A stretch of 64,000 nt of DNA, from positions 2,886 through 66,885 of the forward strand of contig JBARRO010000048.1 in the NCBI GenBank assembly GCA_049644265.1, read 5' to 3'. The stretch is from Bacteroidota bacterium. Lineage in GTDB: Bacteria; Bacteroidota; Ignavibacteria; UBA10030. The notes below the pieces were generated by a model. It was not told the DNA's origin. It ran no database searches and saw nothing but the letters and a program-made list of their open reading frames with translations. This document shows, piece after piece, positions 1 through 64,000 of this stretch (positions within the stretch are counted from its first letter, which is position 1; every line of letters starts with the position of its first letter). Both the position numbers and the translations under genes were made by a program.

Positions 1-1012
1 CTGGAGCTTCAAATCCCGGTACGAGTCTCTTGTAGGAGTTTGTCGTCGGGTTCGTGATGGCGCAAAGCGCCGGCGCATGCTTCAGCAGACCGCCAATGTA
101 GTACATGGCCATTTCACTGAGTCCGGCGTATCCGTTCCCTGCGAAGAGCGGCTTTCCGCCTTTCCAGAGGCTTTGATGGACATGCATGCCGGATCCGTTG
201 TCGCCAAAGATCGGTTTCGGCATGAAGGTCACGGTCTTTCCGTGCTTCTTGGCAACGTTCTTCGTGATATACTTATACACAAGGTAGTTATCCGCCATGC
301 GGGTCAGCGTGTCACGGCGCATGTCGATCTCCGTCTGTCCTGCAGTGGCCACTTCATGGTGGTGGACTTCCACGTGGATCCCGACGTCCTCAAGGGTCAG
401 CACCATGTCGGAGCGAATGTCCTGCATGCTGTCGATCGGAGCGGCCGGAAAGTAACCTTCTTTGAACCGGGGCTTGTGACCGAGGTTCTGTTTGCCGTTC
501 GAACCGCTGTTCCAGAAGCCTTCTTCAGAATCCAGATAGTAGTAGCCAAATTCGTGGGATTGGTCAAACCGCACGTTGTCAAGGATGAAGAACTCCGGTT
601 CCGGGCCGAAATAGGAAGTGTCCGCGATTCCGCTGTTCTTCAGATAGGCCTCCGCTTTCTTTGCCACATAGCGTGGATCGCGGGAATAGCTTTCGTGCGT
701 CATCGGATCGACGATGTCACAGGTGAGACTCAGCGTAGGCACCGCAGTGAATGGATCGATAAAAAGAGTAGTGGGGTCCGGGAACAACAACATGTCGCTT
801 TCGTGGATCTTTTGAAAACCGCGGATACTCGAGCCGTCAAAGCCGATTCCTTCATCGAAAGTCGACTGGCTGAATTCATTGGCGGTCACCGAAAAATGCT
901 GCCACTGACCGATCATATCCGTAAACTTCAGGTCAATGACTCTGATACCCCGGTCTTTGATGGTCTTGAAAACCTTCTCAACACCGGACGCTGCTGCGGT
1001 CTTTGTCGCCAT
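1..1012 (-). CDS. glnA: Glutamine synthetase type I (N-terminal ~337 aa; gene runs off the window's 5' edge)
   Basis: Reverse-complement translation from ATG at 1012 gives [40 protein letters not shown]... with the [18 protein letters not shown] motif typical of GS-I. The + ORF 77..1039 is its antisense shadow. Confidence 0.85.
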
Positions 1013-1043
1013 ACGGCTTCTCCTTCGTGCAAGAGGTGAATGG

Positions 1044-1508
1044 TTATTTATGATTTGAAATTCGGATGCGAGTTGTCTCTTTCTGCGTGGAGAGCACCAC
1101 ACAAGTTGTCGTTTTTGCCACGCCGACCCAGGATTGAATCTTGGCGAGGAGTTTCTCAAGGCTCGCTGTGTTCTCCGTCCGCACCTTCAGCATGTGCGTC
1201 CCGTCCCCTGTAATCGCGTGACATTCGAGCACTTCATCGGCATTGCTGGCATGTTCGACAAACGTGTTGAAATGCTTGGAAGAATCAATGGTAACGATGA
1301 CAAAGGCCGTAACGTCCTTGCCCACAAGTTTATGGTCCACTTTTGCATAGTACCCCGTGATGTAACCGTTCTCTTCAAGCTTTCGCAATCGCTCGCTCGC
1401 CGCCGGAAGAGACAAGCCGACTTTCTCAGCCAACTCATTCCTGCGCTTTCGCCCCTCTTTTTGCAGGATCTCAAGGATCACAATATCGGTTTCGTCGAGT
1501 TGGGACAT
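1044..1508 (-). CDS. Lrp/AsnC family transcriptional regulator
   Basis: 154 aa with an N-terminal HTH ([43 protein letters not shown]) and a C-terminal RAM/AsnC_trans-like region. Lies upstream of and co-directional with glnA. Confidence 0.8.
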
Positions 1509-1585
1509 GGGAATAGAAAGGATGGTGAAACGATACTTAATTTATTAAGGCCATAGAGCCATCTGTCTTTACTAATGTAAGGTGC

Positions 1586-1650
1586 AAACCTTGCTTTGTC
1601 AAGGTTTTTTTTCACAAAAAAAAGCCGGCCGCCCAAACGGACGGCCGGCT
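1586..1650. terminator. Back-to-back intrinsic terminator hairpins (bidirectional)
   Basis: AACCTTG-ctttgt-CAAGGTT followed by T8 (plus sense, 1587-1612). Then A8 followed by GCCGGCCG-N10-CGGCCGGC (1624-1649), which on the minus strand reads hairpin + T8 directly downstream of nagA. Confidence 0.6.
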
Positions 1651-1672
1651 CAAACCCGATTCCTATGCAGCA

Positions 1673-2848
1673 TTATCCCGCCGCTTCCATCATCGAAAAC
1701 TTCACCGACCCTTCGGAGACGGTCATCTGAACTTCGAATTCCTTGTCAAGCACCACGAGATCCGCATCCTTCCCCACCGCGATGATGCCCTTGTGATGGG
1801 ATAAACCCAGGACCTTCGCACCGTTGAGTGACGCCATGCGAACTGCGTCGGTCAACGGGACGCCAACGAGCTGAACCATGTTCTTCACCGCCTTCTCCAT
1901 CGTCAACGTGCTACCCGCAAGTGTCTTGTTCCCCAGATATGCCTTCTTTCCCTTCACGTAGATCTTCTGGTCCATGAACGTGTATTCGCCATCCGGCATT
2001 CCTGAAGCACGGATGGCGTCCGTGATCAGCAAAATTCCCCCCTCACCCTTAATCTTGTAGATCAACTTCATGACGGCGGGGTGGACATGAATACCGTCTG
2101 CGATAAGCTCCACCTTCAGTTCGTTGTGCAGAAGCGCCGCAAGGACGACTCCCGGTTCCCTGTGATGGAACGGCCGCATCGCGTTGAACATGTGCGTCAC
2201 ATGAGCAGCGCCGTTATCGATCGCGGAAAGGACTTCCTGATAATTCGCAGAGGAGTGCCCGATGGACAGAACCACGTCGTTCTTTGCAGCCGCACGCATG
2301 ACTTCTTCCACTCCGGGAAGTTCGGGTGCAATGGTCATTAAACGAATATATCCCTGACTAGCTTCGAACAGCTTCTGCCATCCTTTTGTCGAGGGCTGCC
2401 AGAGATAGTCGACCTTCATGGCACCGTGAAGGTCGCGATTGATGAATGGACCTTCAAGGTGGATGCCCCAAACATTCTTCGAGCCCTTTGAAATACGGCA
2501 AAATTCGGCAATCCGCGAGACATCCGCGATCATGTCCTTTTCCGGCTTACTGTAGAGAGCTGCAAGAAGGCCCGTTGTTCCATGAGAGAAAAAGAATTGC
2601 GAAATCTTCTCGACCGCTTCGACACTCATATCCGCAAAGCCGTAACCACCGCCCCCGTGAACAAGCAGATCGATAAATCCCGGGGTGAGCATCATCCCTT
2701 CGCCATCGTACACCTTCATGGTCTTGGGAATTTCTATTTCTTTTGGTCCGCCGATAGAGGAAATCTTTTTCCCGTCGATCACGACGGTTCCCTTCTCCAA
2801 GATCCGGAACGGAGTAATGATGTCGATATTCTTGATGGCAAAGCTCAT
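1673..2848 (-). CDS. nagA: N-acetylglucosamine-6-phosphate deacetylase
   Basis: 391 aa. Metal-dependent amidohydrolase fold with HGGGG and GIHLEGPF motifs characteristic of NagA. Confidence 0.8.
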   Translation of the reverse strand: MSFAIKNIDIITPFRILEKGTVVIDGKKISSIGGPKEIEIPKTMKVYDGEGMMLTPGFIDLLVHGGGGYGFADMSVEAVEKISQFFFSHGTTGLLAALYSKPEKDMIADVSRIAEFCRISKGSKNVWGIHLEGPFINRDLHGAMKVDYLWQPSTKGWQKLFEASQGYIRLMTIAPELPGVEEVMRAAAKNDVVLSIGHSSANYQEVLSAIDNGAAHVTHMFNAMRPFHHREPGVVLAALLHNELKVELIADGIHVHPAVMKLIYKIKGEGGILLITDAIRASGMPDGEYTFMDQKIYVKGKKAYLGNKTLAGSTLTMEKAVKNMVQLVGVPLTDAVRMASLNGAKVLGLSHHKGIIAVGKDADLVVLDKEFEVQMTVSEGSVKFSMMEAAG

Positions 2849-2875
2849 AGAAGGGACTCTGGGATGTGCTGCTAG

Positions 2876-3535
2876 TTATGAGGAGCTTTTCCGGAGTGCG
2901 CCAACAGCGCCGCTTACGTCCGACTGATGAAAAATTGATGTGCCAGCCACCAGGACGCTTGCGCCGGCAGCGACGACCTCCCGGGCCGTAGTCAGATCAA
3001 TCCCACCGTCCACCTCAATTTCAATTTGTTTTCCGGACCGTTCAACCATCGCCCGTGTATCCCGAAGTTTCTTGAGAGATCCACGAATGAATTTCTGCCC
3101 TCCGAATCCCGGATTGACGGACATGATCAGGATCAGGTCCACATCCGGAAGCACTTCTTCAAGGGTAGCCACCGGTGTCGAAGGGTTCAACGCAACGCCG
3201 GCTTTCGCGCCAAGCTCCTTGATGCGGGCGACGGTTCTGTTCAGGTGCACGCAAGCCTCCTGGTGTACCGTGATAATATCGGCTCCCGCCGACCGGAATT
3301 CCTCGAGATATCGGTCGGGGTTTTCGATCATCAAGTGAGTGTCGAGCGGTTTGGCTGTAATCTTGCGGATGGACTTGATGACCGGCGGGCCGAAGGTGAT
3401 GTTGGGGACAAAATGGCCATCCATGATATCCAGATGGAGCCAGTCCGCGCCACCGTTTTCGGCGAGCTTGATCTGTTGCTGGAGATTCGAAAAATCAGAA
3501 GCGAGGAGCGATGGGGCAATCTTGAGGTTGGGCAT
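2876..3535 (-). CDS. rpe: Ribulose-phosphate 3-epimerase
   Basis: 219 aa. Shows PSLLASDF...LHLDIMDGHFVPNITFGP...VNPGFGGQKF...EVDGGI motifs. Confidence 0.9.
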   Translation of the reverse strand: MPNLKIAPSLLASDFSNLQQQIKLAENGGADWLHLDIMDGHFVPNITFGPPVIKSIRKITAKPLDTHLMIENPDRYLEEFRSAGADIITVHQEACVHLNRTVARIKELGAKAGVALNPSTPVATLEEVLPDVDLILIMSVNPGFGGQKFIRGSLKKLRDTRAMVERSGKQIEIEVDGGIDLTTAREVVAAGASVLVAGTSIFHQSDVSGAVGALRKSSS

Positions 3536-4359
3536 CAGTTTTCCAGTGTCGGTCGCCTGTCCCCCTTTTGTGCAACGAACAAATCAACAGGCTGCCCGAC
3601 GCTTGCAAGCTCGCCCCCTTTGGGATACTGATCGAGCACGGTGTTGGGAAGCAGGTCGAGACTTACCTGGTAGGTCACGGAGCCGATTTTGAATCCTGCC
3701 TGCGTGAGGACTTTCTCCGCCTCGGCGAGCGTCTTCATAACAACCTTGGGAACGGCTTGTTTGTTCGCGGTCCGGCCCTGACTGACCGTCACGCTCACGA
3801 ACGACCCATTCCTCACCTTCGTGCCCGCCTGGATCGCCTGGCTGATGACCGTGTTCTCAAAAAACTCGTCGGAAGGTTCGTATTGTATGCCCCCCAGCTT
3901 CAGGCCGTATTTCTCCAGGTTGAATGTCGCATCACGAATTGACCTGCCGCGAAGACTCGGGACAACAACCAGGACTTCTCCCCCACTGATCGTGAGATAA
4001 ACACCGCGACCGTATTTGACATCGGCCTCCGCAGAAGGAACCTGTTGAACGACCGTACCAACAGGATACTGCTTGTCCGGCTTGAATTCTGATTCCTTCG
4101 CTTCCAGTCCGCTTTCCTCAAGCACGCGCTTCGCCTCTTCAAGCGGAAGACCAACCACCGACGGAACTCTCGTGGTTTTCCCTTGTTGAACATAACGCGG
4201 CATGACGACGTCATCCACAAAAAAGAACAGGACGACGACTGCTCCGGTGATAACGGCAACGATTTTTGCGTACGATCGAAGCTGGGATTTGAGGATGGGC
4301 ATGGCTGACGGAAGAATATAGAAACAATTCCGTTGAGTATCAAATAAGTCCGCCGACAC
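3535..4359 (-). CDS. Membrane-anchored PASTA-domain protein (three PASTA repeats, no kinase/PBP domain)
   Basis: One TM helix (IVAVITGAVVVLFFF) followed by three ~65-aa repeats of the PASTA type (VPSVVGLPLEEAKRVLEESGL...; VVPSLRGRSIRDATFNLEKYGLK...; VPKVVMKTLAEAEKVLTQAGFK...). The true start is probably the internal Met (MPILKSQ...). Confidence 0.6.
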   Translation of the reverse strand: MSADLFDTQRNCFYILPSAMPILKSQLRSYAKIVAVITGAVVVLFFFVDDVVMPRYVQQGKTTRVPSVVGLPLEEAKRVLEESGLEAKESEFKPDKQYPVGTVVQQVPSAEADVKYGRGVYLTISGGEVLVVVPSLRGRSIRDATFNLEKYGLKLGGIQYEPSDEFFENTVISQAIQAGTKVRNGSFVSVTVSQGRTANKQAVPKVVMKTLAEAEKVLTQAGFKIGSVTYQVSLDLLPNTVLDQYPKGGELASVGQPVDLFVAQKGDRRPTLEN

Positions 4360-4393
4360 GTTCTTCTGTCCCCGATGTACTACGAGTCACACA

Positions 4394-5440
4394 GTGATTT
4401 CTGACCGGCCGGCTTCGTTGCATGGCAGTTCAAAGTTTTGTATCATTTTTCAACATTTCGTCCATCCTATGCTTGATGTCGAATCTTCACCAATCAGTGT
4501 TGCCGCCGAAAGAAGTTCTTCGCTCCAGAAGGATATTCTTCGGACACTGCTGTATTTTGACATCTTCAACCACCCGCTGACCGCCAAAGAGATCTACTCG
4601 TTCCTTCCCTCCAATTCCACAACCGCCTCTGCCGTGGAACAGGCGTGTTCATCCGAGCCGCTCCACGAGGTTATTACCCACGAGGGTCCTTACTTCCGCC
4701 TCCGCAGCGCGGGGGAAGACATTGTGGCGGACCGGCGCACGAAGGAATCCCGCGCCGCACGCTTATGGCGCATCGCCGTGTTCATGAGTCATATCATCCG
4801 CAGGTTCCCGTTCGTTCGGGCGGTGTTTGTTTCTGGTGAGCTATCCAAGGGAGTCGCGAGTCAAGACTCCGATATCGATTTTGTGATCGTCACCGCCGAG
4901 GGTCGACTCTGGATATGCAGGACCCTCCTCATTCTGTTTAAGAAAATGTTCCTGTTGAACAGCAAGAAATTCTTTTGCCTGAATCACTTTGTGTCCGCCG
5001 ACCACCTTGAAGCCGAGGACAGAAACGTATACACGGCAACCGAAATCGCCACACTCCAACCGCTCTACAACCTCGAACTCTTCAGGCAGTACCAACGCGT
5101 CAATGAATGGATTCAGACGTATCTACCGAACGCATCTACTATTTCTCATTCCCCCATCCGGAACGATCACCGCAGGTTGCTCATGCAACGTTTTCTGGAA
5201 TCACTTATCCTGTCGTCCGTTGCAGACAAAGTTGATCCATGGCTCCTGCAACGCTGGAAAATGGTCTGGCGCAAACGCTATCCGGAACTACCGACGGAAC
5301 GGCGCTCTCGTCTCTTTAAGTCTTCGCTCTATCTCTCCACGGCGTATGGACAGGATTTTCTCACACAAATTCTGACGAGATACCGGGACAGGCTCGAGCA
5401 GTCCAATCTCCTTTCGTACGACCACGGCCTTTCGAACTGA
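4394..5440 (+). CDS. Nucleotidyltransferase-fold (Pol-beta superfamily) protein, hypothetical; first gene of the tailoring operon
   Basis: Carries a GS-x10-DxD-like motif (SGELSKGVASQDSDIDFVIVT). Probable true start at MLDVESS (~4469). Abuts the next gene with a 9-bp spacing. Confidence 0.45.
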   Translation: MISDRPASLHGSSKFCIIFQHFVHPMLDVESSPISVAAERSSSLQKDILRTLLYFDIFNHPLTAKEIYSFLPSNSTTASAVEQACSSEPLHEVITHEGPYFRLRSAGEDIVADRRTKESRAARLWRIAVFMSHIIRRFPFVRAVFVSGELSKGVASQDSDIDFVIVTAEGRLWICRTLLILFKKMFLLNSKKFFCLNHFVSADHLEAEDRNVYTATEIATLQPLYNLELFRQYQRVNEWIQTYLPNASTISHSPIRNDHRRLLMQRFLESLILSSVADKVDPWLLQRWKMVWRKRYPELPTERRSRLFKSSLYLSTAYGQDFLTQILTRYRDRLEQSNLLSYDHGLSN

Positions 5441-5448
5441 TCAAGACC

Positions 5449-6942
5449 TTGCCGAATGTTCTTCTGACACACTCGTATTTCCTGAGGTTTGATCCAAAGG
5501 AGTACCGGGCCATGATGCCCTATCCTCCGCTGGGCACCCTCTATGCCGCCTCCTACCTCAGACAGCATGGAATTTCGGTTGCCCTCCACGATGTCATGCT
5601 TGCGGCAACTGAGGAAGAGATTGTGCCCGCAATCGCGGCTGCACAACCGTCCGTCGTGGCAATCTATGACGATGGATTCAACTACCTTTCGAAAATGTGC
5701 CTGACCCGGATGCGGCAGGCCGCATTCTCCATGACACAAATGGCTAAGGAGCGCGGGTGCACCGTGGTCGTCTTCAGCTCTGACGCCACAGACCATCTTG
5801 AGGAGTACTTCCGGCACGGTGCGGATTACGTGATCTGCGGAGAGGCTGAGGTCACCCTCGCCGAGCTGGTTCAATTTCTGACGGGGTCGTCTTCCCAAAC
5901 CCCGGAGATGATCAACGGACTCGCCTTTGTCAGGAAGGGCAACATCATAAAGACTGGACAGCGGAAAGTGCTCCAGGACCTCGATCAGTTGCCTTTCCCG
6001 GCATGGGACCTCGTCGATCTTCATCGTTATCGGTCAGCCTGGAAGAAACATCACGGATATTTTTCACTGAACATGGTGACAACCCGTGGGTGTCCCTTCC
6101 ACTGTAATTGGTGTGCGAAACCTCTGTATGGCCAGGTGTACCACGCGCGAAGCCCTGAGAATGTCGTTGCCGAAATGAAATACCTCAAGGAGTTTGCTCA
6201 GCCCGACCATATCTGGTTTGCGGATGACATTTTTGGACTTAAACCCGGTTGGGTGGAAAAATTCGCTTACCACGTGCAGAATGAGGACGCGAAAATCCCG
6301 TTCAAATGTCTGGCTCGAGTCGACTTGCTCCTTGAGAGGAACACGCTCCAGCAGCTCAGGGAAGCAGGTTGCGAAACAGTTTGGGTTGGTGCAGAATCGG
6401 GGTCCCAGAAAGTCCTCGACGCCATGGAAAAGGGAACCACGGTGGAACAGATTTACAGAGCCACATCCCTCCTTCGCCGAAACGGCATAAGGACCGGTTT
6501 TTTTCTCCAGTTTGGTTATCCAGGAGAAGATCGGGACGACATTCTGAAGACCATTGGAATGGTCAAGGATTGCATGCCGGACGAGATAGGAATTTCTGTT
6601 TCCTATCCCCTCCCGGGAACAAAGTTCTACGAACGCGTAAAGAATCAGCTGGCAGGAAAACAAAATTGGGCCGTGAGCCAGGATCTTGATCTCATGTTCG
6701 CCGGAGAGTTCTCACCCGATTTCTATCGAATGCTGCACCGGGTAGTTCACAAACAGTTCAAAATATGGCGCGGCCTCAGAGCCCTTAAAGCATTGTTTGT
6801 GCACCCCGGAGATCGTGTGAGGAACAAGATCCGATCCATCGCTTCCATGGTCTATTACGGTCTAACATTGCCCATCGATCGTATTCGCCTTCTTGCATTG
6901 GAAAAGGCGCCTCATGCCAGGATCAACGGCTATGCAGACTGA
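5449..6942 (+). CDS. Cobalamin-binding-domain radical SAM protein (class B)
   Basis: 497 aa. N-terminal Rossmann-like B12-binding region followed by a CPFHCNWC radical-SAM cysteine triad (CxxxCxxC). Confidence 0.75.
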   Translation: MPNVLLTHSYFLRFDPKEYRAMMPYPPLGTLYAASYLRQHGISVALHDVMLAATEEEIVPAIAAAQPSVVAIYDDGFNYLSKMCLTRMRQAAFSMTQMAKERGCTVVVFSSDATDHLEEYFRHGADYVICGEAEVTLAELVQFLTGSSSQTPEMINGLAFVRKGNIIKTGQRKVLQDLDQLPFPAWDLVDLHRYRSAWKKHHGYFSLNMVTTRGCPFHCNWCAKPLYGQVYHARSPENVVAEMKYLKEFAQPDHIWFADDIFGLKPGWVEKFAYHVQNEDAKIPFKCLARVDLLLERNTLQQLREAGCETVWVGAESGSQKVLDAMEKGTTVEQIYRATSLLRRNGIRTGFFLQFGYPGEDRDDILKTIGMVKDCMPDEIGISVSYPLPGTKFYERVKNQLAGKQNWAVSQDLDLMFAGEFSPDFYRMLHRVVHKQFKIWRGLRALKALFVHPGDRVRNKIRSIASMVYYGLTLPIDRIRLLALEKAPHARINGYAD

Positions 6943-7753
6943 GATCGTGTCAACAAGCTCTCATCAAGCCTCCGACGTTGCCCGGGCATTCGACGGTGTC
7001 GCCGGTGTCTTCGACCGGGATCTGGAGAACTCCATCACCGCCGAGCTCCGCCGACGGGTCTACAGCATACTGACTTCGTTGGTGCCCAGTGGATCCACCA
7101 TACTCGACATTAACTGTGGCACCGGCATCGACGCTTTGTTCCTTGCGGAAAGCGGTTATCGAGTGACCTGTATGGATGTCTCTTCAGCAATGATCGCAGA
7201 AGCGAAGAAGAAATTCAGCTTGAGAAGCGATCTGCAAACAGAATTCACGACAGGGTCCTTTGACGATCTTGCAGATAAGCATGTCCCACCAGTGGATATG
7301 ATCCTGTCAAATTTCGGTGGAATCAATTGTTCCGGCGACCTTGAAAGGACTGCGCAGGCGATCGCCTCTGCGATCAAACCCGGAGGATTCTTTGTCGGAG
7401 TCATCATGCCTCGGTTTTCGCTTTGGGAGTCTTCGTCCTATCTGCTTCACTTTCAATGGCGAAAGGCGAAACGCCGATTCGGCGGGATTGCCGCTGCGAC
7501 AGGATTCGGTAATCAGTTGTTCCCGGTCTATTACTATTCACCGGACGATGTCCTTGAAGCGTTCGGTGATGGATTCATCAAGAAACGCATCGCGGGTCTC
7601 AGCATAGTCGCCCCAACACCGCAATCGACCGGATTTGCCCAACGTCACCCTGGATTCGTCAGGCTTCTCTTCCGTCTCGACCGTTTCCTCCAATCCGTTC
7701 CAGTGCTTCGCTCCATTGGCGACCACTTTATCATTGTTCTGCAGAAGCAATGA
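6893..7753 (+). CDS. Class I SAM-dependent methyltransferase
   Basis: Motif I ILDINCGTGIDALFLAESG. Start probably at ATG 6914 or 6932, overlapping the 3' end of the preceding radical SAM gene. Confidence 0.7.
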   Translation: MHWKRRLMPGSTAMQTEIVSTSSHQASDVARAFDGVAGVFDRDLENSITAELRRRVYSILTSLVPSGSTILDINCGTGIDALFLAESGYRVTCMDVSSAMIAEAKKKFSLRSDLQTEFTTGSFDDLADKHVPPVDMILSNFGGINCSGDLERTAQAIASAIKPGGFFVGVIMPRFSLWESSSYLLHFQWRKAKRRFGGIAAATGFGNQLFPVYYYSPDDVLEAFGDGFIKKRIAGLSIVAPTPQSTGFAQRHPGFVRLLFRLDRFLQSVPVLRSIGDHFIIVLQKQ

Positions 7754-8907
7754 ACATCGGAACCATGAGATTCGTCGACCGGTTCGTCGGCGTTCCCCTT
7801 TGCTGGATCCTGGGAACGGCCTACAAGCTGGGCTCACCTTCGAAAGCAGCCTTAAGTCCCCGGGTGCGTCGCATTCTCGTCATGAAGTTCTTCGGACTGG
7901 GCAGCATCCTCTTGTCAACTCCTGCACTTCTGCTCATGGAGTCCGCATTCCCCGACGCAACCATCACATTTCTGAGTTTCGACAGGAACCGCGATCTGCT
8001 TCGTCGCTTTCCATCCATCGACTCCGTTCTTACTGTCCGTCGCACTTCCATCACAAATTTCCTTTCGGATTCCTTCAGGCTGATCCTTCACCTCGTGACT
8101 GTTCGATACGACGTGGTGTTTGACCTTGAGTTTTTTTCCAAGTTCTCGACGTTTCTTGCGGGACTCAGCAGGGCACGCATCCGGGCCGCATTTTCCCTGC
8201 CCACGTACTGGCGGTCCTCGCTTGTCACCCATTCCATTCCGCTTGCCAGGGATCGACATGTCACGGAATCATTCAGCTCCCTCGTCTTCGCCGTAACAGG
8301 AAGTCCGATGTCGATTCCTGCGGTCCAACCGCCTGCGGTCTACGAGGCAGACAGCCAGTCTCTCCTGAAAAAAATTCCGCTCGACGATGGCCCGGTCATC
8401 GGAGTCAACGTCAACGCGGGCGATACGTTCCTTGAACGCCGATGGCCTCCGGAACGGTTCGCAGCCCTTGTCTCCGCGCTTTCCCGCGAACATGGTTCGG
8501 TGTTCGTGTTCACAGGGATCTCGGAGGAACGCTCCTATGTGCAACATGTCATCGACATGTCGGGTTGCAGGAACCGGTGCATTAATTCCGCGGGCGATCT
8601 GAGCATGCCGGAGCTGGGAGCTCTCCTGAGGCACTGTTCTCTGGTAATCTCAAATGACAGCGGTACGCTCCATCTGGCCTCCGCGCTCGGAACTCCGACC
8701 ATCGGACTCTACGGCCCCGAGTCTCCGGAATTCTACGGAACAACAGGAAACGGAAGTTCGATCCTTTACAGCGGAATCTCCTGCAGCCCCTGCATGAATA
8801 TCTACTCGGCAAAATCCTTTCGCTGCCCGTACGATTCGCGTTGCATGAAACAAATCCCGTTGGCGGACGTTCTCGAGCTTGCTCAACACGAGGCTTTGGT
8901 GCACTAA
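7750..8907 (+). CDS. Glycosyltransferase family 9 (heptosyltransferase-like)
   Basis: N-terminus RILVMKFFGLGSILLSTPAL matches the GT9 consensus. C-terminal SNDSGTLHLASALGTPTIGLYGP nucleotide-sugar motif. ATGA start/stop overlap with the upstream gene. Confidence 0.7.
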   Translation: MNIGTMRFVDRFVGVPLCWILGTAYKLGSPSKAALSPRVRRILVMKFFGLGSILLSTPALLLMESAFPDATITFLSFDRNRDLLRRFPSIDSVLTVRRTSITNFLSDSFRLILHLVTVRYDVVFDLEFFSKFSTFLAGLSRARIRAAFSLPTYWRSSLVTHSIPLARDRHVTESFSSLVFAVTGSPMSIPAVQPPAVYEADSQSLLKKIPLDDGPVIGVNVNAGDTFLERRWPPERFAALVSALSREHGSVFVFTGISEERSYVQHVIDMSGCRNRCINSAGDLSMPELGALLRHCSLVISNDSGTLHLASALGTPTIGLYGPESPEFYGTTGNGSSILYSGISCSPCMNIYSAKSFRCPYDSRCMKQIPLADVLELAQHEALVH

Positions 8908-10130
8908 TGCGCTTCCTCCAAAACACAGCCCTTCTCGCATTGACTGCATTCCTCTTATATCGCGGGATTATTCCTGCGTTGACAACTGTTGACACAGACT
9001 TCCCGAATTACTACACGGCATCGCGGTTGTTCATCGAGGGGAGGAACATGCAGAAGATCTACGATGACCGGTGGTTTCAGCAAGAAATCGTGCGATACGG
9101 AATGAACCAGGAGGGAAAATTCTCTCCCTTCCCTCCGGCGACAACGTTCATCATGATTCCGTTCGCATTCCTCACGCCCCTGAACGCCTTGCGTGTCTGG
9201 ACGGTGCTCAATTGCGGAATTCTGGCAGCCCTGATTGCCCTCCTTGCGCACGTCACCGGCAAGTCGTGGAAGTGGAGCGCGTTGCTGACGCTTGCAAGCG
9301 GCCACGCACTCGCCAACAATTTTCGATTCGGCCAGGTGTATCTGTTTCTCGCGTTCTTTATCCTTGCCGCTTATGCTCATTGGGTCAAGGAACGGGCAGT
9401 TCAGAGCGGTGCCCTGTTGGGCATCTCTGCCGCGTTCAAGTATTTTCCACTTGTTTTCATTCCGTATTTTCTGTTCCGAAGAGAGTGGAAGCTTGTAGCC
9501 GCTGAAATTGGGTCACTCATCGCTGTGATCATTCTGGGGTTGTGGACATTCGGTCTGGAGGTCCACAAGGAGTTCATCTCCACAATTCCTGCAAATCATC
9601 TGTACGGAAACATCCAGAATCCGTTCAGTGCTACATTCCAGTCCTGGAATAGTCTTTTCCGCAGGCTGTTTGTGCACGATCCGGCCCTCAATCCGAATCC
9701 TGTATTGGACCTCCCCTCGGCATTCCCGATTGCTCTGGCGCTCGTATATGGGGCTGTCTTAATTCTGCTTGTTCGGGGATTCAGGAAATCCCTTCGTTTG
9801 TCGGACGACCAATCTTCGCGTGTTCAGTTTTCCCTGATCATGCTTGCGGGCTTGTTGCTTCTTCCGGTCTCGGCAACGTACCACTTTCTCCTCCTCGTGG
9901 TTCCTGTCGGAATTCTTCTCAGCCAGGCCGGCCAACATTGGACCCGAACAGAGCAGGCATTTGCTGTCGTCTTTGTACTCATCGGATTCATTCCGTACAA
10001 CCTGCTGACCAGATTCGATTCCCACGGGCTGCTTTCAGTGTTTGCGTATCCGCGCCTCCTCCTGATGACCGGCCTATTTGCTCTTGCGGTGAACGAACCG
10101 AGAGAACGAATAGGGGACAACGCACGATGA
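8841..10130 (+). CDS. Polytopic membrane glycosyltransferase of the DUF2029/GT87-like type
   Basis: About 11 predicted TM helices with conserved aromatic/basic loops (FKYFPLVFIPYFLFRREWK). Likely start at MRFLQNT (~8907), overlapping the upstream stop. Confidence 0.5.
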   Translation: MHETNPVGGRSRACSTRGFGALMRFLQNTALLALTAFLLYRGIIPALTTVDTDFPNYYTASRLFIEGRNMQKIYDDRWFQQEIVRYGMNQEGKFSPFPPATTFIMIPFAFLTPLNALRVWTVLNCGILAALIALLAHVTGKSWKWSALLTLASGHALANNFRFGQVYLFLAFFILAAYAHWVKERAVQSGALLGISAAFKYFPLVFIPYFLFRREWKLVAAEIGSLIAVIILGLWTFGLEVHKEFISTIPANHLYGNIQNPFSATFQSWNSLFRRLFVHDPALNPNPVLDLPSAFPIALALVYGAVLILLVRGFRKSLRLSDDQSSRVQFSLIMLAGLLLLPVSATYHFLLLVVPVGILLSQAGQHWTRTEQAFAVVFVLIGFIPYNLLTRFDSHGLLSVFAYPRLLLMTGLFALAVNEPRERIGDNAR

Positions 10131-11623
10131 TCATCCTCCTCAACCCTAAAAGCGCACGGCACAATCGCAGGATTCCGCTCTCCATCCTTACGGTTGGAGC
10201 AGGTCTTGAAGGGCAGCACAAGTACGAGATCGTTGACGAAAACTTTGAAGACCATGTCGAAGAACTGTTGGAACAGACGATTCGCGCAAAGGACGTCAAA
10301 TACCTTGGGCTGACTGTTATGCCGGGACCGCAGCTGTCGCGCGCGATCACGATTTCAAAACGTATGAAGCGCCAATTCCCCCACCTCTGCATCCTCTGGG
10401 GCGGCACATTCCCGAGCATCCATACCGACACGGTCCTTTCATCGGGCTATGTCGATGTCGTTGTCCTCGGTCAGGGCGAGGTCGTGTTGCCCAACTTCCT
10501 TCACACGGTTGAAAACGGAGGATCCCTGGATTCTGTCAAGGGTCTCGCCTATCGCCAGGATGGAACGACCCGATACACTCCTCGACAGGAATGGCAGCAT
10601 CCCGACCTTGAGCCTCCTCTTCCCTACCACAACATCGACGTCTTCCGTTACCTCCAGCGGACATATCTTGGGCGGCGGACCACAGCGTATCATTCAAGCC
10701 TTGGTTGTCCGTTTCAATGCGGATTCTGCAGCGTCGTTTCCATATTCGGCGGAAGATGGTTTGCCCAAAGCGCCGAACGAGTCGCCAGAGAGTTGGTCTC
10801 TCTGAAAAATCGTTTCGGCGTTGACTCGGTCGAATTTTTCGACGACAATTTTTTTACTTCGGAACGACGCGTGGAAGAATTTAGTGACCGGATGATGACT
10901 CACGGAATGAAATGGTGGGGAGAAGGGCGGAGCGATACCATTTTTCAGTACTCCGACACAACGTTGGGAAAAATGCGGGATGCGGGATGTAGGATGATTT
11001 TTACAGGCGCGGAAACGAGTTCATCGGACACCCTGCGCCTCATGAACAAGGGAGGGACGCAGGACGCCGGACTTCTGCTTGAATTTGCAGCACGGATTCG
11101 GGAGTTCAACATCATTCCGGAGTTCTCGTTTGTGTTCGGGAGTCCGTCGGAAGATGTCGACGGAGACATTGAGAGGGATATTCAGTTTATCAAGAAAATC
11201 AAGGACGTGAATCCCCGGAGTGAGATCATTTTCTATGTGTACGCCCCCGTCCTGCTCCCGGGCGCTGCGATCTTTGAGGAAGCGAAGAAATATGGATTTG
11301 ACTATCCAAAAACCCTTGACGAATGGCTCGAGCCAAAGTGGCAAAATCTTGACCTGCGAAAGAAGCCCATGACGCCATGGATCCGGCCCCGCCACGTCCG
11401 CCGCATCATGAATTTCGAGCGCGTCATCAGCGCCCAGTACCCGTCCATCTCCGATTTGCGGCTTACCGAACCGAGAAGACAATTTCTCAAAGCGTTAAGC
11501 TCCTGGCGTTATAATTACGACATCTACAATGCCCCGTATGAAATCCGTTTCTTTCTGAGCAAGGTTTTTAAGTATCGTCAACCGGAGCTCGAAGGGGCTG
11601 CACAGTATCCGACGAATGCCTGA
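9938..11623 (+). CDS. Cobalamin-binding-domain radical SAM protein (second copy, class B)
   Basis: Likely start at MIILLNP (ATG 10127, overlapping the upstream stop). N-terminal B12-binding-like region and a CPFQCGFC triad. Confidence 0.75.
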   Translation: MDPNRAGICCRLCTHRIHSVQPADQIRFPRAAFSVCVSAPPPDDRPICSCGERTERTNRGQRTMIILLNPKSARHNRRIPLSILTVGAGLEGQHKYEIVDENFEDHVEELLEQTIRAKDVKYLGLTVMPGPQLSRAITISKRMKRQFPHLCILWGGTFPSIHTDTVLSSGYVDVVVLGQGEVVLPNFLHTVENGGSLDSVKGLAYRQDGTTRYTPRQEWQHPDLEPPLPYHNIDVFRYLQRTYLGRRTTAYHSSLGCPFQCGFCSVVSIFGGRWFAQSAERVARELVSLKNRFGVDSVEFFDDNFFTSERRVEEFSDRMMTHGMKWWGEGRSDTIFQYSDTTLGKMRDAGCRMIFTGAETSSSDTLRLMNKGGTQDAGLLLEFAARIREFNIIPEFSFVFGSPSEDVDGDIERDIQFIKKIKDVNPRSEIIFYVYAPVLLPGAAIFEEAKKYGFDYPKTLDEWLEPKWQNLDLRKKPMTPWIRPRHVRRIMNFERVISAQYPSISDLRLTEPRRQFLKALSSWRYNYDIYNAPYEIRFFLSKVFKYRQPELEGAAQYPTNA

Positions 11624-11634
11624 GGTCGCAGCCC

Positions 11635-12657
11635 ATGAACGTGAACGCATTCCTCAATACTGTCACGAACGCTCATCGCACGCTGCCTCTCGTCATCCTG
11701 TATGTTACGGAAGGATGTAACATGCAGTGCACGATGTGCTCCTATCGGGATCCCCTGCCAAATGAACTTGCTCTGGCCGAAATTGAAACACTCGCAACGG
11801 ATCTGGTCTCTCACGGGCTGAGGCATATCGTCTACTCCGGCGGTGAACCACTTCTGCGAAGGGATTTTGACCGAATCTGCGCTGCGTTCCACGCACTTGG
11901 CGTTCGGCAGTCGTTGTTGACCAATGGTCTGCTGCTTGAAAAGCGTGCAGACCTTGCAGGATGTTTTGAGGAAATCATTGTTTCTCTCGACGGCCCTACC
12001 GCCAAGGTTCACGATACAATCCGAAGGACAAACGCCTTTGGACAAATACTCCGGGGAATCTCCAGGGTTCGACAAACTGCACATCCGCCAACGATGTCGA
12101 TCCGAACAGTGGTCCAAAAGGCCAACTACCGGCACCTCCCGGAGATGGTGCACTTTGCCCGGAGTCTCGGCGTCGGGAGAATTTCCTTCCTCGCAGCCGA
12201 CGTTCTTTCGTCGGCGTTCGGACGCGGAACGGTCAGCTCACCAGATCCTGCACTCATGCTCAGCGAAGAGGAGGCCACGGATTTCAGAGCTATCGTTGAG
12301 CGCATGACAAACATGTTCAGGGAGGATTTTGACAGCCATTTTATCGCTGAATCACCATCAAAAATGTTCCATTTGGTCCAATATTTTGAGGCATTGCTTG
12401 GGAAATCCTCATTCCCGCTGAATCGCTGCAATGCTCCGATGGTATCGGCTGTAATCACTTCGACCGGCGACGTGCACCCGTGCTTCTTCCTGCCTTCCCT
12501 TGGAAATCTGCGTCATGAAAATGCGTCCGGGATCCTCGAATCTCCCCAAGCCGGCATGGTTCGGAAGGATGTTCGTCAGTATCGCCTCGACCGCTGCAAG
12601 ACCTGCGTGTGCACACTGCATGTCAGCCCTGGTCGTGCATTGTTTGATAGATTCTGA
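11635..12657 (+). CDS. Radical SAM protein with C-terminal SPASM/twitch-like Cys-rich domain
   Basis: CNMQCTMC (CxxxCxxC) near the N-terminus. C-terminal cysteines CNAPMV...CFFLPS...RCKTCVC. Confidence 0.7.
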   Translation: MNVNAFLNTVTNAHRTLPLVILYVTEGCNMQCTMCSYRDPLPNELALAEIETLATDLVSHGLRHIVYSGGEPLLRRDFDRICAAFHALGVRQSLLTNGLLLEKRADLAGCFEEIIVSLDGPTAKVHDTIRRTNAFGQILRGISRVRQTAHPPTMSIRTVVQKANYRHLPEMVHFARSLGVGRISFLAADVLSSAFGRGTVSSPDPALMLSEEEATDFRAIVERMTNMFREDFDSHFIAESPSKMFHLVQYFEALLGKSSFPLNRCNAPMVSAVITSTGDVHPCFFLPSLGNLRHENASGILESPQAGMVRKDVRQYRLDRCKTCVCTLHVSPGRALFDRF

Positions 12658-12848
12658 CCATTTGATAAGATGACACCGAGGTCACAGAGGAAGAGGAGAA
12701 CACAGAGGTTTATGACTTTGAAATTGGAGGGATAATCTTAAATCCCGTTTCTTTTTTCCGAAGACTTCTGAATCCATTACACACCCTTCCTCCTCGGGAG
12801 GCGTACGATCGTTGGGCTGCGACCTATGATGACCATGCCGGCAATGCC

Positions 12849-13472
12849 GTGCTCTTTGCTGAAGAAAACGCACTCCTCCCGCTTCTTGATGCTCTTCCAC
12901 TGAATTCCTCCACCGTTGCAGATTTTGGATGCGGCACCGGTCGTCATTTCCGTGATCTTCTTGATAGGGGAGCCCGCAACGTCGTCGGCGTCGACTATTC
13001 CCTCCCCATGCTTCTGCATGCGCGGGATAAGTCTCTGAACACCAACGTCACTCTTTTCCAATCCGGCCTCGAGCACCTCCCCTTCTGCAATGAATCCTTT
13101 CACTTTGGACTTTCCGCTCTCGTGCTTGGCCACCTGGGCGATATCGACGCCTCCATCAAAGAATTTCACCGGGTCCTGAAGCCCGGTGGGAGGTTGATTC
13201 TAACGGACCTTCATGAGAGTTTTGAAGAACGGGGATGGAAGCGAACATTCACTGAAGGCGGAAAGAAATTTGCTGTCCGAAATTATCCTCATTCGATGGG
13301 TGAGTATCAGAATGCTTTTCGTTCCCACAATTTTGTGGTGGAGAAAGCATCCCAGCCAACCATTGACGACACGCTCCGTCCGTTGTTTGAAAGGACCGGG
13401 CACATCGAAACGTTCGAACGGTTCCGGGATCGACCTCTCCTCATTGTCTTCCAGGTGAGAAAGAAAGGATGA
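12849..13472 (+). CDS. Class I SAM-dependent methyltransferase (N-terminus probably extends upstream of the listed start)
   Basis: Motif I VADFGCGTGRHF. The in-frame upstream sequence encodes a conserved-looking MTase N-terminus (...REAYDRWAATYDDHAGNAVLF...) with no canonical start codon back to the stop at 12666. A GGAGGG Shine-Dalgarno sits at 12726-12731. Confidence 0.65.
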   Translation: MLFAEENALLPLLDALPLNSSTVADFGCGTGRHFRDLLDRGARNVVGVDYSLPMLLHARDKSLNTNVTLFQSGLEHLPFCNESFHFGLSALVLGHLGDIDASIKEFHRVLKPGGRLILTDLHESFEERGWKRTFTEGGKKFAVRNYPHSMGEYQNAFRSHNFVVEKASQPTIDDTLRPLFERTGHIETFERFRDRPLLIVFQVRKKG

Positions 13473-14659
13473 AACGAGGGACGGTACTCCTCGATGGGAA
13501 TGTCTTCACCGGGGAACGGTTTGAGCTCTTATCGCTAAGGGTCGTTCAAGGCGTCGTTTCGGACATCGAAGCGCGACTGGAGCCGGACACTGCAGACATC
13601 GTGGTGCCGCTTAACGGCCTAGCCGTTGTCCCCGGGCTTATCAACAGTCATGACCACCTTGAGTTCAACCTTTTTTCGCATCTGGGACATCCGCCGTACC
13701 AAAACTATGTGCAATGGGCCGATGATATCCAGAACTCATTTCGCACCCCGATAAATCAGGTCTTGGCCGTCCCCCTTCGTGACCGATTCTTATGGGGTGC
13801 GTATAAGAACATTTTCAGCGGGGTTACGACCGTCATTCATCACAACGATTTCAACTGGAGGTTTCGATTCGGGTTCCCCCTTGAAGTGCATAAGAACTAC
13901 CGCTGGATTCATTCTCTTCGGCTTGAAAAACGGCCACTTCATGAACTTGTTCGGCAAAGTGGTCGTCCGGTCTTTATCCATCTTGCGGAAGGAATTGACG
14001 AAATGGCCCGATCCGAGATCAGGGAATTGGACGGCTTGGGAGGACTCAATAAGGAAACAATCATTGTCCACGGCGTCGGCATAGGCGACGCAGATATTCC
14101 GCTGATGGATAAATCCTGTGGACTTGTCTGGTGTCCGGGATCGAACAGGTATCTGTTTGGAGCGACGGCGCCCGTCGAACAACTGGTTGGAAGAATTCCT
14201 GTCGCTCTGGGAACGGACTCGACACTGACCGGACCGAATGGCCTGTTCGAAGAAATCCGTATTGCCCTGCAGATGAAGAATCTCTCTCCCGACATTCTCT
14301 TTCACATGGTTACATCGATGCCCGCCCGCATGATCGGCTCAGACAAGGGGTCAATTGCACGGGGATCGCCCGCCGACCTTCTGATTTTCGATGCCCGGGG
14401 CAAGGATCCCATGGATGCATTCGTGCATCTCAACCCGACGGACGTGAAATTCCTGCTCAAGAACGGTTCGCCGATATTCGGCGATAGAGAGTTCCTTCCA
14501 CAGTCCGGGAAGAGATGGAAAAAGCGCTCTTTGGTGAGAGTCTGCGGTAAACCCAAATTCGTTCTCGGCGATTTCAATAGCTTGCTTGCGAGGACGAAAA
14601 AGCAACTCCCAGCATCTGTTTTGCCGGAATATGTGACGGCGATTGAGGCGGATGGATGA
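13469..14659 (+). CDS. Amidohydrolase-family (metal-dependent hydrolase) protein
   Basis: 396 aa. INSHDHLEF metal-binding motif plus downstream HG/D residues typical of the amidohydrolase superfamily. ATGA overlap with the upstream MTase. Confidence 0.65.
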   Translation: MKRGTVLLDGNVFTGERFELLSLRVVQGVVSDIEARLEPDTADIVVPLNGLAVVPGLINSHDHLEFNLFSHLGHPPYQNYVQWADDIQNSFRTPINQVLAVPLRDRFLWGAYKNIFSGVTTVIHHNDFNWRFRFGFPLEVHKNYRWIHSLRLEKRPLHELVRQSGRPVFIHLAEGIDEMARSEIRELDGLGGLNKETIIVHGVGIGDADIPLMDKSCGLVWCPGSNRYLFGATAPVEQLVGRIPVALGTDSTLTGPNGLFEEIRIALQMKNLSPDILFHMVTSMPARMIGSDKGSIARGSPADLLIFDARGKDPMDAFVHLNPTDVKFLLKNGSPIFGDREFLPQSGKRWKKRSLVRVCGKPKFVLGDFNSLLARTKKQLPASVLPEYVTAIEADG

Positions 14660-15168
14660 CGAAACATTGCATCTCTCTGCAATGTTCTCTATCTTTTTCG
14701 CGTGAAATCAAACCCCGACTCCTGCCACTACAGCGTGAAGCCCTGATGTCAACCCTCTACAGAGAGCTCGCGACAATTGCTCAAAGAGCAAAAGTCCGCG
14801 CCCATGCTCCCTATTCCAAGTTTCGGGTGGGAGCAGCAATCCTCACGAAGAACGGTGAAGTCTTCACCGGCTGCAACATTGAAAACAGTTCCTACAGCCT
14901 GACCATCTGCGCAGAACGGACTGCAATCTTCAAAGCGATCTCCGAGGGTAAAGGCAAAGAAGGATTCAAAGCCATCGCCATCGCTTCTGACGATCCGGGA
15001 CACACTCCTCCCTGCGGCGCCTGTCGCCAGGTGCTCATAGACCTCGCTGGAAACATCGATGTCATCCTTGTAAACCCCAAGATGAAACTTAAGACAATGA
15101 AGCTTAAGTTCCTTGTCCCAATGGCATTTACAGACAAGAATCTCAAGCGCACACGAAGGAAAAAATAA
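14656..15168 (+). CDS. cdd: Cytidine deaminase
   Basis: CAERTAI ... PCGACRQ zinc-binding motifs. Likely true start at MSTLYRE (~14746). Confidence 0.8.
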   Translation: MTKHCISLQCSLSFSREIKPRLLPLQREALMSTLYRELATIAQRAKVRAHAPYSKFRVGAAILTKNGEVFTGCNIENSSYSLTICAERTAIFKAISEGKGKEGFKAIAIASDDPGHTPPCGACRQVLIDLAGNIDVILVNPKMKLKTMKLKFLVPMAFTDKNLKRTRRKK

Positions 15169-15171
15169 TAC

Positions 15172-15747
15172 ATGGATACTTCTGAGTTGCACAACATACC
15201 AAGAAATACCGGTTGGATCGAAGTCGTTTGCGGATGCATGTTCAGCGGAAAGACCGAGGAGCTCATTCGAAGATTGCGAAGAGCACAGATCGCCAGGCAG
15301 AAGGTGGCAGTCTTCAAACCTCGAATCGACAAACGTTACAGTGCGGAGCACATTGTTTCCCATAGCGAACAATCGCTCGTCTCAACGGTCGTAGATGACG
15401 CCTCGGATATTCTTAAGCAGGCGGGAGATGCCCAGGTTATTGGGGTTGACGAGGGTCAGTTCTTTAAGGCTAATCTTGTCGAAGTGTGTGAAGCGTTAGC
15501 CAACAACGGAAAACGGGTTATTGTGGCCGGTCTGGATCAGGATTATCGTGGAAAACCATTTGAACCGATGCCCCAACTCCTTTCAATAGCGGAGTATATC
15601 ACCAAAACCCTCGCGATCTGTGTCGTCTGCGGAAATCCCGCAGACCGCACCCAAAGGACCTCGGCATCGAGTGAGAGAGTTGTGGTTGGGGCCAAAGAGA
15701 TGTACGAGGCTCGATGCAGGCGGTGTCACCAACCTCCAAAGGAATAG
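15172..15747 (+). CDS. tdk: Thymidine kinase
   Basis: P-loop [11 protein letters not shown] and C-terminal zinc ribbon CxxC...CRRC, typical of type II TK. Confidence 0.9.
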
Positions 15748-16039
15748 TAGAACTTTATTAGTGCATTACCTTGAAATATAAAGAGTTATCAATTGTTAAG
15801 AAACCAACAGTTGAATATAAAATCAACTTTTGGGCACTTGCGTGGAACTGAGTTTGGGATTCAATCATTTTCGGTTTTCCTACTTCCAAGGGTTCGCCAA
15901 GTGACTCTACCGCAAACAGCTGCAACCCAGAGAACATCCAGAGATATCGTTGATTGTCCACGCGTGCTCCCGTTATTGAGCCCTTTTCAAAAAAATAGCA
16001 TTTCGATTTTGTTCCAAGGTCATCTCCGATTGAACTTCC

Positions 16040-16930
16040 TTGCAACCAGCATGGTTCTGGCTTGTGGAGTCGAATTTGCCATCTAAGCAGCTCACAGAGC
16101 TTGAAAAGACGCATCTTGATGAGGCATTTCGGTTCGTGAGGTCCAAAACAAGACTCCGCCCCAAGATTGCGCTGATTCTTGGCTCTGGACTGGGAAATTT
16201 TGCGAAAGTCCTAAAAGTCGAGTCTTCCCTTTCATCCGGCCAAATTCCCTACTACCCTCAATCCTCCGTCCAAGGTCACGCGGGAAAGCTCATTTTTGGG
16301 TTTGTTAAAGCAGGGAACGAGTCCTCTCCCCCGGTTCTCGTGCTCAAAGGCAGAGTTCACTTCTACGAATCCGGATCTCTTGACCGCGTCGTTTTCCCCA
16401 TTCTCCTCTTGCATCGGCTGGGAATTAACTCTCTCATTGTCACAAATGCTGCGGGGGGAGCCAACAGACAGTTCAGTCCCGGAGATCTGATGTTGATTAA
16501 GGACTTCATCCAGATTTCCATGCCCCCTGCTTCAATTCCCGGGAGGAAATCCCCCGGTCGCTTTCTTCGTGCAGAACGCCGTCCGTCGTTTGACGATGGA
16601 CTGCAGGAAATCATCAGAGGAGCAGCTGCAGAGTGTGAGATTCCCCTTCAAGAAGGCACGTACTGCTGGTTCAAGGGCCCGTCCTACGAGACCCGTTCAG
16701 AGGTGCAAATGGCAAAGAGGCTGGGGGCGGATGCGGTGGGAATGTCGACAGTTCCGGAAGTCGTAGCTGCCTGTCAGCTCGGTATGCGCGTCGCGGGGAT
16801 TTCGTTGATTTCAAACCTTGCTACCGGCATCTCCCTGGAGAAGCTTTCTCATCAGGAGGTTACGGACACAGCCAATCGTGTGCAGGCGCGGTTCACAAAC
16901 CTCCTGCGTACCACACTTCTTAACCTGTAA
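16040..16930 (+). CDS. punA: Purine nucleoside phosphorylase (PNP-I/PunA family)
   Basis: IALILGSGLG...GHAGKLIFG...MSTVPEV motifs. The true start is probably an internal alternative start. Confidence 0.8.
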   Translation: MQPAWFWLVESNLPSKQLTELEKTHLDEAFRFVRSKTRLRPKIALILGSGLGNFAKVLKVESSLSSGQIPYYPQSSVQGHAGKLIFGFVKAGNESSPPVLVLKGRVHFYESGSLDRVVFPILLLHRLGINSLIVTNAAGGANRQFSPGDLMLIKDFIQISMPPASIPGRKSPGRFLRAERRPSFDDGLQEIIRGAAAECEIPLQEGTYCWFKGPSYETRSEVQMAKRLGADAVGMSTVPEVVAACQLGMRVAGISLISNLATGISLEKLSHQEVTDTANRVQARFTNLLRTTLLNL

Positions 16931-16938
16931 TCCTTCCC

Positions 16939-17370
16939 TTACGGTCTGAATACCTGATAGAGCATCAGGTAAATAACCACGCCTGTCACAGAAACGTAAA
17001 GCCACACGGGATACGTCCACCGGGCGATCGTCCGATGGCGCGCATCCTGCCGTTTCAATCCCCTCCACAACGTCACCAGGGCCATCGGCACAATCGCGGC
17101 CGCGAGGATCGTATGGGAAATCAGGATCGTGAAATAGACAGGCCGGCTCCATCCTTCTCCGTGAAACAGTTGTGACCCATGGAAAGCGTGGTAAACAAGA
17201 TAGGAACACAGGAAGAGCGACGAGGTAACAAACACACCAATCATTGTTGACCGATGGGCCCTGATGTTTCCTTGCTTCATGAAACGATGGCCCATCAACA
17301 GAAGAATGGCGCTCGTTGAATTCAGGATGGCGTTGAGGGCCGGAAGATCTGAAATTGAGAGAATTGACAC
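16939..17370 (-). CDS. DUF420-family membrane protein (cytochrome-oxidase-associated)
   Basis: 143 aa, four TM helices. N-terminus LPALNAILNSTSAILLLMG is typical of DUF420. Confidence 0.65.
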   Translation of the reverse strand: MSILSISDLPALNAILNSTSAILLLMGHRFMKQGNIRAHRSTMIGVFVTSSLFLCSYLVYHAFHGSQLFHGEGWSRPVYFTILISHTILAAAIVPMALVTLWRGLKRQDARHRTIARWTYPVWLYVSVTGVVIYLMLYQVFRP

Positions 17371-17393
17371 GAGGATTGATTCAGGGGCGGGGA

Positions 17394-18317
17394 CTAGATC
17401 CGATCCGCCAGCATCAGGATCATCAGTGCCGGAAGATAAGCTAGTGACGCGAAAAACACCAGACGGGAAGTGGCATTCACGACGACAGGGTTGTCCTGCC
17501 TTGACGCTCTTGAAAGCAAAAAGGAGTACCAGGCAAAGCCGCCACTCACCAGGATCGCCCCGACGAAGTAGGTCATACCAGTGAGACCGGCCACTGTAAA
17601 GCCAACACTCAGTGGAATCAGAATTGCGCAGGAAACCAAAATGTGAAGACTCGTTCTTGAGGCCCGATCGGTATCAATCACCGTGAGCATTTTGTATCCT
17701 GCACGAGCGTAATCCTTCCGATACATCCATGCAAGCGATAAGAAATGCGGAATCTGCCAGGCGAACAGAAGTCCGAAGAAAATCCAACCTCCCAAGGTGA
17801 TCCTGTTGCTCGCTGCGGCGCACCCGATCAGCGTTGGCAACGCACCGGGGACAGCTCCCACGATTGTATTGAGCCAGGTGAGTCGCTTGAGCGGTGTGTA
17901 CACAAACAAGTAGAGGAGCAGGGTTGATTCTGCGATAATTGCCGCGAGCGGATTTGCAAACACCCAAAGTATTACAAACCCCGCTGTTGAAACAAGCCAG
18001 CCAAACACGAACACCTCCGGGGCACGAAGTCGCCCTGCAGGAAGCGGTCTTCGCTCTGTCCGTTTCATTTTCGCATCGTGGAAACGCTCGATATGCTGGT
18101 TCAGCGCTCCAGCCCCTCCCCCGACGAAGAGGGTTCCCAGAGCAGTCCAAAGCATGACAATTCCATCAACCGTCGGCCCGGAAGCCAGATAGAACGAGAA
18201 CACCGTGGTGAGAACCGAAAGTCCCGTAAGCTCCGGTTTCATCAGTTCTATGTAGTCCATGAGCCGTACGCCTTGCCGACGGACCGACATTTCGACCATC
18301 TCGAACTGAGGGATCAA
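17394..18317 (-). CDS. ctaB: Protohaem IX farnesyltransferase (haem O synthase)
   Basis: UbiA-superfamily polytopic protein with KRTERRPLPAGR and NxxxDxxxD-like motifs. Confidence 0.85.
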   Translation of the reverse strand: MIPQFEMVEMSVRRQGVRLMDYIELMKPELTGLSVLTTVFSFYLASGPTVDGIVMLWTALGTLFVGGGAGALNQHIERFHDAKMKRTERRPLPAGRLRAPEVFVFGWLVSTAGFVILWVFANPLAAIIAESTLLLYLFVYTPLKRLTWLNTIVGAVPGALPTLIGCAAASNRITLGGWIFFGLLFAWQIPHFLSLAWMYRKDYARAGYKMLTVIDTDRASRTSLHILVSCAILIPLSVGFTVAGLTGMTYFVGAILVSGGFAWYSFLLSRASRQDNPVVVNATSRLVFFASLAYLPALMILMLADRI

Positions 18318-19339
18318 GCAACGGCCTCCTTTCCATTCACCACAAGCTTCTCCGAAATCAATCGAACGGGCGCAATGCGATACAGATGCAGAGCAGACAG
18401 CACAACGGTAACCAGGAGTAACGCTCCCACGGTCTGGTGCGCCGTTGCAATTTCAACGGATGTATGAGTCAGTACCGTCAAAGCCCCGAGAGAGAACTGA
18501 AGAACAACCACCCCGATGAGCGCAAGACTGAGCGACCCGAACCTCCGTGAAATCCCCGATAATTTCCGAAGCTTGAAGGCACTGGCGATAACAAAGATCG
18601 ACGTCACAACTGCCCAGAAACGATGGAGCATATGAATGACGATTTGGCCCCTTTCAATTGCGCCATCCGCGGCGAGACGAAGATCTGAACGGATGAGCTG
18701 TTCGTTGTACTTCGCAAGAGACTCGGAGGATAAGGATGGAACCAGCTGTCCGTACGCGAGTGGAAAGTCCGGAACGGCAAGGCCGGAATCCGTGTGCCGC
18801 ATGACTGAACCGAGAATCAACTGGATATAGACAGCAACAACAGACATCGCCACAATCACCATCGTATTCCGGGGAATGGAGATCGATGCCGGAGAACGAG
18901 TTAGCCACCAACGGGAAGAGAACAGTGCAAGCGAAGCAACGAGGCAGAAGAAGGTTTGGGCAAGCGTTGCGTGACTTGCGGAGACTGCGGGTGGAAGAAG
19001 GAGGTAGACTGTTAATCCGCCCAGGAGGCCCTGCAGGATCACCGCGGCAAGCGATGCCACGGAAATCCATCGAACCCAGCGTCGCTTCTCAACCTTCATG
19101 ATCCAGAATGTCAGGATGACCGTAAGAAATCCAACAAACGATGCGATCATGCGGTGTCCGTGTTCGAAGAAGATACCTCCGACCATCGGGGGCATCACTT
19201 GTCCATACGACAACGGCCAATCCGGCACAGCGAGCCCGGATCCCGTGCTTGTGACCAATCCTCCGGCAACAAGCAAAAGGACGGTACAGAACGAGACAAA
19301 AACTGTATACCAGTGGAGCGCGCGCTTATATTCGTTCAT
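18314..19339 (-). CDS. ctaA: Haem A synthase (CtaA/COX15 family)
   Basis: Eight TM helices with paired His-containing motifs (FFEHGHRMIA ... HTDSGLAVPDFPL). Four-base overlap with ctaB. Confidence 0.7.
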   Translation of the reverse strand: MNEYKRALHWYTVFVSFCTVLLLVAGGLVTSTGSGLAVPDWPLSYGQVMPPMVGGIFFEHGHRMIASFVGFLTVILTFWIMKVEKRRWVRWISVASLAAVILQGLLGGLTVYLLLPPAVSASHATLAQTFFCLVASLALFSSRWWLTRSPASISIPRNTMVIVAMSVVAVYIQLILGSVMRHTDSGLAVPDFPLAYGQLVPSLSSESLAKYNEQLIRSDLRLAADGAIERGQIVIHMLHRFWAVVTSIFVIASAFKLRKLSGISRRFGSLSLALIGVVVLQFSLGALTVLTHTSVEIATAHQTVGALLLVTVVLSALHLYRIAPVRLISEKLVVNGKEAVA

Positions 19340-19343
19340 GAAG

Positions 19344-20309
19344 TCAATTCGATGGTGCAGGTTCGGGTGCCAGCATAGTTGCCTGTTGCTGCAGCCAGGC
19401 TTGATATTCTTCAGGAGTCTGGATCGTTACGAATCCCCGCATCCTGAAATGTCCCAGTCCGCAGAGCTGCGCGCAGGCGATTTCCGTCGGCGTGTCCGGC
19501 GCAACTACTACGGACGTGATGCCCGCCTGAAGAAGTTGTGGGACGATCTCCTCAGATATGCTTCCTCCCTTTGAAACGATGGGTGTTCCATCTTTTGCAT
19601 TGTAGTCCTCAACCGCACTTGTCGATGCAAGCACCGCTGGATAATTCCCCTGTTTAAGGGCCACGTGTTGAATCGACTGTATGCGGATCTGATCCGTCGT
19701 CATAGTGGGGATAAACCAGACTCGGATGACTTCACCCGGAATAGCATCCTGCTTCACGCGGAATAACGGAAGGTTGAAACTGTGGATAACATCCTTGCTC
19801 GACAGATGTATAACGACCGGTTTCTCCACAGGGAGGTTGAGCTGATTAATCGTTGTGATATCGTCCTTGGCATACGGGTCCGAGCGATCCAGGCCCAGAG
19901 GGTTGTCCGAGCTAACCAGGTTGATATCGGTCCGGCCGAACACGCCGTCTGCGCCGGGGTAATGGACATTCCATGCGAACTGTTCCGCCACAACGCGCAC
20001 GACGGTTGCGGTCTTCTCGTCGGGTATCTGATTCACACGCTTGGCCCAGAGAGGAAAGGCAAATCCGATGAGCAGGATGGCCTCGAAGATCGCCACTCCG
20101 ACTTCAAGATACGAAGAAAAATGACTTTGAAGGCCGTCATGATTTGCCGTCTGGTTCTTCGACCGTCGGAAACGGATGAGCACAAAGGCAAAGAAACTCC
20201 CCCATCCCACAAACAGAACGAGCATCAGCCAGTGAATGACAACAATCATGTTGTCAATTTCGGGCCCGTGGGCAGAAGCATCAATCGGTAAGCGCAAGAG
20301 ATCGTGCAT
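19344..20309 (-). CDS. coxB: Cytochrome c oxidase subunit II (no fused cytochrome c domain)
   Basis: Two N-terminal TM helices and a CuA site HSFNLPLFRVKQDAIPG...CAQLCGLGHFRM. No CxxCH motif. Confidence 0.85.
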   Translation of the reverse strand: MHDLLRLPIDASAHGPEIDNMIVVIHWLMLVLFVGWGSFFAFVLIRFRRSKNQTANHDGLQSHFSSYLEVGVAIFEAILLIGFAFPLWAKRVNQIPDEKTATVVRVVAEQFAWNVHYPGADGVFGRTDINLVSSDNPLGLDRSDPYAKDDITTINQLNLPVEKPVVIHLSSKDVIHSFNLPLFRVKQDAIPGEVIRVWFIPTMTTDQIRIQSIQHVALKQGNYPAVLASTSAVEDYNAKDGTPIVSKGGSISEEIVPQLLQAGITSVVVAPDTPTEIACAQLCGLGHFRMRGFVTIQTPEEYQAWLQQQATMLAPEPAPSN

Positions 20310-20328
20310 TGTGAAACTTTCTCCTTCG

Positions 20329-20580
20329 TTAATTCATGCTTGGATAATCGACAGAACCGTTCATGGTCAGCTTCATCCGCTTCCGGATCCTCAGAAACAC
20401 TGCGCTCAGAAGGCCCAGAACGCTTCCCGTGATCCCCAGAAGAACCAGAATTGCCGCGTTTACTCCCTCCGCCATCGCTGAATTCGTGTCGCCGTAACAA
20501 ACCGGGCACGCAGCAGTTCTCGACGGTAGCATGCTGAGTGCAACCAAGAATACTATTCCGATGATCATCGATCGCTTCAT
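20329..20580 (-). CDS. Small membrane protein with CPVC motif (hypothetical, oxidase-operon-embedded)
   Basis: Likely start MKRSMIIG. Signal/TM helix, CPVCYGD motif and a second TM helix. The ORF-track N-terminal extension is probably not translated. Confidence 0.35.
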   Translation of the reverse strand: MKRSMIIGIVFLVALSMLPSRTAACPVCYGDTNSAMAEGVNAAILVLLGITGSVLGLLSAVFLRIRKRMKLTMNGSVDYPSMN

Positions 20581-20596
20581 GGAGTTTTCCTCCTTC

Positions 20597-20797
20597 TCAC
20601 ATGGAACTGATATGCCGGAACTTCCTGAGAAATCGCCGGCCGTAGAGGACGAGCAGCAGACTGCACAAGAACGCGCCAACGGCGCCAGAGATCTCCACGG
20701 GACCACGGCCATCGTAGGTCAGGAGCCAGATGCCGAACCCGAATGTGCAGAGTGTCGCAATTCCGATAAAAAAGATGTGAAATCCTTTAAGAGACAT
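20597..20797 (-). CDS. Small two-TM membrane protein (hypothetical)
   Basis: 66 aa, two hydrophobic helices. Lies between the subunit IV and subunit II genes. Confidence 0.3.
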   Translation of the reverse strand: MSLKGFHIFFIGIATLCTFGFGIWLLTYDGRGPVEISGAVGAFLCSLLLVLYGRRFLRKFRHISSM

Positions 20798-21104
20798 GGC
20801 GGCCTATATTAATGTTGTCGTGCATGTGTCCCACGGGAAGCAGCATCAGCGCAAAGAAGAACACCACGGTCAGGATCAGGACGAAATAGATGAGCTTCTT
20901 TTCTGAAATGAGATGCATAAAATAACCGGCGACCAGCGATCCTTTGATGAGCGCGATCGTCAGGGCAACCAGCACAGCAGGAAGCGTTGAAAGGTGCAGG
21001 TATGACACGGAAACCGTCACCATCGTCAGTGCCATGAGCGACACAAAGACGATGATGTAGGTCCGGACGTGCTTTTTGATATCGACGGAATGTGCGTCAG
21101 ACAT
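20787..21104 (-). CDS. coxD: Cytochrome c oxidase subunit IV (prokaryotic CoxD type)
   Basis: 105 aa, three TM helices. N-terminus HVRTYIIVFVSLMALTMVTV matches the bacterial subunit IV family. Confidence 0.6.
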   Translation of the reverse strand: MSDAHSVDIKKHVRTYIIVFVSLMALTMVTVSVSYLHLSTLPAVLVALTIALIKGSLVAGYFMHLISEKKLIYFVLILTVVFFFALMLLPVGHMHDNINIGRHVS

Positions 21105-21113
21105 GATCGCTCC

Positions 21114-21704
21114 TTAGAGAAGATACAGGACGGGAAAAAGGAATATCCATACGAGGTCGACGAAATGCCAATAGAGACCGGCGATTTCCACTCGATTCGT
21201 AAATCGCTGGGGGTCCGTCTGCCACATCTTGCTTCCCACACCCCACAGATACGTGTTGACCACGATTCCCCCGATCACATGCAGACCATGGAGCCCGGTC
21301 AACGTAAAATAGATTGCATAGAAGTTGTCCGTGCTGGGAAAATGACCGAGTTCAAACTTGTGTCCGTACTCGAATCCCTTGATGACAAGAAACACGAACG
21401 CAAGAAGAATCGTAGCTCCCATGTACATCTTGAACTTCTTGAACTCCTTCATCATGAGCGAGGCCCAGGACATCACCATCGTTACGCTGGAGGTAATCAA
21501 CACCGCCGTGTTGATGGTTGCAAGGGGCACGTTCAGGAGTTCCCAGCCATGCGGCCAGGTTTCGGCGCCCGTTCGTAGCAACACAAGCGACGAGAAGAGC
21601 GCACCGAACAGCATGACTTCGGACGCGAGGAACAGCCAGATGCCCAGCTTTCCGTTAAAGAGCCCGGTATCCGACCGGGCGTCGACCGTATAGGGGATTT
21701 GCAT
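21114..21704 (-). CDS. coxC: Cytochrome c oxidase subunit III
   Basis: 196 aa. Conserved WFLASEVMLFG ... GLHGLHVIGG motifs. Confidence 0.85.
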   Translation of the reverse strand: MQIPYTVDARSDTGLFNGKLGIWLFLASEVMLFGALFSSLVLLRTGAETWPHGWELLNVPLATINTAVLITSSVTMVMSWASLMMKEFKKFKMYMGATILLAFVFLVIKGFEYGHKFELGHFPSTDNFYAIYFTLTGLHGLHVIGGIVVNTYLWGVGSKMWQTDPQRFTNRVEIAGLYWHFVDLVWIFLFPVLYLL

Positions 21705-21709
21705 GGCGC

Positions 21710-23473
21710 TTAAACCTTTGCGGATTCGTTTTGGGGAAGGTAATCTTTATGGTTCCCAGGCACACTGTATTCGTACGGGCCCCTGTATACTTCCGGAGGC
21801 GTAAGAAAATTCCCGTGCGGAGGAGGTGTCGGAGTAGCCCAGTCGAGCGTTGTTGCTTCCCACGGATTCTCAGAAACTTTTTTGCCTTTCTTGATGCTCC
21901 AGAAGAAATTGAAGATGAAAAACAGCTGGAACAATCCGAGCGTCCAGGCCGCGACCGACATGACCTCGTTCAGATACAGAACGCCCTGAGCGTGTGCATA
22001 CTGCTGACCGCCGTCGTAGAGCCGTCGCGAAACTCCCGCCAGACCCTGGATGAACATCGGCATGAAGATAAAGTTGATCGCCACAAGCGATCCCCAGAAG
22101 TGGATCTTCCCGAGCGTTTCGCTCATCCGCCGACCGGTGACCTTTGGATACCAGAAATACACGCCGGCGAACAGGGCGAAAATTGTACCCGGGGCGACCA
22201 CATAGTGGAAATGGCCGATGACGTAGTATGTGTCATGAAGATGAATATCGGTAGGAGCCAGGCCCAGGGGCAGGCCCGTCAGTCCTCCGATGCCGAACAT
22301 GGGAAGAAAAGCCAGGGCGAAGAGCATCGGCGTGTTGTAGCGGATCGACCCGCCCCACAAGGAAAGAATCAGAGCTGTCAGAATAATAACGGACGGGATG
22401 GAAATGATCATCGTTGTCGTCTGGAAGAACGTGCTGATCGTCGTTCCCATGCCCGTCAGGAACATGTGATGTGCCCAGACGATAAACGACATGAATCCGA
22501 GGAAGATCGTTGCATACACCAGGGATTTGTATCCCCACAACGGCTTTCGCGTGTTGTTGGCGATGATTTCCCCGACAATACCCATGGCGGGAAGGATAAG
22601 CACATAGACTTCCGGATGCGCCAGGAACCAGAAGAGATGCTGCCAGAGGATTGGGCTCCCTCCTCCACTCACCTGCAACGGCTGCCCGGAAACAACGAGG
22701 CCGCTCGGCAGGAAGAAGCTTGTTCCCGCAAGTCGATCCATAAGCTGCAGAATGCCCGCTGCTTCGAGCGGCGGAAATGCAAGAAGAAGAAGGAACGATG
22801 TGACGAGCTGTGCCCACACGAAGAACGGCAAACGCATGAACGACAGGCCCCGGGCGCGGAGCTGAACAATCGTCGTAATGAAATTCACCGACCCGAGAAG
22901 CGATGATGTGATCAGAAAGATCATACCAATGAGCCAGAACGTCTGGCCTTCGGTCGCGATCGTCGCAAGCGGTGCATACGAAGTCCACCCCGAGTTCGCT
23001 GCTCCACCTGGAACAAAAAAGCTCGCAAGCATGATCACGCCGCCCCAGAAGTAGCAGTGATAGCTGGCCATGTTCAGTTTGGGGAACGCCATGTCCGGCG
23101 CCCCAATCTGCAGGGGAACAACGTAGTTCCCGAATGCTCCCACTGCCAGCGGCACGACACCGAGGAACACCATAATTGTCCCGTGCATCGCACCAAGCTG
23201 GTTGTAGAACTCGGGCAGCATGATTCCACCCGGCGCATTCGCCTCGCCCAACCATTGCCCGATGAACGGAATAGGCTGGCCCGGATATGCGAGCTGCCAG
23301 CGCATGATCATCATCAGCGTGAATCCAAAGAGCAGGAACAGGAGCGCGGTGATGCCGTACTGCACTCCGATGACTTTGTGGTCCTGGGAGAACCAATAGG
23401 TACGCCAGAAGCCCTGATGGGCTTCGTGGACATGTCCGTGAACGCTATGCTCAGCGGTCGTTACGTGTTCCAA
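21710..23473 (-). CDS. coxA: Cytochrome c oxidase subunit I (haem-copper oxidase catalytic subunit)
   Basis: 587 aa with canonical GHPEVY, WAHHMF and HFHYV motifs. The + ORF 21731..22906 is an antisense shadow. Confidence 0.95.
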   Translation of the reverse strand: MEHVTTAEHSVHGHVHEAHQGFWRTYWFSQDHKVIGVQYGITALLFLLFGFTLMMIMRWQLAYPGQPIPFIGQWLGEANAPGGIMLPEFYNQLGAMHGTIMVFLGVVPLAVGAFGNYVVPLQIGAPDMAFPKLNMASYHCYFWGGVIMLASFFVPGGAANSGWTSYAPLATIATEGQTFWLIGMIFLITSSLLGSVNFITTIVQLRARGLSFMRLPFFVWAQLVTSFLLLLAFPPLEAAGILQLMDRLAGTSFFLPSGLVVSGQPLQVSGGGSPILWQHLFWFLAHPEVYVLILPAMGIVGEIIANNTRKPLWGYKSLVYATIFLGFMSFIVWAHHMFLTGMGTTISTFFQTTTMIISIPSVIILTALILSLWGGSIRYNTPMLFALAFLPMFGIGGLTGLPLGLAPTDIHLHDTYYVIGHFHYVVAPGTIFALFAGVYFWYPKVTGRRMSETLGKIHFWGSLVAINFIFMPMFIQGLAGVSRRLYDGGQQYAHAQGVLYLNEVMSVAAWTLGLFQLFFIFNFFWSIKKGKKVSENPWEATTLDWATPTPPPHGNFLTPPEVYRGPYEYSVPGNHKDYLPQNESAKV

Positions 23474-23535
23474 TGTGGGTTCCTTTCCCCGATGAAGACG
23501 CCGCCCCGTTCAGGCCGGCGCCTGGATGGAGGTGA

Positions 23536-24228
23536 TTAGCCTTTGAACTTAAAGTCAAGCGTTGCCTTTCCGCTTGCGTCGACCTTCACTTTACCGGTCT
23601 GCACACCGTATTTTTCGTGCCAGGCCTCGACCGTGTACTCACCGGCAGGGAGTCCTTTCAGTGTGAAGGATCCATCATCGCCGGTTACGCCGTAGAACGG
23701 ATGACTGAAGACGCCGATGTACGCGCCCATCCAGCTGTGGACTTCACACTTGACCTTGAAGGTCTCGGGTTTGTCGAATTTCTTGGTCATCTTCATGTTC
23801 TTTATGGGCTGAGCCTGGTTGAACTGCGTGTTGAGCTTGGACAGGCTATGAACGTTGTGGAGCGTTGGGTCGCTGTTCTTGATTTCCAGCTCCTGGTTGA
23901 CCATAATGCCGAGAACATGGGGCTTGTAGACGCAACCCATCTGATCGAACAGAAGTTTGTCAGAAGGTGTCGCGAACGTTTTTCCACCGAGTCCATCCTT
24001 CACATACACCAGAACGTTCTTCAACGTTCCGTTCTTGTTGACAACAACCTCTTCACCGTACACGTCTGTTGCATGAGCTTTCTTGCAGACGGGGTCTGCA
24101 TTCATGAGAATGCGCGAAGCAGCAGGCGCCTTCCCTTCGAATGTTACTTTACCTGACACATCCCCCGCCACAAGTGAAGCGGTCAGGGCAAGTACCAGGA
24201 CCGCGACAGCCAACATGATCTTACGCAT
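23536..24228 (-). CDS. Secreted cupredoxin-like (type-1 copper) protein, putative electron carrier
   Basis: Signal peptide. Candidate copper ligands His (HNVHS) ... C-x2-H-x2-M (KCEVHSWM) spaced as in amicyanin/plastocyanin. Positioned between the cytochrome c gene and the oxidase genes. Confidence 0.4.
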   Translation of the reverse strand: MRKIMLAVAVLVLALTASLVAGDVSGKVTFEGKAPAASRILMNADPVCKKAHATDVYGEEVVVNKNGTLKNVLVYVKDGLGGKTFATPSDKLLFDQMGCVYKPHVLGIMVNQELEIKNSDPTLHNVHSLSKLNTQFNQAQPIKNMKMTKKFDKPETFKVKCEVHSWMGAYIGVFSHPFYGVTGDDGSFTLKGLPAGEYTVEAWHEKYGVQTGKVKVDASGKATLDFKFKG

Positions 24229-24281
24229 GAAATTACTCCTTCCTTAGATTTGAATCCTTTGAGTTACTGATGGTGAACGTA

Positions 24282-26936
24282 CTACTTTATGTCTGCGACC
24301 GCCGCGCTTCGACGGCCGAGACTCCAAACATAGTTCTGAAGAGCTTTGATCTGCTCATCCGAGCTTCCTCCATACACCGTCTCGTCAGGTCCTTTCCCTT
24401 CAAAGAAGAATGCGGGCATCCGCGTGCCGGGCTGCAGCTTTTGCGGATCGTTCAGCCATTGAATAATCCACTCGGGCTTCAACCGGGAGCTCGCCATGGC
24501 CAGATTCGGTGCGAGATCTGACGCCGTCTGCTCTCCTCCCAGCTTCACCGGGCCGGAGGGATGACATTTTCCGCACTGGTACGTATCAAAAAGCTTCTTG
24601 CCTGTTCCAACGTATTTGGGATCGGCGACCGTCGCTGCGTAATCCCTGATTTCAAGATCCTGTTTTGACATCCCGAGGAAGTATTTCTGGACTTTTGAGA
24701 CTTCTTCATCGGTCAGACTGAACGTCGGCATGCGTATTTGCAGCCACGGGCGAATCGTTGTCGGGTTCTTCAGGAAATTATGGAGCCAAGGCTCCTGCAC
24801 CTTTGCTCCCTGGCTTTCCGGAAGCAACGGCGGACCTATCGCAGGCTCCTCGTACTTTGCAAGAACGTACCCTCCGCGGTCTTCGAGCTGGTGACATTGC
24901 ATGCAATTGTACCGCATCGTTACGCGGCGTCCGGCTTCAATGTCCTGCTTTCGCTTGTCGTAGACTTGCTGATACTTCGGCAACGGAACATCCTTCGTCA
25001 TACTGATGAGGAAAAGCCTCAGTTCCCGGATTTCTTCGTCGTTGAACGTGAAGATCGGCATCTTCTGGGCAATACGTTCCGTCAGATATTGTCGCGGATT
25101 CCTTAATTTACCGTACACCCATCCTCTCCACGTATGTTGAACCCAGACCGCTCCGGTCGAATCTACCCGAAACTCTTCTGTCCCCACATGGCTGAGCTCC
25201 TTGGTGTCCCCAAAATCCATCTGCTCGGCCTTCTTTCGACCGAACTCCGAAAGCTCGACAGAAACTTTTCCCTCCTTCTCCGTCCCTTTGATGTCGTGAC
25301 AGCCGAAACAACCATATTCACGTATCAGCTTGTCCCCGCGCGCGATCAGGTCGGGATTGCCAAGGTCGAGCGTCTTCTTCTCAAACGTCCGGTCATCCTT
25401 CATGGTAAGAAGGTACGCGACGACGTCTCTTGCCTCCGAGTCGGAAAGCCTCAGACTCGGCATTCGAGTTTCCGGATTGTAATGACGCGGATTCTTGAGC
25501 CAATCAAAGAGCCAATCTCCGGTAACTTTGCTTCCCACGCGAGTCAGTTCCGGTGCGATGTCGTACGTTGTTCCACGGGAGTCGCGAACCGTCATGAAAT
25601 TCCCGGCGACATGGCATGCCTGGCATCCGACCGATTCAAAGATTCTTTTCCCCTGGGCCGCACTCCCGCCGACAAATGATCCGCGGGGTCTCGCAAATTC
25701 AAAGTTGGATGACTTGGAGAGATTCACGAGAAATGCCGTGACGGCCTCGGCCTGGTCGTCCGTGAATTTGAAATTCGGCATTCGCGTATGCGGATTGTAC
25801 TCTTTCGGATTCCGAACCCACCGGAAGATCCACTCCGGTTTCGCCTTGGCAGTCACGGAATTCAGCGGCGGGCCGATTTTCGCGAGGTCGGAATATCCTT
25901 TGATTTCATGACAGCCGTAGCAGCCTGAATCGATGATGAGTTGCTTGGCACGCGTGAACGGTTGAGCATACTTGAGGACAGATTCGTTATAATGACACGA
26001 ATTGCAGGTAGCGTAGACGTCGTTTCCTCTGAGAATCGGCGTCTCCCAGTAATGGTCCTCGTCGCCGTGAGCAAACCCAGTCGTGAGCGCAGGACCCTGA
26101 CCACGATGGCAGGGAGTGCAGCCGAATGTTTCCGGATTGTGCTTTGCCAGAAGTTCCGGCATCGGATGTTTGCGATAGGGCTCCGGTGCATCCGCCATAA
26201 CATCGTCCGCCCATCCGGCATGACAGGTCTGGCAGCGATCCACCCGGGCCTTGATTTCCTGAAACGGAGTCAACTCAAAATCATTCAGCACAAGCTGTCG
26301 TACAGCGATCGGCGCCGCTTTTGCCTTCTCGATCTTTGAGGCAAACCCGTTGGCCTTTGCGTACATAGCTTTCAGGTCCGCCTGGGCTTTCATAACTGCA
26401 TCTTTATACTTGTTGACGACGATGTCGAGCGTCGCAACCTTGCTTTCGAGGTCGGTCTTCTCGCCGAAATGCCTGGCGATGGCGGCATCGTGCTTGTCCA
26501 ATTCGACTTTCTCGCTCAACCCAGACTTCCCTTCCGAGAGGGCTTTCTTATACTGGAAATACGCCGCGTCAGATCGGCTTCGCGCAAACCTCCATTCGCG
26601 CGTCGCAATATCGAGGTCTTCCTGCAGTTTCTCCTTCGCCTTTACCGTCTTCATGTACTCGTCAGACTCCAGCCCCTTGTTTGCCTCCGCCAGCGCCTGA
26701 TTCAATTGCGCTGCCTGGGATGAATCGATTTCCTGCAACGCCGCCTGGCGCAGGGAGTCTGTTTTCTGAGCATACAGCTCGTAGTAGCGGGCCTGATATT
26801 CCTTCCACGGCCGTCGCACCTTCACTTCATCCCACACCGCCCATACCGTCCCGAGGAACAGCAATCCACTGAACGCAACGTAGAACAGCTCGTAGTTGCG
26901 GGATTCGACAGGTGTTTGTGATCGCTTATCGAACAT
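24282..26936 (-). CDS. Membrane-anchored octahaem c-type cytochrome with long N-terminal coiled coil
   Basis: 884 aa. One N-terminal TM helix, ~200 aa of heptad-rich Ala/Lys/Glu coiled coil, then eight CxxCH motifs (CQTCH, CTPCH, CNSCH, CYGCH, CQACH, CFGCH, CMQCH, CGKCH). Confidence 0.85.
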   Translation of the reverse strand: MFDKRSQTPVESRNYELFYVAFSGLLFLGTVWAVWDEVKVRRPWKEYQARYYELYAQKTDSLRQAALQEIDSSQAAQLNQALAEANKGLESDEYMKTVKAKEKLQEDLDIATREWRFARSRSDAAYFQYKKALSEGKSGLSEKVELDKHDAAIARHFGEKTDLESKVATLDIVVNKYKDAVMKAQADLKAMYAKANGFASKIEKAKAAPIAVRQLVLNDFELTPFQEIKARVDRCQTCHAGWADDVMADAPEPYRKHPMPELLAKHNPETFGCTPCHRGQGPALTTGFAHGDEDHYWETPILRGNDVYATCNSCHYNESVLKYAQPFTRAKQLIIDSGCYGCHEIKGYSDLAKIGPPLNSVTAKAKPEWIFRWVRNPKEYNPHTRMPNFKFTDDQAEAVTAFLVNLSKSSNFEFARPRGSFVGGSAAQGKRIFESVGCQACHVAGNFMTVRDSRGTTYDIAPELTRVGSKVTGDWLFDWLKNPRHYNPETRMPSLRLSDSEARDVVAYLLTMKDDRTFEKKTLDLGNPDLIARGDKLIREYGCFGCHDIKGTEKEGKVSVELSEFGRKKAEQMDFGDTKELSHVGTEEFRVDSTGAVWVQHTWRGWVYGKLRNPRQYLTERIAQKMPIFTFNDEEIRELRLFLISMTKDVPLPKYQQVYDKRKQDIEAGRRVTMRYNCMQCHQLEDRGGYVLAKYEEPAIGPPLLPESQGAKVQEPWLHNFLKNPTTIRPWLQIRMPTFSLTDEEVSKVQKYFLGMSKQDLEIRDYAATVADPKYVGTGKKLFDTYQCGKCHPSGPVKLGGEQTASDLAPNLAMASSRLKPEWIIQWLNDPQKLQPGTRMPAFFFEGKGPDETVYGGSSDEQIKALQNYVWSLGRRSAAVADIK

Positions 26937-26960
26937 TTATCTGTCCACAAGATTTGAAAG

Positions 26961-27386
26961 ATACCACGAAGGACACCAAGAACACTAAGGGTAAATACGC
27001 AGCCTTCAATGAACGATGTCTCATTCGTGTTATTCGTTGCATTCGAGAAATTCGTGTCTCAGTAAGTGACCTGATCTTCGTGCTCCCCGTGTCCTTCGTG
27101 GTTATACGTTAAACCAGGGGGTAACCCAGATATACTTAACCGGATTCGCACCGAACGTTTTTCAAACATCGAACTGTCCGCTGAGAATTGAAAGTCGTTT
27201 TACCACGAAGGGCACAAAGGACACTAAGTAATATGTGCTCTTGAAATATCTCTTTAGCTCTACTCGTTGCATTCGAGAATTCGTGTTTCAGTAAGTGACC
27301 TGATCTTCGTGCTCTTCGTGTCCTTCGTGGTTATATGTTAAACCAGGGGGTAACCCAGATATACTTAACCGGACTCGCACCGAACG
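26961..27386. repeat. Tandem duplication (~190-bp units, ~90% identical) containing elements bounded by 14-bp inverted repeats
   Basis: Unit 1 26961-27157 and unit 2 27200-27386. Each holds ACCACGAAGGACAC ... GTGTCCTTCGTGGT termini (26963-27102; 27202-27331) and internal ATTCG(T/A)N motifs at exact 9-bp spacing (27023, 27032, 27041, 27050). Unit 1 also duplicates the last ~55 coding bp of the subunit-IV-like cyt b gene. Confidence 0.8.
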
Positions 27387-28233
27387 CAAGCGGAGCCAGC
27401 CGCAAGATAATCTTGATGATCAACCCCACCATGGTGACGAACAAAAACGATACAATTGAATATCTCAGAAACCCGAGTTTTTTCATGAGCTCTGTATTCT
27501 GCTTCTTCAACCAATACAGCGGAATCGTGGAATAATAACCCAGCACCACGACGGCGCCGAAGATGAAAGCTACAGGATTGATTGAGGCATCCGGCATGCG
27601 GGTTGGGATCCCGAACATCTCCGAAAAATCGACGTTCGTCAGGACGGCAACGTAGTGCGGATCCCATCTTTCGCCGGGCAAAAAGAAGTTCCACCCAGGC
27701 CCCCGGAGAAACGTTCCGATGAAGATCAGGAATACCCAGAGGATGAGAAAACCGAACGCAAATGTGGTCACCGCAAACTTGCGTTCCTTAAACGTGTAGT
27801 AGCCGTTCCCTTTCTCGTTGATGTCGATGTACGGGATGGCCATGAGCCCGACAATAATGAGAGAAGGAAGCACTACGCCTGCAATCCACGGATCAAAATA
27901 CACGAGCATTTCCTGAAGTCCGAGAAAATACCAGGGCGCCTTCGACGGATTGGGCGTGAGCGCGCGGTTCGCAGGCTCTTCAAGCGGAGCGTCGAGCGTG
28001 ATGGACCAGATAACCATCACCGCCATCACGGCAATTGTCGCCAGAAACTCCACGCGCACGAGATACGGCCAGACCTGTACCTTGTCATCCTGCTTCGCCT
28101 CATCCGGCAGATCCTGACTGTCATTCTTGCGCGCCTTCTTCCAGGCATGGATGGTGAAGTAGACGACTGAAACCAACAGAAGAACAATCGGGATATTGTC
28201 CGGCTTCGTGATGATTTCGAGGAACTGGCTCAT
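27331..28233 (-). CDS. Cytochrome b C-terminal-domain subunit (subunit-IV/PetD-like, extended)
   Basis: 300 aa with multiple TM helices. PWYFLGLQEML motif corresponding to the conserved PEWY region of cyt b / b6f subunit IV. Confidence 0.7.
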   Translation of the reverse strand: MSQFLEIITKPDNIPIVLLLVSVVYFTIHAWKKARKNDSQDLPDEAKQDDKVQVWPYLVRVEFLATIAVMAVMVIWSITLDAPLEEPANRALTPNPSKAPWYFLGLQEMLVYFDPWIAGVVLPSLIIVGLMAIPYIDINEKGNGYYTFKERKFAVTTFAFGFLILWVFLIFIGTFLRGPGWNFFLPGERWDPHYVAVLTNVDFSEMFGIPTRMPDASINPVAFIFGAVVVLGYYSTIPLYWLKKQNTELMKKLGFLRYSIVSFLFVTMVGLIIKIILRLAPLAFGASPVKYIWVTPWFNI

Positions 28234-28294
28234 AGGGTGCTCTCAAACATGTTTTTGGCAGTGCCGATGACGGGTGTAGAACTGGTGAATTTAG

Positions 28295-28403
28295 CCGCAA
28301 AAGTCGCCAAGGAGTCGCAAAGGGCGCAAAGCAAAAATTAATTCATGACTTTTGTCTTCTCTTTGCGATCTTTGCGTCTACTCTGCGTCCTTTGCGGTTT
28401 GCT
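28295..28403. promoter_or_regulatory. Dyad-symmetric array: 3x CGCAAAG then 3x CTTTGCG (long imperfect hairpin) between the two cyt b genes
   Basis: CGCAAAG at 28297, 28316 and 28325. CTTTGCG at 28361, 28370 and 28390, with mirrored 9/19-20-bp spacings around a centre near 28346. Either a stem-loop in the intercistronic mRNA or a binding array for a dimeric regulator. Confidence 0.4.
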
Positions 28404-28404
28404 T

Positions 28405-29175
28405 CTAAAACGTCTTCTTCCCCGTGTCCGGACCCGAAATACCTCCGTCCTTCCTTACACGCCAAAAATGGACCGCCATAAAGATTGTCGCAATGACCGG
28501 AAGAAAAATACAATGACCGACATAGAATCGAAGCAGCGTCGGAGGGCCGACTTCCGTTCCGCCGAGCAGCACGAACCGCACGTCGTTATCCGGGCGCATA
28601 CCGAGCTGTGCACCAAACGGACCTTCGTGTCCAAGCAGCGGAGTTGCACGCGCCATGTTCGTTCCAACCGTCACCGCCCATATCGACAACTGGTCCCACG
28701 GAAGGAGATATCCGGAAAAACTCAGAAGGAATGTCAACACGAGCAGGAGCACACCGACCACCCAGTTGAACTGGCGGGGTGGTTTGTACGATCCGGTGAG
28801 GAACACGCGGAACATGTGCAGCATAACCGTCAGGACCATCGCGTGCGCAGCCCATCGATGCATGTTGCGAATAAGTGGACCGAACGGGACGTCGTTCATC
28901 AGGTACTTCATGTCCTCATACGCGTACTGAGCAGTCGGCCTGTAGTAGAACATCAGGATGATGCCGGTGATCGTGAGGATAAGAAAGAGAAGAAACGTAA
29001 TACCACCCATTCCCCATGTGTATCCGATGTTCGTTGCATGGCGCGGAACTCTGACAGGATGCAGATGGAGAAAAACGTTGTCGACAATCTGGAGAGCGCG
29101 GTTCCGCTGCGTGTCCTGATAGGAATGCCGGAAGATCGATTTATAGACTTCAGTTTTCTTGAAGGATTCAAGCAT
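28405..29175 (-). CDS. Cytochrome b (b6-like, N-terminal haem-binding subunit)
   Basis: 256 aa, four TM helices with paired His ligands ([12 protein letters not shown]...; HFWRVRK). Confidence 0.85.
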
Positions 29176-29190
29176 CGAATAAATCTCCTC

Positions 29191-29886
29191 TTAACCTGTG
29201 TACGGCAGGAATGCACCCGGCTTGGTCCATTCCCCCTTTTCATACAAGAACTTGACGCTCCGGTCGATTTCAAGCTCACCGTCGTCCGCCAGGCCGATCG
29301 AAGCGCGTTCGAGGGGCCGCGGCGCAGGGCCTTCGAAATTCATTCCGGTCTTGTAAAATCCGCTTCCATGGCAGGGACACTTGAATTTGATATCAGAGGG
29401 AAGCCAGCGGGGTGTACAGCCAAGGTGTGTGCAAATGGAGATGAGGGCGTAGAAACCCTCTTTCTCGCGGATGATCCAGACCCGTTTTTCATCCTTAAAT
29501 TTTTCGCTGACCTCGCCGACCACAAAATCCTGGGGAAATCCTGCCTTGAACTTCGTGGAGGGTTCAAACAGAACGCGGGGAAACATGAAGCGCAGTGCGC
29601 CGACCGTGGAGGTGACAATGAATCCGAGAAAGCCGAGCCATCCGACAACGGAAAGCAGGTTCCGCCGACTCATGCGCCAGATGCCGGGGTCTTTTTCCGG
29701 AGCGCGATCCTGCTTGGCTTTTCGTACGGGGGAAGTTGTCAGCTGGGGAGCCGGTTTCGGCGGAGGTGCAGCCGCAGGCTGGTTGGCTGACGCGATATCG
29801 GGAACTTGATCTGACATTGACATTCCTTCGTGCTTTAAAGAGTGTCGAATTCGATGAGCGGCGCCATTCACGAACGGCGTCCGCAA
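29191..29886 (-). CDS. Rieske [2Fe-2S] iron-sulfur protein
   Basis: CTHLGC ... CPCHGS cluster-binding boxes and one TM anchor. Likely true start at an internal Met (MSMSDQV). Confidence 0.9.
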   Translation of the reverse strand: MRTPFVNGAAHRIRHSLKHEGMSMSDQVPDIASANQPAAAPPPKPAPQLTTSPVRKAKQDRAPEKDPGIWRMSRRNLLSVVGWLGFLGFIVTSTVGALRFMFPRVLFEPSTKFKAGFPQDFVVGEVSEKFKDEKRVWIIREKEGFYALISICTHLGCTPRWLPSDIKFKCPCHGSGFYKTGMNFEGPAPRPLERASIGLADDGELEIDRSVKFLYEKGEWTKPGAFLPYTG

Positions 29887-29893
29887 TCAACCG

Positions 29894-30220
29894 TCAGGCT
29901 GCGGCAGCAACCTCATCTTCCCTCTTCACCATGTCGATGGTTTCCCACGGACAGTACTTCGCGCACAGCTTGCAGCCAATGCAGATCTCTTCGTCAACAA
30001 CAACGATTCCGTTCACACTGACGTAACCATGCTCCTCAGGATTCTCAGGCCCGGGAATCTTGTACAAACAATCCACGGGACAGAATTCAATGCACACTTC
30101 GCAACCGGTGCATCCTTCGGGATGGACAATGGCCACGAGAGGAGATTTTTTTTTCTTTTTTGGCGCGGGAGGAGACGCGGGCTTGATGCTTGGTAAAGAT
30201 GCTATCGGGGTATCACTCAT
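29894..30220 (-). CDS. 2[4Fe-4S] dicluster ferredoxin heading the bc-type operon
   Basis: Two CxxCxxCxxxCP motifs (CTGCEVCIEFCP, CIGCKLCAKYCP). N-terminal Pro/Lys-rich tail encoded across an A6GA9 tract. Confidence 0.8.
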   Translation of the reverse strand: MSDTPIASLPSIKPASPPAPKKKKKSPLVAIVHPEGCTGCEVCIEFCPVDCLYKIPGPENPEEHGYVSVNGIVVVDEEICIGCKLCAKYCPWETIDMVKREDEVAAAA

Positions 30221-30396
30221 TTACCGTTCTTGAGAATTCCGCGAGAGTGGGTGCGATTTTTTCCTCTGATAATGCTCCAATATAGCTATGGGTGTTCCTA
30301 TTGTCAAGAAAAATTCCAGGAATCATTCCTGCGAACGTCGTTCCGACGACTTTCATGTCAATCGTTTACGGTGTCAATTTCATTTCCCCCTTTTGA

Positions 30397-32154
30397 TTGA
30401 ACCTACAGGTCATTGTTGCTACTGTCATTAATGGGTGCCTTGCACACGGCTCGTCAAAATGCTATATTGACACGGTTCGAGGAGCCACGTATCACTTTTC
30501 GGAAACCTTCCCCATGACCTGGATCGACTACAAGGACCTCAACATCACCGATGGAGCATTTAGTCGGTTATTCCTCGACTATATCGGCGATTACCAAAAG
30601 GTTCAGAAATTCTACGGCGGCAACTTCCGGGATGAGAGCGCCTGGCGCTCCGTGCTGGAAAAAGTCTCAAATCGTGCGATGGATCGCGGGCCGATCGTCC
30701 AGATCCTCTCCAACCAGAACCGCAATTTCCAGTGCGGCATCAAGACTTTGGCGAATATCGACCTCCTGTTGAACGACAACACCGTTGCCGTCGTCACGGG
30801 ACAACAGGTCGGCCTCTTTACGGGTCCCCTCTATACCATCTACAAAACCCTGACGGCGATCAAACTCGCGGAGCAGATCAATGCAAAGTACCAGGACTAT
30901 CACGCTGTGCCGGTGTTCTGGCTGGAGGGCGAGGATCACGACTACGAAGAAGTGACCAGGATTAATTTGATTAATGGATCGAACGATCTGGTTCATATCG
31001 AATATCCTCTTGAAGCGAAGAGAGAAAAGAAGAACGTCGGGGCGGTCGGGAAAATTGAATTTACGGACTCGATCAACGACCTTTTCGGAGCGATCGATCA
31101 GACGCTCATCCAGACGGAGTTCAAGCCGAAGGTTTTGGACCTCTTCAAAACAGCGTATCAGAAGGGAATGACCTTCAACAAAGCCTTTGTGCATTTGATG
31201 AATGTTCTGGTTGAAGACTCGGGATTAATCTTTTTCGACCCGAACGATCCCGATGCCAAGAAACTCGTAGCTCCCATTTTCCAACGGGAGATCACGGATA
31301 CGCCGAAGATCGGACAGCTCGTGATCGACCAAAGTGTAGAGCTCGAAAACATTTACCATGCACAGGTGAAGCCCCGCTCGATCAACCTTTTCCTTTTTCA
31401 TGGAGGCGGACGGTATCCCATCGAGCCCCACCCAGACGGCTACTCACTAAAAGGAACCCGCCAGCATATCACGAAGGAAGAGATGAGCGGATTTCTTAAG
31501 AATTCGCCCGAGCTGTTCAGTCCGAATGTTGTGCTCAGACCGATATGTCAGGACTGGCTCCTCCCCACCGCCGCCTACGTAGCAGGACCCTCGGAAGTCG
31601 CTTATTTTGCGCAATTCCGGCCGTTGTACGAAGAATTCAACATACCCGAGCCAATCATTTATCCGCGGGCAAGTGTGACAATACTTGAAGAAAAGGTGGA
31701 GAAAGTGTTGACCCGGTTTGCATTGCAGGTCACACAGTTTTTTGAGGATGTGGAGTTTCTGAAGCAGAAGATCGCGGTGCAGATTTCGGATTTCAAAGTC
31801 GATGAACTCTTCGCCAGCACCAACGGCGCCATCGAAGAATCTTTGAACAGTTTGCGAAGCGGGATGCAGACCATCGATCCAACCCTTATGGGAGCGCTCG
31901 ACAACACACTCGGAAAGATCAAATCCCAGATCGATGTGTTGAAAGAGAAGACCCTTGCTGCGCAGAAGCGTCAGCACGAAGTCTACCTGCGTCAAATCGA
32001 CAAGGCAGCAATTTTCCTGTTTCCGAACTCAAACTTCCAGGAGCGCGAGCTGAACGTGCTGTATTTCTTGAATAAGTATGGATTGGAATTTGTGCGATGG
32101 CTGAATAATGAGATAGAGATTGATAAGTTTAAGCATCAGGTGGTGAAATTGTAG
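30397..32154 (+). CDS. bshC: Bacillithiol biosynthesis cysteine-adding enzyme BshC
   Basis: VVTGQQVGLFTGPLYTIYKTLTAIKLAEQ...VPVFWLEGEDHDYEEV closely matches the B. subtilis BshC/YllA signature as recalled. True start probably MTWIDYKDL (~30514), preceded by a TTGACA-N17-TATCAC promoter-like element. Confidence 0.85.
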   Translation: MNLQVIVATVINGCLAHGSSKCYIDTVRGATYHFSETFPMTWIDYKDLNITDGAFSRLFLDYIGDYQKVQKFYGGNFRDESAWRSVLEKVSNRAMDRGPIVQILSNQNRNFQCGIKTLANIDLLLNDNTVAVVTGQQVGLFTGPLYTIYKTLTAIKLAEQINAKYQDYHAVPVFWLEGEDHDYEEVTRINLINGSNDLVHIEYPLEAKREKKNVGAVGKIEFTDSINDLFGAIDQTLIQTEFKPKVLDLFKTAYQKGMTFNKAFVHLMNVLVEDSGLIFFDPNDPDAKKLVAPIFQREITDTPKIGQLVIDQSVELENIYHAQVKPRSINLFLFHGGGRYPIEPHPDGYSLKGTRQHITKEEMSGFLKNSPELFSPNVVLRPICQDWLLPTAAYVAGPSEVAYFAQFRPLYEEFNIPEPIIYPRASVTILEEKVEKVLTRFALQVTQFFEDVEFLKQKIAVQISDFKVDELFASTNGAIEESLNSLRSGMQTIDPTLMGALDNTLGKIKSQIDVLKEKTLAAQKRQHEVYLRQIDKAAIFLFPNSNFQERELNVLYFLNKYGLEFVRWLNNEIEIDKFKHQVVKL

Positions 32155-32367
32155 GTTGTCGATTGTAGATTGTCGATTGTAGATTGTAGATCGAGATGGA
32201 ACAGTTGAAAGTTGTAAGTTGAAAGTTAAGAGTTCCGAGTTGTGAGTTTAGAGTTTCCAGTTTTGCATGTTTCACTATTCACGATTTACGATTCACTATC
32301 TACGGTTTACTTTTCACCTTTCACTTTTCGCTTCTCTAGCTCCTTCACCTGCCCTAAGATCTCGCAT
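32155..32367 (+). repeat. Array of 30 in-phase degenerate heptanucleotide repeats (intercistronic bshC to ICMT)
   Basis: From 32155, unbroken 7-nt phasing: gttgtcg attgtag x4 ... gttgaaa gttgtaa gttgaaa gttaaga gttccga gttgtga gtttaga gtttcca gttttgc ... actattc acgattt acgattc actatct acggttt acttttc acctttc acttttc ... ending 1 nt before the ATG at 32366. First half lacks C, second half is G-poor. Confidence 0.85.
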
Positions 32368-32803
32368 GGACTCCATCGTTGCATCAAGAATCGGTCTGGT
32401 CGTTGCCGTTGCAAGCATGGTGACTCTTGTTTTCCGGCAATCGATCTTCGGTGTCGGGGCGGTAGCGATAGGCGTACAAATTGCAGCGGCGATTCTCATG
32501 CTTTGGGCCCGTCTTACGTTTGGCGGACGGAGTTTTCATGCATCGGCAGATCCCACAGAAGGTGGTTTGGTTACGTCGGGACCGTATCGATACCTACGCC
32601 ATCCGATTTATGCGTCCATAATGTATTTCCTGTGGGCCGCTGCATTGTCTCACTTCTCCGTTTTGAACACTCTCCTTGCAGTCGCCGCAACATCCGGCCT
32701 CCTTTTGCGCATGTATGCTGAAGAGCGGTTGGTCGTGGAACGATATCCCGAGTACAGTTCTTACGCTGCCCGCACCAAACGCATTGTTCCGTTTGTTTTC
32801 TGA
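32267..32803 (+). CDS. Isoprenylcysteine carboxyl methyltransferase (ICMT/PEMT) family membrane methyltransferase
   Basis: Likely start MDSIVAS (ATG 32366). C-terminal GPYRYLRHPIY...RMYAEERLV motif diagnostic of the ICMT family. The upstream part of the listed ORF is the repeat array, not coding. Confidence 0.7.
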   Translation: MFHYSRFTIHYLRFTFHLSLFASLAPSPALRSRMDSIVASRIGLVVAVASMVTLVFRQSIFGVGAVAIGVQIAAAILMLWARLTFGGRSFHASADPTEGGLVTSGPYRYLRHPIYASIMYFLWAAALSHFSVLNTLLAVAATSGLLLRMYAEERLVVERYPEYSSYAARTKRIVPFVF

Positions 32804-32818
32804 CTCCATGACTCTCCC

Positions 32819-34099
32819 TTAGTGCGTCAAACCCTGCAGGATCCTCCAGAATCCGGGGAAAGAAATATCCACGCATTCGGCGCCCTTGATCGTGATTCCC
32901 GGAATGCTCAATCCCGCAACGCCAAACGCCATCGCAATACGGTGATCGAGAAAGCTGTCGATCACCCCCCCCCTTAACTCATTCCCCGCTTCAAAAGCAA
33001 ACCCATCCGGATATTCTTCAACATCGCAACCAAGAATCTGCAAATTTCTTACGATGGACGCGATCCGGTCCGACTCCTTATGACGAAGCTCCGTTGCATC
33101 ACGAACTTCAAAATATCCTTCTCCAAACAAAGCGGTTGTGGCGAGGATAGGGATTTCGTCGACCAAGGCGGCTACCTTTGAACCCCGAATTGAGATGTCG
33201 GATGTGAGATTTGAGCTTCGGGCAACGATGTCTCCAAACGGCTCCCCTCCCGCTAACCTCTCGTTCTCGATTTCGATCTTTCCCCCCATTTCTTTGAAAA
33301 TATTCAGGACAGCCGTGCGTGTCGGATTGAGACCGGCGTTCGACACCCGCACCTCGGAATTCTTGAGAATCATCGCAGCGGCAATGAGAAATGCGGCGGA
33401 CGAAAGGTCTCCGGGAACCACAAACTTTTTTCCTGGAATCCGTTTCCCTCCTTCTACCTCGACGATGCGAACTCCGACCTTCTCCGTGACTCTAAGATCC
33501 AGCATGCGCTCCGTGTGATCACGGGTTTTCGACGGCTCACGTACTACTGTCGTCCCGTCAGCGTACAATCCCGCAAATAGAATTGCCGATTTCACCTGAG
33601 CGCTCGGAACCAGCAGGGCATAATCAATTGCATGGAGCTTTTCCGTGCCGCGAATCGAAATCGGCGCGGTTCCCAGGGCTGTCCCCGTAATCCGCGCCCC
33701 CATTTGACGCAACGGATCGACGACACGCTTCATCGGTCTACGACTGAGGGATTCGTCGCCAATCAAAACCGAGTCAAATGTCTGTCCGGCGAGAATTCCT
33801 GCCATCAGACGCATCGTCGTGCCCGAATTGCCGGCGTCGAGGTCTCCCACGGGCTTGTTGAGACCACGCAATCCCTTTCCGTGAATGAGCAGCAGGTCGC
33901 TTTTCCGTTCAAACTCGACGCCGAGAGATTTCAGGCAGGCCTGCGTGCTTTTCGGGTCTGCAGCACCGGAAAAGCCGCTGACCTCAGAGAGCCCGTCTGC
34001 CAGCGAACCGATCATCAACGCCCGGTGCGAGATGGATTTGTCGCCCGGGACGGTAACCGTGCCGCGGAGAGAGGATGCGGGGGTGATTTCGAGGTTCAT
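32819..34099 (-). CDS. aroA: 3-phosphoshikimate 1-carboxyvinyltransferase (EPSP synthase)
   Basis: 426 aa. GDKSISHR, LDAGNSGTTMRL and later conserved EPSPS motifs. Confidence 0.9.
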   Translation of the reverse strand: MNLEITPASSLRGTVTVPGDKSISHRALMIGSLADGLSEVSGFSGAADPKSTQACLKSLGVEFERKSDLLLIHGKGLRGLNKPVGDLDAGNSGTTMRLMAGILAGQTFDSVLIGDESLSRRPMKRVVDPLRQMGARITGTALGTAPISIRGTEKLHAIDYALLVPSAQVKSAILFAGLYADGTTVVREPSKTRDHTERMLDLRVTEKVGVRIVEVEGGKRIPGKKFVVPGDLSSAAFLIAAAMILKNSEVRVSNAGLNPTRTAVLNIFKEMGGKIEIENERLAGGEPFGDIVARSSNLTSDISIRGSKVAALVDEIPILATTALFGEGYFEVRDATELRHKESDRIASIVRNLQILGCDVEEYPDGFAFEAGNELRGGVIDSFLDHRIAMAFGVAGLSIPGITIKGAECVDISFPGFWRILQGLTH

Positions 34100-34251
34100 C
34101 CTGGGATTCGGGGGTTTAAAGCCATTTCACAGAGGACACAGAAGTTCAAAACCGAAAATGAAAATGATATGAGATGGATTCCAAACCATTCAATCACAAT
34201 CTCTTCTCTGTGACCTCTGCTTCTCTTTGTGATCTCTGTGAAATGTTTCTA

Positions 34252-34299
34252 TTAAAGAAAAATCCTCACACCGATGGAAAGTCTTTCAGCGTGAGGATT
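34252..34299 (-). terminator. Intrinsic terminator downstream of pnp
   Basis: Minus strand: AATCCTCAC-(21-nt loop with internal GAAAG/CTTTC)-GTGAGGATT followed by TTTTTCTTT. Confidence 0.6.
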
Positions 34300-34317
34300 A
34301 ACGAACAAGAAAAAGGA

Positions 34318-36501
34318 CTAGCGGTGAGGCCTGCGGTCTCTGTCCCCACGGGGCTTTCCGCGGTCGCCTGAGCTACGACGCTCGGCTGCTTTTGCCATTT
34401 CCTCCGCTGCGTTCTCGCCACCCGGCAGAAGCGCTTTGCGACTCAGACTAAGCCGTCCTTCTCTGTCGATCGCCATCAGCTTGACTTCGATAACATCGCC
34501 AAGTTTGACGAAATCGTCGACCTTCTCCACACGCTTCACATCGAGCTGCGAGACATGAACGAGACCCTCTTTCCCCGGAAGAATCTCCACGAACGCGCCG
34601 AAGTCCATGATCTTCTTGACGGTGGCCTTGTAGGCCTTTCCAACCTCTGGCATTTCGATAATGCTGCGAATGTACTTAAGGGCAATTTCGGCGGATTCCT
34701 TCTCCACTGCAGCGACCGTGACCGTCCCGTCATCGTCAATGTTGATCTCCGCGCCGCTGTCCTTCACCAGTTGGCGGATATTCTTGCCGCCCGGACCAAT
34801 CAGCGTGCCGATCATATCGACCGGAATCATGACTGTCTGCAACCTCGGAGCAAACCGCGAAAGTTCGGCTCTCGGTGCGGAGATGGTCTGGGACATGACC
34901 TGCAGAATATGCATCCGACCTTCCCGGGCCTGAGCAAGCGCCTGCTCAAGAACGTCGAATGAAATCCCCTTAATCTTGATGTCCATCTGGAACGCGGTAA
35001 TTCCTTCCGTCGTGCCAGCAACCTTGAAGTCCATGTCGCCAAGGTGGTCTTCATTCCCGAGAATATCGCTCAGGATAGCGACCTTGGAACCTTCCTTCAC
35101 AAGTCCCATGGCAATGCCGGCGACCGGACGTCGCATCGGGACGCCCGCGTCAAACAACGCGAGGCTGCCTGCGCAAACCGTTGCCATCGACGAGGAACCG
35201 TTCGACTCCAGGATGTCCGAAACGATCCGAAGGGTGTAGGGGAAATCCTTCTCTCCCGGCATGAGTTTCTTCAACGAACGCTCCGCCAGGTTTCCATGAC
35301 CGATTTCACGCCGTCCCACTGCTCCTACGCGACCGACTTCACCGACGCTGAACGGCGGGAAGTTGTAATGCAGCATGAAGCGTTTCGTGGTTTCCGGCAA
35401 GAGTCCGTCGATCATCTGCTCGTCCATCTTGGTACCGAGGGTCGCCGACGTCAAGCTCTGAGTCTCGCCTCTGGTAAACAATGCCGACCCGTGCGTTCTG
35501 GGCAGCAACCCAACCTCGCAGGTGATCGGGCGGATGTCTTTTAGACTGCGCCCATCGAGGCGCTTTTTTTCATTGAGAATCGTGGACCGCATCGCATCTT
35601 TTTCAATATCATGAATCAACTCGTCAATCAGGCCTTCCTTCTCGGGGAATTGTTCCGCGAGCGCGGTCTGGATATCCGTATAGACCTTGTTCGTCTGCTC
35701 CGAGCGATCTTCCTTCGTCAGGACCGTTTTGCTGAGTTCCTGGAGACGTTTCGCCGCAAGCGTTTTGACCTCTTCCAGCAATCCTGCGGGGATTTCCGGT
35801 TCGGCGATTGCACGCACGGGTTTCTTGATTTCCCGGGCGAGTTCTTTCTGAAGAGCACACAGTGTCTTGATCGCATCATGACCGACCCGCAATGCTTCCA
35901 GCATGTCGGCTTCGGAAATCTCGGAGGATTCGCCCTCCACCATCACGATGGAATCGTCCGTCCCTGCGACTGTGACATCCAGGTCGCTTCGTTCCAGCTC
36001 TCCAAACGTCGGGTTGATAATGAATTTCCCGTCCACACGCCCGACACGTACTTCGGCAATCGGTCCGTCAAACGGAACGTCGGAAATGAGCAGGGCAGCG
36101 GACGCTGCACATGCGCCAAGAATGTCGCCGTCATGTTGCATATCCGAGGAATACACTGTCACCAACAGCTGAGTTTCGTTCCGGTAATTCTTTGGAAACA
36201 TGGGCCGGATCGGCCGGTCAATCAGCCGTGAGGAAAGGATTTCCTTCTCGGTCGGTCGTCCTTCCCGCTTGAAGAATCCACCAGGAATCTTGCCGGCTGC
36301 CGCCGTCTTCTCACGGTATTCCACCTGCAGAGGGAAGAAATCCTTACCCTCTTTCGGTTCACGTGCACTCACCACCGTGGCGAGCACCATCGTGTCGGCA
36401 TATCGAACCATCACAGCACCGTCCGCCTGTTTGGCGAATCTGCCTGTTTCGAGTGAAAAAGTCTTTCCGCTCAGCTGTACTTCTTTTTGAACCATCGTCA
36501 T
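34318..36501 (-). CDS. pnp: Polyribonucleotide nucleotidyltransferase (PNPase)
   Basis: 727 aa. Two RNase PH domains, KH and C-terminal S1 domain. Canonical position after rpsO. Confidence 0.95.
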   Translation of the reverse strand: MTMVQKEVQLSGKTFSLETGRFAKQADGAVMVRYADTMVLATVVSAREPKEGKDFFPLQVEYREKTAAAGKIPGGFFKREGRPTEKEILSSRLIDRPIRPMFPKNYRNETQLLVTVYSSDMQHDGDILGACAASAALLISDVPFDGPIAEVRVGRVDGKFIINPTFGELERSDLDVTVAGTDDSIVMVEGESSEISEADMLEALRVGHDAIKTLCALQKELAREIKKPVRAIAEPEIPAGLLEEVKTLAAKRLQELSKTVLTKEDRSEQTNKVYTDIQTALAEQFPEKEGLIDELIHDIEKDAMRSTILNEKKRLDGRSLKDIRPITCEVGLLPRTHGSALFTRGETQSLTSATLGTKMDEQMIDGLLPETTKRFMLHYNFPPFSVGEVGRVGAVGRREIGHGNLAERSLKKLMPGEKDFPYTLRIVSDILESNGSSSMATVCAGSLALFDAGVPMRRPVAGIAMGLVKEGSKVAILSDILGNEDHLGDMDFKVAGTTEGITAFQMDIKIKGISFDVLEQALAQAREGRMHILQVMSQTISAPRAELSRFAPRLQTVMIPVDMIGTLIGPGGKNIRQLVKDSGAEINIDDDGTVTVAAVEKESAEIALKYIRSIIEMPEVGKAYKATVKKIMDFGAFVEILPGKEGLVHVSQLDVKRVEKVDDFVKLGDVIEVKLMAIDREGRLSLSRKALLPGGENAAEEMAKAAERRSSGDRGKPRGDRDRRPHR

Positions 36502-36554
36502 TGTAATTTTTCTTTCAATCGGGCAGGGCGAATTCCCTGCGCGTCATTATGCGT

Positions 36555-36824
36555 TTACTTGCGGATATCCAACTCTTGAGTAATTTTGCGATACCGATTG
36601 ATATCCTTCTTCATCAGGTACGCAAGAAGTCTCCGGCGCTTGCCGACAAGCTTGAGAAGACCCAACCGTGAGTGGTGGTCCTTGACATTCTTGTCAAAAT
36701 GCGGAGAGAGACCGTTGATATGGGCCGTAATAATGGCAATCTGCACCTCGGGGGTGCCGGAGTCGTTGGCTCCCTTGCCGTATTTCTTCACAAATTCCTG
36801 CTTCTGTTCCTTGGATACTGGCAT
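36555..36824 (-). CDS. rpsO: 30S ribosomal protein S15
   Basis: 89 aa, characteristic GS-x-EVQ...HLKxHxKDxHSRRGL pattern. Followed on the minus strand by a GCAGGG-cgaatt-CCCTGC hairpin (36524-36541) before pnp. Confidence 0.95.
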
Positions 36825-36948
36825 TGCTGCTCCTTATGATAAATGAAATATTTTTCTAGCGTCGTATTCTAAATTGCCACGAGAAGTCACAAAAAACACA
36901 GACTCAAACCTTTGTGCATTGGGTGTGTTTTTGTGGCTCACAACATGG

Positions 36949-37905
36949 TCAATGGTTGTGCGAGCCGGACTCGTAGCCAGCCTTCAGTTTCAGGCTCAGC
37001 TCCCTGTCTTTGTCCATCTGACGCACCAACTCTTCCGCAGAACCAAATTTGAGTTCGTCCCTGAGTCTTTTCAGCATCTGAATCTCCACTTCCTGGCCGT
37101 AGATGCTCGCGTCAAAGTCGAGGATGTTCACTTCCACCGTGCGATCCCCATCATCGTGGAATGTCGGTCGCACGCCTATGCTCGCCATTCCGTATTTCTT
37201 CCTTCCGCCAACAGAGACCGCCACAAAATAGATCCCGTCTTTCGGAAGAAGCTTCTTCGTCGACACCGGCCGGATGTTCGCTGTGGGATACCCCAGCTCC
37301 CGACCCCGCTTGTCCCCTTCGACCACTGTCCCCCGTAGAGCGTAGGGACGACCCAGAAAAAGGGCCGCCTTCTCAACATCTCCGCTCTCAAGCAGATTCC
37401 GAATTTCAGAGCTGCTGACGGTTGTTCCTTCCACCACCACCGGTTTCAGTGCAACAATAGAAAAATTAAATTCCTTCCCCATGTGCAGCATCTCTTCCAC
37501 ACTTCCCTCTCTGTCGCGGCCGAAGTGATGGTCGTACCCTTCGATCACTTCGCTGACGCCGATGCCGTTGACGAGATACTTCATGTAAAAGTCCCTCGAG
37601 CTTTGGCGGGAAAACGCAAAATCGAATGCGATGACAAAGAACAGGTCAACTCCCAACTCTTCACAAATCGCCCGCCGTTCTTCCAGGGTGGTCAGGAGTT
37701 TGAACGGGCCGCGTTTGCTGCCGAGAACTTCGCGCGGATGAGGGTCGAAGGTCAGCACAACACTCCGTCCCTTCAACGTCCTGGCGCGCTCAACGACTTC
37801 AGCGATAATTTCCCGGTGCGCCCGATGAACGCCGTCGAAGGAACCGACCGTGACGACAGAGTTCTTCTCGTACAAAATTTCGCTAAGTTGTCTTACTACT
37901 CTCAT
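36949..37905 (-). CDS. ribF: Bifunctional riboflavin kinase / FMN adenylyltransferase
   Basis: N-terminal FAD synthetase (VVTVGSFDGVHRAH) and C-terminal riboflavin kinase (GRPYALRGTVVEGDKRGRELGYPTANI). Confidence 0.9.
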   Translation of the reverse strand: MRVVRQLSEILYEKNSVVTVGSFDGVHRAHREIIAEVVERARTLKGRSVVLTFDPHPREVLGSKRGPFKLLTTLEERRAICEELGVDLFFVIAFDFAFSRQSSRDFYMKYLVNGIGVSEVIEGYDHHFGRDREGSVEEMLHMGKEFNFSIVALKPVVVEGTTVSSSEIRNLLESGDVEKAALFLGRPYALRGTVVEGDKRGRELGYPTANIRPVSTKKLLPKDGIYFVAVSVGGRKKYGMASIGVRPTFHDDGDRTVEVNILDFDASIYGQEVEIQMLKRLRDELKFGSAEELVRQMDKDRELSLKLKAGYESGSHNH

Positions 37906-38617
37906 ACACGGAATCTGAACTGATCTGCAGGCGATCTCTCAACGCGATCAGCTGTTCAACCGTCAATGCCTGGTCGACGTGATATTCCCCGATTCGCAAA
38001 CGCCGCAACGACTTCATCACGGCACCGCACCCAAGCTGCTGGCCGAGCTCATCGATGAGACTCCGCACATACGTTCCTTTGGAGCAGACGACGTTGAACT
38101 CCGCAAGGGGCGGCGCGAACCGGGTTATGTGAAAACTTTTCACCTCGATTTCGCGTTCAGAGCGCTCCACCGTTCTCCCCTGCCGCGCGTACCGATAGAG
38201 TGCTCGTCCGCCATATTTCGCTGCAGAATACATCGGCGGAGCCTGCTTACGCACACCGACAAAGCTGCTGACAGCGTCTGCAAGACCATCCGGCGTGACT
38301 GCCGAGGAATCTTTCCGTTCCGTCACTTCGGTCTCCGCATCAAAACTCGGAGTGCGCAAACCCAGCTCCATCGTCCCCTCATATTCCTTCTCCGCACCGA
38401 CGAACCGGTCGATCGATTTCGTTTGCTTCCCTGTGCAGACAATCAGCAAACCGGTTGCGTTGGGATCCAAAGTACCGGCATGACCAACCTTTCTCACCTT
38501 GAAGAGAGATCGGATCTTCTTGACAATATCAAACGACGTCCAATCCGACGGCTTGTCGACCAGCAAAACTTCTCCCTCGCCCCTAAAATCCCAATGCTGT
38601 TTGAGGGTTTCCGTCAT
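37883..38617 (-). CDS. truB: tRNA pseudouridine(55) synthase
   Basis: LLVDKPSDWTSFDIVKKIR...GHAGTLDPNATGLLIV catalytic Asp motif. Confidence 0.9.
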   Translation of the reverse strand: MTETLKQHWDFRGEGEVLLVDKPSDWTSFDIVKKIRSLFKVRKVGHAGTLDPNATGLLIVCTGKQTKSIDRFVGAEKEYEGTMELGLRTPSFDAETEVTERKDSSAVTPDGLADAVSSFVGVRKQAPPMYSAAKYGGRALYRYARQGRTVERSEREIEVKSFHITRFAPPLAEFNVVCSKGTYVRSLIDELGQQLGCGAVMKSLRRLRIGEYHVDQALTVEQLIALRDRLQISSDSVYESSKTT

Positions 38618-38985
38618 TCACCACCCTGCGGCTCCTTGTGTGAAGCGTCGTCGCGAATCTTCTTGAAAATTCCTTCGAGCTTCATCGCATGGTCTATCGT
38701 CTCGTCCAGGTAGAACGAAATCTCGGGGGTAAATTTCAAGCGAATATTGTGTCCCAATGTGGAGCGAACAAACGACTTCTGCGCTTCAATCATCGCAAGA
38801 CTCTTCCTTTTTCTCTCCGCGTCGCCGAAAATGCTGACATAGATCTTGGCGATTTTGAGGTCAGGAGTAACGCGGACCTCCGTCACAGTGATCAGCCCGT
38901 ATTCCGCCATGGTGAAATTGCGTTGAAAAATAACTCCCACTTCCTCTTTGATGATCGAGGCGACTTTCTCCACCCGAACCGACAC
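38614..38985 (-). CDS. rbfA: Ribosome-binding factor A
   Basis: 123 aa with KH-like RbfA signature (RVEKVASIIKEEVGVIF...VTEVRVTPDLKIAKIYVS). Confidence 0.9.
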   Translation of the reverse strand: MSVRVEKVASIIKEEVGVIFQRNFTMAEYGLITVTEVRVTPDLKIAKIYVSIFGDAERKRKSLAMIEAQKSFVRSTLGHNIRLKFTPEISFYLDETIDHAMKLEGIFKKIRDDASHKEPQGGE

Positions 38986-38996
38986 GTTCCTGCTCC

Positions 38997-41594
38997 TTAT
39001 TCAAGCTTGCGTTTTGTCTCAACCGTATGATAGGCCTCGATAACGTCGCCCACCTTCAAGTCGTTGTAGTTTTCGAGCCCAAGGCCGCATTCGAAGCCCT
39101 GCTCCACTTCGCGGACATCGTCCTTGAACCGTTTGAGCGAAGCCAGCGTACCGTCGAACACGACAACGCCGTCTCGAACCAGTCGGACGCGATTGTTCCT
39201 CGTGATTTTGCCATCCCTGACGTAACAACCCGCGATGGTACCAACCTTTGAAATTTTGAATATGTCCCGCACGTCCACCGTCGCCAGCACCTCCTCGGAC
39301 ACGGTCGGCGCAAGCATACCTTCCAGGGCGTTCTTCACTTCGTTGATTGCGTCGTAGATGATGCTGTACAACCGGATGTCGATGTCCTCGAGCTGAGCAA
39401 GTTGCCGCGCCTTGAGGTTCGGTCGCACATGGAATCCAATGATGACTGCCTGCGACGCGACAGCAAGGAGAACGTCGGACTCTGAAATTCCTCCGACGCC
39501 CTTGTGAATAACCTGCACCTTCACTTCATTCGTCGACAGCTTCATGAGTGAATCGGAAAGTGCTTCGGCGGACCCGTCGACGTCTGCTTTGACGATGACC
39601 GGGAGGTCGCGTACCTGGCCTTCTTTGATCTGCTTTGAGATGTCGTCGAGCGTGACACGCCGGCTCTGGCGGAAATCCTGCTCACGTTTGAGTTGCTGCC
39701 GTCGGAAGGATATATCCCGCGCCTCGCGCTCGTCTTTGAGGACGACGAATGCATCGCCGGCCTGAGGGATTCCGTCAAACCCAATCACCTGCACCGGCTG
39801 GGACGGGTGGGCGACTTCAATACGCTGGCCCCGTTCGTCGAACATGGCTCGTACTCTTCCGCTCCAGACTCCCGTGACAAACGAATCGCCGATTCTCAGG
39901 GTTCCTTTCTGCACAAGAACTGTTGCCGTAATACCCTTGCCTTTATCCAGTTCTGCTTCGACCACCACGCCACGAGCTTCCCTGTTCGGATTGGCTTTCA
40001 GGTCCAACACTTCCGCTTCAAGGAGGATCTTCTCAAGCAACTGGTCCACATTCTTTCCGGTTTTTGCCGAGAGCGACACGACCTGAGATTTGCCGCCGTA
40101 CTCTTCGACGAGAAGTCCTTTTTCGGCCAGCTGCTGCTTAATGCGGTCCGGGTTTGCTTCGGGCTTGTCAATCTTGTTGATTGCCACGACAATTGGAACG
40201 CCGGCGGCCTGTGCGTGACTGATCGCCTCGACCGTTTGCGGCATGACACTGTCATCTGCAGCAACAACCAGGACGACGATGTCCGTCACCTGTGCGCCGC
40301 GGGCACGCATGGCAGTAAACGCCTCGTGGCCGGGAGTATCGAGAAACGTGATGTGCTTGCTGCCGTCCAGCGTGACCTCGTACGCGCCGATGTGCTGCGT
40401 GATGCCGCCGGATTCGCCGGCAACCACGTTGGCACTGCGAATATAGTCGAGGAGAGAGGTTTTCCCGTGGTCGACATGTCCCATGATGGTGACAACCGGG
40501 GGACGCGTGACCAGCGAGGTTTCGTCGTCGGGAATGTCCTGGAGGACATCAGCCGTGAACTCGTGTTCAAAATCGACCTGGAATCCGAATTCGTCGGCGA
40601 CGAGCGTAATCGTGTCTTTGTCAAGGCGCTGGTTGATGGAAACCATGACGCCGAGGCCCATGATCTTCTGGATGACTTCCGCCACAGAAACACGCATGAG
40701 GTTGGCGAGCTCGCCGACCGTGACAAACTCCGTGACTTTGACTCTCGTCCGATCGCGCTCGATCTGATCGAGGATCTTCTGCTGCTCCTCTTCGCGTTTC
40801 TCTTTCTTCCGCTTGCGAATTGCCGCGCGAGAGGTGACTGCTTCGTCACTGGATTCCGCCAGCGTTTCGCGGATCGCCTTTGCGACCTCCACCTCATTCA
40901 CCTCAGCCCGACGGACCTTTTTCCGCTTGCGCCCCTTCGCCTCTTCCTCATCCTCTGTCTTCGCGGGAGCAACTTTGACCTTTTTGGTGTCTTCCCGAAG
41001 CTTCTTTTTCTTCTTTTTCTTCTTCTTCTCTTCTTCCGATTCCGTTGCTGCGGCCGTCGGGGAGGTCAGCTCCATCTTCCCCTTGATCGTCAATCCCCTC
41101 TGCGCGCGCGCGACTGCGGCCTCCAACGGCGATTGCGGCCCACGACGTGCCGCCGGTTTTTCTTCCTTTTTGATTTCGACCGGTTTCGGCTCGGAAGCCG
41201 GAACCGCGGGCGCTTCCGTCGGCGGAGCCACAGGTAGCTGTGCCGCCTCAACGGGAGCAGCCTCTACCGTAGGCGCGGCAACCGGAATTTCTTCGACCGG
41301 TTCGGCCTCTTCGACCTTTACGGGTTCCTCTTCTTTGACCGCTTTCTTTTCGACCTTTTCGGGAGTTTCCTTCTTGCGGGTCGAACGGAATTCCTGAAGC
41401 TTCTTGTGGTGACGTTCCGCGACGTCCTTTTCCTTTTTGAAGTGACTGTTGATGGCGTGGACCATATCATCGGTCACCGCGCTCATGTGGTTCTTCACTT
41501 CAAACCCCTTTTTCTTCAGGAACTCGAGAATCGTTTCGCTCGAGAGGTTGAGTTCCTTCGCAAGGTTATAGATTTTGACTTTCTTTTCGGTCAT
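38997..41594 (-). CDS. infB: Translation initiation factor IF-2
   Basis: 865 aa. Charged low-complexity N-terminus with a poly-Lys tract, GTPase domain ([12 protein letters not shown] ... DTPGHEAF ... NKID) and C-terminal beta-barrels. The + ORF 39693..41237 is an antisense shadow. Confidence 0.95.
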
Positions 41595-41635
41595 TCAAAC
41601 CTTCTATCAATCACTGGTGAACGAACAACGTGCGA

Positions 41636-43030
41636 TTATTCAGCCTTTGGTTCCGTCTGTTCTTTTTCTTCCGGGGTGCTCTCCTTTTCAGGTTTGGCCG
41701 CTTCCGTGACGGGAGGGACTTCCGCTGCCGGGGAGGCAGCAGCTTCCTCCGCAGCTTCCTCTTCTTCGTTCTCCACTTCTGCTTCTTCAAGCCCCTTTTT
41801 GAGCATCGCAACAATTTCATCCACTTTTGCCGGTTCGAGACCGAGCGTGCTCACGAGATCCTCTTTCGACTCTTCGATCACGTCCCGTACTGTTTCATAA
41901 TTCTCATCGAAGAACTTGTGGAACAGGACATCGCCAAGCTCTTCGCGGAATTCCGAAAGGTCCATGTCGTACTCTTCCTCGTCGCCGCCCTCCTTCAGCA
42001 CCTGGATGTCGAATCCGGTTAACTTGGACGCAAGCCGGACGTTCTGTCCGCCCTTGCCGATGGCGAGAGAAACCTGGTCGTTTGCAACCAGCACCGACGC
42101 CTTCTTGTTCTCCTTGTCGATTTGAATTTCCTTCAGCTTTGCCGGAGCGAGAGAACGCTGGATGAAAACGAGCGGGTCTTCGGAGTAGTTGATGACATCG
42201 ATATTCTCGTTGTTGAGCTCGCGGACGATGGCATGAATGCGGACACCTTTCATTCCCACGCATGCACCGACGGCATCGATGCGGTCGTCGTGGGAAAGGA
42301 CCGCGACCTTGGCGCGGTCGCCCGGTTCACGTGCGATACGCTTGATCTCGATGATTCCGTCGTAAATCTCGGGGATTTCGATTTCAAATAGGCGGATGAG
42401 GAACTGCGGATCGGTGCGCGAAATGATCACCAAAGGGTTCCCGGCTCCCTTTCGCACTTCCTTCACCACGGCGCGGATCGTATCCCCCTTCTTGTACCGC
42501 TCCTTATAAATCTGCTCGCTCCGAGGGATGATCAACTCGCTCTTGTTGTGGATGACGAGGATCTCACCCTTTCCCTTCCGGATCTGGTAAATCTCGCCGA
42601 CGATAATCTCGCCGATGGAGTTCGAATACTCGTTGTAGATCGCTTCCCGCTCAATTTCCTTGATCCGCTGGTTCAGGTTCTGCTTCGCACTGATCACGAG
42701 GCGGCGGCCGAATTCGGCAAGCGGAATAATCTCCACAAACTCTTCACCGACATCCATCGCCTCTCCGGTCTTCCTCTTCGTTTCTGCAGGCGTAATCTGG
42801 CTCGAGGGATCGATCACTTCCTCCACCACTTCTTTTTCCAGGTAGATTTCAATATCCCCCTTGTCCATATTCACCACAACGTCGTACTTCGCGTTGAGTC
42901 CATATTTCTTCTTGACCATCATCCCGAAAATGTCCTCGATAATACCGATCAGGATGTCTTTATCCATCCCTTTCTCCCGGACCATTTGCGCAAACGACTC
43001 GACGATCTCGTGATTCATTTCATCCTCCAA
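41636..43030 (-). CDS. nusA: Transcription termination/antitermination factor NusA (with acidic C-terminal tail)
   Basis: N-terminal domain, S1 and two KH domains. About 50-aa Glu/Ala-rich C-terminal extension. Confidence 0.95.
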   Translation of the reverse strand: MEDEMNHEIVESFAQMVREKGMDKDILIGIIEDIFGMMVKKKYGLNAKYDVVVNMDKGDIEIYLEKEVVEEVIDPSSQITPAETKRKTGEAMDVGEEFVEIIPLAEFGRRLVISAKQNLNQRIKEIEREAIYNEYSNSIGEIIVGEIYQIRKGKGEILVIHNKSELIIPRSEQIYKERYKKGDTIRAVVKEVRKGAGNPLVIISRTDPQFLIRLFEIEIPEIYDGIIEIKRIAREPGDRAKVAVLSHDDRIDAVGACVGMKGVRIHAIVRELNNENIDVINYSEDPLVFIQRSLAPAKLKEIQIDKENKKASVLVANDQVSLAIGKGGQNVRLASKLTGFDIQVLKEGGDEEEYDMDLSEFREELGDVLFHKFFDENYETVRDVIEESKEDLVSTLGLEPAKVDEIVAMLKKGLEEAEVENEEEEAAEEAAASPAAEVPPVTEAAKPEKESTPEEKEQTEPKAE

Positions 43031-43051
43031 ACATATCCGAACGGCACCGCA

Positions 43052-43507
43052 TCACCACGGCAGCTGTTCTTCTGATTCAATAATATTTTCAAACACAATT
43101 GTCACCGCATCTCCCGTCTTCGGGGTCACCGTCAGACGGTTGCCGTCAACAGCGCTCAGGGTGCCGACAATTTCGGCGGGTGCATTATTCCTGACGAAGC
43201 GGACCTTCAGGGTCCTCCCGATATTCTTCGGGTATTGACGCAGCAACCGGAGCGGTTTATCGAGGCCGGGCGACGAAACTTCCAGATGGTAAGGACCTTC
43301 AAGGACCCCTTTTATTTCAAGCTCTTTGCCGAGGGCTCGGCTGATTTCGGCACATTCCTGGATCGTGATCCCCTTGTCGGTCTCGACAAGAACCTGCAGA
43401 AGCTTGCCCTGCGGGTCGTTTCGGATGACCATGTCGACCAAGAAGGCCTGCTTGTCATCCAGGAACGGCTGCAAAATCTCCTGAATTTGCCGCTTTATGT
43501 CGCCCAT
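43052..43507 (-). CDS. rimP: Ribosome maturation factor RimP
   Basis: 151 aa. Heads the conserved rimP-nusA-infB operon. Confidence 0.85.
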   Translation of the reverse strand: MGDIKRQIQEILQPFLDDKQAFLVDMVIRNDPQGKLLQVLVETDKGITIQECAEISRALGKELEIKGVLEGPYHLEVSSPGLDKPLRLLRQYPKNIGRTLKVRFVRNNAPAEIVGTLSAVDGNRLTVTPKTGDAVTIVFENIIESEEQLPW

Positions 43508-43519
43508 CAGAATCCATCC

Positions 43520-43546
43520 AAAAAAAATAGCCCGTTACAGCGGGCT
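43520..43546 (-). terminator. Intrinsic terminator downstream of the LOG gene
   Basis: Minus strand: AGCCCGCTGTAACGGGCT hairpin followed by T8. Confidence 0.7.
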
Positions 43547-43667
43547 ATATGAAACGATTATAATATAGGAATCTCCGTTGAAAGAAGCAAGCCCAACGGG
43601 ATCCTTCTCCATGCCGCATCAGGCACAGCAGCAACTATTTATTCGTTATTACGTGGAAAATGCCGGT

Positions 43668-44384
43668 TCAGAAGTTCATCACCACCGTTTGCTTCTTGTA
43701 GAAGTCGGCCACAAATTGGGCCGCTTCGACCGGATCGTCCGTGAGATGGAACAGATTGACGTCTTCCGGGGAAATCATTTTTGTTTTCAGAACCGTGGTC
43801 TTGATCCAGTCCACGAGCCCTTGCCAATATTCCACACCCATCAGGATGACGGGGAACGGTTTGGTTTTGTTTGTTTGGATCAACGTAATGGCTTCGAAGA
43901 ATTCGTCAAGAGTACCGAAACCGCCAGGGAGTACGACAAACCCGTGGGCATATTTCACGAACATCACCTTCCGGACAAAGAAGTGATTGAAGTAGAGGCT
44001 CCGGTCCTTATCGACAAACGCGTTCGAGCCCTGCTCGTGCGGGAGGACGATGTTTGCCCCCACGGACGCTCCTCCCTGCTTCTTCGCGCCCTTATTGCCC
44101 GCCTCCATGATTCCCGGCCCCCCACCCGTGAGAACATTGAATCCATGCTTCACGAGTTCCGTCGCAACCTGAACAGCCATTTCATAGTATTTTGACCCCG
44201 GCCGTACTCGCGCCGATCCAAAAATGGTTACCAGGCTTTTCTGCTTGGACATCATCGTGAACCCATCTACAAACTCCGCCATAATCCGGAAGACTCTCCA
44301 GATATCCTGTTGAGTGCTCAGCAGATCGTTAAGGAGCATGTCCTGTTTTTGATCATGCATCGAACGCTGGATCGGTTTTTTCAT
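43668..44384 (-). CDS. LOG-family cytokinin riboside 5'-monophosphate phosphoribohydrolase / Rossmann-fold nucleotide-binding protein
   Basis: GGGPGIMEA and [12 protein letters not shown] motifs of the TIGR00730/LOG family. Confidence 0.8.
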
Positions 44385-44971
44385 AGTAATCCCCTGGTTG
44401 GTATAATCATGAGAAAGTTTTTTAAGATCTTCTTTCCATGTTCGGTTGCTATGGATTCGGGATGAAACTGCACCCCGAATGTGGGAAACTCCCGATGTCG
44501 CACCGCCATAATCGTGCCGTCCTCAGTCCACGCAGTGACTTCAAGCTCTTTCGGCAACGACTCTTTTTCGACAATCAACGAATGGTACCGCGCGGCGGTA
44601 AAGGGAGAGGGAATGTCCCGAAAGAGGCCGGATTCACCATGGAAGATCGGCGATGTTTTTCCGTGATAGATCTTCGAGGCCCGCACAATTTTACCGCCGA
44701 ACGCCTCTCCGACCGATTGATGGCCAAGACATACTCCGAGAATCGGGACTCCCTTGTGGAGCCTCTTCACAACTTCCACAGAAACTCCTGCCTCGTTCGG
44801 AGTGCACGGCCCCGGCGAAATCACGATTCCATCCGGCTTCATCTCGATGATCTCATCGACTGTCATGGCGTCATTGCGGGCGACGGTCTGCTCCACTCCC
44901 AGCTCACCCAGATACTGGACGAGGTTGTACGTGAAGGAATCATAGTTGTCGATGACGAGGAGCATGGTCAA
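44381..44971 (-). CDS. trpG: Glutamine amidotransferase component of anthranilate / aminodeoxychorismate synthase
   Basis: Class I GATase triad (GVCLGHQ ... HPES). Real start probably the ATG at 44965 ([15 protein letters not shown]), not the listed TTG. Confidence 0.8.
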
Positions 44972-45099
44972 TTGGTCAATTCAACAAATGAACAATGAGC
45001 AATGTGAGAAGAACAGTAAGCAGTTGTCAGTAGACAGTACCAGGAAAAACACGAGGAGCGAGGAATCTGTAACTGACAACTGGAAACTCGAAACTTCTC
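44966..45099 (-). repeat. Array of ~17 in-phase degenerate heptanucleotide repeats (intercistronic trpE to trpG)
   Basis: Plus-strand phasing atgaaca atgagca atgtgag aagaaca gtaagca gttgtca gtagaca gtaccag ... atctgta actgaca actggaa actcgaa acttctc. The transcribed (minus) strand is G-depleted upstream of the trpG start. Confidence 0.8.
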
Positions 45100-46590
45100 T
45101 TAATGTATTAACCGCTCAAGGGCGTTCAGATTCGCTCCCAGTTTTTCCAGCGTTTCCTCGTACTCCCGTTCCGGCCTGGAGTCGAACACGATTCCGGCGC
45201 CTGCCTGGAAGTAGAGGGTATCGCCTTTTGCGACGATGGTGCGGATGGCGATGCAGGAGTCGAGGTTTCCTGAAAAATCGATGTAGCCTACGGCGCCGCC
45301 GTAGATTCCCCGTTTGACGGGCTCGAGTTCTGCGATGATTTGCATTGCCCGGATCTTCGGAGCTCCGCTCAAGGTTCCGGCCGGAAAGCAGGCGTACAGT
45401 GCATCGATCGCGCACATCTCTTTCCGAAGCTTTCCCTGGATATTGGAAACAATGTGCATGACGTGGGAGTAGCGCTCTATGGTCATAAACTGCGTTACCG
45501 AGACGCTGCCGAACTCGCTGATTCTTCCAAGGTCGTTCCGCCCCAGGTCCACGAGCATGAGGTGTTCAGCACGTTCCTTTTCGTCCGCCAGAAGTTCCTG
45601 TTCGAGTTTAAGGTCCTCCGTTGGACTTTCACCACGGCGTCTCGTTCCTGCGATCGGACGCGTCTCCACTGTCCCCTGCTCCACACGCACGAGCATCTCG
45701 GGCGAGGATCCGATGACCGAGAAGTCGTTTAAACCAAGGTAATACATGTAGGGCGATGGGTTGATCAGCCGAAGGGATCGGTACAGATCGAACGGAGTCA
45801 CACGCGCTTTTCGTTTCAGCCGCTGCGAAACGACGATCTGGAATGCATCCCCGGCAGCGATATACTCCTTCGACCGTTCGACACTCCTGCAATACTGCTG
45901 CTTTGACATCACATGCTCGAGCGCTCCGTCGGGTTTTGCGGCATGGAGCTCCAGCGAGACCTGCTTCGCGAGGATATTCTTGAGTCGCGCAATTTCTTTC
46001 GCGGCTTTGTCGTATTCGCGGCGCAGCGTTTCCACAGAAGGATTGGCGTCGGGAAGATATGCATTCGAAACCAGGAAGAGCTCGTGTCTCACGTTGTCAA
46101 AAATGACAACCGTGTCACAGAACATGAGGAGGCCGTCGGGAACATTCAGCTCATCCTTTCCTGTTGTGGGAATGTCTTCGATGAGCTGCACCGTCTCGTA
46201 TCCGAAGTATCCGATTGCTCCACCTGTGAGTCTCGGCAGGCCCTGCTCCTGGACTGTCTTGAAGTGTGCAAAGATCTTCCTGAGCGCATCCAGCGGATGA
46301 TCTTCCTTCTGTACAAGCCGTGGAAGGATTTCGACATCCTCGTGAAAGGATTCAAGAGAGAACTTTTTTCCCTCGATGCGAAAGATCATGAAGGGGTCGA
46401 AACCGAGGAAGGAATACCGTCCGAGCTTCTCTCCCCCTTCGACGCTTTCCAGAAGGAAGGAATAGGGGGATTCCGGCTGGAGCTTCAGGTAAACCGAAAC
46501 GGGAGTCTCGGTATCTGCGAGCAGTGTGTCGTACACAGGAATGACGTTGCCGAGCGCCGAGAGCCTCGTGAATTCTTCAAAGGATGTCAT
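45100..46590 (-). CDS. trpE: Anthranilate synthase component I (or aminodeoxychorismate synthase PabB)
   Basis: 496 aa chorismate-binding enzyme (LLESVEGGEKLGRYSF; C-terminal GAGIVFDS). No trpDCBA downstream, so PabB cannot be excluded. Confidence 0.75.
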   Translation of the reverse strand: MTSFEEFTRLSALGNVIPVYDTLLADTETPVSVYLKLQPESPYSFLLESVEGGEKLGRYSFLGFDPFMIFRIEGKKFSLESFHEDVEILPRLVQKEDHPLDALRKIFAHFKTVQEQGLPRLTGGAIGYFGYETVQLIEDIPTTGKDELNVPDGLLMFCDTVVIFDNVRHELFLVSNAYLPDANPSVETLRREYDKAAKEIARLKNILAKQVSLELHAAKPDGALEHVMSKQQYCRSVERSKEYIAAGDAFQIVVSQRLKRKARVTPFDLYRSLRLINPSPYMYYLGLNDFSVIGSSPEMLVRVEQGTVETRPIAGTRRRGESPTEDLKLEQELLADEKERAEHLMLVDLGRNDLGRISEFGSVSVTQFMTIERYSHVMHIVSNIQGKLRKEMCAIDALYACFPAGTLSGAPKIRAMQIIAELEPVKRGIYGGAVGYIDFSGNLDSCIAIRTIVAKGDTLYFQAGAGIVFDSRPEREYEETLEKLGANLNALERLIH

Positions 46591-47048
46591 GTTTCAACGG
46601 AGGGCCAGAAGATGTCGCAGTGCTCCCCTTCATATGCCTGAATCAGTTTTCTGAAGTCGTCGGGCACCGGCCGGGGACGATGTGTGGCGGGATCGAGCCA
46701 AACGTGGTAGGCAACATTCTCTGCGACACGCTCGCCGGTTTCTTTTTTCTCCAGAATTCCTTCCATCCCAAAACTTGAATTCTTGATAAACGAGATCCGT
46801 GTGTGAACTGTCAGGAGCTCGTCGAACCGGGCCGGGCTGTTGTAGTCAATTTCATTCCTCACCAGCACGACCCTGGAACTGCTGTTGATCGTGCTGAGGT
46901 CCACCTTCGCGCCGAGATGCTTCAAATACTCAATCCTTCCCACCTCACAATAGAGCAGGTAATTACCGTTGTGGACAATCCCCTGCCAGTCGACTTCGTA
47001 GTTCCTGACCCGGATTTCTGTTTTGTGACGAAACAGAGACTTGTCCAT
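46587..47048 (-). CDS. Acyl-CoA thioesterase (hotdog fold, YbgC/4HBT-like)
   Basis: 153 aa. VDWQGIVHNGNYLLYCEVGRIEYL pattern typical of 4HBT thioesterases. Confidence 0.55.
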   Translation of the reverse strand: MDKSLFRHKTEIRVRNYEVDWQGIVHNGNYLLYCEVGRIEYLKHLGAKVDLSTINSSSRVVLVRNEIDYNSPARFDELLTVHTRISFIKNSSFGMEGILEKKETGERVAENVAYHVWLDPATHRPRPVPDDFRKLIQAYEGEHCDIFWPSVET

Positions 47049-48091
47049 TAACCTCCGAGACTGGATTTCATGATTCGCCCGGCTTCGTGAACCTGGTCGG
47101 ATGTTACGTCCAGGTGCGTCACAGCGCGAATTGCCGTGCCGCTCATTTCCGTGAGAAGCACGCCCTGGGCCCTCAGAAAGGTGAGAATCTCACTCGGTTG
47201 TTTGCCGGTTTTGGAAATATCCATAATAACGATGTTGGTTTGGACGGTTTCAAGATCAACCGAGAATCCTGGAATGGAAGCAACTTCAGCCGCAAACGCT
47301 TTTGCTTTTTCGTGATCCTCGCAAAGGCGCCCGACGTTGTGGTCGAGTGCGTAGATCGCTGCAGCTGCAAGAATTCCGACCTGTCTCATGCCTCCACCAA
47401 AAATCTTCCTGAACTTCCGCGCACGCCGAATCAGGTCCCGCGATCCCGCGATTGCCGAGCCGATGGGAGCGCCCAGGCCTTTGGAGAAACAAACCGAGAC
47501 TGAGTCAAAAGGTTCCGCATAGTCTTTCACGCTGATGCCGGTCGCAACCGATGCATTCCACAAGCGGGCCCCGTCGAGATGCATGCGCAATCCGCGGTCG
47601 TGAGCAAACTTGCTGATCTTCTTGATTTCATCCAACGGGTAAATCGTCCCTCCCGCCTTGTTGTGTGTGTTTTCCAGGCAGATCAGCGAAGTTCGCGGAA
47701 GGTGATAATCCTGGGACCGCACGGCAGGCGGCAATTGCTCTACCCGCAGGATACCCCTCACGCCGGTGACCGTGTGGAGCTGGACATTGGAGAGAATTGC
47801 CGGCGCGGCCGTTTCATAGTTGAAGATGTGTGAAGAACTCTCGACGATGACCTCGTCACCGGGCTGAGTTTGCGATTTGATCGCAAGCTGGTTGGCCATG
47901 ACTCCCGTGGGAGTAAACAAGGCAGCCTCTTTGCCGAGAAGCGCCGCGACCTTTTCCTGGAGCCGGTTGACGGTCGGGTCTTCACCGAACACGTCGTCTC
48001 CGACTTCGGCGGAAGCCATGACCGCACGCATGGCCTCACTGGGCCGGGTTATCGTGTCACTCCGAAGATCGATCAACGTCTGATTTCCCAT
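47048..48091 (-). CDS. ltaE: Low-specificity L-threonine aldolase
   Basis: IDLRSDTITRPS, LENTHN and GGGMRQVGILAAA motifs closely parallel E. coli LtaE as recalled. Confidence 0.85.
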   Translation of the reverse strand: MGNQTLIDLRSDTITRPSEAMRAVMASAEVGDDVFGEDPTVNRLQEKVAALLGKEAALFTPTGVMANQLAIKSQTQPGDEVIVESSSHIFNYETAAPAILSNVQLHTVTGVRGILRVEQLPPAVRSQDYHLPRTSLICLENTHNKAGGTIYPLDEIKKISKFAHDRGLRMHLDGARLWNASVATGISVKDYAEPFDSVSVCFSKGLGAPIGSAIAGSRDLIRRARKFRKIFGGGMRQVGILAAAAIYALDHNVGRLCEDHEKAKAFAAEVASIPGFSVDLETVQTNIVIMDISKTGKQPSEILTFLRAQGVLLTEMSGTAIRAVTHLDVTSDQVHEAGRIMKSSLGG

Positions 48092-49934
48092 TGACTCTCA
48101 TCCTGTATAAACCCAAAATAAGGAATACGCCAGAGCAAAACAAACACGCCTGAGCAAAGACATCGCCATGGCGCGTGTAGAATGTCATCGTATCGTTTGT
48201 TTCAATCGTACTGATCCATCGTGCCGTGGAATTCATCTTTGTCGAAACGTGAACGATTCCCATGGGGTCCACATATTCAGAGATTCCGCCGTTTGCGCAC
48301 TGCACGACCCACCGCCTGTTTTCAATCGCCCGGAACGAAGCATACGCGGCGTGCTGGTAGGCGCCCGATGTGTTCCCCCACCAGCTGTCGTTTGTTAGCA
48401 CAACGAGGAATTGCGCCCCCTTGCGAACAAACTCTCTGACGAAATTCGGATACACCGATTCATAGCAAATCATTCCCGAATATTGCACGTCTTTCCCCGA
48501 TTTTGTCCTCATATGGTACACCAGTGTGTCCGTTCCTTTTCCCCAACTGCTGATCCCCACCTGCCACTTGAGCGGCTCTATGAGAAACTTCAGAGCACTC
48601 GCGTACGGAATTCGTTCCGCAAAGGGCACGAGGACGATCTTCTTATACACCGGACTGAGATTCCCCCCCGGCTTCACAAGAAGGGCCGCATTGTAGGTTT
48701 CGACAAACGTGCCCGACTGTCCGATGCGTTGCGCCGTCACGGAAGCATGAGCTGAATCGACGACCGTCAGATGAGTAAAGCCCGAGAACACAGGAACACC
48801 CGTGGAATCGACAATCCTCAGGAGTTCGTCCCGGTAGCCCACGTACCTGGGCAGGAGTATCGGAAACGGAATGGCCGTCTCAGGCCAGAGGACGAGGTCC
48901 GGGTCGGACGTGTCGAGCTTGCGAGTCTCGTCGAGCAACGTATTGAACTGGATCAGATACGAATCCCACTTCATTGCAAACCCCTCTCCCCACTTTTCCC
49001 ATGGGTCGAAATCCGGCTGAACAATGCCAAGGGCAAGCTCGGTGCCCGCCCTGGGAGGCGATGCCATGATTCTTCGGCCGTAGAGCCACGGGCCGATGTA
49101 CAGGAGGAGCAGGAGGAGAACAGAGACGATCGATTGCCACGACCGTTGCGTCCATCGATTTGAGGCAAAATTCTCGAGAAGAAGATAGGCGACGCCGTTA
49201 AATGCGAACAGGAGAAACGAAACGCCATAGGCAGAGGTATATTCTGCAATCTGAATCCTCACGAGATCGTATGCCTGGCTGTTTCCGACCGTCATCCAGG
49301 GAAATGAAAATTCGCCGAGGGAGTGCGCGTACTCGTACGAAATCCAGAAGAACGCAAGCGAAAAGAGTCCCGCAACAGTTCCCGCTTTTCTCCAGACAAA
49401 GAACGCAAGCAGTACGGAAGGAAAATAGAAGAATGGATGAAGCGTCACGAGTGCGACATTCGACGTGATCAGCCAAACATCGTTCGCATGGGTGTATCCC
49501 CCCGTCCAGTATACTGTCACGATATGAAACACAAGGAGAAACAGGTATGCATACCGGGCACACTGCCCGTAGGTGTGCATTCGCTGAAGGAGGAACATAA
49601 ACGGAACAAACGCGATGTAGGCAAGAGAATAGAATGGGGAAGGAGGAAACGCCAGGCCGAGAAAAAGTCCGGAGCTCACAGCGAGGATGATATTGATCCT
49701 TGATTCGCCCGCTGCCTGTGCACCGTTGATCGGACCGCCTGCCATCAGCCGCCCTTCGCAGGTTTCTTCCTGATGCGCATCCAGCTGTATTCCACAACGT
49801 GGAACAGCGCAATCATCAGCGCGCCCAGGAAGGCACCGATGACGGCCCCCCCAAGGACATCGGATGGATAGTGCACACCGACATAGACGCGTGAGAAGGC
49901 GACGAGGGCGGCAAACGAGAAGAACGCCCACCAA
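48057..49934 (-). CDS. lnt: Apolipoprotein N-acyltransferase
   Basis: N-terminal polytopic membrane domain plus C-terminal CN-hydrolase domain (E...K...C triad region ICYESVYP). Likely true start at the internal Met (MAGGPING, ~49745). The listed TTG start overlaps the PAP2 gene. Confidence 0.75.
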   Translation of the reverse strand: MVGVLLVCRPRRLLTRLCRCALSIRCPWGGRHRCLPGRADDCAVPRCGIQLDAHQEETCEGRLMAGGPINGAQAAGESRINIILAVSSGLFLGLAFPPSPFYSLAYIAFVPFMFLLQRMHTYGQCARYAYLFLLVFHIVTVYWTGGYTHANDVWLITSNVALVTLHPFFYFPSVLLAFFVWRKAGTVAGLFSLAFFWISYEYAHSLGEFSFPWMTVGNSQAYDLVRIQIAEYTSAYGVSFLLFAFNGVAYLLLENFASNRWTQRSWQSIVSVLLLLLLYIGPWLYGRRIMASPPRAGTELALGIVQPDFDPWEKWGEGFAMKWDSYLIQFNTLLDETRKLDTSDPDLVLWPETAIPFPILLPRYVGYRDELLRIVDSTGVPVFSGFTHLTVVDSAHASVTAQRIGQSGTFVETYNAALLVKPGGNLSPVYKKIVLVPFAERIPYASALKFLIEPLKWQVGISSWGKGTDTLVYHMRTKSGKDVQYSGMICYESVYPNFVREFVRKGAQFLVVLTNDSWWGNTSGAYQHAAYASFRAIENRRWVVQCANGGISEYVDPMGIVHVSTKMNSTARWISTIETNDTMTFYTRHGDVFAQACLFCSGVFLILGLYRMRVNGKSDVDRSSE

Positions 49935-50410
49935 CCTCGGGGAATGAAATAACTCAGAACGACAGCAGCCGCAAAGTTATTGACTGCGTGGGAAGAGGGA
50001 AACGCGTATCCACTTCCACAGTCGACCAGCAGATGGATTCCGGAAAGCACATGGCACGGCCTGGGCCGCTCGAGGATGAACTTGATCACCGAGCTGTTCA
50101 ACTGGTCGCTCGCGATAATCGTTAAGATCAACATGATCGCTGGGAGGCGGACGTTCTTCCCTCCCCTGACGATCATCCACACCAGAAGCAAACCGATAAG
50201 CACAAGGACGGGGCGATTCTTGTTGAGATCCGTCAAAAACGGCATGATGACGTCAAACACCCTGTTCTGCAGAGTAGTGTTGATGAAGTAGAAGATCGAT
50301 ATGTCGAGGGAATAGAGATTCATGGGGGCTGGATTACTCATCCGACGATGTTGGCGGTGAACCGGCGCCGGGCGCTCTCTTGTAGAGCCGGTATCCGACG
50401 TAGACCGCAA
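49745..50410 (-). CDS. PAP2-family membrane phosphatase (undecaprenyl-diphosphatase-like)
   Basis: KxxxxxxRP ... PSSH ... SRxxxxxHxxxD acid-phosphatase motifs (ILERPRP; PSSHAVNNF; SRVYVGVHYPSD). Likely start MNLYSLD. Confidence 0.7.
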   Translation of the reverse strand: MRSTSDTGSTRERPAPVHRQHRRMSNPAPMNLYSLDISIFYFINTTLQNRVFDVIMPFLTDLNKNRPVLVLIGLLLVWMIVRGGKNVRLPAIMLILTIIASDQLNSSVIKFILERPRPCHVLSGIHLLVDCGSGYAFPSSHAVNNFAAAVVLSYFIPRGWWAFFSFAALVAFSRVYVGVHYPSDVLGGAVIGAFLGALMIALFHVVEYSWMRIRKKPAKGG

Positions 50411-50966
50411 CGACGATGATCAGAAGGATTGTGACGATTTTACCGTAGCCCTCGAGGTACTCCACAATTTGTCTCCAGTTCTCTCCGAGCTTCCTACCCG
50501 CAAACACAAGGATTGTATTCCAGACAAGCGCACTGATCAGGGAAAGAAACGTGGTAAACCAAAACGGAAGCTCCGAGAGACCTGCGAAGAACGATACCAC
50601 AGCCCTGGTTCCGGCCAGGAACCTGTTTGCGACAATGAGCCAGTAGCCATGCAACTTGAACCACGATTCAACTTTATGGACCTGGTCGACTGGAATAAAG
50701 CGGATTTTTCCCTTTTCGAGGATTCGATCGCCGAACCAGTCGCCAATCTTATACATCGTCATGAACCCCCCCGTGCTGCCGACGGTTGCAGCCGCAAGAA
50801 TGATGGCGAACTCGACTTTTCCCAGACCGACGAGAGATCCGGCAGCCACGATGACGACATCGCTGGGGAAGGGGGGAAAAATGTTTTCCAGGTAGGCGAT
50901 ACCCGCAACAACGACATAGACCCAAAAAGGATCGAGGGAGGAGAACGTCTGAACGAATGCTTCCAC
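50334..50966 (-). CDS. DedA/SNARE-associated family membrane protein
   Basis: 210 aa. Characteristic YLENIFPPFPSDVVIVAAG re-entrant region. Confidence 0.75.
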   Translation of the reverse strand: MEAFVQTFSSLDPFWVYVVVAGIAYLENIFPPFPSDVVIVAAGSLVGLGKVEFAIILAAATVGSTGGFMTMYKIGDWFGDRILEKGKIRFIPVDQVHKVESWFKLHGYWLIVANRFLAGTRAVVSFFAGLSELPFWFTTFLSLISALVWNTILVFAGRKLGENWRQIVEYLEGYGKIVTILLIIVVAVYVGYRLYKRAPGAGSPPTSSDE

Positions 50967-50971
50967 GCAGT

Positions 50972-51511
50972 TCAGTGTTTACGAAGTGATCGGACGGCAG
51001 CAATAGCCAGGGCGGCGCAGCCCTCCCGGTTTCCCAACGCGCCCAGGCCTTCATTCGTTGTTGCCTTGACGGAAACCTGGTGTGGCCGAATCTTCAGTGC
51101 TTTCGCAATGCGTCGCTGCATTTGGGTTTTAAAGGCGGCGATTTTCGGACGCTCAAGGATCACGGTGGCGTCGACGTTTATGGTGGTGAGGTTCTTCGAT
51201 TGCAGCATCTTCCCTACCTGGGCCAGGAGCTTCAGGCTCGATATCCCATCGTATCTTTTGTCGGTGTCGGGAAAATGCCTGCCGATGTCGCCCAGAGCGG
51301 CCGCACCCAGCAGGGCATCGCAAATTGCGTGGAGTAACACGTCGGCGTCGGAGTGGCCAAGGAGCCCGTCGTTTCCGGGTATCGTGACACCGCCGAGAAC
51401 GAGCTTGCGACCTGCAGAAAACCGGTGAATGTCATACCCGAGACCGAGTCGCACGAGGGGTTCCCCGGAATTCTGCGTTTTGCTCTTTCCCGGTTTGGAT
51501 TTGCTCAACAA
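50972..51511 (-). CDS. ispF: 2-C-methyl-D-erythritol 2,4-cyclodiphosphate synthase
   Basis: LGYDIHRF ... GHSDADVLLHAICDALLGA signature. True start likely the GTG giving VRLGLGYD. Confidence 0.85.
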   Translation of the reverse strand: MLSKSKPGKSKTQNSGEPLVRLGLGYDIHRFSAGRKLVLGGVTIPGNDGLLGHSDADVLLHAICDALLGAAALGDIGRHFPDTDKRYDGISSLKLLAQVGKMLQSKNLTTINVDATVILERPKIAAFKTQMQRRIAKALKIRPHQVSVKATTNEGLGALGNREGCAALAIAAVRSLRKH

Positions 51512-51539
51512 TTCCTCAATAGTTTACCGGTTTACCAGT

Positions 51540-51863
51540 TTACCGGACGTCAAAATTCTTGAATGAGCCTTCAAATTCTTTCCATTCAATCTTCAGGTCC
51601 GAAACGTGTGCTGCACGCGGTCCGATTTTCACATCCTTCACCAATTCTTCCACCAGCGAACGGGGTCCTTCCACTTCAATCTCCACATCACCGTTGTACA
51701 TGTTACGAACAAATCCGTTCAATCCGAGCGCCTTGGCTTTCATCAGCACAAAATACCGGTAGCCGACCCCCTGGACCATTCCTTTCACCTCGATGTGTGC
51801 TCCAACATCCATAAACGAAGACGAAAATAGCACTTCTGACCTTGAAATGCAATGAACCGTCAA
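51540..51863 (-). CDS. acyP: Acylphosphatase
   Basis: VKGMVQGVGYRYFV ... GFVRN motif. Likely start MDVGAH. Confidence 0.8.
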   Translation of the reverse strand: MTVHCISRSEVLFSSSFMDVGAHIEVKGMVQGVGYRYFVLMKAKALGLNGFVRNMYNGDVEIEVEGPRSLVEELVKDVKIGPRAAHVSDLKIEWKEFEGSFKNFDVR

Positions 51864-52501
51864 GCGACAGTCAAGGAGGATTCTTCTATTTGCGAGAGAA
51901 GGAGCATTCCCCGTTTCGTACTAATTCCGGTCGACGATGACGCAAGTCGAAGCGATTTGCGCAGAGTGTCAGGACTCATTCCTGTTCTTAACGCTCCCCT
52001 CAGGTGAGAATACAGTTGTTTCTCGAATCCCTGAAGTGCAAGCACAACGACATTCACAAGCTCCCGCTCTGCGAGAGAAAGTCCGGTTCTCGTAAAAACC
52101 CTTCCGTAGGTATCACGGAGAATCCAGCGTGGAAGATTCGGGTGAAGCTTCTTCATGTTTGTCAGCACGCGGTCCGCATGCCCTCCGTAGATCTTTTTGA
52201 ACACGCGAACTCCATCCGCTCTGGATTTCGTTCCGCTCTTCGATCGTGGAACCTTCCGATGATTCAGCGCTGCGTACTGTTCCAAGCCATGAAGCATCGC
52301 GGGAAATCCGAGGAGGAGTGAAAGATGAATGAACAGTTCGGGAAGGAAACTCTCCGGGAGTTGGTCGACTTCCTTCCTTAAGAGCTGTTGTACGCGATCG
52401 CGCTCACCTACTGTATAGAGTGACGCCACGAGGATACAGATGCGTTGCCGGATGGGAAGGCCGGAATTTCGGGACGAACGCTTTGGAGGGTTTCGAGGCA
52501 T
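51860..52501 (-). CDS. Carboxymuconolactone decarboxylase (AhpD-like) family protein
   Basis: Weak CMD-family resemblance in the C-terminal half. N-terminal extent uncertain. Confidence 0.4.
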   Translation of the reverse strand: MPRNPPKRSSRNSGLPIRQRICILVASLYTVGERDRVQQLLRKEVDQLPESFLPELFIHLSLLLGFPAMLHGLEQYAALNHRKVPRSKSGTKSRADGVRVFKKIYGGHADRVLTNMKKLHPNLPRWILRDTYGRVFTRTGLSLAERELVNVVVLALQGFEKQLYSHLRGALRTGMSPDTLRKSLRLASSSTGISTKRGMLLLSQIEESSLTVA

Positions 52502-52530
52502 AAAAAAGGGACGGTTGAAACGCCGTCCCT
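52501..52530 (-). terminator. Intrinsic terminator downstream of tRNA-Leu
   Basis: Minus strand: GGGACGG-cgtttcaa-CCGTCCC followed by T6. Confidence 0.6.
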
Positions 52531-52541
52531 CAGAGTCTTGC

Positions 52542-52627
52542 TGGTGCGGAAGGCGGGACTTGAACCCGCATGCCTTGTGGGCGCCACCCCCTCAAGATGG
52601 TGTGTCTGCCAGTTCCACCACTTCCGC
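52542..52627 (-). tRNA. tRNA-Leu (anticodon GAG), type II with long variable arm, CCA encoded
   Basis: Reverse complement folds as acceptor GCGGAAG/CTTCCGC, D-stem GTG/CAC, anticodon stem CCATC/GGTGG with loop TTGAGGG, variable arm with GCC/GGC stem, T-arm GCGGG-TTCAAGT-CCCGC, then ACCA. 86 nt. Confidence 0.9.
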
Positions 52628-52896
52628 TTTTACACGGAAAATGAAGACAAACAATTGCAGCATCATTTTCTTAACGCTCAATATACGAAGATGGCTCCCG
52701 CAAGTCAAGGCAGGAAACAGAAGGCCGCCTCCAGAATCGTTTCAAATGGCGGCCCGGAGTTTCATTTTCGAGACGTCATGCAGTGGGAATGCCGCTCAAG
52801 CGAACCGGCCGTCCAGGTGTGCAGAACTCGGACGGTGCAAGTCTGCCAAAAAAGAAGTAAGATTGTTCATCCGATTGCCCTTCTGACGGAGCTATC

Positions 52897-53955
52897 ATGA
52901 TCAATCTTCGATGCGCAACAAACAACATTCTGCTCGCAGCGCTCACGCTCTTCCTCGGGATGTCGCCGGGCACCTCATGCGTCGCCGGTCCGTCAAAAAG
53001 AACAGTCCTGCTGTTTGTCGTCGACGGACTTCAGACAGACGCCGCCATGGTGGCAATCAACAACGGAGCATCGATGATGAAACTGCTCCATGATAACGGG
53101 GTGTGGGTCCGCGAGGCATACTGTTCAAGCCCTTCGGCACGACTCTATTTGCCCGACAACAGCACTCCGTGGGGAACTGCTGCACCTCCCAACGTCGCAA
53201 TGCACACCGGCACGCACGTGTTCGAATCGCGTGAGATGGACGACATTTTTCTTGCCGCCAGAAGAGCCGGGATCAAATCGGTTTTTTCAGGAAGTGCGGA
53301 TAATTACAAGGTCTTCGATACAGCGGATTTTTGTTTCGCGAGCAGCAACATGGATTCCCTCGTCATAGAGTTTGCCATCGAGCACTTGACCAAAGACCAT
53401 ACCCGACTGCTGTCCCTTCACGTTCAGCAGACAAGACGAAACTGGACGGGTCCGGCCGACATGGTGAATCCCCAATCACGCTATCAGCAGTATCTGCTTC
53501 AGGTCGACCAACTACTCGGAAAGCTGGTTCGCGCTCTTCAGTCTGAAGGAGTCTGGGACAGCACCTACGTCATCCTGTTTTCCGATCATGGGATGGGCCA
53601 GACATCTGCTTCGGAACACCCGGCGACGGAGCTCTCGTCGTGGAAGCCCTACATGAATTTCTACGGGCCGGGTATCAAAAAGGGAAAGAGTATCCCCTAC
53701 GCGGAGACGCCGGATGTTGCGATTCTTGCGGATTATTTGTTGCAGCTTTCACCGCTGGCGGGACACAAGGATCTGAAGGTGGGGATTCAGCCGCGCGGCA
53801 CAACGGGAACGTTGTTGACAAATCTTTTTGAAAACAACCCTGACGACATCAAGCATCCCCAGTTTATCCGACGATACCTGGAAAGCAGAAACTGGAGCCC
53901 TCCCGACGATTTCGCCGACTACCGGGCGGGAATGCTCAAGCTCATGGCAAAGTAA
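52897..53955 (+). CDS. Secreted alkaline-phosphatase-superfamily enzyme of the nucleotide pyrophosphatase/phosphodiesterase (NPP) type
   Basis: Signal peptide. FVVDGLQ metal-site motif and ILFSDHGM motif typical of the NPP/type I phosphodiesterase family. Confidence 0.55.
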   Translation: MINLRCATNNILLAALTLFLGMSPGTSCVAGPSKRTVLLFVVDGLQTDAAMVAINNGASMMKLLHDNGVWVREAYCSSPSARLYLPDNSTPWGTAAPPNVAMHTGTHVFESREMDDIFLAARRAGIKSVFSGSADNYKVFDTADFCFASSNMDSLVIEFAIEHLTKDHTRLLSLHVQQTRRNWTGPADMVNPQSRYQQYLLQVDQLLGKLVRALQSEGVWDSTYVILFSDHGMGQTSASEHPATELSSWKPYMNFYGPGIKKGKSIPYAETPDVAILADYLLQLSPLAGHKDLKVGIQPRGTTGTLLTNLFENNPDDIKHPQFIRRYLESRNWSPPDDFADYRAGMLKLMAK

Positions 53956-53992
53956 ATCCCAGTATCCACAGTCGCATCTCAAATCCGCTGAG

Positions 53993-54679
53993 TCACGGAA
54001 CGAGCAGTTTATAGCCCTTCCCATGCTCATTCTTGATTTCAACAGACGAGTCTGCCGCGAGATATTTTCGCAGTTTTGAAATGAAGACGTCAAGACTGCG
54101 ACCATTCGAGTAGCTGTCGTCTCCCCAGACAGAAAGGAGAAGATCCGTCCGTGGCACGGTGGTGTTCTCATTCAGGCACAAGACCTGCAGCACGAGCGAC
54201 TCCTTCGCGGTGAGCCTTCTGGTTCTCCCCCCTCTTTCAAGGATTTGGTGTTTGGAATCGAACCGCATCTTCCCCAGTGTGAAAGTCTTCGCGGCGCGCT
54301 CGTCGTCTCTGAAGCCGCTTCGCCTCAATACTGCCCGTATCCGCAACAGCAACTCTTCCGTGCTGAACGGCTTGGTAACATAGTCGTCTCCGCCTACTTT
54401 AAACCCCTCGATCCTGTCCTCTTTGAGAGATTTGGCCGTCAAGAAAATGATCGGGGTGGATATGTTGCGCTGACGAATTTCACGTGCGAATGTGAATCCA
54501 TCCTTGCGCGGCATCATCACGTCGACAAGATACAGATCATGCGAAGCCTTTGCAGCCGCACTCATTCCTTCTTCCCCGTTTGCCTTCAGGGTCACGACAA
54601 ATCCATTCGCCTCCAGTTGTTCCTGAAGGACAAACCCAAGGTTCGGGTCATCTTCCAATAGTAGAATCTTCTTTTTCAT
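53993..54679 (-). CDS. Two-component response regulator, OmpR/PhoB family
   Basis: Receiver domain (LLLEDDPNLG ... DLYLVDVMMP ... K) plus winged-helix DNA-binding domain. Confidence 0.85.
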   Translation of the reverse strand: MKKKILLLEDDPNLGFVLQEQLEANGFVVTLKANGEEGMSAAAKASHDLYLVDVMMPRKDGFTFAREIRQRNISTPIIFLTAKSLKEDRIEGFKVGGDDYVTKPFSTEELLLRIRAVLRRSGFRDDERAAKTFTLGKMRFDSKHQILERGGRTRRLTAKESLVLQVLCLNENTTVPRTDLLLSVWGDDSYSNGRSLDVFISKLRKYLAADSSVEIKNEHGKGYKLLVP

Positions 54680-56379
54680 TTGCCAACAGGAAACCGAAGT
54701 TCTACGGTTGTTCCTTTCCCCAAGTGACTCTCAATCCTTGCATCGCCGCCCACCGATTTCATGATGAGTTTTACATAGCTGAGACCAAGCCCAAATCCTT
54801 TCACGTCGTGCACATTGCCCGAAGGCACGCGGTAGTACTTGTCGAAAACCTTTCCGAGATTTTCCTCGGAGATACCCATGCCGTCATCCGTTACACGGAC
54901 GATGAACTCCCCTGATTTGTTGGTGCTTTCAACCCGGATCGAGGGGGCAGAAGGCGAATACTTTGCCGCGTTATCGAGCACGTTGCGGATGACGTTCTCC
55001 AAATGAACACGATCCCCTTCGACGACCGTCTGTCGGGCATTCAACTCTGCCGTCACGTCTCCTTCCCTGGCTGCCACCTGCAAAGTGAAGTTCTCAATAG
55101 CGTTGTTGATTACGGAGTGCATTTCCACGGGCTTCCTGTCGAACTCTACATTCCCTTCTTCCAGCAAGGCCATTTGCAGGATACGATCGACCTGATTCTT
55201 CATCCTCGTGTTTTCGTAACTGATGATGTCTTTGTACTGCGTCATCTTTGCCTTCGATCGAAGGACATCGGGGCGAGTCATCGCTTCTCCCGCCAGGCCG
55301 ATAGTCGATATGGGAGTCTTGAATTCGTGCGTCATGTTGTTGATGAACTCAGACATTCTACCCGCAAATTCCTTTTGGCGCAGGATGACCCGTACGGTGT
55401 ACCAGAAGCAGAAGACGATGAGCGCCAACAGCAGAAAGCTGGATCCCAATTCGGGCAGAAGTGCTCCCAACAGGAACGTACGATAGGTGGGGAACCTTAC
55501 CGCAAGCACACCGGGAGGCGACGTGAAATCATTCGCGAAAACAGGCCGTGCATAGTCTCGGGGAAACTCTGCGAATCGCGTGATCGCAGACCTTCCGACG
55601 ACGATCGAGTCGAGCTTGATGTCTCCGACCGCAAATTCGTACGGAAGTGCGACACCGTTGTTCTCGAGGCCTGTCTTGAGAAGTGAATCGAGGAGCTCGC
55701 AGCTGACACGTCGGGAGATTTGCGTGGGCCGCCCTGGCGCAACGGTCTCAAAAATGCGCCGGAAAATTTTCTCTTTCCTGGGGTCTCTTACATCGTACGA
55801 AAAAGCGCTGGTGTTCTTTCCAAGCCAGCGATACGTCGCATTGCCGCTGTCGGTCTTTATCTGAATGAAGAATGGCCCTTCATCGAACCGTTCCTTGGGC
55901 ACAACCAGGTGATGCTCACCTTCCCCTTTCACGACATCGACGAGCGTTGTATCCAGACGGCCCAGTGCGTTCAGAATGCGAATGGAGACCCGTTGTGGCT
56001 GGTGGAGCGTGTAGGAGAGTTGCTCTCCTGTAAGCTTGGTGGTAAGGCTGGGACTCGACGTCGTCATCACTGTCACGGAAAAGGTCGTATCCTTTTTCTT
56101 GAATGTGCGTTCCTCGTTCCCGGCAACCATCAGGGGCTGACGCGAAAGGGCGGCAGTGCTATCGCCGACCGTAAAGATCGTGTTCCTGGCGTCTATTTCC
56201 TCCAGCTTGTCCGTGGCGGAATTGAGGGCGGCATACACATTCCGCTTGAATGTCTGCTCCTTCAGCTCGGCTGCGCTCTGAAGCAGCCTGTACTGCAAAA
56301 CCACCAATCCCACAAGACCAAACACCATGAGGGTGATGAGGGCCCGAACCGTATTTCTCGACAATCGCATGGGACGCAA
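54676..56379 (-). CDS. Sensor histidine kinase
   Basis: Two TM segments flanking a periplasmic domain, HisKA H-box HEFKTPISTI and HATPase_c G-boxes (GLGLSYVKLIM). Four-base overlap with the regulator gene. Confidence 0.85.
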   Translation of the reverse strand: MRPMRLSRNTVRALITLMVFGLVGLVVLQYRLLQSAAELKEQTFKRNVYAALNSATDKLEEIDARNTIFTVGDSTAALSRQPLMVAGNEERTFKKKDTTFSVTVMTTSSPSLTTKLTGEQLSYTLHQPQRVSIRILNALGRLDTTLVDVVKGEGEHHLVVPKERFDEGPFFIQIKTDSGNATYRWLGKNTSAFSYDVRDPRKEKIFRRIFETVAPGRPTQISRRVSCELLDSLLKTGLENNGVALPYEFAVGDIKLDSIVVGRSAITRFAEFPRDYARPVFANDFTSPPGVLAVRFPTYRTFLLGALLPELGSSFLLLALIVFCFWYTVRVILRQKEFAGRMSEFINNMTHEFKTPISTIGLAGEAMTRPDVLRSKAKMTQYKDIISYENTRMKNQVDRILQMALLEEGNVEFDRKPVEMHSVINNAIENFTLQVAAREGDVTAELNARQTVVEGDRVHLENVIRNVLDNAAKYSPSAPSIRVESTNKSGEFIVRVTDDGMGISEENLGKVFDKYYRVPSGNVHDVKGFGLGLSYVKLIMKSVGGDARIESHLGKGTTVELRFPVGK

Positions 56380-56532
56380 TATACAAGAACTTGAAATTCC
56401 GATCCACCGTCTTCACAATTCTTAACAATTCCTCACACAACTTAACTTTGTTCTGCGAATCCTTTTGATGAAGTTGTTCGTCCGTAAGGGTAGTTCAGAT
56501 ATTCATTTTCATTTCTTTCAAGAAAGGATCCT

Positions 56533-57249
56533 ATGAAGTCAGGTGTATTGTCCATCGTTGCGGCTCTTGGATTCATCGGCTGTTCCTCCCTTGTCGCGCA
56601 GGAAAGCTCCCCTCCTGGCAAACGACAGACCTTCCAGACAGGGGGCGACAATGCCGTCGTCATCGGGGAGCTGGGAGTGATCATTTCCCTTGACGGCGAG
56701 AAGCTTACCGTCAAGGCGCTCTTGCCCAGTCCGAAGGACCCGAAGGAAGTCCCCGTCGATATCGCCATCGGCGATGAGATTGCCATGACAAACGGCAAGC
56801 GCGTCCGATCGATCGGGGAGTTGAAGGAATTGTACGAGTCCACGCCCGTCGGAAACGAATGCAAACTCGGCGTTCGCCGAGAAGGCCAGCCACACATCGT
56901 TACATTCCTGAAGAAGGAAGCCAAGGATTTTCCACAGAAAATGATCGTCCGCAGGCAGGGGAATGATGACCATGGGGATTTCTTCCCTGCACTCGGGATT
57001 GGCATTGCAGAACGGGGATCCGACGTCATCGTTTCCAATGTCTTGCCCAATGCACCGAAGGAGATCAGCAAGGGCGACGTTCTTAAGACATTGAACAACA
57101 AGCGAATCAGCAAGGCATCAGACTTCTCAAAGGAATTCGATGCGACGAACGTTGGCGGCAAACTCGTGCTCGGGCTCGAGAGAGACGGAAAGGCGTTTAC
57201 CATCTCTACCACCCGACCCAAACCAAAAATGCAGGTCATTACGAAATGA
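56533..57249 (+). CDS. Lipoprotein with PDZ-like domains
   Basis: Lipoprotein signal (LGFIGCSS) and two PDZ-like segments (GDEIAMTNGKRVRSIGEL ... GDVLKTLNNKRISKASDF). Confidence 0.5.
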   Translation: MKSGVLSIVAALGFIGCSSLVAQESSPPGKRQTFQTGGDNAVVIGELGVIISLDGEKLTVKALLPSPKDPKEVPVDIAIGDEIAMTNGKRVRSIGELKELYESTPVGNECKLGVRREGQPHIVTFLKKEAKDFPQKMIVRRQGNDDHGDFFPALGIGIAERGSDVIVSNVLPNAPKEISKGDVLKTLNNKRISKASDFSKEFDATNVGGKLVLGLERDGKAFTISTTRPKPKMQVITK

Positions 57250-58748
57250 CACTACGGACATTCACGACGACTGCATTTCTGGCGTTCCTGCTTGTTGTTG
57301 ACACGCCGCCAAGTTCCGCGCAATACAACAGCTTCAACCAGCGCGACGACAAGTATCGCCTGCTCGGGCTCAAGCGCGCAAAGGAATACTATGAGCTGGC
57401 GAAGAAAGAGTTCGACCGTCAAAAAAATCTCTTCGACAAGGGCCTTGTTTCGCAAGTTGAGATTGACCGTTCCAAGAACGCACTCGCCGACGCCGAAGTG
57501 AACTACCAACAATCCCTGCTCGCCGTGCTCTTCGAACAACAGTATGTATCCATTGACAATGCCGTGAAATACCAGGCATCCAACGGTTCCAAGCGTGTCA
57601 GACTTACGCTGAAAAATGCATCGGGAGGCGGCGAGGAATTTCAAAAACTCCTCGGCATCGAGGACAAACTGTTTCGTTCTCTTCAGCCGGACCTGATTCA
57701 GAATGTCTACGTTTCCCTCTACAACAGCGAGGGCGCAATCATCTCCCAGCCGTATGAGGCAAAGATCGAACAACTGAAGTCCGGCGAGCCACGAAAGATC
57801 GACTTTACGCTCCTGCAGGACCTGGACGCCGTGACGGTCAATATTATTTATGGGAATGGAACAAGCCGGACTCTGAAAATCCTCCTGCAGAAAGACAATA
57901 CCGTCAACAGGGTGCTGCTGCAGTCGCAACAGTTCTCCCAGGAGGCCGAGCTGGGCACGTCTGCAACGTTTGACCTCACGCTTGAGCTCTTCAGCGGCGT
58001 GGACAACACTTTTAGTCTCGAAGTGGTCAACCTCCCCCGCCAGATCAATCGATTCTTCAAGGACATTACAACGGGAGCCCGTCTTTCGCAGATCAAATTC
58101 ACGGAGAGTTCCAGTTCGAAGAAAGCGGGGTTGGAAGTTTCGTTGCCGGATCGGCCGACAGATCAGGTGGCCATGGACAAACCCATCGCGTTTTTTGCGC
58201 TGGTGGTCCCCACCGACCGGGGCGACGAGTTCCGTTCAATCCAGGAAAAGAGCTGGACCGAGGATGAGATCAAAAAATTGCATGTGGGATATGTCCGTCT
58301 CGAGCTCATGCCCCGTGGCCAGGGAAGGCTCCTTGTTCGGGCACCCCAACTTTACTACGCTATCAAGCCTGACGGCAGTGTCGAGATGACGGTGGACGCC
58401 GTGAACGAGGGAACGCGGAGGCTGGATAACGTCAGAATGGATGTGGACGTGCCCCTCAATTGGACCAAACGCATCAGTCCCGACGTGATTCCGGCACTCG
58501 ACATCAATCAGGAGAAACGCATCACGGTGACCGCTGTTCCTCCTCCGGGAATCGCCGTGGGCCGGTATGAGCTGCGTCTCCGCACAAGCGGCCTTTCGGA
58601 CAACAAGCCCGTCAACGCGGAAGACAAAACGGTGACTGTCGAGATCCAGGCAGAAGCAAGCGTGATTGGGACGATCCTTCTTGTGTTGACGATCCTTGGG
58701 CTTGTTTCGGGCCTGGTCGTGTTCGGGGTAAAGCTCTCAAAGCGGTAA
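57246..58748 (+). CDS. Secreted beta-rich protein with N-terminal coiled coil and C-terminal TM anchor (ABC-module accessory, hypothetical)
   Basis: Signal peptide. Adaptor-like coiled coil (LVSQVEIDRSKNALADAEVNYQQS). About 380 aa of beta-rich sequence with Ig-like/NEW3-like character. Hydrophobic C-terminal helix. Confidence 0.3.
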   Translation: MTLRTFTTTAFLAFLLVVDTPPSSAQYNSFNQRDDKYRLLGLKRAKEYYELAKKEFDRQKNLFDKGLVSQVEIDRSKNALADAEVNYQQSLLAVLFEQQYVSIDNAVKYQASNGSKRVRLTLKNASGGGEEFQKLLGIEDKLFRSLQPDLIQNVYVSLYNSEGAIISQPYEAKIEQLKSGEPRKIDFTLLQDLDAVTVNIIYGNGTSRTLKILLQKDNTVNRVLLQSQQFSQEAELGTSATFDLTLELFSGVDNTFSLEVVNLPRQINRFFKDITTGARLSQIKFTESSSSKKAGLEVSLPDRPTDQVAMDKPIAFFALVVPTDRGDEFRSIQEKSWTEDEIKKLHVGYVRLELMPRGQGRLLVRAPQLYYAIKPDGSVEMTVDAVNEGTRRLDNVRMDVDVPLNWTKRISPDVIPALDINQEKRITVTAVPPPGIAVGRYELRLRTSGLSDNKPVNAEDKTVTVEIQAEASVIGTILLVLTILGLVSGLVVFGVKLSKR

Positions 58749-58880
58749 TAACACTTGGTTCTTGGATACAGGACGTTGGGTGTTGGAAATTGGAAAGATG
58801 AACCATTCAAAGTCCAATGACCAATATTCAATAGTCAATATCCAATTCCCAATAATCAACGTGACCTAAAGGAGCCATTT
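58749..58880 (+). repeat. Array of 18 in-phase degenerate heptanucleotide repeats (intercistronic, upstream of the ABC ATPase)
   Basis: cacttgg ttcttgg atacagg acgttgg gtgttgg aaattgg aaagatg aaccatt caaagtc caatgac caatatt caatagt caatatc caattcc caataat caacgtg acctaaa ggagcca then ttt ATG. The distal half is NNNNTGG, the proximal half CAATNNN, G-poor. Confidence 0.85.
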
Positions 58881-59615
58881 ATGCAGCCAACTCCCATGTT
58901 TGAAGCCGTGAATCTCACCAAGAGGTATGAGGACGGCGTGCTTGCACTCGATCGTGTTTCGTTCCGTGTCGATCGCGGAGAGATCTACGCGATGCTTGGC
59001 GCGAACGGAGCCGGAAAGACGACCGCCATCAACATCTTCCTGAACCTGATCGAGCCGACCGAAGGAGAAGCACGTATCGATGGTGTCGCGACACATAAAG
59101 AGCCGCTGGTGGCAAAAAAGAATGTCGCATACGTTTCAGAAAACGTCATGCTGTATCCGAGCTTTACCGCGATTCAGAACCTCGATTATTTCGCAAGACT
59201 CGGTGGAAAAACCCAGTATACCCGGGAGGATTACCGAAAGGTCCTGCGGCGCGTCGGTTTGCAGGAGGAGGCGCACACGAAGAGACTCAAGGGATTCTCC
59301 AAGGGAATGAGGCAAAAATGCGGAATTGCCATAGCGATCCTTAAAGATGCTCCGGCCATTCTCCTCGATGAACCCACATCGGGGCTTGACCCTCAGGCGG
59401 CTTACGAATTCCAACGCCTCCTTGAGTCCCTCCGCGACGAAGGCAAATCGATTATCATGTCCACCCATGACATCTTTCGCGCCAAAGAAGTCGCGGATAC
59501 TGTCGGTATCATGAGCAAAGGAAGACTCGTCATGCAGAAATCTTCGGCCGAGCTGCAAGGAAAGGACCTTGAACAGGTATATATGAAACATATGGCGGGA
59601 CATGGAGAGGAGTAG
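58881..59615 (+). CDS. ABC transporter ATP-binding protein
   Basis: Walker A GANGAGKTT, signature FSKGMRQK, Walker B ILLDEPTSGLD, H-loop. Confidence 0.9.
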   Translation: MQPTPMFEAVNLTKRYEDGVLALDRVSFRVDRGEIYAMLGANGAGKTTAINIFLNLIEPTEGEARIDGVATHKEPLVAKKNVAYVSENVMLYPSFTAIQNLDYFARLGGKTQYTREDYRKVLRRVGLQEEAHTKRLKGFSKGMRQKCGIAIAILKDAPAILLDEPTSGLDPQAAYEFQRLLESLRDEGKSIIMSTHDIFRAKEVADTVGIMSKGRLVMQKSSAELQGKDLEQVYMKHMAGHGEE

Positions 59616-59744
59616 AGGAGTAATGGAGTAGATGAGTAGTGGAGTAGGTGCGTTTATGAGTCGATGAGTCTGTGAGTCTATAAGTCAATGAGTAACAGGG
59701 CAAACTGCTAACTGGAAACTGAAAACTGACAACTGGCAACTCCT
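59616..59744 (+). repeat. Array of 18 in-phase degenerate heptanucleotide repeats (intercistronic ATPase to permease)
   Basis: ggagtaa tggagta gatgagt agtggag taggtgc gtttatg agtcgat gagtctg tgagtct ataagtc aatgagt aacaggg caaactg ctaactg gaaactg aaaactg acaactg gcaactc then ct ATG. Shares the aactgacaactgg(a/c)aact motif with the trpE-trpG array. Confidence 0.85.
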
Positions 59745-61157
59745 ATGATCAAACTCATCATTGAAAAAGAGCTCCGGGAGATTATCGGATCGACGAAGTT
59801 TGCGGTGACGTTTGGGGTTTCGTCTATTCTCATTATTCTCTCGTTTTATGTCGGTGGCAGGAATTATCAGATCGGGACGGAACAGTACGAATCGTCGAAA
59901 CGCGAGGATTTCAGGAAGATGGAAGGAATCACTGACTGGAATGAAGTCCGCGACCACCGGGTCTTCCTTCCCCCTCAGCCTGTCGCGTCTCTCGTGATGG
60001 GGGTCTCAAACGACATCGGCCGGACCATGGAAATACACGGACGAGGCGAGCTGACTGCCGAAGACAGCAGGTATGGCGATGACCCGATTTATGCGGTCTT
60101 CCGGTTTCTGGATCTCGATTTCATCTTTCAAATTGTCCTTTCCCTCTTTGCCATTCTGTTTGCGTACGACGCCATAAATGGGGAAAAGGAGCGCGGGACG
60201 CTTCGACTCACATTTGCCAATCCGGTTCCGCGCGGCTCGTACATCCTTGGCAAAATGCTCGGATCGCTCTTCGGCCTTGCCCTTCCCCTTCTCATTCCCA
60301 TTCTGATCGGGTCGACGGTCCTGCTTCTCATGAAGATACCCCTTCAGACGCCGGATTGGGTGCGTCTGGCTCTCGTCGTGGCCTGTGGATTTCTGTACTT
60401 TGGCGCGTTTTTGGCGCTCTCCCTGTTCATTTCTTCCCTAACGGAGAGATCCTCACATTCCTTTCTCCTCCTGCTCATTATCTGGATTCTCTCAGTCATG
60501 GTTGTCCCCAGAATCGCTGTGTTACTCGCAGGAAGGGCCATCGACGTCCCGAGTGTCGATGAGCTCGGTTCGAAGAAATCCCGATACGCCGCTTCGCTCT
60601 GGCAGGAGGATCGGAAGAAAATGGCGGATTTCAAGTCGACTCCCGGCGTCCCTGCCAATGAAGTGCTCAAGGGTTTCCAAAAGTTCATGTCGCAGATGGG
60701 CGATGAAAGGGAAAAGAAGATTCAGGAATTCGGCAGACAACTGAACGAGAACAGGACGAACAAGCAACGTCTTCAGGAGGACCTGGCGTTTGGACTCTCC
60801 ATGGTCTCCCCTTCCGCAGTCTTTTCCCTGGCATCAACCACGATTTCGGGTACCGGCCTGCGGCTCGCGAACAACTTTCAGCACGAGGCCGAAACGTACC
60901 AAACGTCGTACGGAGAGTTCATGAAGGAGAAAACCGGAATGAATCCCGGCGGCGGCATGGTGTTCCGCATTTCCACGGACAACGATACAAAGAAAGACCC
61001 TGTGAACCTGAATGAGCTTCCTGTATTCGAGTTCCGCAGGGAACCCCTTCGGGCTGTCCTGGGGTCCATCGCGTTGGACTTTGGAATCCTGGCTCTCTTC
61101 AATATTCTGTTCTTCGCCGGGGCGTTTATCTCGTTCCTTCGCTACGATGTCCGTTGA
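59745..61157 (+). CDS. ABC-2 family transporter permease (paralog 1)
   Basis: 470 aa. N-terminal TM, large extracytoplasmic/charged insert, ABC-2 core (DDPIYAVFRFLDLDF ... C-terminal FLRYDVR). Confidence 0.65.
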   Translation: MIKLIIEKELREIIGSTKFAVTFGVSSILIILSFYVGGRNYQIGTEQYESSKREDFRKMEGITDWNEVRDHRVFLPPQPVASLVMGVSNDIGRTMEIHGRGELTAEDSRYGDDPIYAVFRFLDLDFIFQIVLSLFAILFAYDAINGEKERGTLRLTFANPVPRGSYILGKMLGSLFGLALPLLIPILIGSTVLLLMKIPLQTPDWVRLALVVACGFLYFGAFLALSLFISSLTERSSHSFLLLLIIWILSVMVVPRIAVLLAGRAIDVPSVDELGSKKSRYAASLWQEDRKKMADFKSTPGVPANEVLKGFQKFMSQMGDEREKKIQEFGRQLNENRTNKQRLQEDLAFGLSMVSPSAVFSLASTTISGTGLRLANNFQHEAETYQTSYGEFMKEKTGMNPGGGMVFRISTDNDTKKDPVNLNELPVFEFRREPLRAVLGSIALDFGILALFNILFFAGAFISFLRYDVR

Positions 61158-62649
61158 CCAATCACCAGAGATCGGGAGAATAACGATGTTTCGAACCATG
61201 GTTGTCAAAGAACTTAAATCCATCCTGCTCAGCCCGAAATTCACCGGAACGTTTGCTGTCTGCTCGCTCCTGATGCTTCTGACGGTGTACGTGGGTATCC
61301 GTGAGTACCAGTCAACCCTCAGAGAATACGCAGCCGCGAACAACCTTGTGCAGCAGGAAATGCGGGAGGCTCGCCAGTGGATGCAGGTCAACAATCGCAT
61401 TTATCGCGAACCGAACCCGATGCAGATTTTCGTCGCGGGCGTCCAGAACGACGTCGGACGGTTCTCCAGCATTAGCGCCTGGCAGCCCGTGAAGCTTGTG
61501 CACAGCTCCTACACCGACGACCCGATCTTTGCGGTCTTCCGGTTTGTCGATTTCTCCTTTATTGTTCAGGTTGTATTGACGTTGTTTGCCGTCCTCTTCA
61601 CGTTCGATGCCATCAACGGCGAGCGCGAGAATGGAACGCTTCAGTTGATCTTCTCCCACGCCGTTCCGCGGGCGCAGTTTGTGCTGGCAAAACTCGTGGG
61701 CTCCTGGCTGGGTCTGGTGATTCCTCTGACCATCCCGGTTTTGTTGAGTCTCCTGATGCTTCCGTTATTTGGCATCCCCATGACGACGGATGTTTGGATG
61801 AGGATGGGCGCGGTGATGGCCGCATCTGTACTGCTCTTCACATTCTTTGTGGCGTTCGGCGTCCTGGTATCCGCCCTGACACGTCATTCAAACGTCTCGT
61901 TCCTCATCTGCCTGGTCAGCTGGGTGGCGCTTGTTCTGATCGTTCCACGGCTTGGCGTCATGGCTGCAGGGCAGATCATCAAAACCCCGACCGTTGCGGA
62001 GATTGAAAGTCAACAGGATGGATTCGCAAAAAACAGGTGGAATGAAGAGATGAAGTTGATGGGGGAACGGTGGAGAACCCGTAACGAGAGCATGAATGGA
62101 TTAAACGAGCAGGAGCGGAAGGCAAAGCGGGATGAAATGGAATGGACCTGGGCGGAGGAGGACGACAACGCAAGGAAGAAAGTCCAACAGGATGTCGATG
62201 AAAATTCCCGGAAGCTGAGAGAGGAATTCCGAAACCGAACGATGGAGCAACAACACCTCGCGTTCCTCCTCTCGCGCTTTTCTCCGGTCTCGGCGTTTCA
62301 GCTCGCGATCATGAACCTCGGCGGTACCGACACGGGATTGAAGTCACGCTACGAGGATGCGCTCAATGCGTACAGAACGGCGTTCAATCAGTACAAGGAC
62401 CAGAAGCGGAAGGAATCCGGGAGCATCGGAGGGTTGCGCATCAGTGTTGACTCACAGAGCGGTGTCAAAATCGATGTGGGGAGAGAAATCGCCCTGGACT
62501 TGAGCGGGATTCCGCAATTTCAACTGAACAGAGGGACATTTGTCGAAGCGTTTGCACCAACGATCGTCGATTTCGGTCTGCTCGGATTCTTTTCCATTGC
62601 AGCGCTTGTTGGCACGTTCCTGGCCTTTCTCCGCTATGACGTCCGATAG
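61012..62649 (+). CDS. ABC-2 family transporter permease (paralog 2)
   Basis: Likely start MFRTMVVKEL (ATG 61196). Same architecture and motifs as paralog 1 (DDPIFAVFRFVDFSF ... FLRYDVR). Tandem duplicate. Confidence 0.65.
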   Translation: MSFLYSSSAGNPFGLSWGPSRWTLESWLSSIFCSSPGRLSRSFATMSVDQSPEIGRITMFRTMVVKELKSILLSPKFTGTFAVCSLLMLLTVYVGIREYQSTLREYAAANNLVQQEMREARQWMQVNNRIYREPNPMQIFVAGVQNDVGRFSSISAWQPVKLVHSSYTDDPIFAVFRFVDFSFIVQVVLTLFAVLFTFDAINGERENGTLQLIFSHAVPRAQFVLAKLVGSWLGLVIPLTIPVLLSLLMLPLFGIPMTTDVWMRMGAVMAASVLLFTFFVAFGVLVSALTRHSNVSFLICLVSWVALVLIVPRLGVMAAGQIIKTPTVAEIESQQDGFAKNRWNEEMKLMGERWRTRNESMNGLNEQERKAKRDEMEWTWAEEDDNARKKVQQDVDENSRKLREEFRNRTMEQQHLAFLLSRFSPVSAFQLAIMNLGGTDTGLKSRYEDALNAYRTAFNQYKDQKRKESGSIGGLRISVDSQSGVKIDVGREIALDLSGIPQFQLNRGTFVEAFAPTIVDFGLLGFFSIAALVGTFLAFLRYDVR

Positions 62650-62661
62650 GAAAGATGAGGC

Positions 62662-63978
62662 TCAGGGCAGACCCTGAACCTTCCACCACAGTCCGTTGCC
62701 GGCTCTGATTCCGAGTGCAACCTTTTTTGCGTCGGGACTTAGCACGTATGTCCTCACGTCATCGTATCGTGTGGACTCCATGCCGTTTACACCAAGACAT
62801 TTGTCCTCGTCTCCGACGAGAATATAGACAAGGTTCCTGCCGTCGGGACTGAACTCCATGCTGATGGGCATATCCGTCGTCTCCTGCACCGTTTTGCCGT
62901 TGAGGACAATAACATACTTTCCGTTGAAGCTTACGTAGGCAAGGCGGCTCCCGTTCGAACTCAGCGCTATCCTCGTTACGGACCTGAAAGGACCGGCTCG
63001 TGTTGTGCCGGCGACGACATACGCCGAATCTTCCTTCTTCACATCCCATACCATCGCGGAACCGTCATCACTGAAGCGAAAATCCAGCACATCGTCGAAA
63101 GCCTCGTGTTCTTCTGTACCCACGACAACGAACGCCTTGTCCTTCCTGTTTGCCACAAATCCGAGAGTCCCGTCGTTTCTGTACCAGAACGACCGGAGCC
63201 GATCGAACGGACCAATGCGACCGGTGTCGACGATTGCATACCACTGATTCCCCGACTGCGCGGGATAGGTTAGCTTCTTCCCGTCCGGACTCCAGTAAGG
63301 ATCTCCTACCTCATCAAATGACGGACCCGCTGCTGTATCCACAACCATGAAAGCGAGCTTTCCGGAACGCGCAGAGTAGGCGATGTGTCCGTCTGAACTG
63401 AACAAAGGCATGGTGACCCATTCATAGGTTGCGCCAGTTTTTTCTCCGTTGACGACAAACCACTGCTTTCCCTTCATAGCGGCGAACGCGACATGACTGC
63501 CGTCCGGAGAATACGAGACAAGCCACGCATAGTCGTAGGGACCAGTCGATTTCCCGTTATTAATCACCCACCATTTTCCGCCGCGTTCAAAATTCGGAAC
63601 GCTCGGATCCAGCCAACGCTTCCAGTCAACGTCGGTCACGGCAACATAGGCGACTTTCTTGCCGTCTGGACTGAATACCGGCTTGTCGGTCCAGTCATAC
63701 TCGGATTGCCGGGCGTTATTCACAACGACGACATGCTTGCGATCTCGTTCAGCGGTGTAGGCAACGCTTCTTCCATCCGGACTGAACACCACATCATCGT
63801 TGCTAACTATATTGAGATCGGCCGGAATGGTCGCAAGGAGCCTTTCGTCAAAGCTGACCGAGCTCTTCTGAGTTTCCCCCCGACATGAGACAAGAGTGAT
63901 TGTGAAGGAAAGACTAACGAGAACTGCAATCAGTGGCTTCATGCGGGGGATCCATGATAGGTGATACGTATCGGACAA
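62662..63978 (-). CDS. Lipoprotein with PD40/WD40-like beta-propeller repeats (TolB-like)
   Basis: Lipoprotein signal (LVSC) and more than six repeats of the (F/Y)SPDG(K/R)xxAY type. Confidence 0.55.
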   Translation of the reverse strand: MSDTYHLSWIPRMKPLIAVLVSLSFTITLVSCRGETQKSSVSFDERLLATIPADLNIVSNDDVVFSPDGRSVAYTAERDRKHVVVVNNARQSEYDWTDKPVFSPDGKKVAYVAVTDVDWKRWLDPSVPNFERGGKWWVINNGKSTGPYDYAWLVSYSPDGSHVAFAAMKGKQWFVVNGEKTGATYEWVTMPLFSSDGHIAYSARSGKLAFMVVDTAAGPSFDEVGDPYWSPDGKKLTYPAQSGNQWYAIVDTGRIGPFDRLRSFWYRNDGTLGFVANRKDKAFVVVGTEEHEAFDDVLDFRFSDDGSAMVWDVKKEDSAYVVAGTTRAGPFRSVTRIALSSNGSRLAYVSFNGKYVIVLNGKTVQETTDMPISMEFSPDGRNLVYILVGDEDKCLGVNGMESTRYDDVRTYVLSPDAKKVALGIRAGNGLWWKVQGLP

Positions 63979-64000
63979 TGGGACGAAAGTATGAAAACCA

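Follow-up and report, generated by a model that had tools for sequence, protein, structure and literature searches.

Introduction

The REP and REPIN elements that go with RAYT genes are short palindromic repeats, of which a genome carries tens to hundreds of copies scattered over its intergenic spacers. The corresponding enzyme gene is present in a single or few copies and is itself flanked by these repeats, in inverted orientation, no target-site duplication is made, several sub-families occur per genome, and super-families span phyla (PMC3733652). In all these respects they resemble the elements described below. Bacterial MITEs such as Correia, ERIC/IRU and RUP are similar too, since they measure 100-200 bp, end in inverted repeats of ~25 nt, reside in operon spacers, are co-transcribed and are able to form long hairpins. 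The intervening sequences of 23S rRNA (S23p, PF05635) likewise have terminal inverted repeats around a small ORF (PMC4990558). This ORF lies in the loop of a ~28-bp stem and depends on host transcription, and the intervening sequences are distributed sporadically and regarded as selfish (PMC4990558). Finally, the BIME/REP stabilisers of enterobacterial operons are intercistronic palindromes which can shift the stability of upstream and downstream mRNA, similarly to the side effect that we propose here.

The GxxExxY proteins are minimal PD-(D/E)XK nucleases of ~123 aa (PF13366/TIGR04256). They form a very large family, with >8000 candidates scored in one search, but their function is listed as unknown (PMC3424549) and the openly searchable literature contained only passing mentions of GxxExxY or PF13366. 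Here we analyze a palindromic element from a Bacteroidota bacterium and its relation to these nucleases. The window, as used below, is the whole stretch of 64,000 nt (64 kb) that was analyzed.

Results and Discussion

A tandem duplication in a spacer of a respiratory operon

The operon genes around the element are all co-directional on the - strand, in the order ferredoxin (29894-30220), Rieske protein (29191-29886), cytochrome b6-like protein (28405-29175), subunit-IV-like cytochrome b (27331-28233, an ORF of 300 aa assigned to PF00032 by its translation), octahaem cytochrome c (24282-26936, 884 aa with eight CXXCH), CarboxypepD_reg protein (23536-24228) and COX1 (21710-23473). The intergenic gaps from ferredoxin to COX1 measure 7, 15, 171, 394, 53 and 62 nt. 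The 394-bp gap (26937-27330) separates the subunit-IV-like gene from the octahaem cytochrome c gene downstream of it and is an internal spacer. Since it lies inside a co-directional operon, the element in it must be transcribed. A motif scan of the gap revealed neither a sigma-70-type promoter nor the Bacteroidota-type TAnnTTTG motif, and neither a terminator-like site nor the U-tract of an intrinsic terminator was present. Rfam covariance models gave no match at E <= 10 across 26000-28500. In a first-pass annotation of the window this gap had been taken for the promoter region of the octahaem cytochrome gene. This view has to be abandoned, because the gap is an internal spacer without promoter motif which measures only 21-28 nt in relatives.

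The gap is composed of two tandem units, which in a pairwise alignment are 89% identical over 247 columns, in good agreement with the ~90% estimated earlier. Since the copies differ by 11%, they are no assembly artefact. Each unit consists of 54 nt from the end of the subunit-IV-like gene, a palindrome of 130-140 bp, a spacer of 26-32 nt and 14 nt from the beginning of the cytochrome gene (ATG plus 11 nt). In the alignment of the copies, ATGTTTGAAAAACG (27169-27156) is paired with ATGTTCGATAAGCG (26936-26923). On the - strand the order is thus gene end, element A, spacer, pseudo-start, pseudo-gene-end, element B, spacer and real start; the duplication junction is at 27157/27158, and both flanking genes are left intact. 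That the unit repeats the last ~18 codons of the cytochrome b gene, as proposed by the first-pass annotation, is borne out by a direct repeat of 109 nt with 95% identity (27049-27157 versus 27278-27386), in which 27105-27157 (- strand) is the non-functional duplicate of these codons. The description was incomplete, however, since the unit also holds the spacer and the ATG with its 11 nt. The first copy of this part, consisting of the spacer (27170-27201) and the duplicated cytochrome start (ATG at 27169-27167 plus 9 nt), occupies 27158-27201 on the - strand, and the 26-nt spacer before the real start (26937-26962, - strand) is the counterpart of the 21-28-nt spacer in relatives. Six-frame translation also revealed a chimeric ORF of 36 codons (MFEKRSVRIRLSISGLPPGLTYNHEGHGEHEDQVTY*; 27059-27169, - strand), which was made by the junction and is probably meaningless. 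The alignment of the copies and their junction confirm the proposed origin from a gene end and an element duplicated together: the gap structure is a ~230-bp tandem duplication of gene end, palindrome, spacer and start of the next gene.

The proximal palindrome (unit A, 130 bp) extends from 27202 to 27331 with arms at 27305-27331 and 27202-27228, and the distal palindrome (unit B, 140 bp) from 26963 to 27102 with arms at 27076-27102 and 26963-26989; both lengths fall in the range of 130-140 bp given before. As already noticed in the first pass, the palindrome of unit A abuts the stop codon of the subunit-IV-like gene (TAA, 27333-27331, - strand); it starts at the last base of TAA (27331). The 14-bp terminal inverted repeat ACCACGAAGGACAC, which had been described as perfect, is so in unit B (26963-26976/27089-27102) but has one mismatch in unit A (27202-27215, paired with 27318-27331), and the true length of the inverted repeat is 27 nt. 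It is built of three 9-nt units of CACGAAGNN, for which a tandem-repeat finder returned period 9, and each arm of unit A contains three 9-nt CACNAAGNN units. The sense-strand sequence of the 5’ arm is ACCACGAAGG-ACACGAAGA-GCACGAAG, and the 3’ arm is its imperfect complement. Within each unit the 27-nt arms are 81% complementary, and they lie 76 and 86 nt apart. With up to one mismatch, ACCACGAAGGACAC has 4 matches in the 64-kb window versus 0.52 expected.

The positions of the motifs reported earlier also hold. Four ATTCG motifs with 9-nt spacing start at 27023, 27032, 27041 and 27050 (27023-27058, in the loop of unit B) and two CTTCGTG motifs, 18 bp apart, at 27076 and 27094. The ATTCG motifs of the loop are further, decayed copies of the 9-nt arm unit (CACGAAT on the - strand). 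The palindrome ends (ATAA-CCACG...CGTGG-TAAA in unit A, ...CGTGG-TATC in unit B) fit only in part the family ends TTMA-CC...GG-TKAA described below, and TAA flanks both sides of unit A but not of unit B.

A regex scan, inspection of the sequence and folding revealed a second hairpin of 102 nt and of another subtype at 28297-28398. It contains four CGCAAAG/CGCAGAG units per arm with a spacing of 9-11 nt, has a fold of -43 kcal/mol (z -5.2) and sits where 171 nt separate the cytochrome b6-like gene from the subunit-IV-like gene, a gap of 15-36 nt in relatives. With hairpins in both gaps, two consecutive spacers of the operon have been colonised by two subtypes of the same family. The duplicated CACGAAG element and this CGCAAAG-type hairpin are the only arrays in the 64-kb window; neither another copy of the CACGAAG type nor a gene for a GxxExxY protein was found in it.

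Folding of both strands, one of the checks suggested with the first-pass annotation, showed that each unit is far more stable than shuffled sequence (z about -5.5 to -5.7). Unit A has a fold of -43 kcal/mol on either strand, while unit B reaches -55.2 kcal/mol on the - (sense) strand and -44.9 kcal/mol on the + strand, a difference of ~10 kcal/mol that comes from G-U pairs. For the entire gap the values are -122 kcal/mol (sense strand) and -109.7 kcal/mol (antisense).

Orthologous loci lack the palindrome

The closest relatives among the matches listed are mostly labelled Ignavibacteriales or Bacteroidota MAGs. At eight orthologous loci with ~80% protein identity and the same gene order, the gap has only 21-28 nt (28 nt in L001-L004, 21 nt in L283/L284 and 24 nt in L285/L286), and the end of the subunit-IV-like protein is identical (...VTPWFNI*). 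Among the orthologous loci with readable DNA no heptamer arrays were found in the operon. In a 94%-identical relative, for which gene coordinates alone were used, the gap is 91 nt long and the preceding gap 86 nt; this 91-nt gap may hold an older, shorter element at the same site. The comparison with relatives had also been proposed in the first pass.

Since the gap is short in relatives, the palindrome represents a lineage-specific insertion after the stop codon, which was duplicated later. Its first base is the final one of the stop codon and a spacer of 26-32 nt comes after it, which means that the original spacer was split directly after the stop. The gap lengths in relatives, including the 91 nt, further indicate that the two-unit arrangement is specific to this genome. 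No pair of empty and filled sites at near-identical sequence was found. Because of this, and because no target-site duplication was seen either (see below), mobility was not observed directly and we infer it from the distribution of the elements.

Inverted heptamer arrays are found in many phyla

We defined the family by arms of 2-6 units of C[AG]CN[AG]AG with a period of 9-11 nt, two such arrays facing inward. In the window element both copies have three CACNAAGNN units per arm, as in 77 hairpins elsewhere, and the arrays face inward within a few hundred nt of each other. Judged by the architecture of its arms, the window element thus belongs to this family. The element has relatives elsewhere, which the first pass had missed: with one genome per species, the arm pattern CCACGAAGGNCACNNNGNNCACNAAG occurs in at least 120 genome stretches, while ~4 are expected by chance according to our own arithmetic (1.2e12 positions / 4^19). 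The matches belong to Planctomycetota, Verrucomicrobiota, Acidobacteriota, Chloroflexota, Desulfobacterota, Binatia, Methylomirabilota, Gemmatimonadota, Alpha- and Gammaproteobacteria and others; those in Chloroflexota include Herpetosiphon isolates, among them the complete genome of Herpetosiphon aurantiacus DSM 785. In addition, IMG/VR viral contigs yielded 76 further stretches; many such contigs carry more than one, and the arms are frequently solitary. Most of the matches are hairpins.

The 77 clear hairpins have a total length of 51-340 nt and the end consensus TTMA-CCACGAAGG...CCTTCGTGG-TKAA. Their general form is TTMA-CCACGAAGG-NCACGAAG-NNCACGAAG, loop, CTTCGTGNN-CTTCGTGN-CCTTCGTGG-TKAA, with A-rich sequence downstream of TKAA. 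The loops are mostly unrelated, but some are common to a sub-family, such as TTCGGA...TCCGAA, which occurs in Binatia and Deltaproteobacteria. Among 39 hairpins, the 2-nt spacers between the heptamers of one arm are complementary to those of the other in 13 and 8 cases, compared to 9.5 +/- 2.1 and 6.2 +/- 2.1 after shuffling. The composition of these spacers is purine-rich, and their covariation is marginal only. That the heptamer is kept on both arms while the stem is not perfect suggests recognition of the sequence rather than selection for pairing alone.

Several further searches were negative. No excess identity of the flanks indicative of a target-site duplication was detected in 76 hairpins at offsets of 0-7 and lengths of 2-8, and clustering of all ORFs revealed no neighbouring gene common to more than 8 of 120 loci. 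In about 200 loci there was neither a transposase-sized gene between the arms nor a conserved neighbour. The only match of Rfam models in 17 related loci was a tRNA. BLAST gave no match of the element to plasmids or of the consensus arm to cultured phages, to which the low-complexity filter may have contributed, and a 19-mer from the loop of the window element had 0 matches in the metagenome collection. The arm sequences and their variants had no match in the openly searchable literature. We also considered solitary arms as promoters or leaders of phage genes and rejected this idea: ORFs start within 60 nt of 37 of 89 arms versus 34% at random, a comparison with a poor control. Altogether, the heptamer-array repeats are apparently a widespread and undescribed family.

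The arrays bracket genes for GxxExxY nucleases

At four loci from Planctomycetaceae, the loop opens with a start codon right after the 5’ arm and codes for a GxxExxY protein or for what is left of one (TIGR04256, E = 5e-8). At one of them (L043) the GxxExxY ATG directly follows the arm. Another (L051) has kept nothing between the arms but 19 codons of the N-terminus and the C-terminal LKNGIQRF, and this is the pattern of internal deletion expected of a non-autonomous derivative. Plasmid records provided further cases, those of Bernardetia and Bacteroides finegoldii being the most typical. In Bernardetia (L201) a GxxExxY ORF lies between CACAGAG and CTCTGTG arrays, in Gemmatirosa (L202) a frameshifted GxxExxY ORF is followed by a CGCAGAGGN hairpin, and in Bacteroides finegoldii (L290) the order is ttcaCCACAGAGGACGCAGAGGACACGGAGG, GxxExxY ORF and CTCTGTGACCTCTGTGTCCTCTGTGGtgaa, between radA and the next gene.

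To quantify the link, 80 metagenomic GxxExxY loci were fetched and the 72 with enough flank were scored. Inward-facing arrays were present on both sides at 35 loci, on one side at 25 and on none at 12; in other words, 60 of 72 GxxExxY loci carry an array, compared to 8 of 718 control windows (1%). Several of the loci scored as having arrays on one side or none have instead a complete short hairpin before and behind the ORF. At 28 of the 35 loci both arms have the same commonest heptamer (12 after shuffling), which varies by locus between CACAGAG, CGCAGAG, CACGGAG, CACGAAG, CACAAAG and CGCAAAG. GxxExxY proteins of the same heptamer type are closer to each other (65.3% versus 60.0% identity), a difference reached in none of 1000 permutations. 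In 34 loci the ORF points in the direction of both neighbours, and in 2 it is opposed to both. In Sphingomonas it is located between fabD and fabG, while S. paeninsulae has no GxxExxY ORF there. Some GxxExxY genes, in Treponema and Fusobacteria, are flanked by repeats of other kinds.

The AlphaFold2 model of the GxxExxY protein (pLDDT 92) is closest in structure to Cas4 SSO0001 and lambda exonuclease; by sequence, no solved structure could be detected. Among other ORF families inside the arrays there were only miscellaneous phage ORFs and no gene for a four-helix bundle (PF05635). Six-frame translation of the loops of the window element revealed no trace of a GxxExxY ORF.

In the isolate Gemmatirosa kalamazoonensis, hairpins far outnumber the nuclease genes. 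An 86-nt hairpin beside a GxxExxY pseudogene is present in at least 40 places on one 1.1-Mb replicon and in 38 places on a second, where the best one covers 99% of the hairpin at 90% identity. GxxExxY-like sequence was found in 3 places on the first replicon and nowhere on the second, so that at least 78 hairpin places stand against about 3 nuclease genes. One 50-kb stretch contains 6 complete hairpins of two heptamer subtypes and further flanking arrays. Some arrays in this stretch are concentric, one lying within the loop of another.

Origin of the element and competing explanations

In our opinion, the feature in the window is probably an ORF-less, REPIN- or MITE-like derivative of a GxxExxY nuclease cassette, which was inserted in an operon spacer and then duplicated. 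Within the operon for the bc complex, cytochrome and oxidase, a gene-less palindrome of ~135 bp was inserted where the subunit-IV-like gene ends, directly behind its stop codon. A tandem duplication of ~230 bp then doubled the palindrome along with the gene end, the spacer and the beginning of the following gene. The heptamers may be recognised as sequence, probably by a GxxExxY nuclease in trans, and this recognition could spread or maintain the hairpins without target-site duplication. Once transcribed, the element is predicted to form an interrupted stem with 27 bp or more. By analogy with the intervening sequences of 23S rRNA (PMC4990558), this stem could be a substrate of RNase III or a barrier to exonucleases, thereby partly uncoupling the upstream and downstream cistrons. 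The presence of the element in the operon is most likely selfish or neutral rather than that of a dedicated regulator.

Alternatively, the feature could be an RNA element selected locally, whose stem-loops serve in the mRNA as an RNase III site or a barrier for 3’-exonucleases and set the levels of the bc-complex cistrons relative to the cytochrome/oxidase cistrons. We consider this unlikely; it would agree with a selfish origin and later exaptation. The co-directional operon in which the element lies implies that it is transcribed, and each unit folds far below shuffled sequence (z about -5.7), with the sense strand favoured both in the whole gap (-122 versus -109.7 kcal/mol) and, owing to G-U pairs, by 10 kcal/mol in unit B. 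The co-orientation of the GxxExxY ORFs in the arms with their neighbours (34 versus 2) is as expected if they depend on host transcripts, and the 23S rRNA intervening sequences, whose 28-bp terminal stems are excised by RNase III, offer a precedent (PMC4990558). On the other hand, the palindrome is absent from the eight orthologous loci, showing that the operon works without it. No U-tract, terminator-like site or Rfam family was found. Moreover, the arms of 35 ORF-bearing elements pair better on the sense strand in 21 cases and on the antisense strand in 14 (p = 0.48), and the spacers between heptamers are not kept complementary. The lack of a sense-strand bias in pairing and the non-complementary spacers argue against selection primarily at the RNA level.

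At the DNA level, the miniature inverted-repeat element was the closest of the three roles offered in the first pass, and 27-nt terminal inverted repeats are indeed present. Several transposons carry multiple subterminal binding sites. A conventional MITE, that is a deletion derivative of an insertion sequence with DDE transposase whose terminal inverted repeats harbour multiple transposase-binding heptamers, would be in line with this as well as with the variable loops, the sub-families with common loops and the high copy number in G. kalamazoonensis. However, a target-site duplication was detected at no offset or length in the 76 hairpins, and for this reason the window element is not a textbook MITE. 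A parent insertion sequence with transposase and the same termini was not seen among the about 200 loci, a limited sample, in which there was also no transposase-sized gene between the arms and no conserved neighbour. The only gene consistently bracketed by the arrays encodes the 123-aa GxxExxY nuclease, and descent from a DDE-transposase element is accordingly quite improbable. Least probable by far is an operator or iteron-like array for a host regulator of the cytochrome/oxidase genes, such as the redox or copper regulator suggested earlier. Inverted heptamers every 9 nt do resemble protein-binding sites, and their spacers show no covariation, but in many phyla, and in viral contigs too, the same arrays adjoin genes that are unrelated; they are absent from the orthologous operons, and lie here in a gap without promoter motif next to a spacer with a different heptamer subtype. 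The distribution of the arrays largely refutes this reading.

Beyond this locus, we tentatively suggest that GxxExxY nucleases and inverted heptamer arrays might constitute an undescribed selfish cassette of many phyla, a nuclease-based counterpart of RAYT and REP, the gene-less hairpins of which have spread to operon spacers in many phyla and to phage genomes; the window would then show one such hairpin after insertion and local duplication. The near-universal bracketing by arrays and the excess of gene-less hairpins give GxxExxY proteins a testable role as the enzymes of a palindromic repeat. The family also explains conserved intergenic hairpins of Planctomycetota, Verrucomicrobiota, Acidobacteriota, Chloroflexota, Bacteroidota, Gemmatimonadota, Proteobacteria and viral contigs, for which no Rfam model and no paper among those searched exists. 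For the genome studied here it implies that long gaps in a respiratory operon are parasitic insertions and not regulatory regions, although they may still affect mRNA processing.

Comparison with known systems

The window element is not a 23S rRNA intervening sequence, since it lies in an mRNA spacer and not in a 23S rRNA helix. The intervening sequences are located in rRNA helices and excised by RNase III, whereas the heptamer-array elements occupy mRNA spacers; the ORF family is different, and heptamer-array arms are not described for intervening sequences. With the BIME/REP stabilisers the window element shares no sequence or structural homology. In contrast to bacterial MITEs, neither a target-site duplication nor a DDE-transposase parent was found for its family.

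The window element was also considered as a REP or REPIN and rejected as such, because its arms are non-palindromic and without GTAG/CGTC tag and because no shared neighbouring gene was found. REP units are palindromes of 20-40 bp with a GTAG or CGTC tag, while the arms in the window are untagged, non-palindromic heptamer arrays. RAYT is an HUH/Y1 transposase, whereas the gene associated with the heptamer arrays encodes a PD-(D/E)XK nuclease of ~123 aa, and REP sequences are largely lineage-specific, while the heptamer is nearly the same across phyla. Yet gene-less hairpins far outnumber the nuclease genes, and the element can therefore be seen in relation to the GxxExxY cassette as a REPIN in relation to its RAYT, or a MITE in relation to its insertion sequence.

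Heptamer-array elements in the cytochrome operon

A second heptamer-array hairpin is located between the cytochrome b6-like and the subunit-IV-like genes (28297-28398), in the same operon as the tandem palindromic units. Each of its arms comprises four units of the CGCAAAG/CGCAGAG type. In distant relatives this gap measures 15-36 nt only, and the gap between the subunit-IV-like gene and the octahaem cytochrome c gene 21-28 nt; the corresponding lengths in the window are 171 and 394 nt. In P0241 (ENA ERZ27297709), a relative 94% identical to the source, the two gaps are 86 and 91 nt long. These lengths suggest that shorter or older elements may be present at both sites in P0241.

The duplication junction has created a chimeric ORF of 36 codons on the minus strand (27059-27169). 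In this ORF the copied ribosome-binding region and first five codons of the cytochrome gene are joined out of frame to the duplicated end of the subunit-IV-like gene, together with the 5' arm (C-terminus ...NHEGHGEHEDQVTY, followed by the stop). Separately, the octahaem cytochrome gene harbours, in its 5' part, an 18-nt direct repeat with 94% identity between its copies, ACAGCTCGTAGTAGCGGG and ACAGCTCGTAGTTGCGGG (26774-26791 and 26885-26902).

Arrays in viral contigs and in Gemmatirosa

In the IMG/VR contigs L148, L160, L139, L164 and L171, numerous CACGAAG arrays are solitary, lie on a single strand within each contig and stop 10-30 nt upstream of a start codon. With a crude control, no enrichment of these arrays ahead of start codons over background was demonstrable. 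Concentric double hairpins were found on plasmid 1 of Gemmatirosa (L291; 5487-5660, 15400-15530 and 18237-18410), with an inner hairpin of the CACAGAG/CACGGAG type sitting in the loop of an outer one of the CGCAGAG type. Because the linker sequences are alike in two copies, the composite seems to be a repeated unit in its own right.

Placement, decay and flanking repeats of GxxExxY nuclease genes

The GxxExxY gene of Sphingomonas parapaucimobilis (L287) lies in sense orientation within the conserved fabD-fabG pair, which in S. paeninsulae is present without the insert. Likewise, in Bacteroides finegoldii (L290) the gene is found in sense orientation in a conserved pair, between radA and its neighbour. 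In a Schlesneria MAG (L051, 1696-1860) the hairpin loop contains what is left of a GxxExxY gene, ~19 codons from its start and ~10 from its end; this hairpin directly bridges, as an intermediate, the ORF-bearing and the ORF-less forms. Other flanking repeats occur in Treponema saccharophilum (L288), where one inverted pair, ACACGGATTCG, encloses the gene, and in Fusobacteria bacterium ZRK30 (L289), where a 22-nt direct repeat, CAGATTTAATCCGTGTACCTAT, does so. Thus, the heptamer-array shell is not universal for the GxxExxY protein family.

What the first reader, a model, noticed from the sequence alone, without database searches (positions are those of the whole stretch)
32155..32367. Thirty perfectly phased degenerate heptanucleotide repeats form the entire bshC-ICMT intercistronic spacer
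Starting one base after the bshC stop and ending one base before the ICMT start, the sequence parses without any indel into 30 heptads. The consensus drifts smoothly along the array: ATTGTAG x4, then GTTGAAA/GTTNNGA x8, then GTTTNNN x3, then ACNNTTC x8, then others. The first half contains no C and the gene-proximal half almost no G, so the transcript cannot form stable intramolecular helices. Perfect 7-nt phase maintenance over 210 bp, despite about 50% sequence divergence between neighbouring units, is not expected by chance. It implies expansion by unit-length slippage with phase-preserving selection. Possible functions are an unstructured translation-initiation leader in an organism with weak Shine-Dalgarno usage, a protein-binding array, or a contraction and expansion-prone variable spacer.
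Basis: seen in the sequence. Interest (0 to 1): 0.62.

Follow-up and report, generated by a model that had tools for sequence, protein, structure and literature searches.

The report
Slippage-built heptanucleotide repeat spacer between genes
The gap between two genes of an uncultured Ignavibacteriales bacterium is filled by about 25 degenerate 7-base tandem repeats. This is a real, fast-evolving product of DNA slippage of a kind already described in cyanobacteria, giant sulfur bacteria and Bacteroidetes, with no demonstrated function.

Summary
The period-7 signal is real. Lag-7 self-identity is 0.67 against 0.28±0.03 in dinucleotide shuffles (z≈12), with no indel. The description is overstated, though. 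About 25 units carry the signal, in two runs: 6 units at 32148-32189, starting inside bshC, and 19 units at 32204-32336. Two odd heptads separate the runs, and the last 29 nt before the ICMT start (ATG 32366) are non-repetitive. The halves are strongly skewed but not free of C or G. The transcript is predicted to fold into one long rod (-52.5 kcal/mol), no more or less stable than shuffles.

The array is not a one-off. Three more intercistronic spacers in the window (58749-58880, 59606-59744, 44972-45099) have the same build. About 800 kb from 61 related Ignavibacteriales loci have none. Relatives of the ABC-transporter operon show the history. An 84%-identical ATPase relative has 22-32-nt junctions with Shine-Dalgarno sites. 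The 88-93% relatives have arrays of different length and sequence.

The best reading is a lineage-specific, rapidly turning-over heptanucleotide repeat array, seeded at the bshC stop codon by slippage. It serves passively as an SD-less leader. The closest known kinds are Mrázek's long SSRs, cyanobacterial heptamer repeats and MacGregor's TAACTGA repeats. It is a new member of a known kind. No test for a specific function was positive.

The parts
30514..32154 (+). bshC (bacillithiol synthesis). The true start is probably ATG 30514, not the longest-ORF TTG at 30397. The last 7 nt (ATTGTAG, 32148-32154) form unit 1 of the array.
   Evidence: Pfam PF10079 (1.3e-109) and PF24850. All 33 orthologues align from residue 40. 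Many orthologues also end in ...TGTAG.
32148..32189 (+). Block I: 6 units of ATTGTAG / ATTGTCG / GTTGTCG, with a 14-nt super-period. It overlaps the bshC stop codon.
   Evidence: TRF period 7 with 83% matches and period 14 with 93% matches, both with 0 indels. Unit matrix.
32190..32203 (+). Two heptad-length but unrelated units (ATCGAGA TGGAACA). The periodic signal breaks here. The length is exactly 14 nt.
   Evidence: Identity to neighbouring units is 3, 2 and 2 of 7.
32204..32266 (+). Block II: 9 units of GTTnnnA (GTTGAAA, GTTGTAA, GTTAAGA ... GTTTTGC). It is G/T/A-rich and C-poor.
   Evidence: TRF periods 7, 14 and 21.
32267..32336 (+). Block III: 10 units of ACnnTTC (ATGTTTC, ACTATTC, ACGATTC ... 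ACTTTTC, GCTTCTC). It is C/T-rich and G-poor, and joins block II through transitional units. It is roughly an inverted complement of block I/II-type units.
   Evidence: The profile match of rc(III) to block I is 0.467 and to block II is 0.43. The direct-orientation match of II to III is 0.195 at offset 0 and 0.403 at best.
32337..32365 (+). Non-repetitive, pyrimidine-rich tail that forms the immediate leader of ICMT. It has no Shine-Dalgarno motif.
   Evidence: Successive-unit identity is 1, 2, 1 and 3 of 7. The upstream sequence is listed. This stretch is largely unpaired in the MFE structure.
32366..32803 (+). ICMT/PEMT-family membrane methyltransferase, 145 aa. It is absent from this position in all related loci examined.
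   Evidence: Pfam PF04191 and PF04140. A 100% match to a 145-aa NCBI MAG protein, and homologues are 145 aa. Orthologous loci have convergent aroA or a ugpC-like gene after bshC.
58749..58880 (+). Sister array A2. It has 16 heptads in one register: NNNTTGG x6-7, then CAATNNN x8, followed by an AAGGAG SD. It lies between the NPCBM_assoc-domain gene and the ABC ATPase gene.
   Evidence: Hairpin z=-4.0 against within-half shuffles. A 93% relative has only a 47-nt junction here, with no array.
59606..59744 (+). Sister array A3. Octamers GGAGTAGA/TGAGTCNN x about 11 overlap the ATPase stop codon. They are followed by heptamers AAACTGA/TAACTGG/CAACTGG x6, which end 1 nt before the permease ATG. There is no SD.
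   Evidence: Reproduced exactly in the independent Logan contig L067. Orthologous arrays differ in L066 and L068.
44972..45099 (-). Sister array A4, between two minus-strand genes. In mRNA sense the whole 128-nt spacer parses into 18 heptads in one register (NNNNAGT type, then NNACTGN/TCATTGN type).
   Evidence: Hairpin z=-4.2.

Best explanation
The spacer is a lineage-specific heptanucleotide tandem-repeat array. It belongs with the long simple-sequence repeats (STRR-like and TAACTGA-like heptamer arrays). It was built by repeated replication slippage in units of 7, 14 or 21 nt and is decaying by point substitution.

Inferred history:
1. An ICMT-family gene came to lie between bshC and the convergent aroA.
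2. The short junction was then inflated. The first run is seeded by the last 7 nt of bshC (ATTGTAG, including the stop codon). Such outward duplications leave the protein unchanged.
3. Further local duplications and substitutions produced the drifting GTTnnnA run.
4. An inverted or complementary run (ACnnTTC) followed.

Seven-nt slippage is lethal inside genes because it shifts the frame. Arrays therefore survive only between genes, and so they fill the spacers from stop to start.

In operation the array is simply the untranslated intercistronic leader of ICMT. The two genes are presumably co-transcribed, since no terminator lies between them. ICMT would then be initiated without a Shine-Dalgarno site on a G-poor, pyrimidine-rich leader.

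Shown here: the periodicity, the decay of unit similarity with distance, the overlap with the stop codon, the restriction to one lineage and the rapid turnover. Inferred: the order of events, co-transcription and the mode of initiation. I found no evidence that the specific sequence is under selection.
For: - Periodicity and absence of indels.
- Unit identity decays with distance from 0.63 to 0.27, which is the signature of local duplication followed by divergence, not of a fixed binding motif.
- There are higher-order 14- and 21-nt periods.
- Unit 1 equals the bshC terminus, and orthologues without any array also end in (T/C)TGTAG.
- Array A3 likewise starts in the ATPase stop codon. The ATPase C-terminal tail varies (GHGEE, GHGGE, GHGE) against the ancestral GHVN/GHTN.
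- An AAACTCA unit inside permease codons 3-5 is in register with A3.
- There are 4-5 such arrays in 64 kb, against none in about 800 kb from 61 related loci.
- bshC is followed directly by a convergent gene in relatives.
- An 84% relative has 32- and 22-nt junctions with SD motifs. A 93% relative lacks A2 altogether but has a different octamer array after the ATPase. An 88% relative has a 272-nt spacer with (NAACTCN)x6 before the ATG.
- There is no terminator in the spacer and no Rfam match.
- Published precedent: heptanucleotides are the commonest long SSR in prokaryotes, sporadically distributed and attributed to polymerase slippage. TAACTGA arrays overlap upstream stop codons, lie just upstream of SD-less starts, and are absent from close relatives that have shorter spacers (PMC4679880).
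Against: - All four arrays share the same polarity, G-rich/C-poor then C-rich/G-poor. They keep one register across the switch. Pure neutral slippage does not predict this. With n=4 it is not significant, and stop-codon seeding explains it for only two of the four.
- Zero indels over about 190 nt despite heavy substitution is somewhat surprising if decay were purely neutral.
- Heptamers of the AACTG/AACTC type persist immediately upstream of the permease ATG in both this genome and the 88% relative. The SD present in more distant relatives has been lost there. This hints that the start-proximal repeats may have taken over a role in initiation.
- No orthologous copy of the bshC-ICMT spacer itself was available, so turnover at this locus is extrapolated from the sister arrays.
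Confidence: 0.6

Rival explanations
1. The repeats are a functional translation-initiation leader. The start-proximal, G-poor heptamers would be a binding platform for ribosomal protein S1, a cold-shock protein or another RNA-binding protein, replacing the Shine-Dalgarno interaction.
For: - ICMT, the permease (A3) and the gene behind A4 have no SD.
- A more distant relative with compact junctions does have SD motifs.
- AACTG/AACTC heptamers sit directly before the permease ATG in two species that are 88% identical.
- The last roughly 44 nt before the ICMT ATG are largely unpaired in the MFE structure.
- Precedent: most TAACTGA sets lie a few nt upstream of SD-less start codons (PMC4679880). 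Heptamer repeats near start codons in Nostoc have been implicated, tentatively, in expression (10.1101/2022.06.06.494920).
Against: - Accessibility of -30 to +10 is not above the shuffled-spacer null in any of the four arrays: A1 0.47 vs 0.40±0.07, with A3 and A4 below the null mean.
- There is no depletion of start codons or enrichment of stops beyond what composition predicts.
- Units differ completely between arrays and drift within each array, so no common motif exists.
- In A1 the repeats stop 29 nt before the ATG.
- A2 keeps a canonical AAGGAG after the array.
- A2 is absent from a 93% relative.
Confidence: 0.2
2. The array works as a long RNA (or DNA cruciform) hairpin. The G-rich 5' half would pair with the C-rich 3' half, giving an intercistronic stabiliser or processing site (REP- or RNase III-like). 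Alternatively it would bring the bshC stop and the ICMT start together for translational coupling.
For: - The MFE of the spacer is a single rod of -52.5 kcal/mol whose base pairs the bshC 3' end (GGUGAAA) with UUUCACC units.
- Sister arrays A2 and A4 are significantly more stable than within-half shuffles (z=-4.0 and -4.2) and than unit permutations (z=-2.6 and -3.3).
- Several other spacers in the window are palindromes with periodic arms.
Against: - For this array the stability is exactly what composition gives: z=0.04 against dinucleotide shuffles, -0.30 against within-half shuffles and +0.46 against unit permutation. A3 behaves the same way.
- The block order is I-II-I'-II', not a nested palindrome.
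- There is no covariation data, because no homologous copy exists.
- There is no terminator-like stem plus U-tract.
Confidence: 0.1
3. The array is a contingency (phase-variation) locus. Gain or loss of 7-nt units would switch or tune ICMT expression within populations.
For: - Block I is a nearly perfect 6-unit tract (83-93% matches).
- Sister arrays differ in unit number between close relatives.
- SSRs upstream of genes are known to act this way (reviewed in PMC4679880).
Against: - Most of the array is too degenerate to slip at high frequency. Neighbour identity is about 63%, and the longest exact repeat is 18 nt.
- A 7-nt change in a 211-nt untranslated spacer alters no reading frame and no known promoter spacing.
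- The downstream gene is a housekeeping-type membrane methyltransferase, not a surface antigen.
- No population data are available.
Confidence: 0.05
4. The array is an assembly artefact or a chimeric low-complexity join.
For: The sequence comes from a metagenome-assembled genome. No independent assembly spanning this array could be retrieved.
Against: - The units are degenerate. The longest internal exact repeat is 18 nt and no 20-mer recurs in the window, so assembly is unambiguous.
- The array joins two intact genes precisely.
- Three sister arrays have the same architecture. One of them is reproduced base for base in an independent Logan assembly of another run, and related arrays occur in other samples.
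Confidence: 0.03

Closest known systems
Long simple-sequence repeats with 7-nt units (LSSR; Mrázek, Guo & Shah 2007, as summarised in PMC4679880)
   Same: Tandem heptanucleotide units in non-coding DNA. They are abundant in a few scattered lineages and absent from relatives, and are attributed to polymerase slippage with a preference for 7 nt.
   Different: Classical LSSRs are near-perfect tracts of one unit. Here only block I is near-perfect. The rest is a heavily diverged array whose consensus drifts, with a complementary second half. It also occurs in an Ignavibacteriales genome, a group not named in the summaries of that survey that I read.
TAACTGA intergenic direct repeats of marine Beggiatoaceae, cyanobacteria and some Bacteroidetes (MacGregor 2015, PMC4679880)
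   Same: Heptamer arrays that overlap the upstream stop codon and run toward an SD-less downstream start codon. They are mixed with other heptamers in some Bacteroidetes and Microcystis. Close relatives have shorter spacers without repeats. They show indels in 7-nt increments. Sister array A3 carries near-identical units (AAACTGA, TAACTGG) ending 1 nt before an ATG.
   Different: The units of the bshC-ICMT array itself (ATTGTAG, GTTGAAA, ACTTTTC) are unrelated to TAACTGA. The repeats end 29 nt before the ATG. The copies are degenerate rather than exact. The TAACTGA sets in the BOGUAY genome are short (2-6 copies) and almost never inverted.
Cyanobacterial heptamer repeats: the STRR families of heterocystous cyanobacteria (recalled from my own knowledge of Mazel et al. 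1990), and the contiguous TTTTGAA/TTCAAAA heptamers near start codons in Nostoc PCC 7120 (10.1101/2022.06.06.494920)
   Same: Tandem heptamers in intergenic regions near start codons or promoters. A unit and its reverse complement are both used, and secondary structure between them has been suggested. GTTGAAA and TTTCAC here resemble TTTTGAA and TTCAAAA. Function is still unknown.
   Different: The phylum is different. The Nostoc repeats are genome-wide families of a few fixed units, whereas here every array has its own drifting units. No experimental data exist for this organism.
REP/BIME-type intercistronic palindromes
   Same: Located between co-transcribed genes, with two compositionally complementary halves. 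The sister arrays A2 and A4 form significantly stable hairpins.
   Different: There is no conserved family sequence. The arms are internally periodic. For the array in question, the stability does not exceed that of shuffled controls.

Membership tests
Heptanucleotide long simple-sequence repeat (LSSR / STRR-type array) | Head-to-tail copies of a 7-nt unit, longer than expected by chance | tested here: met
   Lag-7 identity is 0.667 against 0.28±0.03 in shuffles. TRF finds period 7 with 0 indels.
Heptanucleotide long simple-sequence repeat (LSSR / STRR-type array) | Non-coding location, because a 7-nt unit is incompatible with a reading frame | tested here: met
   The array lies between the bshC stop (32154) and the ICMT start (32366). 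The in-frame ATG at 32267 was rejected as a start because homologues are 145 aa.
Heptanucleotide long simple-sequence repeat (LSSR / STRR-type array) | Many arrays per genome in some lineages, with absence in relatives | tested here: met
   There are 4-5 arrays in 64 kb, against 0 arrays of period 7 or 8 in about 800 kb from 61 related loci. Compact junctions occur in an 84% relative.
Heptanucleotide long simple-sequence repeat (LSSR / STRR-type array) | High identity between units (a simple repeat) | tested here: inconclusive
   Block I shows 83-93% matches. Over the whole array, neighbouring units are only 63% identical.
Heptanucleotide long simple-sequence repeat (LSSR / STRR-type array) | Copy-number differences between strains or species in unit-length steps | tested here: inconclusive
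   This is seen for the sister arrays A2 and A3 in 88-93% relatives. No relative closer than 75% is available for the bshC-ICMT junction.
TAACTGA start-codon-proximal repeats (MacGregor 2015) | The unit is TAACTGA | tested here: not met
   The units are ATTGTAG, GTTnnnA and ACnnTTC. Only the sister arrays A3 and A4 carry AAACTGA/TAACTGG/TAACTGA-like units.
TAACTGA start-codon-proximal repeats (MacGregor 2015) | Repeats within a few nt upstream of a start codon that lacks an SD, sometimes overlapping the upstream stop codon | tested here: inconclusive
   There is no SD, and the stop-codon overlap is present. However, the repeats end 29 nt before the ATG.
REP-like or terminator hairpin | Arms more complementary or stable than composition predicts; for terminators, a GC-rich stem plus a U-tract | tested here: not met
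   z=0.04, -0.30 and +0.46 under the three null models. No terminator-like site lies in the spacer.
Curated cis-regulatory RNA (Rfam) | A match to a covariance model | tested here: not met
   There is no hit at E≤1 in 31900-32600. There is no hit at gathering score anywhere in the window.
Phase-variable contingency SSR | A perfect tract whose length change alters a reading frame or promoter spacing, with length polymorphism in populations | not testable with these tools
   No read-level or strain-level data are available. The tract is degenerate (longest exact repeat 18 nt) and lies in a long untranslated spacer.

The most novel reading that the evidence does not exclude
In this Ignavibacteriales clade, heptad arrays might not be junk. 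They could be a selected, self-renewing kind of intercistronic element. The C-free, stop-codon-seeded 5' half and the G-poor 3' half would be kept in one register and in fixed G-to-C polarity. Together they would replace Shine-Dalgarno-based initiation, for example as a register-tolerant platform for S1 or another RNA-binding protein, or as a slidable long-range duplex that couples the upstream stop to the downstream start. Their production could depend on a lineage-specific replication or repair peculiarity that generates 7-nt duplications.
Probability: 0.12. Interest if true: 0.7.

Novelty: new member of a known kind. Interest (0 to 1): 0.35.

Why it matters
Intergenic heptamer arrays have been known since about 1990 in cyanobacteria, and later in Beggiatoaceae and Bacteroidetes, but nobody knows what they do. 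This case adds an Ignavibacteriales lineage. More usefully, it gives a small comparative series: an 84% relative with compact SD-bearing junctions, and 88-93% relatives with arrays of different size and sequence. The series shows the arrays arising de novo inside operons, seeded at gene termini, and turning over faster than the flanking genes. It also shows SD motifs disappearing where arrays sit against the start codon. That offers a tractable system for asking whether such arrays are neutral by-products of a 7-nt slippage bias or have been co-opted for SD-independent initiation. In practical terms, these arrays inflate spacers, alter the C-terminal tails of upstream proteins and create spurious long ORFs, such as the 178-aa ICMT reading. 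Annotators should be aware of this.

Tried and rejected
- **N-terminal extension of ICMT.** The in-frame ATG at 32267 would translate block III. I rejected it as the start because the 100%-identical database protein and nearly all homologues are 145 aa. The 48-aa minus-strand ORF 32129-32275 has a 7-aa periodicity, which is an automatic consequence of a 7-nt repeat, and I did not pursue it.
- **Stable hairpin.** Rejected for this array by three null models.
- **Unstructured leader and translational insulator.** Start-site accessibility, stop-codon enrichment in the 5' half and start-codon depletion in the 3' half were all indistinguishable from composition-matched shuffles. The one exception was a nominal stop-codon excess in A3 (P≈0.02).
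- **Known RNA family, terminator or promoter.** None was found. The two minus-strand sigma-70-like matches in block I are by-products of the periodicity.
- **Orthologous comparison of the bshC-ICMT spacer.** The genome contigs and metagenome-contig scans gave no relative above 75% BshC identity, and none carries ICMT at this position.
- **Independent assemblies of this array.** Exact-protein look-ups for the ABC ATPase, ICMT, AroA, BshC and the adjacent 4Fe-4S protein all returned nothing. Identical S15 and permease proteins did recover 100%-identical Logan contigs from SRR28062278 and SRR28062494, but these do not reach the array.
- **Mobile-element insertion (MITE-like).** There are no terminal inverted repeats or shared family sequence, and every array has its own units.

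Full report
**1. What is there**

The region lies between a gene with BshC Rossmann-like and coiled-coil domains (Pfam E=1e-109) and a 145-aa PEMT/ICMT-family methyltransferase. Orthologues align with BshC only from residue 40. Its real start is therefore probably ATG 30514, and its stop is TAG 32152-32154. The ICMT start is ATG 32366. The 100%-identical database protein and almost all homologues are 145 aa, so the in-frame ATG at 32267 is not the start.

**2. Is the periodicity real?**

Yes. Over 32148-32343, self-identity is 0.667 at lag 7, 0.626 at lag 14 and 0.566 at lag 21. All other lags give 0.19-0.32. Two thousand dinucleotide-preserving shuffles give 0.28±0.03 with a maximum of 0.40, so z≈12. 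Shuffling the two compositional halves separately changes nothing. Tandem Repeats Finder reports periods 7, 14 and 21 with 0% indels.

The description needs trimming:
- The array begins at 32148. The last 7 nt of bshC (ATTGTAG, including the stop codon) are unit 1.
- Identities between successive units are 5,5,6,6,7 | 3,2,2 | 6,6,5,5,5,5,5,4,4,4,5,6,4,4,4,6,6,5 | 1,2,1,3 of 7.
- That gives a 6-unit run (32148-32189; ATTGTAG/ATTGTCG), then two unrelated heptads (32190-32203).
- Next comes a continuous 19-unit run (32204-32336), in which GTTnnnA grades into ACnnTTC.
- The last 29 nt (32337-32365) are non-repetitive.
- The common register between unlike blocks is only weakly defined.
- The compositional skew is strong but not absolute: 8 C in the first 106 nt and 11 G in the last 107 nt.

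**3. The folding claim is wrong**

In fact the G-rich half pairs with the C-rich half. The MFE of 32140-32375 is one long rod of -52.5 kcal/mol.

This is exactly what composition predicts. The z-score is 0.04 against dinucleotide shuffles, -0.30 against shuffles within each half and +0.46 against permuting the units. The spacer is therefore neither unusually structured nor unusually unstructured.

Predicted accessibility of -30 to +10 around the ICMT start is 0.47, against 0.40±0.07 for shuffled spacers. This is not significant.

**4. It is not a one-off**

A scan of the window for local periodicity found three further arrays. All are intercistronic, and each fills its spacer in a single register:
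- **A2, 58749-58880.** NNNTTGG x6-7, then CAATNNN x8, then an AAGGAG SD.
- **A3, 59606-59744.** Octamers GGAGTAGA/TGAGTCNN overlap the ABC-ATPase stop codon. Heptamers AAACTGA/TAACTGG/CAACTGG then end 1 nt before the permease ATG.
- **A4, 44972-45099, minus strand.** 18 heptads from stop to start.

All four run G-rich/C-poor then C-rich/G-poor. A2 and A4 form hairpins that are significantly more stable than controls (z≈-4). A1 and A3 do not. Several other spacers are palindromes whose arms are 9-11-nt tandem units.

**5. Lineage**

The BshC protein finds only Ignavibacteriales/'Bacteroidota' MAGs, at 75% identity or below. The ICMT and permease proteins match, at 100%, proteins of an NCBI 'Bacteroidota bacterium' MAG contig of 82,817 bp.

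In about 800 kb from 61 related loci, the same scan finds no array of period 7 or 8. The only hits have periods 6, 9 or 12, plus one of period 11.

After bshC, the relatives have a convergent aroA or a ugpC-like ATPase gene, never ICMT. The bshC-ICMT junction and its spacer are therefore specific to this lineage.

**6. Comparative series for the sister arrays**

The ABC-transporter operon has closer relatives, which give a graded series:
- **84%-identical ATPase (L069).** The junctions are 32 and 22 nt, with AGGAGG and GGAG motifs and no repeats.
- **93% relative (L068).** The junction where this genome has the 132-nt A2 is 47 nt and has no repeats. After the ATPase stop there is an octamer array (TGGAGTAA x5, then CAACACTC x2) related to A3 but different from it.
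- **88% relative (by permease identity; its ATPase is 95% identical).** The gene map of the ENA contig gives an 87-nt and a 272-nt junction, against 132 and 129 nt here. The Logan contig L066 shows (NAACTCN)x6 directly before the permease ATG, together with CGAAA/TTTCGGA inverted heptads.

Other observations point the same way:
- The ATPase C-terminal tail differs among these species (GHGEE, GHGGE, GHGE) against the ancestral GHVN/GHTN. The array overlaps the gene end.
- In A3, an AAACTCA unit within permease codons 3-5 is in register with the array.
- Another junction is 219 nt in this organism and 33 nt in the 88% relative.
- A3 is reproduced base for base in an independent Logan assembly.

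**7. Mechanism**

Four observations fit repeated local slippage and duplication in multiples of 7 nt, followed by substitution:
- the decay of unit similarity with distance (0.63 to 0.27);
- the 14- and 21-nt sub-periods;
- the identity of unit 1 with a gene terminus that orthologues without arrays also possess (...TGTAG);
- the explosive, species-specific turnover.

Seven-nt slippage is tolerated only outside reading frames. Outward duplication of a stop-codon-containing terminus leaves the protein intact. This explains why the arrays fill spacers from stop to start, and why the 5' units of A1 and A3 are C-poor: stop codons contain no C.

The complementary 3' half is most simply an inverted copy that has since diverged. 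In A2 and A4 the two halves are still clearly complementary. In A1 and A3 they are no longer so.

Tests for specific function were negative or uninformative. What remains suggestive is twofold. The SD is lost where arrays abut the start codon. AACTG/AACTC heptamers persist before the permease ATG in two species. I therefore give about 0.2 to a co-opted role in SD-independent initiation.

**8. Relation to what is known**

MacGregor (2015, PMC4679880) describes TAACTGA heptamer direct repeats in Beggiatoaceae, cyanobacteria and five Bacteroidetes. These repeats:
- overlap upstream stop codons;
- lie within a few nt of mostly SD-less start codons;
- are mixed with other heptamers in Gramella, Aequorivita, Elizabethkingia and Microcystis;
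- are absent from close relatives that have shorter spacers;
- differ between strains by 7-nt indels.

The paper also summarises Mrázek et al. (2007). That survey found heptanucleotides to be the commonest long SSR in prokaryotes, sporadically distributed, and attributed them to polymerase slippage.

A Nostoc PCC 7120 preprint reports contiguous TTTTGAA and TTCAAAA heptamers (reverse complements of each other) near start codons genome-wide. It offers only tentative regulatory effects.

The present array has the defining features of this kind, but it has its own degenerate units and sits in a different phylum-level group. It fails the specific TAACTGA criterion. Only A3 and A4 carry such units.

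**9. Verdict**

The repeat is real and statistically solid. It is best explained as a young, fast-evolving product of heptanucleotide slippage that serves as a passive intercistronic leader. It is a new member of a known kind.

The uniform G-to-C polarity and the conservation of register across the switch are unexplained. Read mapping, a whole-genome survey of the clade and reporter assays would settle whether anything more than mutation bias is at work.

Noticed in passing
window 58749-58880, 59606-59744 and 44972-45099: Three further intercistronic arrays of 7- or 8-nt units have the same build: G-rich units followed by roughly complementary C-rich units, in a single register from stop to start. 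A3 and A4 share TAACTGA-like units (AAACTGA, TAACTGG, CAACTGG).
   Followed up: yes
window 26960-27390: A tandem duplication of a unit of about 230 nt (copies 79-95% identical). Each copy carries inverted arms made of 9-nt periodic units (ACCACGAAGGACACCAAGAACACTAAG / CTTCGTGCTCCCCGTGTCCTTCGTGGT). It may be a REP- or MITE-like family of this genome.
   Followed up: partly
window 28234-28404, 34100-34317 and 36825-36948: Other intergenic spacers are imperfect palindromes whose arms are short tandem units: GTCGCAAAGG-type with CTTTGCG; CACAGAGGA with CTCTGTG, plus inner AAAATGA heptads; and CACAAAAACACAG with GTGTGTTTTTGTG. The 5' arm is purine-rich each time.
   Followed up: no
window 59598-59615 (ABC ATPase C-terminus); proteins P0241-P0250: The last residues of the ATPase vary among close relatives (GHGEE, GHGGE, GHGE) against GHVN/GHTN in more distant ones. 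The octamer array reaches into the gene end, so the repeats remodel a protein C-terminus.
   Followed up: partly
L067 4535-4753 (about window 63943 onward, running past the window end) versus L066 4505-4537: The junction between a Tricorn/PD40-like gene and corA is 219 nt in this organism but 33 nt in the 88% relative. Spacer inflation in this lineage is therefore not limited to the recognisable arrays.
   Followed up: no
window 30397-30513: The longest bshC ORF starts at TTG 30397, but all 33 orthologues align only from residue 40 (MTWIDYKD, ATG 30514). The extra 39 codons are probably not translated.
   Followed up: partly
window 32155-32818 compared with L001-L061: The slot between bshC and the convergent aroA is variable among Ignavibacteriales. 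It may be empty, hold a convergent ugpC-like ABC ATPase (for example L051 1276-2376), or hold ICMT, as here. This looks like a local hotspot for gene rearrangement.
   Followed up: partly
window 32148-32190, minus strand: Two sigma-70-like promoter matches (TCGACA-17-TACAAT and TCTACA-17-TACAAT) fall inside block I on the minus strand. They are generated by the repeat periodicity itself and point into bshC antisense.
   Followed up: no

Follow-up and report, generated by a model that had tools for sequence, protein, structure and literature searches.

A degenerate heptanucleotide repeat array between trpE and trpG of an Ignavibacteria-like Bacteroidota genome

In a 64-kb stretch of Bacteroidota DNA (the whole stretch analyzed, of 64,000 nucleotides, is termed the window), trpE and trpG are separated by a 134-nt spacer that is built of heptads in one phase (minus strand, 44966-45099). 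The spacer is a degenerate heptanucleotide tandem-repeat array, or long simple-sequence repeat (SSR), that probably grew by slippage and inversion in a junction where the two genes originally overlapped or nearly abutted, and its effect would be near neutral. Replication slippage combined with inverted duplication is the most likely origin, as judged from the sequence. At this locus, coupled genes for two subunits of one enzyme are parted by 134 nt of self-expanding repeat and neither gene is lost. The predictions of a neutral slippage product differ from those of a selected RNA element and can be tested.

Heptads of the trpE-trpG spacer

The trpE gene (45100..46590, minus strand) encodes anthranilate synthase component I, a protein of 496 amino acids with the Pfam domains Chorismate_bind (4.7e-99) and Anth_synt_I_N (4e-41), and its product is 100% identical to an NCBI protein annotated 'MAG: anthranilate synthase component I [Bacteroidota bacterium]'. 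The trpG gene (44381..44965, minus strand) encodes a glutamine amidotransferase of 194 amino acids (Pfam GATase, 3.3e-65) and shares its last 4 nt, at the stop, with the start of a LOG-family gene. The stop codon of trpE, TAA at 45100-45102 on the minus strand, directly adjoins the array; the ATG of trpG at 44963-44965 was set by homology, from alignment with the proteins of relatives. These coordinates bear out the claim of an earlier, sequence-only reading that the array fills the entire gap, no more and no less, and the letters quoted in that reading match those present at 44966-45099. The spacer has a GC content of ∼0.41, as against 0.53 for the window. It is found identical in an independent Logan assembly (L081), which rules out an assembly artefact.

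One phase splits the 134 nt into 19 heptads. Identity within the spacer is 0.480 at lag 7 and 0.225-0.282 at lags 1-6, and it declines with distance, to 0.358 at lag 14 and 0.327 at lag 21, which favors stepwise local duplication over a fixed motif. None of 5000 shuffles reaches 0.48 at lag 7, nor does any do so at another lag between 4 and 21. A lag-7 scan of the whole window, in segments of 70 nt and against a background mean of 0.252 (sd 0.06), displays only four regions above 0.5, at 32101-32379, 44953-45123, 58718-58888 and 59658-59788. The shuffles and the scan together rule out a chance origin of the period. The in-phase array of ∼17 heptads described in the sequence-only reading is thus confirmed with a count of 19, and the period-7 signal, which was to be compared with background, is far above it.

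The repeats are degenerate. Adjacent heptads are alike at only about half of their positions, short of the near-perfect copies of a classical SSR. The units do lie head to tail, are 7 nt long and form a run longer than expected by chance, as in a long simple-sequence repeat (LSSR). Tandem Repeats Finder (TRF) calls only an 8-nt unit present twice at 44965-44981, because the heptads of the spacer are too degenerate for it.

Two arms, a predicted hairpin and the trpG leader

On the plus strand, CAGT-type heptads come first and ACTG-type heptads follow, and the two arms are reverse complements of each other. On the mRNA strand (minus), the 5′ arm at 45067..45099 begins with the first base past the trpE stop and carries xAGU-type heptads (GAGAAGU, UUCGAGU, UUCCAGU, UGUCAGU and UACAG), which are ACTG-type on the plus strand. 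It is followed at 45044..45066 by a central region, the loop of the predicted hairpin, where a heptad is found twice (UCCUCGC and UCCUCGU in the mRNA, ACGAGGA and GCGAGGA on the plus strand). The 3′ arm at 45012..45043 has ACUG-type heptads (CUGG, UACUGUC, UACUGAC, AACUGCU and UACUGUU), CAGT-type on the plus strand. A perfect inverted repeat of 11 nt, at 45021-45031 and 45072-45082 (CAGTTGTCAGT / ACTGACAACTG), links both arms. The CAGT arm (45012-45043) and the ACTG arm (45067-45099) make up a convergent pair of arrays, with an order, judged by inspection, of G>C and then C>G.

The arms are predicted to pair into an imperfect hairpin of 94 nt (45006..45099, minus strand) in which a GAGAAG/CUUCUC base leads through a step of 3 bp to the perfect stem of 11 bp, itself extended by 4 bp. 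The predicted fold of the 134-nt spacer has a free energy of -36.9 kcal/mol (z = -3.91), and none of 200 shuffles is equally stable. With flanking sequence included, z is -3.45, and it is -2.45 for the opposite strand. The inverted arms and the significant predicted hairpin had been overlooked in the sequence-only reading.

Two steps could have produced this architecture. A 7-nt unit would have been amplified locally through slipped-strand replication, the copies diverging later, and an inverted copy of the array would then have arisen, for example by fold-back template switching, to give two reverse-complementary arms.

Between the hairpin and the trpG AUG lies a leader of 40 nt (44966..45005, minus strand) that is G-poor, U-rich and devoid of a Shine-Dalgarno (SD) sequence. 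It has CAUUG-type heptads followed by two copies of UUGACCAA, and the sole hairpin predicted within it is small and weak. On the mRNA strand, the 60 nt upstream of the AUG contain 8 G (13%) and 25 T, in agreement with the G depletion that had been described directly upstream of the trpG start. The array is presumably transcribed within a trpE-trpG-LOG message, on which the 94-nt hairpin is predicted to form right after the trpE stop. It would abolish the stop-start coupling present in relatives, and trpG of this lineage would be translated by independent, SD-less initiation, de novo from the 40-nt leader.

Searches of the spacer detected no sigma-70-type promoter, no intrinsic terminator and no Bacteroidetes-type promoter (TTTG...TAnnTTTG). 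Since this last motif is not enriched anywhere in the window, a promoter of another type may lie inside the spacer.

The location directly upstream of trpG brings to mind the TRAP arrays of Bacillus trpG/pabA, which likewise place a repeated short motif before this gene, and the 5′ arm of the mRNA has regularly spaced GAG/CAG triplets. The spacer could then be a trp-specific regulatory site, either a set of (G/U)AG triplets for a TRAP-like protein or a leader/attenuator. TRAP sites, however, have spacers of 2-3 nt and a period of 5-6, whereas the spacing here is 7 nt. The spacer has no leader open reading frame with Trp codons, and arrays of the same kind are found at bshC and ABC-transporter junctions that are unrelated to tryptophan, while syntenic relatives lack the trp array altogether. 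Rfam 15 covariance models give no match in the whole window at gathering thresholds, nor in 44850-45250 at E values up to 5, and T-box and trp-leader families are among those without a match. A trp-specific role is extremely improbable; it is rejected on the wrong period (7, instead of 9-11 (G/U)AG triplets at 2-3 nt spacing) and on the arrays at non-trp junctions. Arrays of this kind are overlooked by both TRF and Rfam.

Relatives, sister arrays and other genomes

The trpE-trpG gap was compared across six Ignavibacteria/Bacteroidota relatives, with TrpE identities of 64-72%, which together provide seven syntenic loci. One relative, at 64%, comes from a JGI metagenome scan; those at 70-72%, and one more at 87%, come from a protein database. 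The best TrpE match in a species-representative genome collection has 54% identity. Syntenic relatives share the gene order thioesterase-trpE-trpG-(LOG)-rimP-nusA-infB. Their gaps measure -4, 0, 0, 3, 6, 6 and 19 nt, none has an array, and the junction is likewise without an obvious SD. The sequence-only reading had asked whether the two genes are normally coupled in relatives, and the overlapping or nearly abutting genes at all seven loci answer that they are. On this comparison of sequences, and in line with the low GC content of the spacer, the trp array is a lineage-specific insertion into a once-coupled trpE-trpG junction. In the closest relative (87%), the contig ends 0-160 nt past the trpE stop, and another close relative has its ABC ATPase gene on a contig of just 1112 nt; arrays of this type probably break short-read assemblies.

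An intergenic, lineage-specific palindrome with a predicted hairpin could also be a miniature mobile element of the REP/BIME, REPIN or MITE type that was inserted between trpE and trpG. Such elements are families of near-identical copies moved by a transposase, and REP hairpins, often found within operons, can stabilize upstream mRNA. The trp arms, unlike these elements, are themselves tandem arrays, and the interior is a drifting array in place of unique sequence bounded by terminal inverted repeats. Neither conserved termini nor a target-site duplication is seen, and the core motif is not the same in the arrays of the window. A blastn-short search of the 64 kb and of 1.7 Mb of loci, both related and unrelated, gave matches of 13-19 nt only and no second full-length copy. 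The MITE/REP hypothesis is rejected on this last result, and insertion of a mobile palindrome is considered very unlikely.

Three sister arrays are found in the window, all on the plus strand. The first (32148..32365) lies between bshC and a gene for a PEMT/ICMT-like methyltransferase and has ATTGTAG and AGTTGAA heptads, then CACTATT/TACGATT heptads; the bshC stop codon TAG is inside its first unit. The second (58749..58880), from a gene with an NPCBM_assoc domain to an ABC ATPase gene, has TTGG heptads, then CCAA heptads and then an SD, and its predicted hairpin has z = -3.59. The third (59606..59744) leads from the ABC ATPase gene to an ABC-2 permease gene. Its period-8 units of the GGAGTAG type begin inside the open reading frame, its period-7 AACTG units stop 3 nt before the ATG, and it has no significant fold (z = +1.26). 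The sequence-only reading had placed the trp array together with the one at 32155, and both are indeed period-7 arrays, although only the trp array folds better than shuffles (z is about 0 at 32155). A hairpin as a trait common to all four arrays is rejected, as those at 32155 and 59616 fold no better than shuffles.

The core motifs differ between arrays (CAGT, TTGG, GGAGTAG, ATTGTAG), and the trp spacer shares with two other arrays only a heptad-level similarity of 18-19 nt. AACTG-type heptads are nevertheless present in three of the four arrays. The pattern AACTGNNAACTG is matched 12 times in the window, as against 3.1 expected, and 11 of these matches are inside arrays. TRF detects super-periods of 14 and 21 nt in the sister arrays.

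Comparisons with relatives point to rapid gain, loss and change in length. Ahead of the ABC ATPase gene, the window has a gap of 132 nt, as against 87 nt in a relative at 95% identity; another relative, at 93%, has 47 nt there, which carry an SD and lack an array. The ATPase and permease genes are 129 nt apart in the window and 272 nt apart in the 95% relative, and a relative at 81% identity has 62 nt between them, again with no array. Sister arrays thus differ in length or are absent at 93-95% protein identity, a sign of quick turnover, and the trp array is missing at 64-72%. Such arrays arise, change length and vanish between close relatives; the net effect of the trp array is probably near neutral or mildly modulatory, for example on cistron insulation or mRNA stability.

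Similar designs are found elsewhere. Adjacent arm pairs number 46 in a set of 165 loci; 27 of these match as reverse complements at 5/7 or more positions, as against a null of 10.5%, and the G-rich arm precedes the C-rich arm in 22 of the 27. This two-arm, G-rich-first design is present in about 9% of the intergenic gaps of 50-400 nt in the gathered loci, which come from many uncultured phyla. At trpE-trpG itself, two-arm arrays with a period of 7 or 8 are seen in Ignavibacteria-like, Nitrospira, NC10/Methylomirabilis, Poribacteria and other MAGs. All three classes of intergenic orientation contain periodic arrays, and confinement to operon-internal gaps is rejected, there being only a weak trend (11% of co-directional gaps vs 6% of others, p = 0.066).

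Several of these observations count against growth by slippage with near-neutral effect. The order of arms in 22 of 27 pairs is not predicted by plain slippage and is a hint of selection. The co-directional excess of periodic arrays also counts against it, as do the two arrays of the four in the window whose hairpins are clearly more stable than shuffles, since pure drift would not keep such hairpins.

Some of the same observations lend weight to a selected post-transcriptional element, a reading that is possible if rather unlikely. On this view, a single-strand RNA-binding protein (cold-shock-domain, S1 or CsrA-like) would bind the heptads as multivalent sites, as has been proposed for TAACTGA repeats (PMC4679880), or else the hairpin would insulate the two cistrons, serve as a processing site or mask a Rho-loading site and so set the TrpE:TrpG ratio. 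Consistent with this are the stability of the trp hairpin, the recurrence of AACTG-type heptads and of the AACTGNNAACTG pattern in the arrays, the G-rich-then-C-rich polarity, and the two-arm trpE-trpG spacers of many phyla. The AACTG units of the 59616 array, which end close to the ATG as in the published TAACTGA pattern (PMC4679880) and at locus L075, fit as well. Sequences, on the other hand, are not conserved: arrays differ or are absent at 93-95% identity, the core motif varies by array, and two of the four fold no better than shuffles. The sense strand is more stable than the antisense strand in 15 of 22 periodic spacers, which is not significant (p = 0.095). Exact TAACTGA is not enriched, and no candidate binding protein was found.

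A broader and doubtful version of this reading is that the trp spacer is one instance of a cross-phylum, unnamed class of operon-internal 'repeat-arm hairpins' that selection keeps as RNA-level insulators or regulators and that have repeatedly replaced stop-start coupling. Members may have 7- or 8-nt units, with a G-rich arm right after the upstream stop and a complementary, C/A-rich and G-poor arm towards the downstream start. If this were true, their roles could include that of a hairpin pairing in multiple registers, a mask over a C-rich site for loading of Rho or protein, and control of re-initiation, and the fixed G-then-C polarity would be a signature of selection.

Action at the DNA level is quite unlikely. 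Here a cruciform or slipped-strand structure would form, or a DNA-binding or nucleoid protein would bind at phased positions (3 x 7 = 21 bp, or some two turns of the helix), and this could promote recombination or rearrangement or modulate transcription. Both strands do fold about equally, arm polarity is invariant under reverse complementation, the super-periods of the sister arrays are 14 and 21 nt, and roles of non-B DNA are discussed for the heptamers of Xanthomonas and Nostoc (PMC4692102). The trp spacer, however, lacks runs of three or more G, and with them a G-tract core (GGG/GGGG), so that a G-quadruplex role does not apply; gene order is unchanged, with synteny to relatives kept on either side, and no binding protein is known.

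Comparison with known heptamer repeats

Growth by slippage and inversion with near-neutral effect is also supported by repeats already described. Earlier reports of heptamer arrays are piecemeal and cover Cyanobacteria, Xanthomonas, Beggiatoaceae and a few Bacteroidetes. The cyanobacterial STRR heptanucleotides of Calothrix and Nostoc (CCCCAGT, TTGGTCA, CAACAGT) are near-perfect, high-copy families defined genome-wide. Like these, the trp spacer displays intergenic 7-nt tandem units, including NNCAGTN heptads, and TTGGTCA occurs within the 8-nt unit beside the trpG ATG. Unlike STRRs, the units of the window are degenerate, and they are seen here in 64 kb only.

Intergenic heptamer repeats are known in Xanthomonas, as GGGAATC or (GGGANTN)n, and in Nostoc, as GGGGA(C/T)T (Rehm et al., 2015; PMC4692102); heptanucleotides of Calothrix are mentioned in the same paper. 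These repeats are perfect or heterogeneous, the latter combining a conserved core with positions that vary, and Xanthomonas has 70-75 cases per genome of two nearby, convergent arrays, one on each strand (PMC4692102). Heptamer arrays differ widely in length and sequence among closely related strains, and polymerase slippage has been proposed as their origin (PMC4692102). The trp spacer fits the heterogeneous (GGGANTN)n-type class and not that of perfect SSRs. It resembles the Xanthomonas type in its intergenic 7-nt units and in a pair of inverted arms of which the G-rich one leads. Differences are that the trp core, CAGT/ACTG, lacks G-runs, which makes the G-quadruplex idea central to that work inapplicable, that the units are more degenerate, with a motif that drifts along the array, and that the host is an Ignavibacteria-like Bacteroidota MAG.

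Intergenic direct repeats of TAACTGA are found in Beggiatoaceae, Cyanobacteria and five Bacteroidetes (MacGregor, 2015; PMC4679880). The gaps that carry them are usually without an SD, and units may overlap the end of the upstream open reading frame; in Bacteroidetes, the nearest relatives have shorter, repeat-free gaps in the same neighborhood (PMC4679880). The trp spacer has a related heptamer, (T/C/A)AACTG(A/G/C), with TAACTGA, CAACTGG and AAACTCG, and trpG follows a repeat gap without an SD. Locus L075 and the 59616 array resemble the published pattern, the latter with five AACTG units at 59702-59741 that end 3 nt before the ATG. The trp arms differ from TAACTGA repeats in being inverted and predicted to pair, and the forward ACUG arm of the trpG mRNA ends 40 nt, not 1 nt, before the AUG. 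Strict membership in the TAACTGA family is rejected, as the exact heptamer is neither tandem nor enriched: it is present once in the trp spacer (45070-45076), with related units next to it, and twice in the 64-kb window, as against 3.1 expected.

Intergenic heptameric LSSRs also figure in an earlier study (Mrazek, 2007, as cited in PMC4679880 and PMC4692102). The literature describes heterogeneous intergenic heptamers that vary in length between close relatives, often come as convergent pairs and are attributed to slippage (PMC4692102; PMC4679880), all of which supports the same origin for the spacer between trpE and trpG. The trp array belongs to these already described, fast-evolving heptamer repeats of bacteria (PMC4692102; PMC4679880).

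Periodicity and predicted fold of the trpE-trpG spacer

The spacer at 44966-45099 is limited on one side by the stop codon of trpE (45100-46590, minus strand; anthranilate synthase component I, 496 amino acids; Pfam Chorismate_bind, 4.7e-99, and Anth_synt_I_N, 4e-41) and on the other by the ATG of trpG (44381-44965, minus strand; class-I glutamine amidotransferase, 194 amino acids; Pfam GATase, 3.3e-65). The repeat sequence quoted in the sequence-only reading is found here, and an identical spacer is present in a separate Logan assembly. The 134 nt form 19 heptads in one phase. Identity at lag 7 is 0.480 versus 0.225-0.282 at lags 1-6, and 5000 shuffles of the spacer never gave 0.48, whether lag 7 alone or all lags from 4 to 21 are considered. 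On the mRNA strand, the 60 nt that lead up to the AUG have 8 G and 25 T. The earlier proposals of an in-phase heptad array filling the gap and of G depletion ahead of trpG are thus supported, and the finding is real. Tandem Repeats Finder detects in the spacer only an 8-nt unit in two copies near the ATG, as the heptads are too degenerate. The further apart two heptads lie, the less alike they are (lag 7, 0.48; lag 14, 0.36; lag 21, 0.33), as expected if units were duplicated locally, step by step, and then mutated.

The spacer is not built as one direct repeat alone. In plus-strand order it consists of two 8-nt units GGTCAATT (44966-44981), CAATG-type heptads, CAGT-type heptads (45012-45043), a 23-nt centre with two copies of (A/G)CGAGGA, and ACTG-type heptads (45067-45099). 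The CAGT and ACTG types are mutual reverse complements, and a repeat search gives an 11-nt perfect inverted repeat, CAGTTGTCAGT (45021-45031) and ACTGACAACTG (45072-45082). The 134-nt minus-strand RNA has a predicted fold of -36.9 kcal/mol (z = -3.91, with 0 of 200 shuffles equally stable; z = -3.45 with flanks included). The predicted hairpin spans 45006-45099, and its base, GAGAAG/CUUCUC, starts at the first nucleotide past the trpE stop. Between hairpin and trpG AUG lie 40 nt that are G-poor and U-rich, and no Shine-Dalgarno (SD) motif is present in this leader. A sigma-70-type promoter, an intrinsic terminator and a Bacteroidetes-type promoter box were not found in the spacer, and an Rfam search gave no match. 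The opposite strand folds nearly as well (z = -2.45); that the array serves as a DNA-level structure is considered quite improbable.

The junction in relatives and sister arrays

An NCBI protein labelled 'MAG: Bacteroidota bacterium' matches the window TrpE at 100% identity, and the next relatives are named Bacteroidota, Ignavibacteriae or Ignavibacteriales. The junction was compared in seven loci from six relatives with 64-72% TrpE identity, all seven of which keep the gene order thioesterase-trpE-trpG-(LOG)-rimP-nusA-infB. It had been suggested from the sequence that the array might interrupt a junction that is coupled in relatives, and the comparison bears this out: the two genes share an ATGA overlap (-4 nt) in L082, and the gap is 0 nt in L165 and L166 (one protein, two samples), 3 nt in L162, 6 nt in L164 and in L167, and 19 nt in L168. 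That the junction is tight in all seven loci indicates that the 134-nt array is an insertion into a formerly coupled trpE-trpG junction. No obvious SD is seen at this junction in the seven loci, and SD-less initiation or re-initiation therefore seems to be the rule in the lineage. For the one closer relative (87%), the contig, which has no trpG call listed, ends 0-160 nt past the trpE stop by arithmetic from two gene tables; a break of the assembly within a repeat would fit this, but is not proved by it.

Within this gene string of the window only the trpE-trpG junction has opened. Upstream of trpE, the thioesterase gene and trpE overlap by 4 nt (46587-46590), and the beta-eliminating-lyase and thioesterase genes by 1 nt (47048). 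A LOG-family or 'possible lysine decarboxylase' gene (PF03641; 43668-44384, minus strand) has a 4-nt overlap with the trpG stop and a terminator-like hairpin downstream (43548-43527, minus strand); it sits between trpG and rimP, and is present in L165 and L168 and missing in L162, L164 and L167. A (CTT)12 tract (41001-41036), an AAG (Lys) codon run on the coding strand, lies inside an 865-amino-acid minus-strand open reading frame (38997-41594) that is IF-2 by synteny with L162.

A crude gene map of the window has 29 intergenic gaps of at least 40 nt, only four of which are periodic, all between co-directional genes. Across the whole window, lag-7 identity in 70-nt segments (mean 0.252, sd 0.06) exceeds 0.5 in four regions only: 32101-32379, 44953-45123, 58718-58888 and 59658-59788. 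The sister arrays are at 32148-32365, between bshC and a PEMT/ICMT-like methyltransferase gene; at 58749-58880, between an NPCBM_assoc-domain gene and an ABC ATPase gene; and at 59606-59744, between the ATPase gene and an ABC-2 permease gene. The first had rightly been likened to the trp spacer. That the spacer is a trp-specific site is hardly credible.

Array GC is 0.38-0.43 versus 0.53 for the window, and in all four arrays the first part is G/U-rich and the second C/A-rich and G-poor. The cores are ATTGTAG, AGTTGAA and then CACTATT in the bshC array; TTGG and then CCAA in the two-arm 58749 array; and period-8 GGAGTAG followed by period-7 AACTG in the array upstream of the permease gene. AACTG-type heptads are common to three of the four arrays, and AACTGNNAACTG, at no more than one mismatch, has 12 matches versus 3.1 expected, 11 of them inside arrays. 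Beyond these heptads the trp spacer has just 18-19 nt in common with the other arrays; an origin as a mobile element is very improbable. The 58749 array has a significant fold (z = -3.59), and no significant fold was found for the array upstream of the permease gene (59616-59744; z = +1.26) or for the bshC array (32155-32365; z about 0), the latter, unlike the trp spacer, folding no better than shuffles.

The bshC stop TAG (32152-32154) falls within the first ATTGTAG unit, and the motif drifts along that array from ATTGTAG through AGTTGAA to CACTATT/TACGATT. The period-8 GGAGTAG/TAGTGGAG units start within the 3′ end of the ATPase open reading frame and provide its stop codon, and the AACTG units stop 3 nt short of the permease ATG.

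Comparison around the ATPase gene indicates gain, loss and resizing of these arrays over short evolutionary time. The gap upstream of the ATPase gene is 132 nt with an array in the window, 87 nt in a 95% relative, 47 nt with an SD and without an array in L170 (1-209), a relative at 93% protein identity, and 190 nt with weak periodicity only (lag-7 0.34) in 81% relatives. The downstream gap is 129 nt with an array in the window, 272 nt in the 95% relative, and 62 nt with an SD and without an array in the 81% relatives; in L170 (939-1112) it begins with TAGTGGAG-type 8-mers as in the window and then diverges.

Paired arms in other phyla

A set of 165 fetched loci (1.7 Mb) included distant TrpE homologues from many phyla. 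trpG directly follows trpE in 124 loci, with gaps of at most 20 nt in 70 and of 61-200 nt in 33. Among trpE-trpG spacers of 60-300 nt, 11 of 37 are strongly period-7 (lag-7 identity at least 0.42), and others are period-8. Periodic spacers are found in Nitrospira (L069, 5464-5570, and L054), Poribacteria (L029, L035), Methylomirabilis/NC10 (L017, L019) and loci L107 (11442-11528; CGGGTAA x4 then GTTACCC x4), L115 (2048-2134) and L129 (2782-2885). Two-arm spacers with 7- or 8-nt units and the G-rich arm first are seen in several unrelated phyla, Methylomirabilis/NC10 and Nitrospira among them, in loci L017, L019, L007, L094, L107, L115, L129 and L069. A Nitrospira MAG locus, L041 (3677-3981), has two heptad arrays (AGTT/AACT, others) on either side of an apparent opposite-strand tRNA gene, recognized by eye only.

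Across the 165 loci, 235 heptad arms were counted, and 46 pairs of arms are adjacent. Of these pairs, 27 have consensus units that match as reverse complements at 5 or more of 7 positions, versus 10.5% of random pairs, and in 22 of these 27 the order is G-rich arm, then C-rich arm, which reverse complementation leaves as it is. Slippage alone does not explain this polarity. Together with the recurrence of AACTG units beside start codons and the two significant predicted hairpins, the polarity favors the main rival explanation, that the trp spacer array is a selected RNA-level element; as the arrays lack conservation and two have no significant fold, this is considered rather unlikely.

Of 549 gaps with lengths of 50-400 nt, 51 (about 9%) hold period-7/8 arrays; the share is 11% in co-directional gaps versus 6% in others (p = 0.066). 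Fold energy is -0.33 kcal/mol/nt in periodic versus -0.24 in non-periodic spacers, and the sense-strand advantage over antisense is not significant (15/22, p = 0.095).

Origin and known heptamer repeats

The array probably began as a heptamer array born of slippage that gained an inverted copy and expanded within the stop-start junction. It would be transcribed together with the flanking genes and would abolish trpE-trpG translational coupling, with the hairpin forming straight after the trpE stop and a G-poor leader remaining, from which trpG may start independently and without an SD. The net effect might be near-neutral or mildly modulatory. The puzzles, namely the 7/8-nt unit, the fixed arm polarity and how frequently operon junctions of uncultured phyla carry such arrays, are class-wide and not locus-specific.

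About 185 intergenic GGGAATC/(GGGANTN)n heptamer arrays per genome were described in Xanthomonas by Rehm et al., with 70-75 cases of paired, convergent arrays on opposite strands; they differ extensively in length and sequence among close relatives, and polymerase slippage was proposed as their origin (PMC4692102). MacGregor described TAACTGA repeats in Beggiatoaceae, Cyanobacteria and five Bacteroidetes, positioned just 5′ of start codons in gaps mostly without an SD; in nearest relatives of the Bacteroidetes the gaps are shorter and repeat-free, and S1, cold-shock and CsrA-like proteins were suggested as binders (PMC4679880). Heptanucleotide units were the most abundant prokaryotic long simple-sequence repeats in a 2007 survey, as cited in both papers (PMC4692102, PMC4679880).

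The Thiotrichaceae MAG locus L075 (190-253) carries TAACTGA, TAACAGT, GTACTGA, TAACTGA, CAACTAA, TAACTGA and CAACTGA, the last of them 1 nt upstream of the trpE ATG, which is exactly the published Beggiatoaceae pattern; a 13-mer is common to these repeats and the trp spacer. Strict membership of the spacer in the TAACTGA family was rejected, as TAACTGA itself shows no enrichment, and so was membership in the G-quadruplex-forming subclass, as G-runs are absent. The cyanobacterial STRR heptamers are a further relative. The trp spacer array is the same in kind as the Xanthomonas arrays, the TAACTGA repeats and STRR, and belongs to a known kind of bacterial repeat, not to a new system.
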